From assembly GCA_951406725.2 (NCBI GenBank), contig OX597815.1, forward strand, positions 93,310,001 through 93,374,000: a stretch of 64,000 nt of DNA. The letters are read 5' to 3'. The position numbers were made by a program, and so were the translations under genes. Under the pieces are notes generated by a model. That model searched no databases. It saw only the letters and a program-made list of their open reading frames with translations, and was not told the DNA's origin. The DNA is from Octopus vulgaris (taxonomy: Eukaryota). This document shows positions 1 to 64,000 of the stretch, piece by piece; the first letter of the stretch is position 1, and every line of letters starts with the position of its first letter.

Positions 1-3000
1 GTTTCAAGCAACTCACTTCTCAAAGAAGGTTGCCCATGCTTGGTTTACATACTAGCCTGAATTAAGTGTTTCTGAAAATGTTGACATTTGCTAGTTAGTG
101 AAGTAAATACTTTTCTTAGTCTCAACTGCTCAAATATAAACTGGGTGTAGCTTAATTTCTTTTATTTTTTATTAATAACCTGATGCTTTTCACACAACCA
201 CTTCATTTGAAACATTTCTATTATTGTTATTCCAATTGTTATATGTTACATTTTATTTTAAAACAAAATTAGAGCAGAACATTTTAAGCCACACCCCTAA
301 GTGTCATATAAACTTTGTATTATCATTAGTGTAAATGTATTTACTACAAACTAAATACTTCTTAGTGCTTCCCATAATTTTAAATTCTGTAAGTACTTCC
401 CAGCAAGTCAGTTGTTTTATTGTACGACTTCTGAATAATACAGCTAATCCATAAATATAACCAATTTATTATCCCCCACCAAGACCACACATACAACAAC
501 TAATCATTACAGACTTAATTAGAAATAACTTCTAATTAGAAATTGATATCCAAGAGTAAATGCAGTAGATTTACAGGAGATGATGAAAGATTTTGCTTAT
601 CTTCAAATTGCTTATTTAAAATACAAAAACAATTCATCCTCTGTTGATAAGATTTTATAAAATAAAAAAATGTATATAATTCTCCCTAGAGAGCCACCAA
701 CTCAATTACTCAAGTTGATTGGTGGAATACATGTCAACACATATTGCTACTGACCTTAGATACTACCTGCATTTTTACTGACTGATTTACCAATTAGAGT
801 TGTTTCAATGCAGCCACACACACACACACACTGACTTCTATGAGCAGGAGGATGTAAGATGGTTACAAACTACTATCAACATGTTGGGTAGTTTTAACAT
901 AAAACAGCTTTAAGAAATATGTCAGGAATGTTAAAACACTTGTACCTCAACATCTCTAACAGTGGTAATCCATTTTATTTACATAGGCAAGACAAATTTA
1001 TAACAAGAAGGTACCTGTTTTAAACACTCTACTTTGAAATTCCATATATTAATGATGACAGTTCATAATTTATGAGATTTCATGTTAAAATTTAGAACTC
1101 ATTAGCTCATATCCCAAATGTTTTGTGTTGTCAGTGGTTAGGGAAATGCTACTTGATGCATTTTTAACCAATTGTTTAAGTATCAGGCTGTCTTGTAAAA
1201 CTTATTTCTGACTGACTAGTATCTTATCCAGAGATAATGAATAATTGATGGACTATATACATATACAATAAAATATTTAAAAAATTTTTTTTCTCTATAA
1301 AATGTTTAAACAATAATCAAAGAGGTGAAAATTATTCTGTTTTACACACTTAAAGAGGCACAGTTATGACTGTGGTTAAGAAGTTCACTTCCCAACCACA
1401 TGGTTCTGAGTTCAGTTCCACTGTGTGACACCTTGGGCTTTGTGAGTGAATTTGGTAAACAGAAACATGCATGTGCATGTGTACACTTATTATATTAGTT
1501 GTATGAACAACAGTGGAATGGCTAAATAGCAGCATTTGACTGTGTGTGAGGAACCCTCAACCATCATCAAATAATCACACCTATACTCTTCCTTTCATAT
1601 GCACAAAATAGATATTAAACAGCTCAGAACTAACAGAAAAACTCTACTCTTTCAAAATGCAACACTTCAGAACTATTATGAATGTTGAAATGATGAAACT
1701 TTGCACTAGAGAGATTGTAAAGATGTTGGAGTAGAGACCACAACATGTGTCAAAGTGGGAACCTCAGTCTGACTCCTCATAGGCAAGGAGCATGTACAAC
1801 TTCTTCTGGATGGGTAGCAGTACTAGAGTTGGTGAAGAGTTATGTTGTTTTCAGAGAAATGGATAGATAACATGTTTAAAGTAGTAGGGCTATATGATAC
1901 CTGTCATAATTAAGATTTAAATTGGTTATAGAGACAACACAGCAGTAAAAGTGATTTCTGCATAAGCACTCAAACAACACTGATAGGAATAGAAGGATCA
2001 TTTTTATTAAGCCCCTTTTGAAGACTCTATAAATCACAGATAACTGTGATTACATTATCACAACTAGTAATTTTAATCGACATGTTAGACAACAACAGGA
2101 TAGTTACTTCAATGTACACACTTATCTACCACTGAAGTGAATAAGCAATGTAGACAGACTTCATAATCACAAAGAAATAAGGATGGATAGATGGTTGTGA
2201 ACACTAAGTCTTTCTCTAGCAAAGACTGCACCACTAGACATAATGTAGTAAATTCAGATTATGGGCTAGATGGAACAAGAAACCCAAGACAATCTGGCTA
2301 AAGAAAGCATGGAAGCCGAATGCTCCCTCAGACAGAGTTAGGTTCAATAGATGATGAGGATGTTGAGAAGGAAGACAACTGATATTTATAAGTAATCCAA
2401 AAACAAATATGCACTTTTTGATATGCAGGTATTCATCAACAGGTGATTAGTCCTTACATTTCATAAGAGGGGAGAGAGAGAGAGTGTAAAATACATGATA
2501 CAGAGATATGAACAATCTATGTCAAATTGAAACCGGTCAGTGGAATATAATTAAATAACTTAAAAGGCAACTACCTATAATGGTATGGTAAGAACAGTTA
2601 TAAACATTCCAAGAGATACACACACACAATGACAGGTCCCTACATACACAGAGACACTGACAGATGTACTACCAAGCACACACACAGCCAAGCAATGCAC
2701 AGCAACAGGCACACACACTTCCACACCAGCTGTACCAACTACATATTCATAATTAATGTGTAATTAGCCCAAATTGAAATTAGTAGAAAAAATAAAGAAT
2801 AAATAAGTAAAACCAACAATATGGGGACAATCATTCCTTGCAGTAACCATTATCTGAAAACAGAAATATTATGTCAAATCAATTCTACCCTACCCCTACA
2901 GTTTATACTGGTTTGGTTACTTGGTGCAAGAAGAGAGAAAGACTACAAGTGAATTTCATAAGCCAGTCTTTCATATTTCTTCACTATCTTAATGATCAAT

Positions 3001-6000
3001 GATAGAATGAAAGGCAGGGTTGACTCCTGCAGGGTCATCTTGAATTAGGTGTTTGAGAAGTAATACAGTACAGCTGTCTCTCCCTCTCTCTACTACACTG
3101 ACCTATCTGTATGATGATAATTCATGTAAATACTTAGCCCCCCCCCCCGACTACTACTACTACTACTACTATTGTATTTTAATTATAGATTAACTAGAAA
3201 TATTTAAGATAATGCCAAATATTTTTATTATCAGAATCATTATTGTTTTTGTAGGGTATTGGACAAAATGACTTGTAATATTTAGTAATAACTTTTTATA
3301 TTCTGATTCAAATCTTACCAAGATTGATTTTATCTTCCTTCTGGAGACTAACATATGTGTGTTGACATGACCAAGTGTTAACAAGTTTCCTTTGCAATCA
3401 CATGGTTCTGGGTTTAATGCAGTACCTTTAGCAGATTCCACCCTACTGCACACATTCACACCGAATCTTGATACAGTAACTCATGGAATTGTAGTTTACA
3501 TTCCACCACCACCACCAGTCTTACTCATAAACACCATGGACATTAAATTTCCACAAATGACCAATACATAAACTAAATAATATCAATGAAATCCTTCTCC
3601 AAATTTGTGTCCATCTGCTGTTCGAAATCACTATCATCATTATCGTTTTATATCTTTTTATCCATGATGTCATGGGTTTGATGGGCTGTCAGTTTGTATT
3701 ATCTTGCATATATCAACAATAGTGAAAATTAGCCAACTTTGGTGATGTGTATGCCTTACAGTGTGGACTGGATGTATTTTATAATGCCACCATAAAAAAT
3801 ATTGAAGAGCCCCTTTATTCTATATCAATTCTTACATGGAGTTACTACTCCCTGGACAAGTAGACTGCACTGCAACTTGGAATCCATGTCCCATTTGTAT
3901 GTTCCATTTTAACATGTGGGTTCTATGGTTGCATGCCCTGTCTATCACCAACCCTTCTGAAGCCTACTGAAGTGCATTACAGAAATCACAGAGCCTGAGC
4001 ATTTAGTTTTACTCTTCGAGGTTTTGTTTCAAACCTTTCAGTTGTCAAATGTCTTGCATTTCTGCAGATGCCATTTAAATAAAGACTAGTCATGTGCTTG
4101 ACTCCCTCCCTAAATTAACTACACACAGCAAAACTGACATATAGAGTCCAAGTGTACTATTTCACATTTATGCAATGAAATCTTGCACCAGAACCTCTTC
4201 GACTTAATTTTTTTTACAGTCAAGTAGCTGTATCATGATCAACCCTTTTTTTATCACATTGAGGTGTGGAAGGCAGGTGGAATCATCCTTACTGTAGATA
4301 ATTAAGACATTAGACAAAAAGTGCTAATAATGTGGTTCCTCAGAGGAAGTTTATGGTGTTTTTGCCCATCTATAGCAACACTATGCAGTGGGTTTTTATA
4401 CTGTCAAGATGTACTACTCCACTGCTATTATTCAACAGAAATGAATCAGTTAATTGTTTGATATTTAATCATAAATTAGTACTAGACATGTGATTCAGCT
4501 GTAAGTTTATAACAATTATAATTTAGAGTCTTTGTTAAGAAACTTTTGAGTTGTCTGTGATTCTAATATTTAGTTATTGTCTTGTTTTCCTGTTATAAGG
4601 ACTATCATAATTGGGTGAGAGTGCAATAATATGGAATTTACATTGCTTTCATGTTATATTGACCAATATAATATTTTATCTTCTCAACTTGACTTCTACA
4701 ATAAAACAGTGTAACTGTAAATTCTGCAGAATGCAGTGATAAATCTGAACAGCACTGTGGTGTTATGTTGATCATATATGTTATATCATGTCAGATAGGC
4801 CTTTAGAATAACATCTTCTAAGAGTCACAAAGGATTCTAGTTTTATTGTGACATTATCCTTGTGAATGAACACAATTGTTGGCAAGTCTGACTAGCAAAA
4901 CAAAAGTCTCAACTCAAATATGAAACAATAATGTCTGGAATGATAGAACATACATGATGTGAGAATAGAAATTATATTCCAAAATGAAATAATGTATTGA
5001 GAGCACACATTAAAATCGCTATAGAAAGAAGGAAATATAAAAGCTGATTGTAAATGTTGGATAATAGCTGAAAGAGTGCAATCAAGAATGTAAGTGGCCA
5101 AAACAGGGTTCCTCTAAAAGATCCCTGGAGTAATATTACTCAACAGGGTGCTTAGCTTGAAGAATGGGGTCTCCCCAGTTTGAATCACCACTTCTTCACA
5201 CTGAAAGGTCACAGCTCCAGTACAAGGGACAAGTGATCAGAATGTCACAAGAAAGATTCACAAGATGGATTCTTCAGTCTAAACCAACCAGCGAGAAACC
5301 TAGGGGTAGACCAAGAACAAAATGATTGGATAATATTTCATAGTCTCAGTCACATTTGGGAATCCAGCTGGAAAATCTAATGACAGTTGCTTCTGATAGA
5401 ACCCCATGGAGGAGGTGTTTGAGGATTCAATCCCAATAACCCTATCAAGAATAGTGTGCAGAGAAGATGGATGGATACTACTAAGAACTGTGACTAATAT
5501 AATTCTAGTGCTGGGTTCAATTCAGTATAGTGGATAAGAACGCTAGATTTGTGAATGAAATAAAGGTTTGTGAGTTCTGTTTGAAATAGGGGGGTAACAG
5601 GAAAACAAAAGATTGTTTATCCAATAAATTTTTCCATTAGTACAAACAATAACTCATTACATATCACTGTGTGTGTTCATTTGTTTAACACTCATTTTTC
5701 CACATGGGCAAGACTGTAGGCAAGAGTCATTTGAGGCATTATTTTTATGACCAGATGCTCTTCCTGTCACCAACCCTTACCTTTTTTTCGAGTACAATAT
5801 TTTCATGCATTACACAGGTCTTCAAAAGAGTAGAGAGATTGGTCATAATGTCAACAAAGAATATCAACATCAATATCACTTCACTGATGACAAACATGAA
5901 ACATGGACATTCCTATGCATGAGCACATTTGCACCTGTCATCCCCACTCCCACACACTCGGACGCATGAGGTTTCTTACAGTTTCTGTCTATGAAATTCA

Positions 6001-6143
6001 CTCACAAGGTATTAGTTGACCTGGAGCTATAGCAGAAAATACCTACTTGAAGCAGCATGCAGTAGGGCAGAACCTGAAATCATGTGGTTATGAAGTGAAC
6101 TCAACCACACAGCCATACATGTGCCTATCATCCATACGCACAC

Positions 6144-6176
<33 letters not shown>

Positions 6177-9100
6177 CAACAAAGTAATATATATTGTAAT
6201 CTACATTGTGTCTTTTCAGTGGGTTATCAAGTAAACAATATTCCAGAAAGGATGTGAGCAATGATGATAAGAACAATCTGTTTCTCACAATATTTTTAAT
6301 AAACTTCTAACTGCACCAGATGACACCAACAAGCACAGTAAAGATTCTGAAATTTCTGTTTCCAAGTTTTCATACACAGTTAATTAGTCAAGCTTTCTTC
6401 ATAGATACATTGTAGATTAGGGGGATAGTCTTAGCTATTAGTAGGTATGCCCTACCACTTTATTAACAATTACTCTTATTATTATAACGGTAGTTAGCAG
6501 AATAAGTGGAGTGCTACACAAAATTCTTTGCAGTATTTAGTTATGTTCCTTTACATTCTGAGTTCAAAACCTGTCATGATCGATTTTTCTGTCATCCTTC
6601 AGTGTTCAATAAAAGTACTAATCAAATATTGGGGGAAAATGTTTCATTGAATTAACTATAATGCCACTTCTGCCAATGTATGGGTCTTGTACTAAAGGAA
6701 GAAATCATTATTACTTATATAACTGTACAATAGATGATTATAGTAGAGATTTATATTAAATACATTTTGGAGCAGAATTTAGTAACTCTTCTTTCCATCT
6801 TCAGCAGTGAAATAATTACAGACTATTGAATCAGCATCTGTTATTTCACTAGAATGGAACATCTTTCATTCCAAAACATGTCTTAAGGCTGGGAACAATC
6901 TTCATCACTACCAATATAGCAGAAACACTAAATAGGATACAGAGTTCCCCTTCAATGTTTTGAGTTCAAATCTTATCAGAGTGAATTACTTTTCATTACA
7001 AAAGAATTACCAATAATATGCTTGTATCACTTAAATCAATAATAATCCCTCCCTTACAATGTATGTCCTTTACCTTAAAAGATATCCATAAAGTGTATAG
7101 TTAGGACAGTCAACAACAGCAGACTGTTGGGCCTTGTAGTAATTTGAATTATAGACAACTATTCTCATCTCCAATAAATCTGTAGCTTTGTGCTGATGCA
7201 AGAAACCATCAATAAGATTACAAATATTTTTTAGTATTAAATTCATTTCCCTAGAGTGAGTGTGTATGTGTGTGTGACTAAGTGTGAGTGGCTGTGCATG
7301 CACGCGTGCACACACTCACAATTTAGAGTGAGTGTTTATAGTATTGGTAACTACATTATGCTTTGATCTATTCAACTAAACCATTTATGCATGTACATGT
7401 GTAGCAATTTGGTGGAGAAAAAGAACTTGATAACAATCAAATTGTAAGCAGATATCCTGGAGAGGAAAATAAAAGTCCAGACTGTTTTTATCTCTCAATT
7501 ACAACACTTCTAAGTCATTTAGACTTTAAAAAAATATTATCCAAACCAACCACATTTTACCTAGTTAAAGGCATTCAAGCCATGACCAACCTTACTGTTT
7601 CCTCTATTCTAGAAATTGTGCATCCAATGGGTTCTCAAAGAAAGAAAGAAAGAAAGAGAAAGAAAGAATGGAAGGAAGAAAATAAGAAGGAAGGAAAAGA
7701 AAGATGTGGTATTGATAGAGACCTGATACATTTTCTGATAGATGCCCCCCCACCACCACCACCATCCACCATTGATTTGAAATGATAAACTCTATAACTT
7801 GGACAAGTGTGCGTATGTGTTAGATCAAAGACACTGATGATCAATAACTGGAGATTGCTTTCATTTGCATGACACTGGTTATGAAATGAGAATGCAGTTG
7901 AATACAATTTGACGGTATCATAACTTTTTGAAGAACAGGTTGTATATGAAAGTTGAACTACTGCATGGTCCAGTTAGAAATAACAACGGTGTCTGGTGAA
8001 ATGTTTTTGTTTTAAATCAACTAATCAATGTACCAATTAACCACACAACCAACTAACCAATCAACCAACCAGCCAATTAATCAATATCTAAACTTGCTTA
8101 TAAAGGAATGAATGTAGAAAAGAGAAAAAGAAAAGAGAAAAAAAACATCTATACAGTTCTCTGACTGGTTCCTGTCAGAAAATTTGGAAAATAATAATAA
8201 AGAGACTATAACATCCAAATTAAGCAACAGTATATACAGAAATATTGATAAAATAATTGTACTGAAATACATCAGTTAATAGTGATAAGTAAACAATTTC
8301 ATACACACTGGTCACTCTCATAAGAGTGTGTGTGTAAGCAAGAGAGAGAGACAGAGACAGATATGTTCAGAGAAATAAAATAAAAAAAAACTGTAGGGGT
8401 ATAGCCCAAAGAAATAACTATATCATAATTTGAGGTTTTTTGTGAAGATTATCTCTGTATAATCAAGTGTTTGAACCCCTAACTTAATATTATAGTCATA
8501 ATAGCTAGCGTCCTTTGAAAAACAAACCTAAAAAACTCTTTTCTGACAAGATAAACTTCACATAACTTAGTAAGTAGTGATTAACACAAAATCTCCAAAA
8601 CACTGGTTCATTATAGCAGGATGTTATATTTATCCATCACTAAAGGTTAAAAACCACTCGACTAGATGCAGAGATTCACAATCTAAGATTAATTTTAACG
8701 TCTCTTTACAACTCTCGGCCCATATTTATTGTCTTGTATAATCAGTTTACTTTACAAACACACACAATACAAACAGCAACTAAAAGGCTATCTTTCCCTA
8801 CGGTTAAGTTGACATAACATTTAGAAATAACTTTGTTATTTTCTGAAGAACATAATTTATTTGTTAACAACACTATACTGCAGCACAAACAAATGTTAAA
8901 AAAAGATTGTTATTTTGTCTTGTCAATAGTGATATCTAATTCAACGAGGATGTTGAACTGACTGGATATGTAATTTACAAGAAACTGAATCAAAAATTTA
9001 GGGAAGTATTTCAAAGCATTCCACACCCATTTTACTCAGTGATAAACAGTATCGTCTCAAAAATAGTCCAATCTGACAGAGTCCACTCTGCCATCCAACA

Positions 9101-9248
9101 AAATAACTAAATTATACCAGTAACTGGTAGAATTTATTGTGATATCTCTTAAACAATGTTGCATGTGTTTTTAACAAGTTTATTTATTTATAACACCAAA
9201 TAAAGTTTGATATAAAAAGTTTAATATATACTGAGCAGCTTAACTATG

Positions 9249-9590
9249 AAACAGCAAATACAGTAATACCGAGTAGTTTCATTATCAAATAGTAAATATA
9301 ACACTGGGTAGTTTGTCAAACGGCAAATATAATAATACTGGGTAGTTTCCATTAACAGTAAATACAACACTAGATAGTTTGTCAAACAGAAAGTACATCA
9401 GTATTAGGTAGTTTCATTATCAGACAGTAAATATAACACTAGGCAGTTAAGTCAAACAGCAAATACAATAACACTGAGTAGTTTCGTTATCAAACAGGAA
9501 CTATAACTCTAACTGATTTAAAGATCAACAATAAATATGACAGTAATCAGTAAATATAAATTCCAGGTAGTTTAATTGTCAAATAGTTAA
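9249..9590. repeat. Minisatellite with alternating ~38-bp and ~31-bp units
   Basis: aaacagcaaatacagtaataccgagtagtttcattatc / aaatagtaaatataacactgggtagtttgtc repeated for about 4-5 dimers with decay. Confidence 0.8.
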
Positions 9591-10018
9591 TGTATTGTCA
9601 ATTTTTTGAGATAATTAGTAGTTTAATATATATACACACATACACATACATACATATACACCGTAATTGTTTTAGATCAATAGATGTAAGTTTGCAATGT
9701 TCAGCATGTGACAGCATCACTGCATCATATGAGGAGGAAAGTGGGAGGAGAAAACATGGAGAAAAGGAAAACAAAAAGAAAGGAAAAAAGAGAATTAAAC
9801 AATGTTCTTTTTTTTTTCTCTCTCTTTTCAAGCATAAAATAACTTCAATATAATCTACAATCTGAAAATTTTCAGTTAATAACTGCTAAAAACAAAAGGT
9901 AGAGTTAAAGAAGTTTATAGCAAACTGAAGGGTTCGAGATATTTTTACATGATAACCCTCCCCAGTTAGAGCACCAAACAGAAATTCAATACAAACAATA
10001 GAAGAAATATGTACTTAC

Positions 10019-10077
10019 CTTCTATATGACAATAATCAGAATTTGGGTTGACTTTTTCTGGATCCATTCCAAAACCA
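10019..10077 (-). CDS. trio: Trio/Kalirin RhoGEF, internal exon (59 nt, phase 2-1)
   Basis: ttttttatttag|T GGT...GAA G|gtaagt. The junction AG+T gives Ser, then GFGMDPEKVNPNSDYCHIE. Phase fits the 32526 donor and the peptide aligns with the recalled Trio loop ...KTPHNSSINHIE. Confidence 0.85.
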
Positions 10078-10256
10078 CTAAATAAAAAACGAATGAGTTT
10101 TTCACCATAGTGCAGGAATTTTGCACAGAAAAACATAGCAATAATAAACATGACTTTAATGAGCACATAGACAGCTGATAGTACAAATGAGAGAATGCCT
10201 TTGGTTTGTAAATTCCGGAATGATTTTTTAAATGATTTGTGTGGTCTTGTCGGCAT
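10078..10256 (-). CDS. trio: Candidate 5' extension (alternative first exon) of the 59-nt trio exon encoding a basic plus hydrophobic N-terminus
   Basis: The frame is open from a TAA at 10328-10326 into the exon. ATG at 10256 in CACCATG context. Encodes MPTRPHKSFKKSFRNLQTKGILSFVLSAVYVLIKVMFIIAMFFCAKFLHYGEKLIRFLF. Confidence 0.5.
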
Positions 10257-11489
10257 GGTGCTGGTGGCTTTCACAAATATCTCATGGCTAACAACAAGAA
10301 CAACATAGATAATCCACAGAGAACTTTACAGGTAAATATAGAAATTATTCACTCTTAGCTGTCAGGTAATATAATCCCATAAAAAGTTTTTTATAAACAG
10401 TCTGAAGGTTTCTTTTCTGATGGCCATTTTCTTCCCGTTTTCATGTCATGTAAGTTGTACGAAGTGAAGTTTGCTCATCAGCCAGAATCACCTGTTGTCG
10501 AGCGACAAAACAAACTACAATCCCAATGCACATCATACTTTTCAGCGTAAATGTTGGCCGGCAATCATCTGAGCTGACACACAAAACACTGAGGAGCTAC
10601 ACATTAAAGCTATTATTAACACATATTACATAGTCACTCCAATAAAATGAAGTGAATGTGGTCAAAAACTGGTTGGGGCTTAAAAATGCAAGGAGCTGCT
10701 TGTTGTGAGAGTACGAAAACTAATAGCTGGAGTTGGAGCTGGAGCTAGTAGAGAAGCATGCTTACAGCTCCATAGTTGATATGGTAATATCAACTACTGT
10801 AGCATGTGTTAGTAGCTAGAAGCAGCTGACAGGCGAGTTTCAGTGTAAGTAAAAAACCAAACAAACAGAAAAAGAAAGGAAGTAACGACTAGCCTGCCTT
10901 CAACAGCAACAGTCACTTGTGAGTACTGTACAATATTTCTTTTTCTTTTTTTATTTTATTATTCCTAATCAGTGTTTAAATTAACAATCTTCACTAACTA
11001 GCTACAGTTTTATATCACAAAACACACACACACATGCACAAAATACATTAAAGGAAAGTAATAAAAGCATTTCCCCTATAGTCACCCTGTGATTTCTCTC
11101 ACCCCACCTTCCCAAGAAGAATTATTCAGAAATTACTTTTGTTTTCAACTTTTTACTTTTTCTTTTCCTTTTTTTTTTTTTTTTTTTTACACAAGTTAAT
11201 TAAGTAGATTATGTCAACCAGTTAAAACAATTATTACTTTCTGTAATATATTCATAAAATCCAAAAAATAGACCTGCGTGTGTGTGTGTGTGTATGTTGA
11301 GAGATATGTGTTTATGTACATCTGATACTGTGTCAGACAAGATAGGACCATCAACTAGATGTTCAAATTATAATCTCAAATATATTTATTTGAAATCATA
11401 GAAAAATTACTTGATTGTGTGTGTGTGCATGTGTGTACACCTTATTGTTACTTTTGATACTTTTACCCTTATTATCATTATTATTACTG

Positions 11490-11855
11490 ACAAGTTGGTA
11501 GAATTGATAGCACATCAGACGAAATGATTAGCAGCATTTTTTCTGGTTTTACGTTCTGCATTCAAACCCCACTATGGTCGAGTTTGCTTTTCACCCTTTC
11601 AGGGTCGATAAAATAGGTACCGCTATAGCAGGGCATGGGGGTTTGGTGTAATTGACTAGATCCCTCTCCTCAAAATTTTCAGAGTTTGTAGCAGCATTTC
11701 GCCCATCTTTACATTCTGAGTTCAAATTCTGCCAAGGTTGACTTTCGTCCTTTTGGGGTCAATAAATCAAAGCACTAGTTGAGTACTGGGGTCAATGAAA
11801 TCAACTTACTCCTCCTCGAAAGTGCTGGCCTTGTGTCAAAATTTGAAATCATTAT
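11490..11855 (+). mobile_element. Two tandem SINE family B copies
   Basis: Similarity to 52525-52740. Confidence 0.7.
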
Positions 11856-11866
11856 CATCATCATCA

Positions 11867-11897
<31 letters not shown>

Positions 11898-12906
11898 CTT
11901 AGAGGAAACAATAAAGGCGCACACGTATGGTGAGATCAATGGGGTTTGATATTAAGCTTGAACTTCAGTCAATCACAAATTGAAGGCAAGTATTTACTTT
12001 GGAGTGTATTGGGTAGGCACATTTGAAATGACTAAGAGAAAAGACAAGTGCACTGAGATGGGTCTAGAGTAGAATTGCCAGTTCAAAGGAACAGAAGCTA
12101 TCATAGTACCTGTACAAATGCCAAAGAGCAGACCCATGGTGTCTGGTTCTGCTCCCTGAAGTAGTTATAGCTTTAATTTAATTTTAATGAAAGGATTAAA
12201 ACAAAACCTCATAAAACTTCCTAAAACAATTTCCAAAACTTATCTATAAACAAAGATAGCCACTGTTTAATAATATGGCAATATCTGAGGGGAAGGGATT
12301 TCTACAATAGAAATAATTTTTTTGTTAATTAAGAGAACTTCCTAAGTTTAAATAATCATCATGATTATCTTATGTCTATTATTGCATATATTAAGAGTAA
12401 AGTTGCTCAATAAAACAGTTCACATTATAAAGCTCCAGTTCTGCTATCTTACAGCTCATTTAATAAACATGCAAGTCACATGTTTCACTGTGCTTTCAGG
12501 TGATTCTGGATAACTGCCAGGCATTATGCAACTTCATATTAACTATTTCCAGTTATTCTGAGACCAACAGCAGTTAAGACTCTGTGATGTTGGTAGGAAT
12601 AGCAGCTAGCAGTAGGTGAAGTTGTGGGCGTGGATCACTTGGATTTCAACTCTTCATACATATTTATATACTTACATAGATTTGTGTGTGTGTATGTACG
12701 TGTACACATAAACAATATAATACTTGATTTGAATAATAAAAAAAGAAAAATATCTTAAACAATTCTAGATTAGAAGAACGTTATTTCAAGTAATACAATG
12801 GTCACAATGTCAAAAATATATCTAGTAAATACAAATCCATTAGAATTTATTCATCTCTTACATAAATGCAGTCAATGAGTCACAGATATCCCAAAATAAC
12901 TAGATA

Positions 12907-12951
<45 letters not shown>

Positions 12952-12969
12952 ACACACATATGCACACAT

Positions 12970-13292
12970 CTTTTATCTTTTACTTATTTCTGTCATTGGA
13001 CTGTGGTCATGCTAGGACACTGTCTTGAAGGGTTTAGTTGAAGACATTGATTAGTCTTTTTTTTTGCTGATCAACCAAGTTACAGGGATGTAAACAAACT
13101 AACACCTGTTGCCAAGCAGTGGTTGAGGAGAAACATAAAACAAAGATACACACATATGACAGGCTTCTTTCAGTTTCTGTCTGCCCCATCCACTCACAAG
13201 AATTTTGTTAGCCTGAGGCTGAAGACACATGCAGAAATTGAATCCAGAACCATATGGTTGGGAAGCAACTTCTTAACATGCAGCCATGCCTG
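12970..13292 (-). mobile_element. Degenerate SINE family A copy
   Basis: Reverse-complement similarity to 17416-17926. Further fragments near 1358-1470, 5970-6120, 20490-20735, 21330-21570 and 24478-24630. Confidence 0.7.
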
Positions 13293-13294
13293 TA

Positions 13295-13330
<36 letters not shown>

Positions 13331-14182
13331 CAGACAGAAAGACACACACACACACACACACAGTAATGATACAGGCATCTTTCTGAGGTATTTGTGTTGA
13401 CAAGTTTCAGGGCACTTCACATTAAGTATAGATGCCTGCCAGCATGGAACATTGACATAAAACGATGATGATGATGATAACGAAGACAATGATAATGAAC
13501 AGAATAACTGTGTGTTACACATGATCAAGACATTAAAGGAACATCTGAATGTATGTGCGAGAGAAAAAGGAGACATAGGGAGGGAGATTCAAAAGTCACT
13601 TGACATTTTAAAATCTGTTTCGTAGCAGGTAAATATTTACAATAAAAACAGTTCTGGTGGAATAAGTAAGGTATTTAGAATACTGAGAAGTTCTATTGCA
13701 CATACCAACATTACACAGAAACAGGTTGGTGTCCATGCTTATTACTCTGTACAGTATTTTATGGGAGATAACGTAACACATCTAAATTGTCATATTGCAT
13801 ACCATAGAATTAACTAATACTTGTAGAGATGTGTAATTTGGCCCTTAGCATAGTGTACCTGAAACAACAACTTGTTAGGTTAGCTCAGGTTTGGCATAAG
13901 TTTGCTCAACCAAAGCTGACCAGTTGCTACACAACGACACTAAATCAAGTTGCCTCAATAAAATCCAACAACTACTTATAATGGATCCCTAAACAATTGG
14001 CCAGTCTCCATCTGTGGTAACTAAAACAGCCTGTAGTCATACATCTTGACTGCTATACTGTTCTCTATACAATTAACCTTTGTGCCAAGGAGTGTGGTGG
14101 TCTCAGAGCAGACTACATAATTTAGTATGATTGAGATACTGAGTTAAGTTTATACATATATATATATATATATATATATGAC

Positions 14183-14670
14183 TTCTTCTTCTTCTGATGT
14201 CCACTTTCCATGCTGGCATGCGTTGGACGGTTTGACTGAAGACTGGCAAGCCAGGTGGCTGCATCAGGCTCCAATCTGTTCTGGCAAGGTTTCTACAGCT
14301 GGATGCCCTTCCTAACGCCAACCACTCTGAGAGTATAGTGGGTGCTTTTTATGTGCCATCAGCATGGGGGCCAGTCAGGCAGCACTGCCAACGACCATAC
14401 TTGAATGGTGCCTTTTATGTGCCACCGGTACAGGAGCCAGTCAAGCTCGAATGGTGCTTTTTACGTGCCACCAGCATAGGTACCAATCAGGCGGTACTAG
14501 CATCAGCCACGACAACAATTTCACTAGACTCAACAGGTCTTCTCAAGCACAGTATATTGAAAGGTACTTTTAAACAGGCCAGTTAAGCCACACTAGCATC
14601 AGCAGCAGGTATGGTCTCACTTGGCTTGCCGGGTTTTCTTAAGCACAGCATATCTCCAAAGGTCCCAAAG
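14183..14670 (-). repeat. Dispersed repeat (LINE-tail/SINE-like) with internal subrepeats
   Basis: tccactttccatgctggcatg...ctggatgcccttcctaacgccaacc motif shared with 48110-48720, 49885-50030, 53540-53692 and, inverted, 43190-43450. Confidence 0.65.
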
Positions 14671-15804
14671 AATATCCAGCTGTAAAACATTTTCTCTGAC
14701 AATACTTGCAAATGAGTTGTCTAAATTTTCAGAACCATTCAAGGCGTGTAAAAGCATTGCAAATATCTTTTCTTCTTGTCCTTCATATTCACCACCACAA
14801 CCATCATCATCATCATCATCATCATCACTTAACATCCACTTTTCTATAGTCACATGCAAAAATCTCTTTTTCTTTTTAAATATATATCAAAAGTTCATTA
14901 AAATGAATAATAATTAGAGGATTAACTGTACACTGAAATGTCAACTGCTTCATTAATATTCTCTATATGTAATTTCTTTTTTTTTTTTTCTAATTAATTG
15001 AATAAATTGTAAGAGCTGTTAAAATGTGGCAATGTCTAATAAACATAACCCAGATTTTCTTCTATTCACATCAATCATGACCTCCAAAATGGTATGGAAG
15101 ACATATATTTCCTCTTCATAATATCTGATACTCTATCCAAAAGTGAGAAACCTCTAAATATTGAAATTATTGCACAAGAAAAATTGAAATCTTCTTCCAA
15201 GGGTTATTAAATTTGTTTATGAATAGGAACCAGTTGCATTTAAAACATTTTACACATTTCTACCATTCTTATGATAAGATATATAGCAGAACAGGAATGG
15301 TGCTTAACCAAAATTCTATAATGTTAAGTAAAAGATACAAGACTTCTCCAATGTATCTTGTTATAGAATTGTCACAAAAAGAACTGCTGCAACAGAATCA
15401 AAGCTGATCTGTTTTATTTCAATGTGGTTCCTTCTTCCATATAGTTAACATCATGGTTATACTGTCAATTTCAAAAGGTTAAAAGATGAAAATAATCTGT
15501 TGTACTCCAGTTGATAGACGAAATCAAATTTTGTTCAGCCTCAGGTTGACTCTGATTCATCAGACCCAACATCAAATGCATTCACACCATAACTGTCCTA
15601 TCTCACCACCACTACCACCACCACCAGAATAGTGTACACTGGATTACATTACTGATTGTGGTGTACCTCTTTAAGGTGTTAGGATGTGGTTTGAGTAAAA
15701 TTTGGCTATTACTACTACTAGCAGGTCAAATGACCACATACAGGCTCACTTGTTGACTCATGTAACCCATGTTTGCAAGATGACACCAATTCCAGAATTT
15801 TTAC

Positions 15805-15824
15805 CTCTGAATCAGCTGGCCCAT
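15805..15824 (-). CDS. trio: Candidate short alternative first coding exon (MGQLIQ, phase-2 donor)
   Basis: GGG ATG GGC CAG CTG ATT CAG AG|gtaaaa. Strong Kozak context, upstream in-frame TAA, phase matches the acceptor at 10077. Confidence 0.25.
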
Positions 15825-17365
15825 CCCCACTGCTGTCACTGTCTCAACACTTTAAACTGAATATTAATCTCACCAGCTCTTTCACTATATTCTGGGGAAG
15901 GAGGGACTTAGAGTTACAAAGAATGTTGCTTTTCTGTAAATAAATAACAATAAGAAAAATAGCATAACCTGAAATACATATGTAAAATAAATGTATTTCT
16001 AGAACAGACTCAGGCATGGTGGGGATGGCAAAGGCAAACAAAACAAAACAACTAATAATGTACAAAGAAATATACAAAGAAGTTCTTTTGAGTTGGAAAA
16101 CTATTGAATATGAGAAAAAGTAGTTAAATTATTAGTCACTGTTCCACCAAAATGTACTGACCCAATGAAAGAGAAAGAGAACAACTGGTTTGTTTATCTT
16201 AAATACTTGCTGGCTTTGTTTAAAGCTATACCTAGAACAACAGATAGTTTTACAACTGACATTACTGGATTCACAGAAATAATTCTGGACCTGACTATTT
16301 CGAATTGACACACAAACAACAGCTTGCCATCAAGATAAAGGCATCTGTTTCTAGAAACCACTCAAAGATTCACTCTTAACTATCAGTAGTTTCAGATGTA
16401 GATAGATTAAACAAAGTTTACCTATATTTAAACACTCATTTCTAACTGCTTCACATTGTTTAGACTGATATCATATTTTAAACTGGAATTTTATTTTTTT
16501 TGTTGTTGCTATTTTGTGTTTATTGTAGTTTTAAACATTTCATTTATCAAGATGTACAACTTGCTCTTTTTATTGTTTCCTTCAGGTTGTTATTTCATTG
16601 TAATGAGGGAGGAAAACCTTTGATGGAATCAAGACTAACCGGAAATCTAAGCCTAAACTTTCAGAACAAAACTACAAAAGTCAAAACTAAACATTAAGAG
16701 TAGCGGCCCTACAGATGCATTCTTTATCACATAATCTAAAAGAGTCATCCTCTACGTCCTCCTCCTGAGATTAAACTAAACTAAAAAGAATAAAGAATAA
16801 TGTTTTGAGCATAATACATTCCAGTAATCTAACATTCATAATAAATTACTGTAAAAACCTATGTAATTTGCGCACCTGTGTATTTTTACGCAGGTGATTT
16901 TCAGGATAAAAATTGTTAAAAAAGGGCTTCTACTCATGTAAAATTTGCACCCAAAAGTTTTCAGAATTGCCAATATGGCCAGGGGAAAAAGATTTTCAAT
17001 TTAGTTGTATTCAAGATAATTTTACTTATGATTAGATTTTATTAAATTTTCATTAAATAAGAGCTGGTAGTGACGATGTCGGCAGTGATGAATTTCATTG
17101 TCCAAACACAGAAAAAGGTAAATGCAAGTTAGACTTCTTCAGCGGAGAAAAACTGATTTATTTAAGGAAATTGCTGGGTTCCATTGCGATAGGTAGAAAC
17201 TCCAAGCAATGTAAAATATGGCTCAGACTGTGATTACCAGCATGAATGCCAAACTTCAAAAAGTAGTTAATCATTTAATGGTTTTAGTAAGTTTATACAG
17301 AAAAATTTACTAAACGTGCTTTAATTGATATACTAATAAACATATAACTAAAGTCCAAATAGTTA

Positions 17366-17411
<46 letters not shown>

Positions 17412-17415
17412 TATA

Positions 17416-17577
17416 GGTGCAAGAGTGGCTGTGTGGTAAGTAGCTTGCTTACCAACCACATGGTTCCGGGTTCAGTCCCACTGCATGGCACCTTGGGCAA
17501 GTGTCTTCTACTATAGCCTCAGGCCAACCAAAGCCTTGTGGGTGGATTTGGTAGACAGAAACTGAAAGAAGCCCGTC

Positions 17578-17609
<32 letters not shown>

Positions 17610-17926
17610 ATGCGTATGTTTGTGTATCTATGTCCCCCCCACCCATCGCTTAACAATCGATGCTGGTGTGTTTACGTCCCTGTAACTTAGCAGTTTGGCA
17701 AAAGAGACCGACAGAATATGTACTAGGCTTACAAAGAATAAGTCCTGGTGTTGATTTGCTCAACTAAAGGCGGTGCTCCAGCATGGTTCCATTGCGATAG
17801 GTAGAATTGCGATGATATATCCAACCATAGAAATCATACCAAAGCTGAGATGGAGCATGATGCAGCCCTGCAGCTTGCTGGATCCCATCAAACTGCCCAG
17901 TCAAATGACTGAAACAAGTAAAAGAG
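17416..17926 (+). mobile_element. tRNA-derived CORE-like SINE (family A) with internal (TG)n and a templated insertion
   Basis: A-box-like tggctgtgtggtaag, B-box-like gggttcagtccc, CORE-like ccttgggcaagtg. Near-identical to 59106-59893. Confidence 0.85.
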
Positions 17927-17957
17927 TATATACATATGCAGATACATATATATGCGC

Positions 17958-18008
<51 letters not shown>

Positions 18009-18080
18009 CACATATATACACACACACACATATATATATATATACATGCACACACATATACATACACATACACACACACA

Positions 18081-18880
18081 CAGAGGGTGAAGTGAATACA
18101 GTGTCACCTAAATTACGCAAAAATTGAAAACAATACTGACATCCTATTTTAAAAGATATAATTATGAAAACTGCATAAAAGTATCTTGAAATACTAGAGA
18201 GCAAATCGCCATTGGCTTGAACCATAGCCTCCAGACGACTTCGGAATCTCCTGCAACTCTTCTGGACAGTCTCCTTGTTTAAGTTGGTGAATACTGCCAT
18301 AATCCTTGCCTAAGGAGTTTTGGTGGTCTCTCCCTTAACTGTGCCCCACACACAATAATCAAAGGGGTTGCAGTCTGGGGAGTTAAGTGGCCAGATGTTA
18401 GGGGTAATGTGGTTTCAGAAATTGTTTGACAGCCATGACTGTTTTCTGCTTGTGTGGCATGGTGCAGAGTCCTGTTGCCAGACACAGGGTCTTCCAGAAG
18501 CCACCCTCTGGACCTAGGACAGCACTACCTCCTCCAGGCACTTGATGTAGGGCTCCGTGTTGCATCTGAGGCTGTGTGGGAAGAGGAATGGAGGCATAAT
18601 GTCACCATCATTAGTGATCACTCCAAAAATCATGATGTTGACTGGATGTTTGATCTTTACCAACCTTGGTACATGCTTTGGAGACACAGCAAGCCAATGG
18701 TTGTTCTGTGTATTCACCATCTCTTCGTACTGAAGCTTCCAGTGTGAATGCCAAGCAGTACAGCATGCCATTTCCAAATTTTCTCACAGATGGTGCTCAA
18801 GTAACCCTACTATACTGTGTCATTGACAAAATCAAAAACAATGTCCATGCACGAAATTATCTCAAAAGATACATCTATAA
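18081..18880 (-). mobile_element. Degenerate Tc1/mariner-superfamily element, maT/DD37D-like transposase C-terminal half
   Basis: Fragments KHPVNIMIFGVITNDG, WQQDSAPCH, WPLNSPDCNPFDY and CRRFRSRLEAMVQANG across frames. Boundaries approximate. Confidence 0.8.
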
Positions 18881-19799
18881 GTATTTTAGAACCATATTTC
18901 CATTGAAATACATAGTCCCTGCATTTCAATTACTTAAAAAAATTAAAGATATATATAAAAAAACCTAACTTTCACCTTTTAATCTAATTTATGGAACGTA
19001 ATTTCAGAAAAAGTTGCCTTACATAAAATTATAAGTTTTAATTTGAATACACACACTTTAAAATGAGAGGTGTTGTATCATAGAATAGAGAAAGAAAAAA
19101 AAGTAGTTCCAGACGCATTTGTATGAAAAGTGCTAACAGAAAGGGATTTATCTAAGACAAGAAGCAACATCTTAACAGCTGTCAACTCTCTACAAATATA
19201 ATTCAACACACATACACACTTTTCATACATTTGGTATATATGAAAATACATCACACAGAATCATTGTTGGATTGATACAATTTTAAAAATTTGTACTTCA
19301 TCCGTGCAAGCGTGTTAGCTTGTTTGTTTCTACATCTCAACTAACCTTCTTGTATTTCTAGTATTTACAATATTGTGAATCATGACTCAACAAGATTTGA
19401 GATTTATGAATGAACAAAGTTTGGGAATAAGCAAATAATTAATTAAAACTATAAGTTATATCATTAAAAAGAAGAAAAAATATAGCAATATAGAAAATGA
19501 AGAGATTACAATATGGCCTTTGAAACTACGAATAAAAAGGGGTCAGATTTGATTTGCTAACTTCTAAGAAGTTTTCACAGAATTACAGTGAAAACACCAC
19601 CTCTTAAAGTTTGTTATCTACTCATAAATTACAATGCATGTTTTACTATACATACATGCTGTAAGTAGACAGTCTTGAATTGGCTGAAACTGTTCCAATA
19701 ACAGTAATTTAAAACAGCCAGAAGTGGGAAGACAGAACACAAGTATAGCATTGTAGGAGATATGGGGATAAAGATCTGTGGCAACATGCAGCAGTCTTA

Positions 19800-20245
19800 T
19801 AATAGTCCTTTCTATAGGCACAAGGCCTGAAATTTTGGAAGAGGGGGCTAGTTGATTACATCAACTGTTGAACTGGTATATATTTCATCAACCCTGGAAG
19901 GATGAAAGGCAAAGTTGACCTCAGTAGCATTTGAATTTAGAACAGAAAGAGCTGGAACAAATGCTGCTAAGCATTTTGTCCCATGCTCTCTAACAATGCT
20001 AATAATCCACCATCTTTATAATAATAATAGTTTCAAATTTTGGCACAAGGCCAGCCACTTCAAGGGAGTGGTTAAGTTGATTAGATCAAACCCAGTGCTC
20101 AAAGGATACCTATTTTATCGACCCTCAAAGGTTGAAAGGCAAAGTTGACCTTGGTAGAATTTGAATACAGAGCGTAAAGACAGATGAAATATGGTTAAGC
20201 ATTTTGTTCAGCATCCTAACAATACTACCAATTCACCACTTCAAA
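19800..20245 (-). mobile_element. Two tandem SINE family B copies
   Basis: Reverse-complement similarity to 52525-52740. Confidence 0.7.
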
Positions 20246-21049
20246 AATAATGACAATATTATTATAATCATCATCATCATCATTATTAGGATGGTGGATT
20301 AGCAGAGTCATTAGAGCAAAATGATTCACAACATTTATTTCAACTCTTTGTATTTAGACTTCAAATCCTCCTGGGCCCAGTTAATTTACTAATACTCTCC
20401 ATAATTCTTGATTATTTCAAAATTTAAGTGAAATAGAGGAAAGATCTTTAAAAAAAAGGGGGAGGGGGATATTCTTAAAAATACCCTGTAAATGTATCTT
20501 TTATTTGTTTCATTCATTAGCCTGCAGGCATACAGGGACACTGACTTGTGGTTGAACAAACTGCCTCCAGTACTTTCTTTTTTAAGCCTGGTACTTATCC
20601 TATCAGTCTTTCTTTGCCAAACTGCTAAGTTACAGGGATGTAAACAGACCAACAGCAATTGTCATGCAGTGGTGGAAGACAAACACAAAGACACATAGAT
20701 ACACACACACAACAGGCTTATTTCAGTTTCAGTATATAATCCTTACTTTAGAGTACAGTTACTGAATGTCTCATTGAGAGATTTAGAAATAATAATGCTT
20801 CTATTTATTAGATCAGAAACTGTGTGTCACTTTGAAAATGACATATTTTCGAACAGGAGTTTGGCAGCGCCATCTGTAACTGAGCAGTTATTCTGAGCTG
20901 AGGAAGAGAAATAACCCAGAAACCGTGGTCCACAGATATTGCTTTGTGCTGAGTGGGGTAAACTCTCCTGTTTGAAAATATAAGGACACAAATAGTGTGT
21001 TGTATAGCCAGCTGGAGATAATGGAGAAGGCAGATAAACCACAAATTCA

Positions 21050-21310
21050 TTCAGATAGAATTTGTAGTTTGTCTGCCTTCCTACTTATTAAGACTTTGGC
21101 TTTTGTTAAATTGACTTTAAGGCCCCTCGAATCTAGACCTTGCTTCCACACCTGAAACTTCCCTAGTTTAGATAGTGACTCAGCTATTAGAGTAAGGTCA
21201 TCAGCATAGAGAAGCTCCCAGGTGTATCCTGTCTTGAATTCCTCTGTAATTTCCTGGAGGACTATGATGAATAAGAGGGGGCTGAGTACTGATCCTTGGT
21301 GGACCTGGGG
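21050..21310 (-). mobile_element. RTE-clade LINE reverse-transcriptase fragment
   Basis: VHQGSVLSPLLFIIVL...WELLYADDLTLIAES...GLKVNLTKAKVL (RT motifs QGSxLSP and YADD). Confidence 0.9.
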
Positions 21311-23539
21311 AGCATAGGCCGAGATAATGGTTGCTAACCCATGTTGCAGCACTAAGTGGGTAGGTGTCTGTGTTTATGCCCTCCATCACTGCTTGACAAC
21401 TGATGTTGGTGTGTTTATGAACCTGTAACTTTGTCATTCGGCAAAAGAGACTGATACAATAAGCACCAGGCTTAAAGAATAAGTACTGGGATCAATTCGT
21501 TTGACTTAAAATTGAAGGTGGTGCCCCAGCATGGCTGCAGTCTAATAATAACTGTAACAAGATAGAAGTATTTTACATTGGGGAAAATAACTTGTTGGTA
21601 TCCATTAAACAGACAGCTAGCAACACTTAACACACACTGAATACATTTTAAAAGATTTTTATTCTAAATATCCCCACCCCTAACTTAGATTTCACAACGT
21701 TTCCCTTAATTCTTTGAATATCACTTAAGACTTTTGTCAGTTACGTAATGAAATATTTTGCAGATGCAATTATTAGAAGTTTATGTATATTAGAACAAAA
21801 GCAGCTTTGTGTTCTCATTGTTGCAGATACCATCATCTGCATCAGCATTATCGTTGTTGTTATTATTATTATTATTATTATTGCTGTTGTTGCTTCATAC
21901 AAAAGTACTCAAATTCCAGCCATTCCATTACAGCCGTGCTCGAGACATAAATTGTATTGTTATTTATAAATCCAAGCAAAAGTAACCAATACAGAGTTTT
22001 ACAACCAGCATTATAATTTATAAAACCAGATTTCACTCTGATTGACATTACAGCAGATTACAGATTCAAGTTTGGAGCCATACAAATACCAACACAATTT
22101 AATTCAACTAATGCGCACACACGCACACAGACTTATGTCAAAATAGCATGGAAAACAAGCATTTGATGGTGGTGGTGATGATGATGATATATCCAACCAT
22201 AGAAATCATACCAAAGCTGAGATGGAGCATGATGCAGCCCTGCAGCTTGCTGGATCCCATCAAACTGCCTAACCCATGTCCATGTGGAAAAACAAACATA
22301 TCATACACCACTGGATTTTATACTTAGAGAAGACAGGCAGTTGTGGTCTAAATCAGTTCATTTTGGAGTTACAACCCTCCTAAAAGGAATGAAGAACATG
22401 CCATGCTCATATATTTCTGGCATGGTTTCTACAATTAGATGCTCTTCCTAACACCAACCATTTTACAGAATGTACTGAGTGATTTTATCCTAGACACTAG
22501 CGCATCGTTGTGTCCTCAGTACAACTAAAGAACCTTCTCTGCCTTCTGATATCTCTGTTCATTTACCAACAAGTTATAAGTTATACTTGGTACATTTCAT
22601 AATGGCACCTACACCACAGAGGCTGTTATGTCTCTGACAAGACTAAAGAATCCTCTCTTTTCAAAACATTGCTTATGTTTGTTCAAGGTTTCACAACCAA
22701 GAGATAGACAGAGGAGGGTGTAATGAAAGAGAAAGAACCAAAATGAACAAATGATAGAGTAGAAATTATGATAATTATGATGGAGAAAATAGAAGGACAT
22801 AGAAGGTAGCAGGAGGGAAAAATAGTCTGTTATGGACAGCTATGTATTGGTTGTTGGTAACAAGATTGAAAAGGATGTCAAGTGACATGATAGGGACGCT
22901 GAGAGGGATAGAAGGGTGGCAGAGTAATGGAAGAGGAAGTAATTGAAATGTGTGATGTACATCAACAATGGAGTAATGTGAGAGAAAACATGATGGATAG
23001 CAATAAAAGATGGGTGAAGAGAACAGAGTGATGGAGGGCAAAGTCATGGACAGGAGAAAGAGGAGATTATCAATTAAAACAAGACTGATGATGTATTGAA
23101 TATGGACACATTCAATGCATCAGGTTTCATTGTAAGAGAGGGGGAGAGAGAGAGATAAAGTGTGACAGTGGAGTGGTGCCTGAATATGAACAATTCAACA
23201 CCACTCTGTTAGAAAGGCAAGCATACTAGTGATAGGAGAGAAAGGCTGTAATACACGAGACAGTAATGAAAGTATAGACAGTAGATGATGACTTAACAGA
23301 ACATGAGAAGGGGGTCAAATGTTGATGTACATTCCAACCACCATAATTTTTAAGTCTGCTTTGTCATGCTTCTATAAGTGGATAGATCCTTTTTGCCACC
23401 ATACTTGCTAGTCGTTTGTTTTGTGAAATTTAGTACTTTGAAATAAGTCTTCACAACTGCATTCCATGTCTTCTGTAGATGCCATACTTAGCAAGCACTC
23501 AGCAATTTTTTACACAATTGGCTACAAACCAGTGTAGTT

Positions 23540-24150
23540 TTTCTCTTACATAGTATATCTTAGCCGTAAATCTCATATCTAGTGCTCCATCATTAATAGA
23601 CAGTAAAACATTAACCAGAACATGCTTGATTTTTTAAGCATTAAAAATTCTCTGCATTATAGGTCCATCTCTAGTAACAGTGTACTTTGTATGCAAGCAT
23701 CATACAATCTACTCTTCACTTTAAGAGAGAAACCCTTTGCCACTAACAATAATCATATCTCCCTTAACTTCTATCCCTTCCTTATTCTGGTTATTAAGCT
23801 TTTAGAGCACCCACCTCCATAACTGAGTACCATAGGAAACAAGCTATTAACTACCTATTTCGTTTGTACTCTTACTGTTGACTACTCCTGTGCTAAATGC
23901 AAAGCTGAATTTTCCTGTCCGTCTTTCTGCGATCCTATTACATCTTTGAACATCTACAATTTACACTGGTTACACGATACAGAATTTTTAACTTTATTTC
24001 TTTTGAATATCAAGTACAGTCATTTCCATGATGGCAACAGGGACCTGATTTCCCTACTTAGTAAAACCATTAGTTTTTGCTTAAGCTTAATTTGAGACCT
24101 CTCAATTTTAGGCTTTGTTCCCATGACTGGAATTCCTCTTCTAAATCTAC
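23540..24150 (-). mobile_element. Old RTE LINE remnant
   Basis: Patchy similarity to 61110-61670 (catacaatctactcttcactttaagagagaaaccctttgccac). Confidence 0.5.
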
Positions 24151-26907
24151 AGAATCAGCTATAAGAATCTATCCATCAACACATGGGAACTTCTACAGTT
24201 CCCATGTACAATTAGTCTTATAACAAGAGGGGCCAGGGGCCAGACATCTGAGGACTAACAAACTCCTACCTGAAGACTAAATTTGTTGCTGAACCCATTG
24301 CAAACTGCACCTCAGACTTTAATTTCTTTAGCAACTACTAAACTAAAGCAGAGTACCAATCAAATATTTTCTCTCTAAATTGACAAAAGCTATCTTAAAG
24401 ATAGCATGTTTGCACTAGTTATATCATTATTATCAATGTGTTACACTACTCTTCCATATACATATAATAGGTGCAAAAACACAAGTGTGTAGTTAAGAAG
24501 TTTACTTTCTAACCACAAGGTTTTGGGTTCAAGTCCTACTATGTAGTATCCTAGGAAAGTGTCTTCAGCTATAACCCCGGTATACCAAAACCTTACTTGT
24601 GAATTTGGTAGATGGAAACTAAAAAAGCTTGACGTGTGAGTGTGCGCGCATGTGTGTGCATGCGTGTGTGTGTGCCTGTGTCTGGTTGTGGAGGAAATAT
24701 TACCTTGCTTGAGAAAAGGTGAGCCACAGATTCCATCTCAACAAATTCCATCTGAGCCTTACAAGCATGGAAAATCATTTTAAGAAAGTGGACATTAAAA
24801 ATGATCACACATGCATGCACACACACATTCTGTTGGAAGCCAATCCAAGAATGATTATCAACATAAATGATGGAGCTCACTACCTATCTTGGTAGGTATG
24901 ACCATAACCACACTGTCTTGACAAGCAATGACCAGCTGCTATTACTTAATTCAGTAAGCTATACCTACAGCAAAAACATTATTAAATTGTACAAAAGTTG
25001 TACATTAATTTATAATCACGATTATCATCATCCTCATCTTTGCTTTTTAAAATCTTAGCCTGCTTTGGATGGGTCAGCTATATAGGATATTACCAATCAT
25101 CTTCAGCTTTCTTCATCTTCCCTGCAACCCAAGATCTCAACTCCCTGTTTCCCATACATCAATCTTTTACAAGTACCTTCCATCAACAACACCAAATACT
25201 CATTATACAGCCATTACTCCTAAAACTTCTAATGATTAACTACAGCTTAGCTCACTTTTGTTTTATCTTTTATGTAGCTTAACAATACACAACTACAGGA
25301 TCACACTAACCTAATTTCTCACCGATATCCACAGATATTCCACATTCAATAGCCCATATCCTACTACTTTGTATCATCACATTTTTTACAGAAGCTTTAT
25401 TCAATCTGGTTTTTACATGAAGATGGAAGCTCTTTATTGTCTACAGTTGTTTAAACTTAATCTACTCCTTTCTTTACCTAAGCTATTGTACATTTATCCC
25501 CTAATTAGATCCTCTAAGTAACAGAAACTACCACCTACATTAAGTGAGCCATCAGAGCAGAAATTGAAGCACAAAATGTGTTTGCTTAGAGGTACGACTA
25601 GCAGAGCCCTAGGCAAATGTGCCTTGCAACATTTAGTCAAATCCTGCTGAGGTTAACTTCCTTTAAAATTATTTTATGACTTCTCTTCCTGTTTGTTACT
25701 ATAGTACATCTATCATATGTGAAGTTCTGGTTCCATGTCAAATCTTACAGAATTTTGTATTCACAGAATACAACTTCCTTCCTAAGCAAAGTTATTTTCA
25801 AAATGTTGCTCCAGCATGGCTGCAGTCAACTGACTGAAACAAATAAAAGAATAAGATTTTATGCTGTCTTTAACTAGTTCTTCATTATGCTGACATTTAT
25901 GTCTTTGAACTTTAATATACCATCTATGTTTGGAATTTTTTTCTTTCCTTCTGCTATGAGAACCACCACCACATAAGAATGAAAAAAGTAGGTTGAAAGC
26001 AGGCTCTCCATGAACATTTACCTGTGCATTGAACAGTTCACTGACAAAAAATATTCGAATAAAGTTGTTCAAATTTTGATAAAATTACTACTATTTAATT
26101 TTTTATAGCTAGTTTCCAAAATCTGACTCAAAAGAAAGTCTTTAAAATAGATTTATAGGAGGTGGTTCACTAAATAGAAAAAAAAAATTATGAGCTATAT
26201 GTATTTCATAAATCTAACAACTATAAACACTGCCTAGCTCACAATGGTATCTAAAGCTATTTTATAGTTAGGTGGTTAGTGGTAGGAATGACATCCAGCT
26301 GTCAAAATACTTCTCTAGTATTAATGCAAGCTTCCTAATTTTAAAAATGTGCCATGTAAAAAATGGATGTAAAACAGAATTTTTTAAAATTGTATATCTA
26401 ACTGTAGATATAGATAGACAGAGAAGTGGGAAAGCTACTAAACTATTAAGATCAATATCTTAAGTGTTTCATTCTATGTGCAGGAGATATGATTCTACAC
26501 TTAGTGAAAAGAACATTCCGAAGAGCAACCAGTAAACAGACTGCTAGCCAGAAGATTCATCTATTTATTATATTAACAAATTATCTTTTCAAAATTTTAT
26601 AAAATTTCTTCCAAACTTTATATACTACCTGACATCAGATTAAACAAAGATTCTAATGACATGAACATTCTTTGGAGAATTTATATTTGAAATGGTCATT
26701 TACAGAGTGAAAGGATACATTTAGTATGAAATGTAGAGATAACATGAAATATAATTTCAAGCTGTCTTTGGCTCATGAAAGCAGATTAGAATAAATTTCA
26801 ATATAAACAATAAATAAAACAAATAAATGACATTTAGCAAAAAATTTTCAAAAAGTTAAACAATTTATAGAAAAAATAATAAGGTACTTCATTCTTATCA
26901 TGCTTAC

Positions 26908-26940
26908 CACTGCTGGTTGTTAAAAAGGTTTTTAGTTGAA
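26908..26940 (-). CDS. trio: Candidate 33-nt frame-preserving trio microexon (phase 2-2)
   Basis: tcttgttttag|TTCAACTAAAAACCTTTTTAACAACCAGCAGTG|gtaagc. Adds STKNLFNNQQC with no stop. TGCATG lies just upstream and GCATG just downstream. Confidence 0.55.
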
Positions 26941-27684
26941 CTAAAACAAGACTCATGCATTACACCAAAACATGTTTAAGAGGTGAAGATATGTTGTTAT
27001 ATTGCCAAAATAAATACAAGCATTTAATATAAATAAAATAATAATAATAATATAAAAAGCATAGCAATATTAAAAATAAAAGGTGTTAATATAGATCAAT
27101 AATAGTTCAACCCTATATTCAACTTGTAAATAAGTAGAATTATTTTCAATATTGTTAGAAAGTTTCATTTTACACACAAGCAATTAACTACTAGCAAGCA
27201 ATACAGACAGAAAGTTAATTAGAAAATTGTTTAACATACAAAGATAAATATTATATAAAGCTTTGTTTCAAGGAAAGATTACAAATAAAGCCTCAGAACT
27301 ATTCCACATTATAACTTTAGTCATTCTCAATTAGACCACTATGAGACAAATATAAAAGTTCATTTCGAAAATTGATCAACATCAATTTTCTCTATAAATT
27401 GTTTTGAAAAAAGATTTATAAAGTTGCTTTAAACTAAATAAAATAAATAAATAAAAACTAGCAAATAGGTTTTCAATTCAGGGTAGGTGTTATAAATATA
27501 TATATAAAGCATTCACACATACATATCATTTATATCTATTTTCTCATGCTTCTATAGATTATTTGTGGGTCAATTACTTTTACAGCTGAGTGATGTCCTT
27601 ACTGATGACTACTCAACTATAAAATAGAAAGTGGATCCTGTAGTTGGTGCCCTTTTCCCTATCTCCATCAGATGATCAGATTTA

Positions 27685-28845
27685 TGATGGGTGTTCATTA
27701 AAGATTTCCCCTGATACACTTCCAGTTATTGCAGGAAACGGAACTTGTGTAGTTATAAGTGTACTTGTCTCTACATGTCACATTGTAAATTGCAGATCAG
27801 TGATCAGGTTCTTATACTTGAAAGGGCATACACCAAAAGAGACTTTTGATGAGATGAAAGAAACTTTTGGTGATGATGCACCATCATACGATGTAGTCAA
27901 GCACTGACATTGCCAGTTCAAATGTGGTTGGACTTAGGTGAAAACTGCTCCTATTCTTGGACAACCACATTCCACCATTGATGACGACACCATCCATAAA
28001 GTAGAAGCTGCAACTTTGGAGGATCGCTGCATAACTATTCTGCAACTAGCCCAAGAAGCAAAGATAAGTGTAGGGTCTGTGGAAAAAAATCATTCACAAC
28101 CATTTGCACATGTGGAAGCTGTGTGAATGATAGATTCCCTAGATGCTCACACCTTTTCAGAAGCAGGAACACGTCAATTACTCCCAGGCTCTTTTGGCAA
28201 TGTGCCAAGAAAATGAGGAGGACTTTTTTGGCATGGGTCCATCACTATGATCCTAAGACTAAAATCCACTTGAATATAAGCATAACTCCAAAGAAGGCTC
28301 ATGTCCAACTCTCAGCAGGCAAGGTGATGCTGTCTTTTGGGATCAGCATGGAGCAGTGAGGATGGATTTTCTGGCAAAGGACACCACAATTAACAGGGCA
28401 TATTATGCTTCTCTGCTGCAGAGATTGTGGGATGCCATCAAAGCAGAGAGGTGTGGCATGCTGAGCAAAGGAGTCTGCCTCTTCCAAGACAACGCCCCAG
28501 TTCACAATGCGCATGTTGCCCAGATGAAAGCAGACTCCTGCAGCTATGAAATCCTTCGTCCTGACCTTGCATCATCTGACTTCCACCTCTTTCCAACCAT
28601 GAAGTCTTTTTTGAAGAGGAAGCACTTTTCGGATGAGGATGAACTTATTTCTAAGGTGATGTCTTGGCTCCAGGCCCAACCTACCAATTTCTACAGACGA
28701 GGTCTTCACAGCTGCATAAAGTGATGGGAGAAGTGTGGCACCATTGTTGGTGGCTATGTAGAGAAGGACAAATAATTATGCCAAGCTTTGTTTATCCCAG
28801 TCCTTGGGAAGTGGATCAGGGGATATCTTTAATGAACATCTCTCA
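27685..28845 (+). mobile_element. Near full-length degenerate mariner transposon (irritans-like) with TIRs
   Basis: About 39-bp imperfect TIRs (tgatgggtgttcattaaagatttcccctgatacacttcc / ggaagtggatcaggggatatctttaatgaacatctctca), TA at the left flank. Broken transposase with RSVIRFLYLKG, WVHHYDPKTK, FQDNAPVH, PDLASSDFHLF; several stops and frameshifts. Confidence 0.92.
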
Positions 28846-31101
28846 TTTGTAATTGGTTTCTTTACTGAGCCTCTGATGGTTTGTAATTTTGGATATTGCT
28901 ATAATCATTGCATTGTTGAGTTAACAAAGGAGCCATGACAAACCATATGTAGCCCATCTATTACAAATAGCAACCAAATGTCCTTTAAACTTTTTGGTAG
29001 TGATGTGGTGTACTCACAGGCAATGGTCTAGAAACAGTACAAGTGGACCTCATTTCTTTTGAACACACACTCTATGACTGACTCTAGAAAGAGAAAACTG
29101 ATGGTGGAAAATTCTTATGGCACTTCAATTCAAACACTTGATGATTTATTTCAAGATACACTAAATCTGAATAAAAAAACAGAGAATGGCCTTGGCTAGA
29201 ACATCATTAAAGATAGCATGTCTACTTGATCAAGACTAACCTAGGGTTAAATAACAATAGATATCACTTTGAAATGCCCCAATGCAAAGTGTATAAATCT
29301 TGTTGCTTGACTGAATGAAAAGACTATGTCCTACTTCATGGTTGAGTGGTCAGCTGTAGGAAAGACATCTGCAAGCTGTAATAAGAATGTTTCATCAAAT
29401 AAACTAAGTAAGCATGGGGAAACAGATGTACCAAGTAAACAGTGTGTGTGCATCATATATAAGTATGTTTTTCTGTATATGTGTGTTTGCACAATAAGGA
29501 ATGAAGTGTTTAGGCATAAGCAGGAATAGTCAGGAGCAAGGAAAGAAAACAAGTGTTGAACCAATAAAGCAGACAATGTTTTTTCTATTAGACTTTTCTA
29601 ATCAACACCATAAATATATTTACAATAAGATCACCAGAGAGATGATAACACATGATATCACTCACCGCTAATAGTTACCAACTACAGACTGCAACTATCT
29701 GCTTTATTGACTGTCAGTGGGATATTTCACATTCGGAAACAATAAAGTCTTTAATGTATGGTTAACATTTCAAGGGCAGTTTTAGTATTATTATTTTAAT
29801 ATGGGAAGCATAAAAGGCATTCAGATTTTTAAATTGCTAAATCTAGATTAGCCCAGCTAAAACTAGCAATAGTTAAAATGGAGTAAAAATTAATAATGCA
29901 AGAAGGACAAAAGTTCACCATGCAAGAATATTCCTGGGTGTATTTGAAAAATGTTTGAAATGCTTAACTGAAGATATATAACCATTTCAAGCAGTAATAC
30001 CTTTCAAAGAGTTTGATAGATCTCTAGAAATGCATAAAAATAATTCTTTAAACGAAAAAAAAAAACTGAAAGAATTATTTCTACCAAAGATATCAAGCAC
30101 TGAACATTTGGCCCTTCACCAGAAGTATCTAAGAGGAGGACATTCAAAGAGGTGATTCTAGAGTTTGAAAAAGGGGTAAAAGAAAGCAAATAATAGCAAC
30201 TTTGAACTACGTAAGATTGTTTTGAAAGAAACTGAAGAGCTGTTTAGGCAGTTGAAGGTAGAAATAGGCATTGGAATAGAGGCTCACTCAAGGAATATGC
30301 AGGTAGACTTAAGTTCAGATGACCAGCAGTGGGGGGCAAAGAAGAATCAGGCCTGACCCATAGTGTACAAGACTATCTCAGTATGTACTTGGTGCAGTCC
30401 TACTAACCCTTTGTGCATTGTGGAAGAAACATCAATTCGCTGGTGGCGCAAGTGACAGCACTGGCTGCACCCAACAAGCGGCTGAAGTCTGTTGGAAATA
30501 TGAGCACAGGAAACATAATAGCAACAACGCATGCAACACAGTAATAACAAGCTAAACTGTTGTAATTAAACAATTTGATTTATTTCATTTTTATGTTTTG
30601 TAATTTTTTTTAAAATCAAGAGGAAATTAAAAAAAAAATGCAACAATATTGACAACATGCAGTTATTACAACAATTAAATTCCAATAATATATATTTTTC
30701 TTTAAAAAGAGAAAACTACTTATAAAGTTTAAAATTAATATTCCTTCCCCTAAATATTCATTTTTACACTTGATTAAAAATTGCATTTTTACTCCATATA
30801 ATATAAACTGACAATATATTTAAGTAATGAAATTATTTTTGCTGTTCTATCAAAATGTCTCTTCTAACATGGAAAAAAAATCCTGATGATGTTGGCAAGG
30901 GTCTTATTGCTACATTGGATGTTGAAATGATTGATTTTCGATTTAAAACTAAAACTTAGGCCTCAGCAGAACTTATGAATTTACCAAACATAATAGGAGT
31001 TTAAATTGCTAAATACTAAACATATCTTTAACGGCATTGGTTCCAAAATTCAAAGAAACTTTGAAGATGAGTTTCTTCATTGGCATCCTAAACTGCTTTA
31101 A

Positions 31102-31324
31102 ACCTTTAACATTCAGATTACTTTGTTGAATGTAATGCTTATTCAGTTACATTGTTTTGAATTTAGCCATGCTTCATCTCACAGCTTAAAAATTTTAATG
31201 ATGTGATAATATTTCTTTAGAATGACATCATTGTGTAGGTATAAGAAGATGGATCTGGCTGGCTTGGACATAAAATAGGTCAAGTAGGTTTGGGCTGGGT
31301 ATAGCCAGTTTAGATGCTGAAGAG
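31102..31324. mobile_element. piggyBac-type MITE, second copy in opposite orientation
   Basis: Flanked by TTAA (31098-31101, 31325-31328). Degenerate TIRs acctttaacatt / gatgctgaagag. Internal similarity to the reverse complement of 38797-39018. Confidence 0.65.
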
Positions 31325-31994
31325 TTAATGGTATTCCTTAAATGTTGCTTTACCTAGTTAGATGAACTAATATCAAACGAAAGTCTTGTACAAAATAAAA
31401 ATACACTGTTAAACAGCTGGCATGCTGGATTAAATAAACAGTAAATAACCATGCAATGATTGACAACAATTAGACACATTGATAAAAACAACATGCATTA
31501 ATGTTTACACAGTGGAAGACAAAGAACTCTAGACATGTTTATCTATACATGTGAACTGAAACAAGGAACGGGAACCATTATGTTTCAGTAAATAATTTCC
31601 ATAAAATTGACATTTTTTTAAAATTCTAAATAACCGAATTTTTTCTAATAAAAATCAGAAAACAAATTTACAAGGAAAATTAGATTTTTAAATAAAAAAA
31701 AAAGTAAATTGTATAAAAATATATATAATTTACGTTATTTTAGGACAAAAATAATAATTGAAGGTAAATGGATAAAACATATATATGTATATATGAGTAT
31801 TATATAAATTTTATATTTGCCCAGGACATCTAAATACTGCTTTATATATTTATATATGAAAGCAAGACAGTTGCAGCATAGCTCCACATCTTTCTATCTT
31901 AACTTTTGAATACCAGAGAAATCTATGAAACTGGTTACATCTTTAAATATTTAAAAATTAAAAGTCTAAATGAATCCCTGTGCATTTTCAACTC

Positions 31995-32038
<44 letters not shown>

Positions 32039-32525
32039 AAGGTGGATGCATGTTCTGTCAAAGCCCAGTGATCTAGTCTGCATTGTTAATGAATCAACTA
32101 AATATTGAGATAAATTTATTCTAAATATTTCTTGTAACTTCACCTGTTCCATCAAATGGTAACTGCTTTTAAAACTATTTCAAAATATTTAATGACTATA
32201 TAATTGGCTTGTTAGTTTTGTGTGTGTACACGTGTGACTACTAGTTTGTATTACATTAGAATTCTTCCGCTATATCACCACTGTATGTAGTATAATTAGA
32301 GAAGTGTGATAAAATACAAACATCTTTTTGATTGGTTCGTCAGTGTTACGCTTGTATAGGTAGATGGTGGGGGGGGACAAAGAATCTGTTTCATGCCTAC
32401 TAATTTTGCAGTATTGATTAATAATTGATAGCTAACAACCGAATCTCATAAATCTATTTCGTATTTATTTTGTTGTAATGAAGGTAATAAAAATCATAAA
32501 ACAAATTTTTGAGTGTAAGGCTTAC

Positions 32526-32695
32526 CTTATCCGTTCAAGTAAACTTTCTCCTTCTCTGACCGTACTAATAGCTGCTTCAATAGTTGTCTCCCTTTGATCA
32601 TTGAACTGTGTTACTAAGTGCTCTGCTCCTTCCACTGTATCAGCTATTTCTGAACTTTGCAGTTCTTGTTGCAATTCTTCTAGCCAAGATGTTAA
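32526..32695 (-). CDS. trio: Trio/Kalirin RhoGEF, internal spectrin-repeat exon (170 nt, phase 0-2)
   Basis: ttttag|TTA...ATA AG|gtaagc. Encodes LTSWLEELQQELQSSEIADTVEGAEHLVTQFNDQRETTIEAAISTVREGESLLERI, continuing in phase from the previous exon and matching the recalled Trio LWTWLEELQKELL...VIKEGEDLIQQLR. Not in the ORF track. Confidence 0.93.
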
Positions 32696-32942
32696 CTAAA
32701 ATAGATATGATAAATTGCTCAATTGGAGGGCTTTTTTACCCAAATTTTCTGCGTGTGTGTGTGTGTGTGTTTCATTACATATACAATATATTAAAACAAT
32801 GAAGAGCATAAATCATGATTATCACAGAAATTTTAACACAAAAATCGATCAAGTTTCATTTATTCTTATATTCTGTAAGACAAATGCAGAGCATTTCCAC
32901 ATTATGCACAGCATTTGTCTTGAGGAATACAAACAGATTTCA

Positions 32943-32990
<48 letters not shown>

Positions 32991-32993
<3 letters not shown>

Positions 32994-33171
32994 ATAGAAA
33001 TGGTAAGACAACAAAAGAATGAAAGAGACCTCGATATTATGTAAATAGAGGAATTTATCTGTAACTATATGTGACAGTTATTCAGTAGCCATGATAAAAC
33101 TCTGAGTTTCGGATGTCGGGGCAGAAACCCACGCCGCCATCTCTTCAGTTATTGGGCCATTGAAAAAATGC
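32991..33171 (-). mobile_element. Penelope-like pLTR / retrozyme-type fragment inserted in (TA)n
   Basis: About 180-bp CpG-containing insert between (TA)n tracts, carrying a hammerhead core. Confidence 0.5.
33088..33158 (-). ncRNA. Type I hammerhead-ribozyme-like motif
   Basis: Minus strand: ATAA-CTGAAGA-[GATGGCGG...CCGACATC]-C-GAAA-CTC A GAG-TT-TTAT. Stem I ATAA/TTAT plus GCC/GGC; quasi-palindromic stem III; GUU triplet; one extra C before GAAA. Confidence 0.55.
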
Positions 33172-33224
33172 TATATATATATAAAACAAAACAAGAAGAT
33201 GGAAAATTTTTTTACATTACTTAT

Positions 33225-33328
33225 TCACCATTACACAAGTTTCATTTGCTAATAGGAATCTAGGAATCACAAATTTGTAAATGTTGGATAAACAAGAAAC
33301 TTCCTATTAGAAATTCTTCACATTAATA
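33225..33328 (-). ncRNA. Second, degenerate hammerhead-like motif with long stem II
   Basis: Minus strand: gTGAAGA-ATTTCTAATAGGAA...TTCCTATTAGCAAAT-GAAAC-ttgt-GTA. 14-bp stem II with one bulge; C3 is G and stem I is weak. Confidence 0.35.
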
Positions 33329-34082
33329 CATACTGGACTACAATACTGGAATAAGCAGATGTGCTTCAAGAGGATACAGTTTGGACTTTACCCTACCTAT
33401 ATAATCACTCTCTCACACACACACACACAAATTTAAGGCCATATACTTAGACGCAGACTTTCCACAATGGTAATTGACATCTAAGAACAGCTACCTATTA
33501 GCCATGTTTCCATAAACATTACAGCCAACCGCAGTTGTACAGAAGAATCAATAAACTCAATATTTCCTTGTGTATTTTACAGCAGGACTGGCCCAGGTTG
33601 CAAGGTAAAAGCTTCTTTGTGTAATAACATGTACAATGAACATAACTGAAGTCAATTAAGTTAAATTGCTATTTGATCACCTGTAGTTAACAACACCAAT
33701 CAGATAAGAAGGTGGTCACATTTAGAATTGTACTTCATACCTATTTTCTCTGTGATGAAAGAAGGTAGAGCCATAATTATTTAACAGACTTTAGTAATCT
33801 GAAGTAAATGAAATCATAATGAGCATTTTAAAAAGACAGCTTTCATTAAGGTGGAGAAGGAAAGTAAATGTCAATACACTTAATTATAACATCACCACCT
33901 CTAACTGACTGACATGTTGGTAACATGATTCACTGGGTTTTATTTCTAGATCTGTATGACATTCTCAAGACTAACTACCAACACTATCGCAAGAATGTAG
34001 TCAGTATTTATTTGTAAGAAGCCAAGAAAATGTGTCAGTGGGTTGGCAAGAGATTTCCAAATCACTATAAAAAAAAAAGTGG

Positions 34083-34399
34083 TATTCCATCAGTTATGAC
34101 AATGAGGGGTTCCAGTTAATCCAATCAACAAAGAGCCTGCTCATGAAATGAATGAGCAAGTGGTTGAGCATTCCACAGACACATGTACCCCTAATGTAGT
34201 TCTCAGAGGAGATTCATCATAACACAGAATGTGACATGGCTGGTCATTTAAATTACAGGCACAACTCATTTTTGTCTGCTGAGTGAACTGAAGCAATGTG
34301 AACTAAAGCATTTTGCTCAAGGACACAACACACCACCAGATATTGAACTCATGACCTTATGATTATGAGCCAAATATCCTAACCACTAAGCCATGTGCC
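34083..34399 (-). mobile_element. Degenerate tRNA-derived SINE sharing head and core with family C
   Basis: Reverse complement begins ggcacatggcttagtggttagg...gagttcaatatc...gtgtccttgagcaaaatgcttta. Confidence 0.7.
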
Positions 34400-37300
34400 T
34401 TCACTCCAAATCACTAACAGAGAAGTCAGAAGCTCATATCACACCACCAACACCATAGTTGCATTCATGACCAAAACATTCAACTCTCAAGTGTGCCAGC
34501 CCTGCCAACTGCAAATAAGTACCATAGAACAGGAATAGCACTCTACTCTAAGCAGAAACACCACCAAATTCAAAAGTATTTAATTTGCAGAGCAAAGTTC
34601 AAATCCTCCTATAACTTGGAGAAGGATGTAGAATGCATGAAGGTGGAGTTTTCAATGGTAGCTCTAACGCCCCCAGGTTAAGAGAGTCACTTTGTTTGCT
34701 CAAACATAGTCAAAAGAATAACCTGGAGCAACAGTACAATACCTAGTCGTGTGGTTTTCAGTGCCTGTCAAGTCAGTTTTATTCTTCTGCAAGACAACTG
34801 AACTCACTGCCATATACCAGGACTGGACAGGTGATCAATTTATATTTCAGTACCAATCACCATGCAGTTATTTTATTAACAGTACAGTTGAGTTAAAGGA
34901 ATCTATTGTCATACCTCGAGTCAATATACTCGAGGTATGCAAAACATTTTATAATTGTATAACCTTACTCAAAATACAGCCTGGTGGAAGGACACAATAC
35001 CATTCATCTTCAAACTAATGAAAAGGCAACATTTTACATGCTTATCCAATACAAGTCCTCAAGAATTTGCAAATAAACAAATATTTTTCTTTCAACAGAT
35101 GAATATCTTTCCAAGTACCAACTACTGAAAACAAGGTTTTTGAAGCACCAATGTTCTAAGATGATTAACGAGGACAGTTTTTACAAAATGAATTATGTTA
35201 GTGTACCATACCATGAGCAGACAAAAATTATAACGTTTTGACAAGAGAGACTACAATTAGTCTTTCTAGTGTTTACTGTTGAAGTAAACAGAGTTATATA
35301 TGATAGCCATATCTAAACAGTAGTAGAGTAGTTGAACAACTCTGGCAGAATGGTTCATACCAAAAAAAAAAATGCAATTTAACTCATTGCTGATTTCAGT
35401 CAGATGAAATTCATCACAGATTAAGATTAATCTATAACCTGTGAAACAGCCTGAACTCATTAGCCTATCACTTGTACAGTCAATAACCTACAATATGCAT
35501 ATTAGTTAGCTTTACAGCAAACTGTCTAAAATTCAACACCCTAAATTCTAGGATTTTCTTCAGTTTCCATCCACAGCTTACGGTTGCAAAAGGGTTTAAA
35601 AGCTTTTATTCTACCAACAGAGTTTTAAGTATCCTTTACACAGATAGCTTAACAACCGGCCCAGAAAGATGTAAATTGATACATGAAGAGGTACAGTACA
35701 TTGTTTTAGGTAGCAAGTAGAACTGTTGGAGGGTTTCATTGGTTTACAATGTGGAACTCACATGTAAAGCTATTCTATCCAGGACAAGTGGTTAAGGTCA
35801 CAAATATTGGAATAAATTACACAGCAGTGTGGTAACTTCTAATAATGATGAAAATTTGAAGAAAAAATCCAGTATACAATAAGTGCTAAAGTAGTGGGAA
35901 GGCAGGGTCATTAAGACTTGGATAAATACATCTAGGTATTTAGTTATGGCTTTTTACATTCTGAATTCAAACCTTATTACAGTTAATTTTATCGTTCCAG
36001 GGTCAACAAAATAAAAAACACCTGTTGTTAAGTACTGGATTTATTTAATTAACTATACACCCACTTCCAAACTTGTGGCTTTATGTCTATGAAAAAATAA
36101 GCATCTTCTTTAAAAGCATATCAAACATGATTTAATTATATCTGATGAAAATCATTCAAAATACTGCTGGTGTCAACTTTGCCCTTCATCTGTTTTCTAA
36201 GATGAATGTACTGGGGTTCATTTAATTGGCTGAACCCTTTCTTTCATCCACAATTTGTGGCTCTGTACCAATGTTAGAAATTAATATTATTTACTCTGAA
36301 GATCTCCAGTTCATCACTTATACCTGAAGTCTCTCAAAATAAAGAGTTGTTTACTTAGTGATACTTTCAAAATCTTCTAGGAGATTATTCAACCAACAAG
36401 CAAATGAAAATCTCCTTTAAATTGCAAACCCTATCATTTTCAAAAAACATAAAGAGGATGCCTAAGATAATGTAGTTGTGGATACTCCTAAAAAGATTAG
36501 GTGGTTATATCTGTAAAACTATGATTTTAAGATTTTCAATTAGTTTAACCTGGGTTAAACAGCTAATAAATGTAATTTTAACTCTTTTAAAATATACATT
36601 TATTGTCAGTAATACACACATCATGTTTGGAAACCTCCTTACCACAATTTAAAATTAATTTTCTAGTTATGAATATTCCCATCTTTGGTTACTCAGGTAT
36701 CTTTGGAATTAGAGAAGTACATGCATTATGTAGTCTCAGAAAGTTAACTAGGAGAGTATGGCTACCTTATCAGAGATGAATTACTGTTGTCTGTCTACCA
36801 ATACAATATAAGCTATGACTAAATAAATATATGACCGTAGACTTATGCATTTAGTCATACTGTGATATTAGGTCTTATGAGGGCCTTTTCAGTAGCTTGA
36901 GATACACAATAAACTTAATGGTCTTGTTATTTAACAAAACCATCAAGATTCGCTTACCTTACTTTCCCAAAATGCTGTGTGATAACAGCAGAATACTACT
37001 TATTAAAATGTAAATAACACTGTACCAGGCATAACTCATTTACATAATGGTACATGGTCTCTTTTATTCTTGATGGAATTTCAACAAAATTTAGAAAACA
37101 AGAGTTAAGCAGAGTAAAATTGTGTTATTTTTATTTACTGTAACACAAAATTAAGTGGAAAATATTTGACTTGACTTGGAAACAGGAAAAACATAATAAA
37201 ACAGTTGACATGATTAAAATATTAACATGCAACAAGTCACATAGTAAACACTGTGATTCCATTTCCAAATACATGGGTGTGAGGATGGGGTACAGTGAGA

Positions 37301-37834
37301 GTAGCTGTGTACACAGGCATCAGAATATGTAGAACTAAAAAAGGGCACTAATTGAAAATTAAAATAACTTCAACTTTTTTATCATAAAAGTAATACACAC
37401 TCTGTGCGCTTCAATTGTTTTGGGTCTTTTTTTAAATAATCAGTCAGAAAGATTAAGTAAAATAAATTTTTTTGTTATTAAGCTAGCATGATTGCAATAC
37501 AACAAAAGGTTCTTATATAAAAATAAGAAAATGTAGCTTAAATAAGAATGCAGTTATGTATTATAGAATCAAAGGTGATTCCAGGTAGATTGGTAACAAA
37601 TGAGTTAAAGATGTGAATGCTCATTTACCATTAACTCTTCTAATTACATTTGAAGATTATTTTACAACTAGAAATGGTAGTGATTATTTTTTGTTTCCTT
37701 TTTCTTTTGTTATTTCTGTTATTTTTTTCTGAGGAATTAGTGGAGAAGGTTTTTAATAGAAAGAGAATGTTTGTGTGTGAGAGAGGAGGAAACTTGACTA
37801 ATTGATATGTAATATGCAAAACGATCATATTTAC

Positions 37835-38026
37835 CTCATGAACATGTGTATAAAATGAGACAGTCATATCAAGTATAGCCCTTCTCCTTTCTAGAGCAGT
37901 GATGAAATCATGCATGCGCTCTTCAAGTTCCTGGGCTTCACTGTATATTTCCTTGGGATCACATTCACCAGTTTGAGCAAGTTCATCAGCAGCAGCTAGT
38001 AGTTTATCAGCATTTGTTATTGTGTT
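37835..38026 (-). CDS. trio: Trio/Kalirin RhoGEF, internal spectrin-repeat exon (192 nt, phase 0-0)
   Basis: tttcag|AAC...GAG|gtaaat. Encodes NTITNADKLLAAADELAQTGECDPKEIYSEAQELEERMHDFITALERRRAILDMTVSFYTHVHE, closely matching the Trio/Kalirin segment recalled as NTYTNADKLLEAAEQLAQTGECDPEEIY...LLDMSVSFHTHVKE. Confidence 0.95.
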
Positions 38027-38796
38027 CTGAAATCAATCAATGAATTATAAGTAATAATTAAACTTGTGATCATCATCCTCATTTCTTCAACATCAGCTTT
38101 TCTACAGGATCCAAAAATAAAAGCCAATAAACAAAGAACAAAAATGTACAATCAAGATTATGACAAGTTTTGTATCAAATAGTCCAAGAAACTTTATAAA
38201 CGTTTATAATAACAACAAAAACTAACAAAATTAGAAAAAAATATGAATTCATTAGTTAATTGTTGTTCAAGAAAAAAAAAAGCTACTTTACCTAATTATG
38301 GCATAATCACACACCCAAACTAAATTGGATGGGGAAAAACATTACTGGACAAGTATGTAGTACATGTGTCAAGTTTAAATAGACTTTCCATAACAAGAAC
38401 AGCAACAACAATAATAGTATCATCTAAAATAGGAACAGTAATTTCACTGGGTTGATATGTAATTGACGTAAAGCAGAAAAGAAAATGAGTTCAAATTTCC
38501 AGCAGAAATCTCATTTTACACATTTCCTTGAATAAAAATAAGGAACTGAAGCTGAAATATCATACAAAATGTGCATGTCAACAATTTATGGCCTATAGAG
38601 AAATGGGTGTGGCTTCTCCTGAGTATTATTTATAGGGAGTTTATGAGAGAAGAAACAATGCTTTAAACTTGGAAACCCACTGTTACTTTATTTACATTCT
38701 GCATAAAACTGAATGTTTTTGTATGAATATACACATAGAGATCAAAGTTTTTATATGCACTGATATTTTATATCATAGGTTAAATGATATCCTTAA

Positions 38797-39018
38797 CTCT
38801 TTAGCATTTATATCAGCCACATCCAGTAAAAATATTCTACCTGCTTTTTATATTCAAACTGACCAAATCTGGCCTTTCGCACCTACTCTACAATGTTATT
38901 CTAAAACTAAACTACCACAGCATCAAAATCTCTAAGTTATAAGATAATTCATGATAAATTCAAAACAATGTGAATAAACAAGCATTTCATTTAAGAGAAT
39001 AATCTGAATGCTAAAGGG
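38797..39018. mobile_element. piggyBac-type MITE
   Basis: TTAA at 38793-38796 and 39019-39022; TIRs ctctttagcatt / aatgctaaaggg. A related copy lies at 31102-31324. Confidence 0.75.
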
Positions 39019-40001
39019 TTAAACTCAAATTGGCAAGTCACTGAAGCAGGTGTGTGTTTTTCTTGAAAACAATAACTTATAGATATTCAAGTTAAACATC
39101 AACCATATCAACAGAATCAGCCTGTGAGTATTTTTGATTAACTTATTACAATAACATGTGACTTGAGATGTTTTCTATAATCTGAAAAATTAGTATCTAC
39201 ATTTACATGTAGATAAAAGGATCAGTCTACAAGGTAGTTGTAACATTCTAAAATGTTGTAGAAACTGGACTATACACCATAGGTATCAACAAACATTACT
39301 GGCTCAACCATCCATGCATCAGAATTACTACAACATAATTTGGCAGAACAGTCAAATCGAAGTGGTCTTGAATTTGATATGTGGAGTATTGAGATCAGCA
39401 TCATACAAGCAACAACTTGTAAGAAGAGTCTGTCAAAGTAAATCTTCTATTCACACTTTACCCCTTTCAATACTAACCTACTTAAAAGTAACCTTGTTTC
39501 TGTTACAAATTCCATTTTAAAACCTTCCATCAAAATTTTATATTAATTCATGTTCTAAACACCAGCTTAATAATGGCAAAGTAATTTTACTAAATTCTTC
39601 ATTATTTTCCAAATTAATTGAAACAAAATCAGTGAATACTGACAAAAATATGGTATCAGATGTGTAAGTTGTTCCCCAACAGGAAATTATACAGACTTGG
39701 GCAACAGAGAAGACTAGACTGCAATACTTAGTGATCCACTTATTGAGTTGCAACCAGCACTCTCTGTCTGAGCCCCACACTCAGCACAGACAGTAAAATG
39801 ATAGCGATCCATTATGAAATGATCAAGACATATCCTTGCACACAATACAAGAAAATAGACTATCTCAGAAGAATTAAACTAATTAGCTTTCAAATTACAC
39901 TCACAACTAATTAAGAAGTTCACAGCATATAAACTCCAGAAATTATTATTACAGCTGAAATTGAAGCAGCTAAACTTTTTAGAGTTTTTTTTAAACTCAT
40001 T

Positions 40002-40003
<2 letters not shown>

Positions 40004-40060
<57 letters not shown>
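40004..40060. repeat. (GA)n microsatellite
   Basis: Pure dinucleotide tract. Confidence 0.95.
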
Positions 40061-40064
<4 letters not shown>

Positions 40065-42139
40065 GGGGTGTACATATTGACAAGTATTTTTTATTGATCC
40101 AGTGAAATGGTTTTGAACTACTACAGGTAAGCATTCCTAAAGGGATTAAACTAGCTAACTGATTGAAAAATATACTAATTTGATAATATTAACTTCTGTG
40201 TCTCTTTGACAGAAATATTTGAATGATGGAGACAGAAACGAATATGGCTTTAAAAGATATTAGAAATAAGAAGTTTGTTAGTATAATAAACAAGAAACTA
40301 AACTTCTGAGTATTCTTTACAACTGGGGTATGTATCTTATGCTAACAACAGAAAGTAAAAAGAGGCATTTTGGACATTATAATTATATTCCATATTACGT
40401 ATTTGGTTCTTAAAACTGTTATAGTTTCAAATAATATCATTATAATCATTATAATTAAAGAAATGATAATAAAAAATTATTATTATTATTATTATGTTGA
40501 GCAACCATATATAGCTGTGTATCTATTGGACCAGGTTCCTTCATTGGATATCTATAATTATATATGCTGTAATAGATCTAAGAAAGAGACTCATTCATTT
40601 ACTGGTCTCAATCAGAATGAATAAAAAACAAAAAAAATTTAACAATCCAATAAGGGAACCTCTTATACAGTCACTTAAACCTGTGAGTAATAGCAGCCAG
40701 TTCTCCCTCAAATCACACCCTCTTGACTTAAGGAAAGGTGGTGCACAATAAATGATGTAATCCCAGATACACAACATCCAAGAGAAAGAGGAGACTGGGC
40801 TTTCTGAATTAGTGTTGAATTGAAGCTAAACAACAACCAGGAAGCTCTAAACAGTGTACCTGAAAGATACTTCATAGTTTATCAATTTGACATGATTATA
40901 TATATTTTATAAAAACTAATTCAACAACTATTAATTCTAATTACAATAATGAAGTTGTCTGCAGAAATGAAAATTAAGTTAATAAATGTCTTGCCACAAC
41001 TAATTTGCAGTAGTAGCTCTGTTTTCTTTTAACAATGACACTGCAGTAAATGTGCTAAGCTACTAACCACGAGGTCACCAGTTCACACATAGCAATCATC
41101 ATTATCACACACCCTTGGATTTCAGTCAACCCACTTCCCCAACTTCTTGGTTGGGTGCTTATCAGCAGGAAGGGTACTCAGCTGTAATAACATCACCTTC
41201 TACCCACCCTGATGACAAAAAGGAAAACTTTGTGCTTTCTCTCTCTCTCTCTCTCAGCAATTATGATGATGAGGATTTCTCAATTACAAAGATTTAGAGA
41301 AATGGAGAAAGAAGGAATTTAAAGGAATGATGTCTTTGCTGACAAAACCAGTGTACATTATTCTGGTGTGGAATAAAGTTTACCACCGTACAAGAATAAC
41401 TGCTAATTATTATTAGCATTATGATTATTTTATGCTGTAGCATTGCACTACATTTTCAGCAAGCCAAGCAAATACACTCCAACATTTTTTTTTAAAAAAC
41501 ATTGGTTAAGTGGCTCTAATTAAAGGAAATCATCATCATCATCATTTAATTATTAGTGCATGCTATCATTTTATAATTACACCTGCACTGTCTTGGGTGT
41601 GTACATTTAAAAAAAAAATATGTGGTTAATAGTGTGCATAAGATGAGTATACAGCCATGTAGTAATTTATCATTTATTATTACTATTATTATTATTATTA
41701 TTATCATCATCACCACCACAGCTGTTCTTTCGCTGCTTTCTTTTCCCTTCAATACTTTGTATATGCAGGTCTCTGAGCCAACAAGTGTTCATCTCAATAT
41801 TCTGTTCCAAGCAAAACAGTCTTTTGGAAATATTCCAGATATATAAACCTATTTATCATTATTATTATTATAATCATTATAATTAAAGAAATAATAATAA
41901 AAAATTATTATTACTAAAAAAAAAGAAAAAATATTAATAGTAATAGATGGCATTAACAGCAGAAAACCATGTTGAATTTTGAGTAGTATTTAGTTACATC
42001 TCTTTAGATTCTCAGTTCAAATTTTACCCTGGATTAACTTAGTCTCCCTACTAGGGGTCAATAAAATAATATAAGTAAATATTCCTCGTATTTGTTTCAA
42101 ACAACTATACTTTGTCTCTGCGTGTATACATAATAAATT

Positions 42140-42510
42140 ATTGGTTTCAAATTTTGGCACGGGGGATAGAATAAGTTGATTACACTGATCCCAGTGCTCA
42201 AATGGTACTTATTTTATCAACCCTGAAAGGATGAAAGGCAAAGTCAACCTCAGCAGAATTTGAACACCAGTATAATTAGATTGTTGTTGTAATTAGTAAG
42301 GCAGTGAACTGGCAGAATCATTAGCATGCTGGGCAAAATGCTTAGCATCATTTTGTCTGTCTTTACATTCTGTGTTCAAATTCTACCAAGGTTGACTTTG
42401 CCTTTCATCCTATCAGGGTTGATAAATTAAGTACTAGTCAAGCACTGGGGTCAATGTGATTATCCCTCTCCCTCAAATTTCAGGCCGTGTGCCTATAGTA
42501 GAAACAATTA
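42140..42510. mobile_element. Head-to-head pair of SINE family B copies
   Basis: Minus copy about 42140-42266, plus copy about 42298-42510. Confidence 0.75.
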
Positions 42511-44034
42511 TTATTATTATTATTGACCTGTGTATTCCACCCACACGTAACAAGAAAACTTTTCACACATCTTACCCCAACAAACCAATCTACATCTCTT
42601 CTCTTCCTCCTTCATACACGAAAGCCAACCTCTCACTCTCCAATCCTGTTCTCATGGCCTTGTTCCTCTGTATTATTGCTATCCGGTAGCCCCACTGACA
42701 CTATATATACCCAAGTTTACACCACCCCTGCTCTCCACACTCTCTAATCATGCTTCCTCGCAATATCTTGCCACTTATATTATGACATTTGAACATCAAG
42801 GGTATGCCTTGGCACTTGCCACCAGCTATGTCTCTCTCTTCTTTTACTCAACCATTCCATTTATATTCTGATCCTCATCCCCTTTGAGAATGCCACCATC
42901 TCTATCCTGCTGTTTCACACTTTCTCTCTCCTTCCCCTGCACTTCCCTCAGGTTGGTAATCATGCATTTCCTTTGCAGCAGTGCACCTGTTTCTGTCTTC
43001 CTTCTTGAGCTCGAGCTCTCTCCCTCCCTCCCTTCCCAGCCTAGTAATCTTGTACCTCCTCTACAGCAAGACACCTGTTTCTGTCTCTTTATCTCACTAT
43101 AACCTTTCATCACCTGACACAAGATCACCTCCACCAATACCCCCTCCCCTCTCAAAAGAAATTTTTCTTTTCTTGCAAGTACTTGGTGACTCAGTCCACA
43201 CTGTAAAGTGGTTGGTGTTTAGAAGGGCATCCAGTTGTAAAAACCTTGCCAAATCTGATCTCGTCTGTGCATGTACCACATAAAAAGCATTATGTCCACT
43301 CTGCTAAGTGGTTGGTGTTAGAAAGGGCATCCAGCTATAAAAATCCTACCAAAACAGTTGCAAAATTTTGGTGCAGGTTTCTGTCTGGCTGGCTCCTGTC
43401 AAACTGTGCCCCCCATGCCAGCATGGATGGAGGGCATTAAGTAATGATGATGAATTAATCAATTAACTAATTAAGCATTATGGAATGGTAGAATCAGTGG
43501 AATACCTGATACCTTTCAGTATTTAGATGTGTAGCTGTATGTTGTGATTTCAAATCCTGCAAAAGTTGACATTTCAGCTTTCTGATATAGATTAAATAAG
43601 CACCAGTTATGTAGTGGAGCTAATTTAATTTCCTACACTCATCACCCACATTGTGCCTAGCTTGAAATTTTATGGTTAATTAATTTGATGTTAAAACTGT
43701 CAGAATAAGGGACTAAATGTAAAGACCAGCTGAAATATCATGTGACTGACAGACTAGATGAGGAAAGAAAATGTTATCCTGTTTGTCATATATTAATGAT
43801 ATACTGGGTTAGCATAAAGAAAATAATGCTGATCCATTCTCAACAAATGGGGAAGTAATGACTCCACAAATGGAGTCAAAGAAAAATTAAGATAAATTTG
43901 TAGTGTATTTTCAAATAGTCATAGACAAGGGATGAAATTTTGCCAATTGTGGAAGGTATCCAAGAGAAGTTTTGATTTGATAATTATACATGTCAGTGAA
44001 CACTCATTCACACACATAACCACTAACAGAGGGC

Positions 44035-44210
44035 TCAGCTTGCTAGAAACAGCAAAATAGCAGCCAAATTTCCCTTTAATCATACCCTGCTGCCTTTAAG
44101 AAAAGGTAGAGCACATTGACTAATGTAGTTTTAGAAACACTGTCCAAATAAAAGATAAGATAGCCATAACAAGAACGCTTTCAGTCGTAGGTCTACAGTA
44201 ACATTGCTGA
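44035..44210 (+). repeat. Old dispersed repeat family (unclassified)
   Basis: tgctagaaacagc...agccaaatttccct..aatcacaccc motif recurs near 36390, 40690, 51545, 53800 and, inverted, near 15700 and 55680. Confidence 0.5.
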
Positions 44211-44661
44211 GCAAGTGCAGTTATATGACTGAGCAGAAGTAGGATCAAATTGTTTTATCATCTCTATGTCTTCTGCTACTCATTAACAATCTTGCCACTT
44301 TATATGACAACACTTAAATCCATTAATCCCACCAACACTCTTTGTTTCAATGTTTTATACACCTGCCTAAAACCCTGCCCAATCCAGAACCAAAATTTCA
44401 GCATACTGGAATTTCTGTTCAACTACTAACTTACAGTAGTTGAAATTTGAATATTATCTGCAGTATTCTCTCCCAATTATCCCCCTACTACAACTAAGAC
44501 AGGAGGTTTTACAAGATCCTACTAGAAATAACATCCAAATCTCTTGGGATAATATAATCCTAGCTACTTTATGTATGAAAAACAATTATGGAATAATCAT
44601 GGCCAAAGTATTTTTAATTACAGGACTGCTGGATTAAGGCTTATCTGGGGTTAAACAGCAA

Positions 44662-44699
<38 letters not shown>

Positions 44700-44919
44700 C
44701 AGTGTATGAAGATAAGTCTGCAAGAGAATTTTATACATATTTATTTCAAATTGAAGAACTGAATATAACTCTGAATAACTTGCTGAGAGTAGCTTTCAAA
44801 TAAACTCAAAGCAATATATTGCATTGAATTTCTCACTTGAAATATATATTATTTGCATGACTAATGTAGTGGGGAGTACTATCTTCTTTGCTTGTACTGA
44901 TTATATTATTACTATTATG

Positions 44920-45835
44920 AAGGCAGTGAGCTGGCAGAATTGTAAACATGTTGGGCAAAATGCTTAGTGACATTTCGTCCATCTTTATATTCTGAGTTCA
45001 AATTCTATCATGGTTGAGTTCACCTTCCATCCTTTCAGGGGTCAATAAAATAAGTACCAGTTGAGTACTGGAGTCGATGTAATTGACCTACCCCTGCTTC
45101 TAAAGTTGCTGGCTTCGTGCCAACATTTGAAACCATTAATAATAATAATCCTTTCAACTATAGGTACAAGGCCTGAAATTTGGGGGAGGGGGCTAGTTGA
45201 TTACATCGACCCCAGTGCATCACTGGTACTTAATTTATCAACGCTGAAAGGATGAAAGGCCAAGTCGACCCCAGCAGAATTTGAATTCAGAATATAAGGA
45301 CAGAGGAAATACCTATTCCTTTACTACCCACAAGGGGCTAAACACAAGAGAGGAGAAACAAGGACAGACAAATGGATTAAGTCGATTATATCGGCCCCAG
45401 TGCATAACTGGTGCTTAATTTATCGACCCCGAAAGGATGAAAGGCAAAGTCGACTGCGGCGGAATTTGAACTCAGAACATAAAGACAGAAAAAATACCGC
45501 TAAGCGTTTTGTCTGGCGCACTAATGATTCTGTCAGCTTGCCACCTTATTATTATCATTAACAATAATAAGGAGGAGGAGGGGAGGGGAAGAGGAGGAGA
45601 AGAAGAAGAATAGTTGGTTTCAAATTTTGGCACAAGGCTAGCAATTTTTAGGAGGAGGGAGCAAGTTGATGACATCAACCCCAGCACTTGACTGGTACTT
45701 TATTTTATTGCCCCAAAAGGATGAAATTCAAAGATGACCACAGTGGGAATTGAACACAGAATGTAAAGAATTGGAAGAAATGCCACTAAGTATTTTGCCT
45801 GATGTGTTGACAATTCTGTCAGCTCATTGACTTAA
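44920..45835. mobile_element. Cluster of four SINE family B copies, one + followed by three -
   Basis: Repeated matches to 52525-52740 in both orientations, separated by (AAT)n or (GAG)n. Confidence 0.8.
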
Positions 45836-46834
45836 TAACAATGATAATGTATATACTTCGTAAGCAATTAGAAAATCACTCTAAAATTAAAGGTAGGGTT
45901 TGGCTAGCAGGTGTTGAGACAAATTTTGTTTACAAAATTCAAATATAAGCAACTTTTCGAAAAAGGAAGATACAGATAAATAGCTTACGTAAAGATAACA
46001 TTTCAAATATGATGTAAACTGAAATTATAAAGGATAAAAGAAATCAAACCACCACTGCCAACCATCCCCTTAAATGAAAAGAATCAACAAGGTGTCAGAG
46101 GTTTTCTAAAGGAATTTTTTTACATTCAACAGATTTTCATTAAAGAGAAAAAGGAGAAGGTGGGTGGGTTAAAAACAATCTTCCACATTTCCACCATCTT
46201 CTATTCTACTAAGAAAGAATTTTCTCTCTCTTTTTTTTTTGTTCTCTTCACCACCACCACCAACACCATCACAAACACAAACACTACCCACGTGCCTCCT
46301 TCTCCTCCCGCTATGTTTTGGGAATTCTAAAGCAAACTGGAAACTACGAAAAAAGGAGGAAGTTGTGGAGTGATGTGTGAAAAGAAGATGACAGTTAAGG
46401 AGTAGGAGGATCAACAGCAGAGAGAAAACATAAGAGTGAATTCAACAAGCAGATCTGTTTGAAGGAAGCTAACCCAATTATTCTTGACTACTCAAGTCAA
46501 CAACTGTGTGATTCATGAATTGGGATCATTCTAACAAACCAGAAATCAATCCCCACCCATAAGCCAGAAATCAATCCCCACCCACCAAGCCTGCACTCAA
46601 CCCCCAACCATTACTACACTCACCACCATCTGCTAACTGTACTGTAGTGACTACAAAGCAAAGAGAATTAAGGGAAACAGAGAGCCCATTTTTTTCCATG
46701 ATGCATAACTATGTCTCATCTTCACAGGAAGTGATGCATTATCAGGCATAAATGGTTCATTTAAGAGGGTGATGATGGTAAAATGATGGCGGTGTTAGTA
46801 TTGGGAGAGGAGAAAGGCGGGAGAGGAGGAAGGA

Positions 46835-46850
46835 GGGAGGGAAGGGAGGG
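46835..46850 (+). other. Canonical G-quadruplex motif GGGAGGGAAGGGAGGG within a purine tract
   Basis: Four G3 runs with 1-2 nt loops. Confidence 0.6.
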
Positions 46851-47033
46851 AGAGTTTGCAGAAGAGATCAATATTGTAAAACTGAGTGCTGGGGCTTGCA
46901 GAGAATATCACTGAGGTTGGGTTGCTCTTTAACAGAGTAAAATGCCAACATCACCAAAGTCCATTTCATTGTGGGACATAGAAGAGTTAATTTGAGTATA
47001 TTTCAACTCTGACTAATCAACCATTAGTAAAAA

Positions 47034-47074
47034 GTGGTGATGGTGGTGGTGGTGGTGGTAGCAGTAGTAGTAGC

Positions 47075-47115
<41 letters not shown>

Positions 47116-47230
47116 GAGCAGTATTAATGATGATAGCAACTTTATTAGATATAATTATAGTAGTTGTAGCAGCAGCATTAATATCATTATTATTTAGTAG
47201 TAGTAGTAGCAGCAGCAGCAGTGGTAGTCA
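47034..47230. repeat. Compound (GTG)n/(GTA)n/(GCA)n trinucleotide repeat
   Basis: Direct inspection; source of the spurious poly-Val ORF. Confidence 0.9.
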
Positions 47231-47549
47231 CATTAATAATGATAGCAGTATTATTGGTAGTATTACACCCTTTAAAACTGCTAGTCTTGTGCCTAAATTA
47301 GAAACCAAGTTATTATTAATAGTAATATAAGTAATTAGTAGTGGTGATGATGATAATAGCTGTGGCACCAGTAATTGTGGTCATAGTTGTTGTAGTTAAC
47401 AGTATTAGCAGCAGCAGAGTTAGAACAATCACATAACCTTGCAAAACTTTTGTTTTTGTTTTCTTATGAATCAAAGATTATCATCATTGCTGCCGCCACT
47501 ACTATTACTACTACTACTACGACGACGACGACGAAGAAGAATCTTAAAG

Positions 47550-47885
47550 AAAGAGAAAGAAAAATAAAGAATATACAATCCTTCAAAATTTGAAATAGGA
47601 AGAATTTGGAGCATGTGAACAGTAAAAGTTGTGCCTGTAACAATTGGTGCGTTGGGAACAGCAAGCCAAGATATGGACAAATGCCTGAAGGAAATTGAAA
47701 CAGAATGCCCAGTAGAGCTCCTACAGATAGTTTGCCTGTTATGGACAGCAAGGATTATCAGGAGAGTTTTAAGCACTTGAAAGACTGCCAAAAGCGTGTG
47801 GATATCTAAGGTTACAAGTGGTAACTTGCTACCACATAAATCCTACCAGGAATAAGACCAAAGCTGAACTTTGTTTCTCTAATAA
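47550..47885 (+). mobile_element. 3' end of an R4/Dong-like non-LTR retrotransposon (restriction-like endonuclease C-terminus)
   Basis: Reads FEIGRIWSM*TVKVVPVTIGALGTASQDMDKCLKEIETECPVELLQIVCLLWTARIIRRVLST*, the typical VVPVxIGALG...TARIxRxVL terminus. Embedded among trinucleotide microsatellites. Confidence 0.75.
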
Positions 47886-50297
47886 TAGTTTCAATTTTTT
47901 CCACGAGGGCAGCAATTTTGGGGGAAGGGATGAGTCAATTACGTTGACCCCAGTGTTCAGCTGGTACTTATTTTATTGACCCCTAAAAGGGATGAAAGAC
48001 AAAGTCAACCTCTGCCGAAATTCAACTCAGAATGTAAAGATAGATGAAATGCCATGAACCATTTTGCCCAGCTCATTTTGCTAGCTCACCAACTTTATCA
48101 TTATCACCATCATTTAACATCCGCTTTCCATGCTGGCATGGGTTGGACGGTTTGACTGAAAACTGGTTTGGCAAGGTTTCTATGGCTGGATGCTCTTCCT
48201 AATGCCAACTACTCCAAGAGTGTAGTGAGTATTTTTTACGTGCCAATGATCTGACACTGGCATCGGCTGTGACTATGGTCTCACAGGTCTACGATCTTGA
48301 CAGGTCTACACAAGCACAGTATACCACCAAAGGTCTTGGTCACCTATCACTGCCTCCACAAATGGTGCTTTTCACATGCCAGTCAGGTGGCACTGACATT
48401 GGCCATGACTATGATTTCACTTGGTTCAACAGGTCTTCACAAGCACAGCATATCATCCAATGGCTGAAGGGTGCTTTCAATGGGTCAGTTATGCAACACT
48501 AGCATTGGCCACAACTACAATCTCACTTGGCTTGATATCACTGCCTCCATGAGGCCCAATGTTTGAATGGTGCTTTTTACATGCCACCAGCAAAGGTATT
48601 AGCCAGACAGCACTGGCATCGGTCACAACTATGATTTCACTTGGCTTGACAGCCTTCACAAGCACAGCATATTGTCCAACAACTGAAGAGTGCTTTTAAC
48701 AGGTCAGTTATGCGACACTAATAATAATCCTTTCTATTATAGGTACAAGGCCTGAAATCTTATGGGGAGGGGGCAAGTCGATGGCATTGACCCCAGTATT
48801 TCACTGGTATTTTATATTATTGACTCTGAAAGGATGAAAGGCAAAGCTGACCTCAGCAGAGTTTGAACTCATTAAGTAATGAACCTGAAAAAAATATTAC
48901 CAAGAATTTTTTTCTGATATTCTAAGACATATTTCATCTTTTAACCTTTCTAATAATTTTCTAGCATAGGCACAAGGCCTGAAAGTTTTTTTCTTATGAA
49001 TTAATAATAATAATAATGATTACTACTACTACTACTACTACTGCTGCTGCCTGTCGCTAAGTTCTGAATTCTAATTCCGCTGAGGTTAACTTTGTCTTTC
49101 ATCCTTTTGGCATCGATAAATTAAGTACCAAGTACTGGGGTCAATGTAATTGACTATACCCCTCCCCTCAAATTCCAAGCCTTGTGCTTATAGTAGAAAG
49201 GATTATAGTTGGTGATTGGTTGGCAGAATCATTAGAATACCAGACAAAATGTTTTACATTCGATCCAGTTCTTTATGTTCAAATCCCATTAAGGTTGACT
49301 CCTCTCTTTACAAGGATCAACAAAATTAAAAGAAAAAAAAAGAAAACCTAAGTACTGGAGTTGATTTAATCAACTAACTCCTTCATGGTGTTGTGCCTGT
49401 GTTAGAAATCATTATTACTATTGATAATGTAAGTACCAGTCAAGTACCGGTGTCAATTTGTCTGATACCATCAAAATAAAATACCTGACTTTGTTACAAA
49501 TTTAGAAATTATTATTATTACTAAAGGGCAACAGAAGGTAAAATTGGTTGATTGTCAAACAAAATGTATTGTGATTCCAAGTTCAAATCCTGCTGAGGTT
49601 GACTTTGCTATTCATTTGATTTTGATAAAAATAATGTACTAGTCAAGTACTGGGATCAACATAATTGTTTTCACATCATGTCTGGCCTTGTGCCTATGCT
49701 AGTTGTTGTTACTATTATTACTTTACTGTTATTGAAGGGGTTTTTTTTTGTCTATTTATCAATATATCACTATTGTTATTGCTGATCTTTGTCATTTTAC
49801 TCAATATACTTGTTGCTTTTTCCTTATTTTGCCTTTGTACTGTCCCTAACATTTTGAGCCCTTGAAAGAAATTAATAGCTATCATCTGGCATGGTTGGGA
49901 TCCACACCAGGCTCCATTGCTTGTTCTGGCTTGGTTTCTATGACTGGATGCCCTTCCTAATGCCAGCCACTTCACAGAGTGTACTGAGTACTTTTTAAAA
50001 GGCACCAGCACCAGTGCTTTTTATGTAGATCCAGCATTGGTATCAATTTTGCTGTGCTAAAGGGGTTTTCTGAACTGGCAGAATCATTAGCTGGACGAAA
50101 TGCTTAGTGGTATTTTGCTCATCATTACATTCTGAGTTCAAATTCTACTGAGGGCAACTTTTCCATTCATCCTTTTGGGATTGATAAATTAAGTACCAGT
50201 CAAGTACTGGGGTCAATGTAATCGACTAGTCCCACCCCCCACCACAAAATTTCAGACCTTGTGCCTTCAGTAGAAAGGATTATTATCATCATCATCA

Positions 50298-50334
<37 letters not shown>

Positions 50335-50747
50335 CATCATCATTATTATTACTAAGGCTGAGAGCTGGCAGAATCATTAACATGCCAAGCATATTGCTTA
50401 GTAGAATTTCATTCAAATTCCACAAGGTCAATTTTGCCTTTCATCCTTTTGGTCAATAAAATAAGTACCAGTTGAATACTTGGGTTGATGTAATCGACTT
50501 GCCCTCTTCCCCAAAATTGCTGGCCTTGTGCCAAAATGTGAAACCATTATTATTATTATTAGCATGCTGAATAAAATGCTTAGTGACATTTTGTCCATCT
50601 TTATGTTCTGAGTTCAAATTCTGCTGAGGTTGGCTTTGCTTGTCATCCTTTCTGGATCAATAAATTAAGTACCAGTTGAGCAGTGGGGTCAATGTAATCG
50701 ATTTCCCCTCTCCTTGAAATTGCTGGTTGTGCGCCACAGCTGCCACC

Positions 50748-50779
<32 letters not shown>

Positions 50780-51230
50780 AAATTAGGTTCTGAGCTGATG
50801 GGATTGTTAGAGTGTCAGAAAACTTATTTTGTACTATTTCTTCAAACTCATTACAAACCAAGTTCAAATACCATAAAGGTTGATTTTGCCTTTCATCCAT
50901 TTGGAGTTGATAAAATAAGTACCAGTTGAGCATTGAGGTCAATGTAATTGACTAGCTCTCTCCTAACAAAATTTTGGTTCCTTGAACCTATGGTAGAAAG
51001 GATCATCATCATTATGAAGATGGTGAGCTGGCAGAATCATTGACACACCAAACAAAATGCTTAGTGGCATTACATCTGTCTTTACATTCTGAGTCAAAAT
51101 TCCGCCAACATTGATTTTACCTTTCATCCTTTCAGAGTCAGTGAAACAAGTAGTAGCTGACTACTGGGGTTGATGTAATTGACTAGTCCCCTACTCAAAA
51201 ATTTCAAGCCTTGTGTCTATAGCAGAAAGG
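47886..51230. mobile_element. Dense cluster of about a dozen SINE family B copies plus other repeats
   Basis: Recurring gagttcaaattc...gactttgcctttcatcc...gtaccagt...ggggtcaatgtaatcgac units joined by (ATT)n or (ATC)n. Confidence 0.8.
48110..48720 (-). repeat. Same repeat family with internal ~200-bp tandem duplication
   Basis: atggtgctttt...cacaagcacagcatat...ggtcagttatgc occurs twice, about 48360-48540 and 48567-48720. Confidence 0.6.
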
Positions 51231-51819
51231 AATATTATTATCATTATTTATACCATTACAATTGTCACTACACTAAATAGCTTATTGCATATGGTTGTGA
51301 AACAGCTGCAGTTCATGCTTAGCCTGACTTTCTTCTATAGGCTGACATCTAAAGGGAAAACAGGGAATCAGTTCCAAAAGGTTACAGAGCTAGAACAAAA
51401 ATGTTTGAGAAAGTATTTTCTTCGTTGTTGTTTAGCTTCTGATAATCTTGATTGATCAAGCTTTTGCTTGCAGATTCACTGATCAATTGTTTTAGATTTC
51501 TGTCTAGTCAAGGATCAGAAGTCTCTACACGGTGTTTTGACATGCTATAATGGTAACCAAATTTCCATCACACCATACCTTAAAAATAAGCGATACATAG
51601 CCAGTGCAGTCTTGTATACATTAAGTCAGTAAAGAAAATTTAAACAAATGAAGGGAAATTAAAGCAGAAAATACTTGCAGAGGAGTTTGCTGGGTAAGAA
51701 ACATCAGAAAATAGTAGAGAGGGTACACAATTTAGAAGAGGAGGAGGAGGGACAGAGCAGCAGAAAAAGAAAACAGCATGTTTGTGGGCCACTGAATAGA
51801 GACACCATTGGTCAATTAC

Positions 51820-51900
51820 CTTAGCCTTAGAGTGTTTCTGCAGCAATAGCACTACTCCAGGTATTATGTAATCCACACTCCCAATAACTTCTACCTTTAG
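51820..51900 (-). CDS. trio: Candidate 81-nt cassette exon of trio (phase 0-0)
   Basis: Long T-rich tract, then ttacag|CTA...GCT AAG|gtaatt. Encodes LKVEVIGSVDYIIPGVVLLLQKHSKAK without a stop. Confidence 0.3.
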
Positions 51901-52524
51901 CTGTAACCCAACAGTGATAAACAAAACAAAACAAAATAAACAAACAAAAAAACTTGCAAAATATAACCATAACTTTTCGCCCTTGACTGATTAAAAAACA
52001 ATCATGCTTCAATGGATTAACTATAAATGAAGCGGAAGGCTGGACTTTCTAAATATTATGTCTGGCCTTGGCATCCTGTTTAGGCAGAATTGTAAATATT
52101 GGCCATTTCATTAAAAGGAACCGCAGTTTCAGTAATTATCTCTCTCTTGCTCTCTGTGTAAAGAAAACTAATGTAATAAAATTTTATTTTGTGCTTTTAA
52201 TTATTTGGGGTACAGAGTTTTCTTTTTGTTATTAATATATATATATATGCTTAAGCTTAAGGAGCAGTGGTCATGACCTTTGCAAGCCTTTGAAAACTTG
52301 TGAGATCAGTTGATGTTTAGTAAGCTATAAAGGAAAAAAAAACCTGGGAGGAAGAGAAATCCGTAAACAGTAGTGGTATGCACAAGCTGATTCAAGAGTA
52401 GAAACAGAAATAGCATCAATAGAATAGACAGAGAGGTGACAGGACATATGTGGTAATGTGTTGATTAGTGAAATTTGGTAAAAAAATTGGATAGCTTTTA
52501 ATTATTATTATTATCATTATTATT

Positions 52525-52740
52525 AAGACGGCGAGCTGGCAGAATCCTTAGCGCGCTGGACGAAATGCTTAGCAGTATTTCGTCTGCTGTTACATTCTGG
52601 GTTCAAATTCCACTGGGGTCGACTTCGCTTTTCATCCTTTTGGGGTCGATTAAACAAGTACCAGTTACGCACTGGGGTCAATGTAATCAACTTAATCCCT
52701 TCCCCAAAATTTGAGGCATTGTGCTTCCAGTCGTAAAGAT
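52525..52740 (+). mobile_element. SINE family B, best-preserved copy
   Basis: ggcgagctggcagaatc (A-box-like)...gggttcaaattcc (B-box-like)...gtcgacttcgcttttcatcc...gtaccagt...ctggggtcaatgtaatc. Flanked by (ATT)n. Confidence 0.8.
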
Positions 52741-55700
52741 TATTATTATTTATTGAAAAGTAGGATTCTTGTATGTGCACTAGCAACAGAGTTATTTAGA
52801 TGTAGGAGAGGAGGTGTGATTTGGAGCTTTGTAGAAGGCCACTACTTCATCATGATTCAGAAGAAAAGGCCTGTCTTAGAGTTTTACCTATATCATGGAT
52901 GGGGGTTCAGCAGAAAGAATCAAAATTTGTAGGGAATCTTCCAGTTTTTTTTTTTTTTTTTCAATTGTTTGTTACCCAAAATTTGAGAAAGGGAAGTACA
53001 AGATTGTTCCTTTCATATATGCAATAACTGCTTCGTGATTCTATTGTGATTGTTATGGCCCTTTAGAGGATGTTTTTGAGATCTTTGTTTATGGCTGAGG
53101 TGTAGGTTTGAGAGAGATATTTAGTCTGTGTGAGTGGGGAATGACAACAAACAGGTTTGTTCATGTACAAAAAGAGAGGAATAGCATGTGTAACAAAAAA
53201 GAAGGACATGAGGGACATAACCAAACAATGAGGCAAAGAACCCATAAATCAGTTTGGCTACAAACTTCACATGCAAAGAATGCCATACGTAGTTATTGCA
53301 CCTCTTCTAATTTTCGATAATCTAGAGACCGATAAAGATTAGAAACCACAAATAATTCAAAAATATATTGATTTCTTATATAGATACAAAGACTCAAGTG
53401 CAGTAAATAGTGGTATAGTTGGTTAGAGCAACCTAAGTATTCAACTGGTCTATATTTTATGAACCTTGGAAGGATGAAAAACAAAGTTAACCTCAGCGAG
53501 ATTTGAGCTCACAGTGTAAAGGTATGCAGCAGGCAATCATCATCATCATCATCATCATCATCATTTAGCGTCCGCTTTCCATGCTAGCATGGGTTGGACG
53601 GGTCAACTGGAGTCTGTGAAGCTGGAAGGCTTCGTCAGGCCCAGTCAGATCTGGCAGTGTTTCTACGGCTGGATGCCCTTCCTAACGCCAATATATTAAC
53701 ATAATAATCTATCAATATAATACAGATATTGCAGTATGAAGCGCACACACCTAATGAAACAATTGATGACACAATGACCAATGAGGGAGTCTCTGTGTGA
53801 TCACTTGACCTGTTATAGTAATACAGCCATATCTTCTTCAAATTACAGCCTACAATCTTTAATAACTATACTCTAGAGAATATAGTTCTTGATAAACACA
53901 AGGGAAGGTTACAGTTGGATCATTTTTCAATACAATCTTCTTGATCAGGGAGGACCTGAGGCTAAACAACAACTGATAACTCAAAATGCCAAAGCATGTG
54001 CACTGAAATTGTGTAATGAAACTATATTGTTCATTGTAGTTGTCAATGGTGGTGGTGGTTGTCATAATCATTGTTTTTATATCCACTTTTCCATGTTTGC
54101 ATTGGTTAGACAGAATTTATTGAGGCACATTTTCTACAACCAGGAATTGCTAGGCTTTACTTGTACCAAGCAAGGTAAGACTTCATTAGCCTAGCAATCA
54201 ACAAAACAGCCCAAATATAGTCACAAGTTTCTTTTCTTCTCTGTTTCTTTCTGGTTTTTGACAATGGTCACACAACATGTCAAGACATGTTAAAAAACTC
54301 AAACATGCTTTCTTAGTTGACTTTAAGCACATGACAGCACTTGTAGTTGATAGTAAAGCTGTTGTTTTGTTTATGAACCATTCTACTAAAATCATTATTG
54401 TTGGTGTTGTTACGGGTGTACAATACCACTAAGTTGTTGAATACAATAAATATTGATACATTAATAATATTACCTATATAGCTTCAACATTTTACAGTAT
54501 AATGTATTTCTAGGTTGAAACAGTTTTGTAGAGAAGTAAAACTTAGTATGAATCAGAACAAATTCTCTACTGCATAGAAATGGTACTGAATTTAACCATA
54601 ATTTTGGATTTTTAAAAAGATTCTACACTGTACATGCTGTAGCATAGCTGGGGTGTGCGTGCTTGGGATGGTGCTTTTATGGGAGGAGCACATTTTTAAT
54701 TAGTGTATATACCTGTGTAGGGGGTGGGCCAAACTCAAGGGCTGCCCCAGATAGCACACAATCTAGCTACATTGCTGTACATATGGCTGTGTGTGTGTGT
54801 GTGTATGTGTGTAAACATACTAATGTTTTTAAACATTTTCCTGCTGTATTAGGGTCCTAATAATTAATATTTGTCGAGCTAACACCAATACATAAATTAA
54901 TTCACCCTTGTACCAGCTGAGAGCTATTTTATAAATAAATATGAATTGTCTGTATTAGACTTTCACAACAATAGAATAAAAAAAAACACTTTACAGTAGG
55001 TTTGATATGTGTACACTGCTACAGAGTACTTGGGGGTCTATGCACTAAGGTATATCTATCAGAAAGTACCTATTTAGGTTTCAAATACATAAATATTCTT
55101 TGGTGCAGTAAATATTTTAGAACAAATGGTGTTAACAAAAGAAAGTACAAATACCACTGTGACAATGACATTTTAGCAATTTTGGTAGACAAAATATTAA
55201 AATGTCTTCAGCAGGAGTCTAATTTAAACTGCTAATCCATTATAAGTGACCTATTGAGTCATCTCTCTTTTGGCTGCCAGGTGAGACAAGTGGTGAATCT
55301 GTCATCTTGTTTCCTGTCACACAAACAGGAATTAATGCCTCATCTTAAAAGTGAAAGTTTTACTTTTTTTTTTCAAAGTTAATATTTCAAACTACTAGCA
55401 TGTATGAAATGGCTTATTTGTTGAAGCAACTGTTTTTATAGCTAGATGGCATCTTTCCTAACACTAAACCCTCAGCTGTGGAGTGGAGAAAGGAACCTAA
55501 TTGTTGTCTTGGCACAGGCTAGCTAAGGTAAGCCTTGATACTTTTGACCAAAAATACTCTATTCCTTTTTTTTTTTTTGTTGTTGCTGTTTCCCCCATCT
55601 CCAGGCATAATCTGTCTAATACTACATTATCTTATTAAGTCTTAGATATTTTTTCTGAGATACTAGAGCGTGATTTGAGAGAAAATTTGGCTGCAACTTC

Positions 55701-57495
55701 TAGTACATAAAGTGACCAGGTACAGGCTCCCTAATTGGTATATATTTTGGGTGTTTGCTCTGTTCAAGAACCTGGATCAAGAACAGTTTGCTTTGTTGCT
55801 GTTGTATTCGTATGCTTATGAATGTAGAAAGAGAGACATCACTGGTTACAGAGATCAGTCACTCCTTGGTTGTACGATACATTTCCCCAAAATTTATAGA
55901 GATCAATAAAAGCACAATATAAACATAAGTTTACCAAATAAGATAAGTAATACTGTATTAAAAGTAAAGGTCTTGTTGATATTGTATTGAAGGTAAGCTG
56001 CTTCAGCAGAAGTTATTAATTGTATTTACATTGTTAATAGGTGAAATTACCAGATTATCAAATATAAGATATTAAACCTCCAGGAAAAATTTATAATAAC
56101 TGCAATTCCATCAGATACAATCAAGCATTACACTACCATCAAGTATGATGTTACAGTTATTAAATGATCTGATATCACACTGTTACTAAAGGTGATTAGA
56201 TATCAAACTTTTATTAGAATAAGATGTTGCATTACTTTAAAAGTAAAGATATTAGACTACTATTAAATATGACAGTATATTACACCACCATCAGTTAAGC
56301 TAAGACATCATGCTATCATTAAGCTATTACTGAATACGAGTTAAATACTTATGCAAAGGTTAAATTAACACTACTTGAGAAAGGTATGAATACACAAACT
56401 GCAACTTCCATGTTTCTAGTCACCAACTAGTGGATACATAATTATTATACTCATTTACTATCACAAAAATATTAATATCCAAATAAGTATAATAATGGCA
56501 ATGTCAGTTTAAAGTAAATTTGTTCACATCTGTAATAATAACTAAATTAATTAATTGTTTCAAAATGATTCCTAACATAAGCACAAGTTTTCAAATTTGG
56601 TGTGAGGGAACAGCTGATTAGTGATATTTCAGTTCATGCCAGGTATTGACTTTATTAACACAGGAGGGATAAAAGTCAGAATTGAATTTAGAACTGTTAT
56701 GGGACATAGCAAAATGTTGCAGAACACTTTCTGTCTGTTGCTTCATCAATTCCACCCACTACCTACCTCACTGAAGATGTTAGGAACCATAATAACTGAG
56801 CTTTTTGATGGTATCTTTGTGATGCTAGGGTTGCTTACACTTTGGAAGGAAAACGTTTACGAAATATTTCTAGCAAAAGCAGATTGAAAATAAATCAAGG
56901 GTTTAATACAGTAAATGACTTTAGCAAGGAAGATATGTAAAATGAAAGTGTATGCATTGTAAATAACTTAAGTAGGATAATATGATGAAGTTTAAACATA
57001 CTCAGAGTAAACTGACACCAAAATGTAACGAAGCTTGAAACTGAAAACATGGCAATGACATGTTTACTACTGAAGACTAAACAATCACAAAGATTTGTAT
57101 AACCAAAGTAATTTCATTGAGCATCCAAAAGGTATCCTGAAAAACAGATTACATGAATTATCTGAGCCTCAAGAAAACAACATTAGACAGTTAAAAACTT
57201 AAGAAATGAATCACAACATAAGTTCAACCTCATACATAAATAAACATACAAAGATTTTATAAAGATAGATTGATTATTCATTTTGTTGGGATTAGATTCA
57301 AATAGATATGTATCTTATAGGAACAGTTTAAAATTACATCAGGAGAAAAAGTCTGTAAGATTCCACATTTACACTGAGACCTGTACGTGAGTCATATAAA
57401 AGCTTATATATGTCTGAATCACTTACAAAATTTAATAACTACTGGACCAGATGTTCTTGATAATATGAAGGAGAAAATATTTTTCTATCTTTAGA

Positions 57496-57533
<38 letters not shown>

Positions 57534-57890
57534 ATGCACATGTGTGTAAATATGCATGCGTGCACATATGCGCATGCGCACGCACACACACACACACACA
57601 TAGATATGTACATGTACACTCATGTATGTTGATTAAAATGAGTATGTTAACAGTAATGAATCAAACTTTCTGTATGTTTATCTACATAAGTATGAAAAGA
57701 AAATCGTGTGTGTGTATACACATACACTTAAAAGATTTTAAGGTGATATTTACTTCACAATTACAACAGTTGACTAATTTTAAAGAATAAACCTTTAGAA
57801 TAGGCTTATCTAATGTATCAAAATTCCAAAAAGAAGAAAATACCTGTTTTCTCCAACATAAGGACTGTCTATAGCAGAGCATTTTCTTAC

Positions 57891-57974
57891 CAATGCATAG
57901 AACAGTAAGTTGTCTGAGGCAGGATCTCCTCCTGTTGCTCCTTGTACAAGTATTACATTACCGCCCAACTTCAT
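57891..57974 (-). CDS. trio: Candidate alternative first coding exon of trio (phase-0 donor)
   Basis: ATG at 57974, 28 codons MKLGGNVILVQGATGGDPASDNLLFYAL, then TTG|gtaaga. In-frame TAG shortly upstream. Phase matches the acceptor at 38026. Confidence 0.4.
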
Positions 57975-58739
57975 TCCTTTATCTTTAGAATACTACAGTT
58001 TTAAATATTTTTTTACATACAGTCCATGTTGCAGTAAATTTTCCTTGAACAGTAAAATAAATCTTGGAATTGAAATCTAGTAAAATAACTGCAGCAAATC
58101 ATGCCTAGAAAGATCCCAAAATACTGCATAGCAGATATTTAGGCTTATAATAGTTGCATGTGGATGCATGATAGAGACAGGAAGAAAATCAACTATGGAT
58201 GTGATCCGATGCTAGAATGTAGTCCCTGGTATTGCCTGACAGACTCTTTAGATATCAATCTACTATCTTCTCCCCTTCCCCTTGTTCCCTCCCTGACTTT
58301 ACACACTCAACATTAATTGGTGGGTCCATTGTCCTATAGACAGAGATAATGTTGTCATACACTGACTGCACCAGTAGTAGCAGCAGCAGCTGCTACTGCA
58401 GTAAGGAGAAAGTGGGGAAAGAAGGGAAGATAAGGGAATTATCAGAAGTTTTATATTAAGCCCTATCCAACAGCAATGATGAAGGCTCAAGAAGTCTCAT
58501 GTAAAAGATGATCAACACAATACTGTAGTAATTAATACTTTGTAAACATTCAAATTACTTATATCTTCACTGATCCTATAGACAATGTCATATTACTCCA
58601 GTGAGTATTATTGTACACAAGGTCTATCTATTCCTGTAAACATGGTCTATCTACTTTCGTAAATACCCCAGTGTACAAGGTCAGGAGAAATAGAGTTAAA
58701 TCAATGGAGTAACTGTGCCTAGAGAAACAGGGAATATGT

Positions 58740-58870
58740 AGTGCATGGAACATTATTATACAGTGCTGTACTGTGGTTAGTGAGACATTATTATAGTCAT
58801 GTATTGCGGTTGGTGAAACATTATTATACAGGGATGTGATGTGGTTGGTGAAACATTTTATAGTAATGTA
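58740..58870. repeat. Degenerate ~33-35-bp minisatellite that resumes at about 60090-60230
   Basis: tgta..gtggttggtgaaacattattata units on both sides of the SINE and inverted-repeat block. Confidence 0.65.
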
Positions 58871-59105
58871 TAAAGCAACATGTTGGTTAATACATCACAG
58901 TATAATAATGCTTCACTAATCACAGTACATGCTATAAAATCTTTTCTTCTATAGGCACAAGGCTAGAAATTTTGGGGGAGGAGGCTAGTTGATTATATTG
59001 ACTGTAGTTCTTGACTGGTACATATTTTATCAACCCAGCAAAGATGAAAGGCAAAGTCAACCTCTGTGGAATTTAAACTTAGAAGTTAAAGCTGGTAAAA
59101 AAGCT

Positions 59106-59270
59106 GGCGCAGGAGTGGCTGTGTGGTAAGTAGCTTGCTTACCAACCACATGGTTCCGGGTTCAGTCCCACTGCATGGCATCTTGGGCAAGTGTCTTCTG
59201 CTATAGCCTCGGGCCGACCAATGCCTTGTGAGTGGATTTGGTAGACGGAAACTGAAAGAAGTCTGTCGTA

Positions 59271-59310
<40 letters not shown>

Positions 59311-59642
59311 CGCATGGCTCAGTGGTTAGAGCGTCGAGCTTACGATCGTGAGGTTGTGAGCTCGAATCCCGGACCGGGCTGCGTGTTGTGTTCTTGAGCA
59401 AGGCACTTTATTTCACGTTGCTCCAGTTCACTCAGCTGTAGAAATGAGTTGCGACGTCACTGGTGCCAAGCTGTATTGACCTTTGTCTTTCCCTTGGATA
59501 ACACTGGTGGTGTGGAGAGGGGAGGCTGGTATGCATGGGCGACTGCTGGTCTTCCATAAACAACCTTGCCCGGACTTGTGTCTAGGAGGGTAACTTTCTA
59601 GGTGCAATCCCATGGTCATTCATGACCGAAGGGGGTCTTTAC

Positions 59643-59692
<50 letters not shown>

Positions 59693-59893
59693 GTGTGTGT
59701 ATATGTTTGTGTGTCTGTGTTTGTCCCCCTAGCATTGGTGTGTTTATGTCCATGTCACTTAGCGGTTCGGCAAAAGAGACTGATAGAATAAGTACTAGGC
59801 TTACAAAGAATAAGTCCCGGGGTTGATTTGCTCGACTAAAGGTGGTGCTCCAGCATGGCCACAGTCAAATGACTGAAACAAGTAAAAGAGTAA
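59106..59893 (+). mobile_element. tRNA-derived SINE (family A) split by a nested SINE
   Basis: Same head and tail as 17416-17926. Its internal (TA)n carries an insertion at 59309-59646. Confidence 0.85.
59309..59646 (+). mobile_element. Young tRNA-derived CORE-like SINE (family C) inserted in (TA)n
   Basis: A box tggctcagtgg, B-box-like gagctcgaatccc, cttgagcaaggcacttta core. CpG-rich and flanked by (TA)n on both sides. Confidence 0.85.
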
Positions 59894-60239
59894 GAATATA
59901 CCAGACAAAATGTATAGCAGCTTTTTTACCAGCTTTAACTTCTAAGTTTAAATTCCACAGAGGTTGACTTTGCCTTTCATCTTTGCTGGGTTGATAAAAT
60001 ATGTACCAGTCAAGAACTACAGTCAATATAATCAACTAGCTCACTCCCCCAAAATTTCAAGCCTTGTGCCTATAGAAGAAAAGATTTTATAGCATGTACT
60101 GTGATTAGTGAAGCATTATTATACTGTGATGTATTATGGTTGGTGAAACAATACTATACATAGGTGTACTATGGGTAATGAAACATTATTATACATAACT
60201 ATATTGTAGATAGTTGAACATATTGTTTAACCATAAAGC

Positions 60240-61075
60240 AGTTATGAATTCAGCAAGGTACATATATAGGTGCCTGCCAGGAGTTTGTTCTTAGCCTCCT
60301 TCGTGTTTATTATTGTTATCCAGTCCATAACAGGAGTTTAAGATTGGTATTCATGGAAACTTATGTATGCTGATAACCAAGTTCTCATACTTCTGTTGAA
60401 GTAGAGAAGAAATTATAGAAGTGAAAGCTACATCTCAAATCTAGAGGTGACCATCTGGTAAGTAGCTATGCTCGTCAGAAAAGAAGTTCGTAAAAACTTT
60501 ATATTGTGTATGTAATGTTAGTTGTGGGTGTACTAGAGATGCAATGGTATCTCTGACAAGCTGATAAATAAGAATTCTTTTTTTTTTTTTATGTAGTACA
60601 TATATAGTAGTAGTTAGCAGTAAGGCCCATGAAATTAACATTTCCAATGCCTGGAAGATTCTCAGGAATTAGATGACAGTATCAGTTACTTAGGTGAGCT
60701 AATTAACAGTAGAGATGACTATTCTGAAATCATGATAGCGAGAATAAACTATTACCTTCACCAGCAACAAGGGATTTTTTTCCCCAAGTGAAGAGAAGAT
60801 TGTATGACCCTTGTACATGAAGTGTGATACTGCATATGTAGCAAAACATGAGTGCTAATGAGAACGATATGTGAAACATGGAAAAATAAAATAATAATGT
60901 AAGCAGGTTCAGCTGGATATGTAATGTTTGTCTGCATAAATGATGTAGCACAAATGAGCTGGTGGAGAAAGAACTAGGTATCACAGAAATCCGTGTGCAA
61001 GAGACGAAACTGAGCTTATATGGACATATGATGTGTATACACGAAGACTATTGGATAAAGATGTGTCAAGTGGGA
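60240..61075 (+). mobile_element. Highly degenerate RTE-clade LINE fragment
   Basis: Nucleotide similarity to the RT fragment at 21050-21310 (tatgctgataac, a YAD remnant) and to the reverse complement of 61110-61670. Confidence 0.65.
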
Positions 61076-61109
61076 CAAGAGAAATGCCCCATACGTCAAT
61101 GATCATACC

Positions 61110-61670
61110 AGCGCAAACATCTCTTTTGCACGCCACATCCAATGCTTCTAATGTCCAACATTTCTCTCAGGGTTCTTACACTGTCATGTATGCACACTGA
61201 CATTACACATCCAGCGGATCATGCTAGCTTCATTTCTTTCGAGCCTACACACATCCACCGCAGTCATGGCCCATGTTTCACCGCCATGAAGCATGGCAGT
61301 TTGCACACATGCATCGTACAATCTACCTTTCATTCTGAGGAAGAGGTCCTTTGTCACCAGCAGGGGTAGAAGCTTTCAAAACTTTGCCTAGGCTATTCTT
61401 ATTCTAGTGGTAACACTCTCTGAGCATCCACCCCCACTACTAACTTGGTCACCTAGGTAGCTGAAGCTATCAACTAGTTCTAGTTTCTGCCCCTGGAGTG
61501 TGATGGAATCTATTTTCTGAGCATCTGTGGTGTTTATTTCCCCTGTGCATCAGCTGCACATGAAAGCTATTTTCTTGGTTATTCTTCCTTTGATATTGCA
61601 GCACCTCTTATGTGTCCATAGCTTACACTGGGTACATCTTATGGAGTTTCTACCAACACCTTTTCTATAT
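61110..61670 (-). mobile_element. RTE-clade LINE ORF C-terminal fragment
   Basis: GVGRNSIRCTQCKLWTHKRC, FSYLGDQVSSGGGCSESV, RLYDACVQTAMLHGGETW, RLERNEASMIRWMCNVS; interrupted by stops. Confidence 0.85.
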
Positions 61671-61679
61671 ACATACACA

Positions 61680-61726
<47 letters not shown>

Positions 61727-62075
61727 GCAATGGGCTTCTCTCAGTTTCCATCTACCAAATCCACTCTCAGGGCCTTGGTTAATTATGATGTGCGATTCCA
61801 CTGGAAGTTGTATATATTGTGGGCTGAACAGCTTCCCTTCATTTTATTGACCTCATGACAATTTTGAAAAGGTTCACTGTGTTAAGATTCACTATCAATT
61901 AATCTTCCTTATTTAGAAGAAACAGTCAACAGTTTTAATGTCTCGGAAATCTTTAATGCCCAAATGAAAAGTAACAACCCCATACAATCACCAAACATTT
62001 CCACAACTTAACACCATCCAAGTTAACCCTCTTCACCTATACAAACCGGCCAATGGATGGGGAGGCGTTTGCTCA

Positions 62076-62119
<44 letters not shown>

Positions 62120-62247
62120 AAGAAAGATTTTCTTTAAAATTATTAACAATTACAAAAAAAACATTTTTTGCTTTGCAAGCACTAACTTTTGAGATCTCCC
62201 TTTAAATATTGTGACTGTATCAAGTATTTTTTACAAAAACTTTTTAA

Positions 62248-62359
<112 letters not shown>

Positions 62360-63332
62360 TGTTTGAATAACATAACCTGAACATAATTTACTATTACTTT
62401 GTAATTAACTACTTAGATGTACTAAATTGAAATAAAAAAATAGAATTAGAAACTAGAAATGAGCTGTCCCCAGTCATAAAGAGTTAGGTTCTCTTCAATT
62501 ATTTTTTTAATACACAAGTATCTCTCTGTACTTAAGGAATTTGTTTTGCAATCAGGCGTTTTCAGGTTTCACTCAACTGCATAGTACCTTAAGTAAATGT
62601 CTTTGCTATAGCCTTGGACTGATCCACTTGGTAGACAGAAACTGTATGGAAGCTGGTAATTAGTGTCTGTGCATGCATGCTCAAGTATAGACATCTGTGT
62701 AAATTTCCATGTGTTTTCACATTGTCACCAAATGAAACAAAAAAATGGAGACAGTGTTTATATCTGTCATAAGCAAAATGTTCCATCCTATCCCTAAGTG
62801 GTTTCATGGCATGTGAAGACCAATGGAATAAACACATGAAACACAAGTAAGGATTGGTAACAGAAAAAGCAACCAGTTGTTGAAAACTATTTCGATAACT
62901 CTCATCAAACTCATTAGCATGGAAAAAGTAGATGTAAAAAAGGTAGTGGTGGCAGTGGAGGTGGCAGTGAATTGTTATTGTGTTTTCAACATCACCCAGT
63001 GTTGTAGAAGCAAATATGCAATTCAACTACCAAACAATCTTACTCAGATGATGTATGAATGGGTTTCAAGTCAAACCACTAGTACTAAACGTACCAAATG
63101 TGCATGCACTGTTATTTAATCCTACCTTCATTGAAACACTATACTAGAAACCCTCTAAATATCTGCCTCTTATTCAAATCATTAAACATGAAATTGGAAC
63201 TGGAATCCTTTCAAAGTGCAAAGTCATTAAATATTACCTTTTGTCAATATATTTTAATTTGACTTATCAGCACTTTCAACACTTTAATTAACTCAATATG
63301 CTACTAATAATAGAATTAAATCAATAAAGAAA

Positions 63333-63394
<62 letters not shown>

Positions 63395-64000
63395 TTCTGC
63401 AACTATTCAAAAATTGATATCGAGAAATTAGTTTTTAGTTATTTCTTGCAGTATCCTTTAAATATTTTCAAAATATAATATTCATTTTGTAACATAATCT
63501 GAAAGCATATTCAGGCACCAGTATCTTATCTGAAAAAATATTTAGGCACCAGTATTTTACAAGGGTTTAACTTCCTTTAATAACATTGATCAGCCAATAA
63601 TACTGACTGAAATGATGGCAGTTATTAACTCTTCTAATTCCGTGAAAGCAACTAAATCCAAGATTCCAAAAATATATATTTATTCATTGTGTAATATCAT
63701 TTAGATTAAACTAAGCCTCTTAGAAATATAATTCTTCACAGTCATCATCATCATTGCCATTATCCTCATTATCTGTTGGCTTAATACCAGCTGACATGAA
63801 CTGAGCCTGTATTACTATTTCCAGACTTCTCAATCCTTACTCATCTCATCTGATCAGTCCTAACAATGATTGACTTATCAAATGCTGTCTTCTGCAAACT
63901 ACTACAGGAACCATCCACACTCTAGCATCTTTTATTCATTCATATTACATGTTCATACTAAAGCAAAAAGGAAGCTTTTTCATGGTCACTCAACATGCTA

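What the first reader, a model, noticed from the sequence alone, without database searches (positions are those of the whole stretch)
10019..10325. Dual-use trio exon: an in-frame upstream extension encodes a putative membrane-anchoring N-terminus
Seen: upstream of the 59-nt exon acceptor the same frame stays open for over 80 codons in AT-rich intron, with an ATG in CACCATG context at 10256. It encodes a basic patch (HKSFKKSFRNLQTK) and then ~29 mostly hydrophobic residues with a central Lys (GILSFVLSAVYVLIKVMFIIAMFFCAKFL). Flanking 10330-10930 is unique, non-repeat sequence. Known: Kalirin has internal-promoter delta isoforms lacking Sec14 and early spectrin repeats, and Trio8/Solo uses a hydrophobic C-terminal anchor. 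Inference: an internal promoter yields a truncated Trio that replaces Sec14 with an N-terminal transmembrane or hairpin anchor; I know of no description of this in molluscs.
Basis: partly seen in the sequence, partly recalled or inferred. Interest (0 to 1): 0.75.

Follow-up and report, generated by a model that had tools for sequence, protein, structure and literature searches.

The report
Mollusc Trio isoform with membrane helix
An octopus-like animal makes a spliced, shortened RNA of Trio, a switch for the actin skeleton, in which the usual lipid-binding front end is replaced by a hydrophobic helix also found in clams and mussels, which likely fixes the protein to a membrane.

Summary
Confirmed, and stronger than first read. 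The 59-nt exon (10077-10019, minus strand) is the loop in spectrin repeat 5 of Trio. Contigs of runs guessed to be RNA carry the upstream extension spliced to the next Trio exon. In one run it is the only form laid, in one about half, in one about a tenth. The 59-codon extension is kept without indels in another cephalopod-type sequence (34 of 40 helix residues identical). All 3 substitutions in a closer relative are synonymous. Four bivalve-type proteins carry a hydrophobic helix in front of the same exon, with charges at the same distances from the junction (-26, -14, -8) on one helix face. The isoform loses Sec14 and SR1-5AB and keeps SR6-9 and the GEFs. A single-pass anchor is unlikely, because both flanks should stay cytosolic; a helix lying in one leaflet, or a hairpin, fits better. 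Membrane binding, translation and the transcript's 5' end are not shown. It resembles delta-Kalirin, which is diffuse and is not described with an anchor. Five literature searches found no description; two automatic bivalve gene models already contain it. The scan noted a different internal Trio start (GEF2 type, urchin) before.

The parts
10019..10077 (-). Shared 59-nt Trio exon (B/C loop and start of helix C of spectrin repeat 5); used by both transcript forms
   Evidence: tblastn with bivalve Trio P0012, about aa 738-758; both junctions in RNA-type contigs
10078..10256 (-). Coding 5' extension, 59 codons plus 2 nt, in frame with the shared exon; intron in the full-length form
   Evidence: conserved in P0001, P0171, P0172
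10254..10256 (-). Inferred start codon (CACCATGC); the only in-frame Met before the helix; conservation with P0001 starts here
10200..10256 (-). Basic N-terminal segment, residues 1-19 (seen in the cephalopod-type sequences only; 11 of 19 identical to P0001)
10080..10199 (-). Hydrophobic helix, residues 20-59, with polar residues confined to a 120-degree face; predicted monotopic membrane anchor
10390..10395 (-). TATA-like hexamer (candidate proximal promoter, untested)
11009..11014 (-). Second TATA-like hexamer, near the end of the X2 contig (untested)
10078..10079 (-). Acceptor AG used by full-length Trio; part of a Ser codon in the short form
10017..10018 (-). Donor GT shared by both forms; about 39.4 kb intron to the next exon at G000:C2:93280640
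32526..32695 (-). Upstream Trio exon (SR5 helices A-B), absent from the short form
37832..38026 (-). Further upstream Trio exon (ends approximate)

Best explanation
The 59-nt Trio exon is also the end of a longer exon that is spliced to the rest of the gene, likely from an internal promoter, and would encode a Trio lacking Sec14 and SR1-5AB whose new N-terminal hydrophobic helix is predicted to sit in the cytosolic leaflet of a membrane. Shown: exon position, both splice forms, conservation of the frame and of the charge pattern. Inferred: the transcript starts in the 22-kb intron; translation starts at 10256; the protein keeps SR5C, SR6-9, GEF1 and probably GEF2. The 40-residue helix binds monotopically, lying in-plane with Lys/Arg reaching to the headgroups or as a tight hairpin, so both flanks stay cytosolic. 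Promoter choice would then swap weak, reversible Sec14 lipid binding for a fixed anchor, while the SR6-9 autoinhibition of GEF1 known from human Trio is kept.
For: Run X1: one 1253-nt contig covers 10017-10930 and 11044-11146 colinearly and continues into the next exon; no upstream-exon junction was laid in that run. X2: full-length form depth 19 and extension 22.4 merge into a shared contig of depth 47. X10: 43.8 versus 2-6. No RNA-type contig lies on the downstream intron 9900-9993, where run X20 (read as DNA) continues. X5 and X12 also cover the extension and stop at 10050, the branch point. 3 of 3 substitutions in organism E are synonymous (p 0.01-0.04). P0001: no indel over 79 aa, 34 of 40 helix residues identical. 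Bivalve models P0031 (Mactra) and P0074 (Potamilus; the same locus tag also has the full-length form P0118), and unnamed ORFs P0174 and P0175, place a hydrophobic helix before the same exon; P0174 and P0175 read on past the exon into non-Trio, intron-like sequence, as the window frame does. The octopus helix matches 3 of 4 charged positions invariant in bivalves (shuffle p 0.0009); anchored BLOSUM p 0.002-0.06 by window length. Polar residues lie within 120-140 degrees in 7 of 7 sequences. AlphaFold2 gives one unbroken helix outside the spectrin bundle (range 76-240 in most rows).
Against: No 5' end: contigs cannot show a start, and X1 coverage runs past 11300. The leader holds 16 upstream ATGs, about what base composition would give (rough estimate). 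The runs are only guessed to be RNA, tissue is not on record, and they were chosen for holding this stretch. A bivalve-only HMM does not rank the octopus frame in the top 12 of 2692 segments, and shuffles of the hydrophobic part reach its score in 101 of 5000, so cross-class homology rests on position and charge pattern. The hydrophobic moment of the octopus helix is only borderline (p 0.055). No gastropod protein retrieved has the helix before this exon (member lists were partial). No protein or localisation data.
Confidence: 0.62

Rival explanations
1. The isoform is real, but the helix is a true membrane-spanning signal-anchor (one pass with the N-terminus outside, as on the mitochondrial outer membrane or ER, or two tight passes).
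For: Hydropathy up to 2.56 over 19 residues. An approximate insertion score is favourable in all six sequences scored (scale values recalled, not a real predictor). P0174 has only about 10 residues before the helix.
Against: The octopus N-flank has six Lys/Arg and no acid, and bivalve forms have 270-430 residues before the helix. By the positive-inside rule (established knowledge) one pass would put the GEF domains in a lumen. No conserved Pro/Gly turn; AlphaFold2 gives a continuous helix.
Confidence: 0.17
2. The isoform is real, but the helix binds protein rather than lipid: it oligomerises, binds a partner or covers the orphan helix C of SR5.
For: It replaces helices A-B of SR5, leaving helix C unpaired. 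Long helices with one polar stripe occur in bundles.
Against: About two thirds of the circumference is apolar, unlike the spectrin helices it replaces. It shows no similarity to them. The model does not place it in the spectrin bundle (from a 9-sequence alignment).
Confidence: 0.13
3. The RNA is a splicing intermediate or a poorly translated intragenic transcript, and the hydrophobic frame is a by-product of T-rich intron sequence.
For: T-rich acceptor regions translate as hydrophobic strings (the read-through after the donor does too). Many upstream ATGs; 5' end undefined.
Against: It is the only form laid in X1 and about half in X2. Substitutions are synonymous only. The frame is kept without indels in cephalopod-type sequences, while the read-through after the donor diverges. 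The same helix lies before the same exon in four bivalve-type proteins.
Confidence: 0.08

Closest known systems
Delta-Kalirin (delta-Kal7; intragenic delta TSS of KALRN)
   Same: Intragenic start in a Trio-family gene that removes Sec14 and the first four spectrin repeats and keeps the GEF (PMC11630257 and PMC4004595, passages read).
   Different: Delta-Kal7 is diffuse in soma and shaft (PMC4004595); the passages read describe no added anchor. The mollusc form starts half a repeat later, inside SR5, and adds a 40-residue hydrophobic helix.
Kalirin Ex1C front peptide (cKal7); MCF2L isoforms 4 and 9
   Same: An alternative first exon supplies a positively charged amphipathic helix that binds membranes and targets the Golgi region (PMC9823006, passages read).
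   Different: There the peptide precedes and works with an intact Sec14 domain. Here the helix replaces Sec14 and is mostly apolar.
Solo/Trio8 (Trio C)
   Same: Membrane-associated short Trio isoform acting at early endosomes (PMC4536496 and PMC3547891, passages; the primary paper was not held).
   Different: Keeps Sec14 and the spectrin repeats; its hydrophobic anchor is C-terminal (recalled, not read here).
Small ankyrin-1 (ank1.5)
   Same: An alternative first exon inside a large cytoskeletal gene gives a short isoform with an N-terminal hydrophobic membrane anchor (PMC2172649, passages read).
   Different: Unrelated protein with a transmembrane domain, and it loses most of the protein. Here the enzyme domains are retained and the first exon overlaps an internal exon.

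Membership tests
Trio/Kalirin RhoGEF gene | Sec14, spectrin repeats, DH-PH 1 in order on one strand | tested here: met
   tblastn of mollusc Trio proteins maps exons in order from C2:93466402 to 93230480
Trio/Kalirin RhoGEF gene | Second DH domain downstream | tested here: met
   PF00621 hit at C2:93114939-93115067, minus strand, E 5e-5; its exons were not mapped further
Delta-type (Sec14-less) isoform as in delta-Kalirin | Transcript enters the gene in SR5 without the upstream exons and splices on | tested here: met
   X1 contig joins about 1.1 kb of upstream intron sequence, the shared exon and the next exon
Delta-type (Sec14-less) isoform as in delta-Kalirin | Mapped intragenic transcription start | not testable with these tools
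   Only assembled contigs were available; they cannot show a start
Delta-type (Sec14-less) isoform as in delta-Kalirin | Same start intron as vertebrate KALRN delta (orthologous promoter) | not tested
   No vertebrate exon map was compared; published start is before SR5, here inside SR5
Delta-type (Sec14-less) isoform as in delta-Kalirin | Retains GEF1 on the same transcript | tested here: inconclusive
   Bivalve models P0031 and P0074 do. In this species the X2 shared contig runs about 2.7 kb downstream at about the summed depth, but no single record links the extension to GEF1
Front-peptide amphipathic helix (Kalirin Ex1C type) | Helix with a basic polar face | tested here: met
   Polar arc 120-140 degrees in 7 of 7 sequences; moment p 0.004-0.06
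Front-peptide amphipathic helix (Kalirin Ex1C type) | Lies directly before an intact Sec14 domain | tested here: not met
   Sec14 exons lie about 90-145 kb upstream and are not part of this form
Front-peptide amphipathic helix (Kalirin Ex1C type) | Binds phosphoinositide liposomes, targets GFP to membranes | not testable with these tools
   Needs bench work
Single-pass signal-anchor | About 20 apolar residues with flanking charge that leaves the enzyme cytosolic | tested here: inconclusive
   Hydropathy is sufficient, but charge bias and long bivalve N-termini point the wrong way; no topology predictor was available

The most novel reading that the evidence does not exclude
Molluscs have kept, since bivalves and cephalopods split, an internal Trio promoter whose first exon overlaps a micro-exon and encodes an unrecognised class of monotopic membrane helix (signature K/R-x11-K/R-x5-D/E, ending 8 residues before the junction). 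It turns Trio into a permanently membrane-bound, still autoinhibited Rac/Rho activator that is the main Trio form in some tissues and may target a specific organelle, such as lipid droplets, ER or Golgi.
Probability: 0.35. Interest if true: 0.68.

Novelty: new variant of a known kind. Interest (0 to 1): 0.52.

Why it matters
Trio and Kalirin control axon guidance, synapses and muscle. How they are placed on membranes is an open question, usually answered with Sec14 and short front peptides. This locus shows a natural swap of the whole Sec14-SR5 module for a 40-residue helix, conserved across two mollusc classes and, by contig depth, ranging from a tenth to all of the Trio RNA seen through this exon. 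It gives a small, testable targeting peptide. It also warns that gene models and knock-outs of cephalopod trio aimed at 5' exons would miss a major form. The principle (delta isoform, anchor from a first exon) is known, which limits the surprise.

Tried and rejected
Search for named cephalopod proteins with this N-terminus: 1 cluster among 18 candidates, all unnamed genomic-type ORFs. Only 140-2000 aa were searched, so a full isoform of about 2400 aa could not appear; RefSeq may already list it. No RNA holder is on record as RNA; the label is a guess, backed by the splice junctions. The first read-laying over 20 kb was swamped by repeats. Pfam finds no family for the extension. Foldseek gave no match at E<=0.001; VIA rows cover the spectrin part only, so the fold of the helix is untested. 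A free HMM comparison bivalve to octopus was weak. The identity counts had an off-by-one slice and were redone. An alternative upstream acceptor near 10826 was considered: it has a pyrimidine tract, but no contig is spliced there. A longer ORF with an upstream start was rejected: no in-frame Met between 10325 and 10256, and P0001's upstream frame differs. Duplication of the skipped exon as the origin of the helix was rejected (negative anchored scores). Miller 2015 and Sun 2006 were not held; they are cited through other papers. No supplements were read. Literature searches for this isoform (listings only) found no description; subscription journals are not covered.

Full report
Setting. The window is G000:C2:93310001-93374000 of a 2.8-Gb animal genome. 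Its GEF1 exon is 98% identical to cuttlefish Trio, so it is a cephalopod; 'octopus' is my inference. Mollusc Trio proteins map exon by exon on the minus strand, from the Sec14 region (C2:93466402) through GEF1-PH (C2:93230480), and a second RhoGEF hit lies at C2:93114939. The 59-nt exon at 10077-10019 matches about residues 738-758 of bivalve Trio, between helices B and C of spectrin repeat 5 (repeat numbering recalled from human Trio). It is flanked by introns of about 22.4 and 39.4 kb.

Observation. All stated features are present. The frame is open for 82 codons before the acceptor, 59 from the Met at 10256. Controls: 1 of 37 distinct Trio exons has 59 or more open codons there. Of 4200 acceptor-like site/frame pairs in 264 kb, 237 are open that far, 84 have a Met 55 or more codons up, and 11 also have a hydrophobic window. 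Both DNA stretches searched are single-copy.

Transcript evidence. No run is on record as RNA; 14 holders are guessed RNA. I laid 5 of these and 1 run read as DNA. In X1 a 1253-nt contig covers the leader, the extension and the shared exon, and its loose end is the reverse complement of the next Trio exon; no junction to the upstream exon was laid in that run. In X2 a contig from the upstream exon (depth 19) and the extension contig (22.4) both end at 10050 and feed a shared contig of depth 47 that continues into downstream exons. In X10 the full-length form dominates (43.8 versus 2-6). X5 and X12 cover the extension to 10828 and 10742. The downstream intron has no depth in X1, X2 or X10, while X20 runs through it. 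Contig depths are rough and the runs were selected for holding this stretch, so the ratios are indicative only. The 5' end is not defined: about 11013 in X2, past 11300 in X1 (second contig of the same depth). The leader has 16 ATGs in 10805-10285, all closing before 10256; a start about 30 nt after the TATA-like box at 10395 would leave two.

Conservation. P0001-P0004 (one cluster, unnamed) match the 79 aa without indels: 11 of 19 in the basic part, 34 of 40 in the helix, 17 of 20 in the shared exon. Their sequence before the Met and after the donor does not stay in register. Organism E differs at three sites in the extension, all third-position synonymous (p 0.01, or 0.04 counting transitions only). 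An HMMER scan of 1.84 billion representatives gave 5 hits: P0171 (one change), P0172, P0174, P0175, and P0173, a repetitive false hit that I dropped. That profile included the shared exon, which carries part of the score. Among Trio proteins fetched through other queries, the NCBI models P0031 (Mactra) and P0074 (Potamilus) start with an unrelated N-terminus that ends in a hydrophobic helix joined to the same exon; Potamilus has a full-length model under the same locus tag. Of 131 fetched proteins of 300 aa or more that matched Trio, these 2 have a hydrophobic segment at this junction. P0174 and P0175 are bivalve by likeness of their exon sequence only. Counted back from the junction without gaps, basic residues at -26 and -14 and an acid at -8 are present in every sequence that reaches them. 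The octopus helix matches 3 of the 4 bivalve-invariant charges (shuffle p 0.0009). A free HMM comparison of the extension alone is weak, so common ancestry is likely but rests on position and pattern.

Structure and mechanism. AlphaFold2 predicts one helix, residues 6-61 (pLDDT about 90 over 21-50). In the clam construct the helix (14-65) is separate from the spectrin part, which alone aligns to solved repeats. Polar residues in the last 30 positions fall in a 120-140 degree arc in 7 of 7 sequences. The segment is hydrophobic enough to insert. The strongly basic octopus N-flank and the 270-430-residue bivalve N-termini should stay cytosolic, and so must the GEFs. I therefore infer a monotopic anchor, in-plane or hairpin, rather than one pass. 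The isoform keeps SR6-9, which inhibit GEF1 in human Trio (PMC9467883, abstract and passages), so it would be anchored but still regulated. None of the membrane steps is tested.

Comparison and novelty. The truncation parallels delta-Kalirin (PMC11630257, section 19 and passages; PMC4004595, passages), which is diffuse in neurons. The anchor parallels the Kalirin Ex1C helix (PMC9823006, passages), Trio8 and ank1.5 (PMC2172649, passages). A review lists vertebrate Trio isoforms as either keeping Sec14 and the repeats or holding only the C-terminal GEF (PMC3547891, passages). Searches gave no description of this form. It is a new variant of a known kind: real with about 0.9 probability, a membrane anchor of some type about 0.8, monotopic about 0.6. 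The scan's earlier notes hold nothing near this place and one different internal Trio start in another genome.

Noticed in passing
P0096, P0165, P0167, P0168, P0169 (Timema gene models): Several stick-insect Trio models also begin at this same SR5 position, each with a different non-hydrophobic leader. Probably fragmented assemblies beside a long intron, but possibly an insect internal start.
   Followed up: no
P0022 (Batillaria model): Begins with a 23-residue hydrophobic string joined to the exon after the micro-exon. Likely read-through of a pyrimidine tract, but it could be a gastropod version.
   Followed up: partly
P0031, P0074, P0175 N-termini: Bivalve forms have 270-430 Ser-rich residues before the helix, with a shared short motif (RSSWHG) and basic patches; the cephalopod-type forms and P0174 have fewer than 20.
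   Followed up: no
window 11198-11300 and beyond: A second X1 contig (562 nt) at the same depth as the isoform contig continues upstream of the T-run, so a more distal start or a longer leader may exist.
   Followed up: partly
P0060, P0072, P0100, P0099: Snail and mussel Trio models with internal starts before GEF2 and Cys-containing leaders, like the urchin start noted earlier by the scan.
   Followed up: no
window 17767-18800, 27644-28775 and 21050-21373: Frames that look like decayed mariner-type transposase and LINE reverse-transcriptase fragments inside the Trio intron (recognised from recall).
   Followed up: no
window 10835-10882: Short stretch of the leader shared with other transcripts (37 nt with 6 mismatches, and an A-rich 24-mer), so the leader is not wholly unique at small scale.
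   Followed up: no
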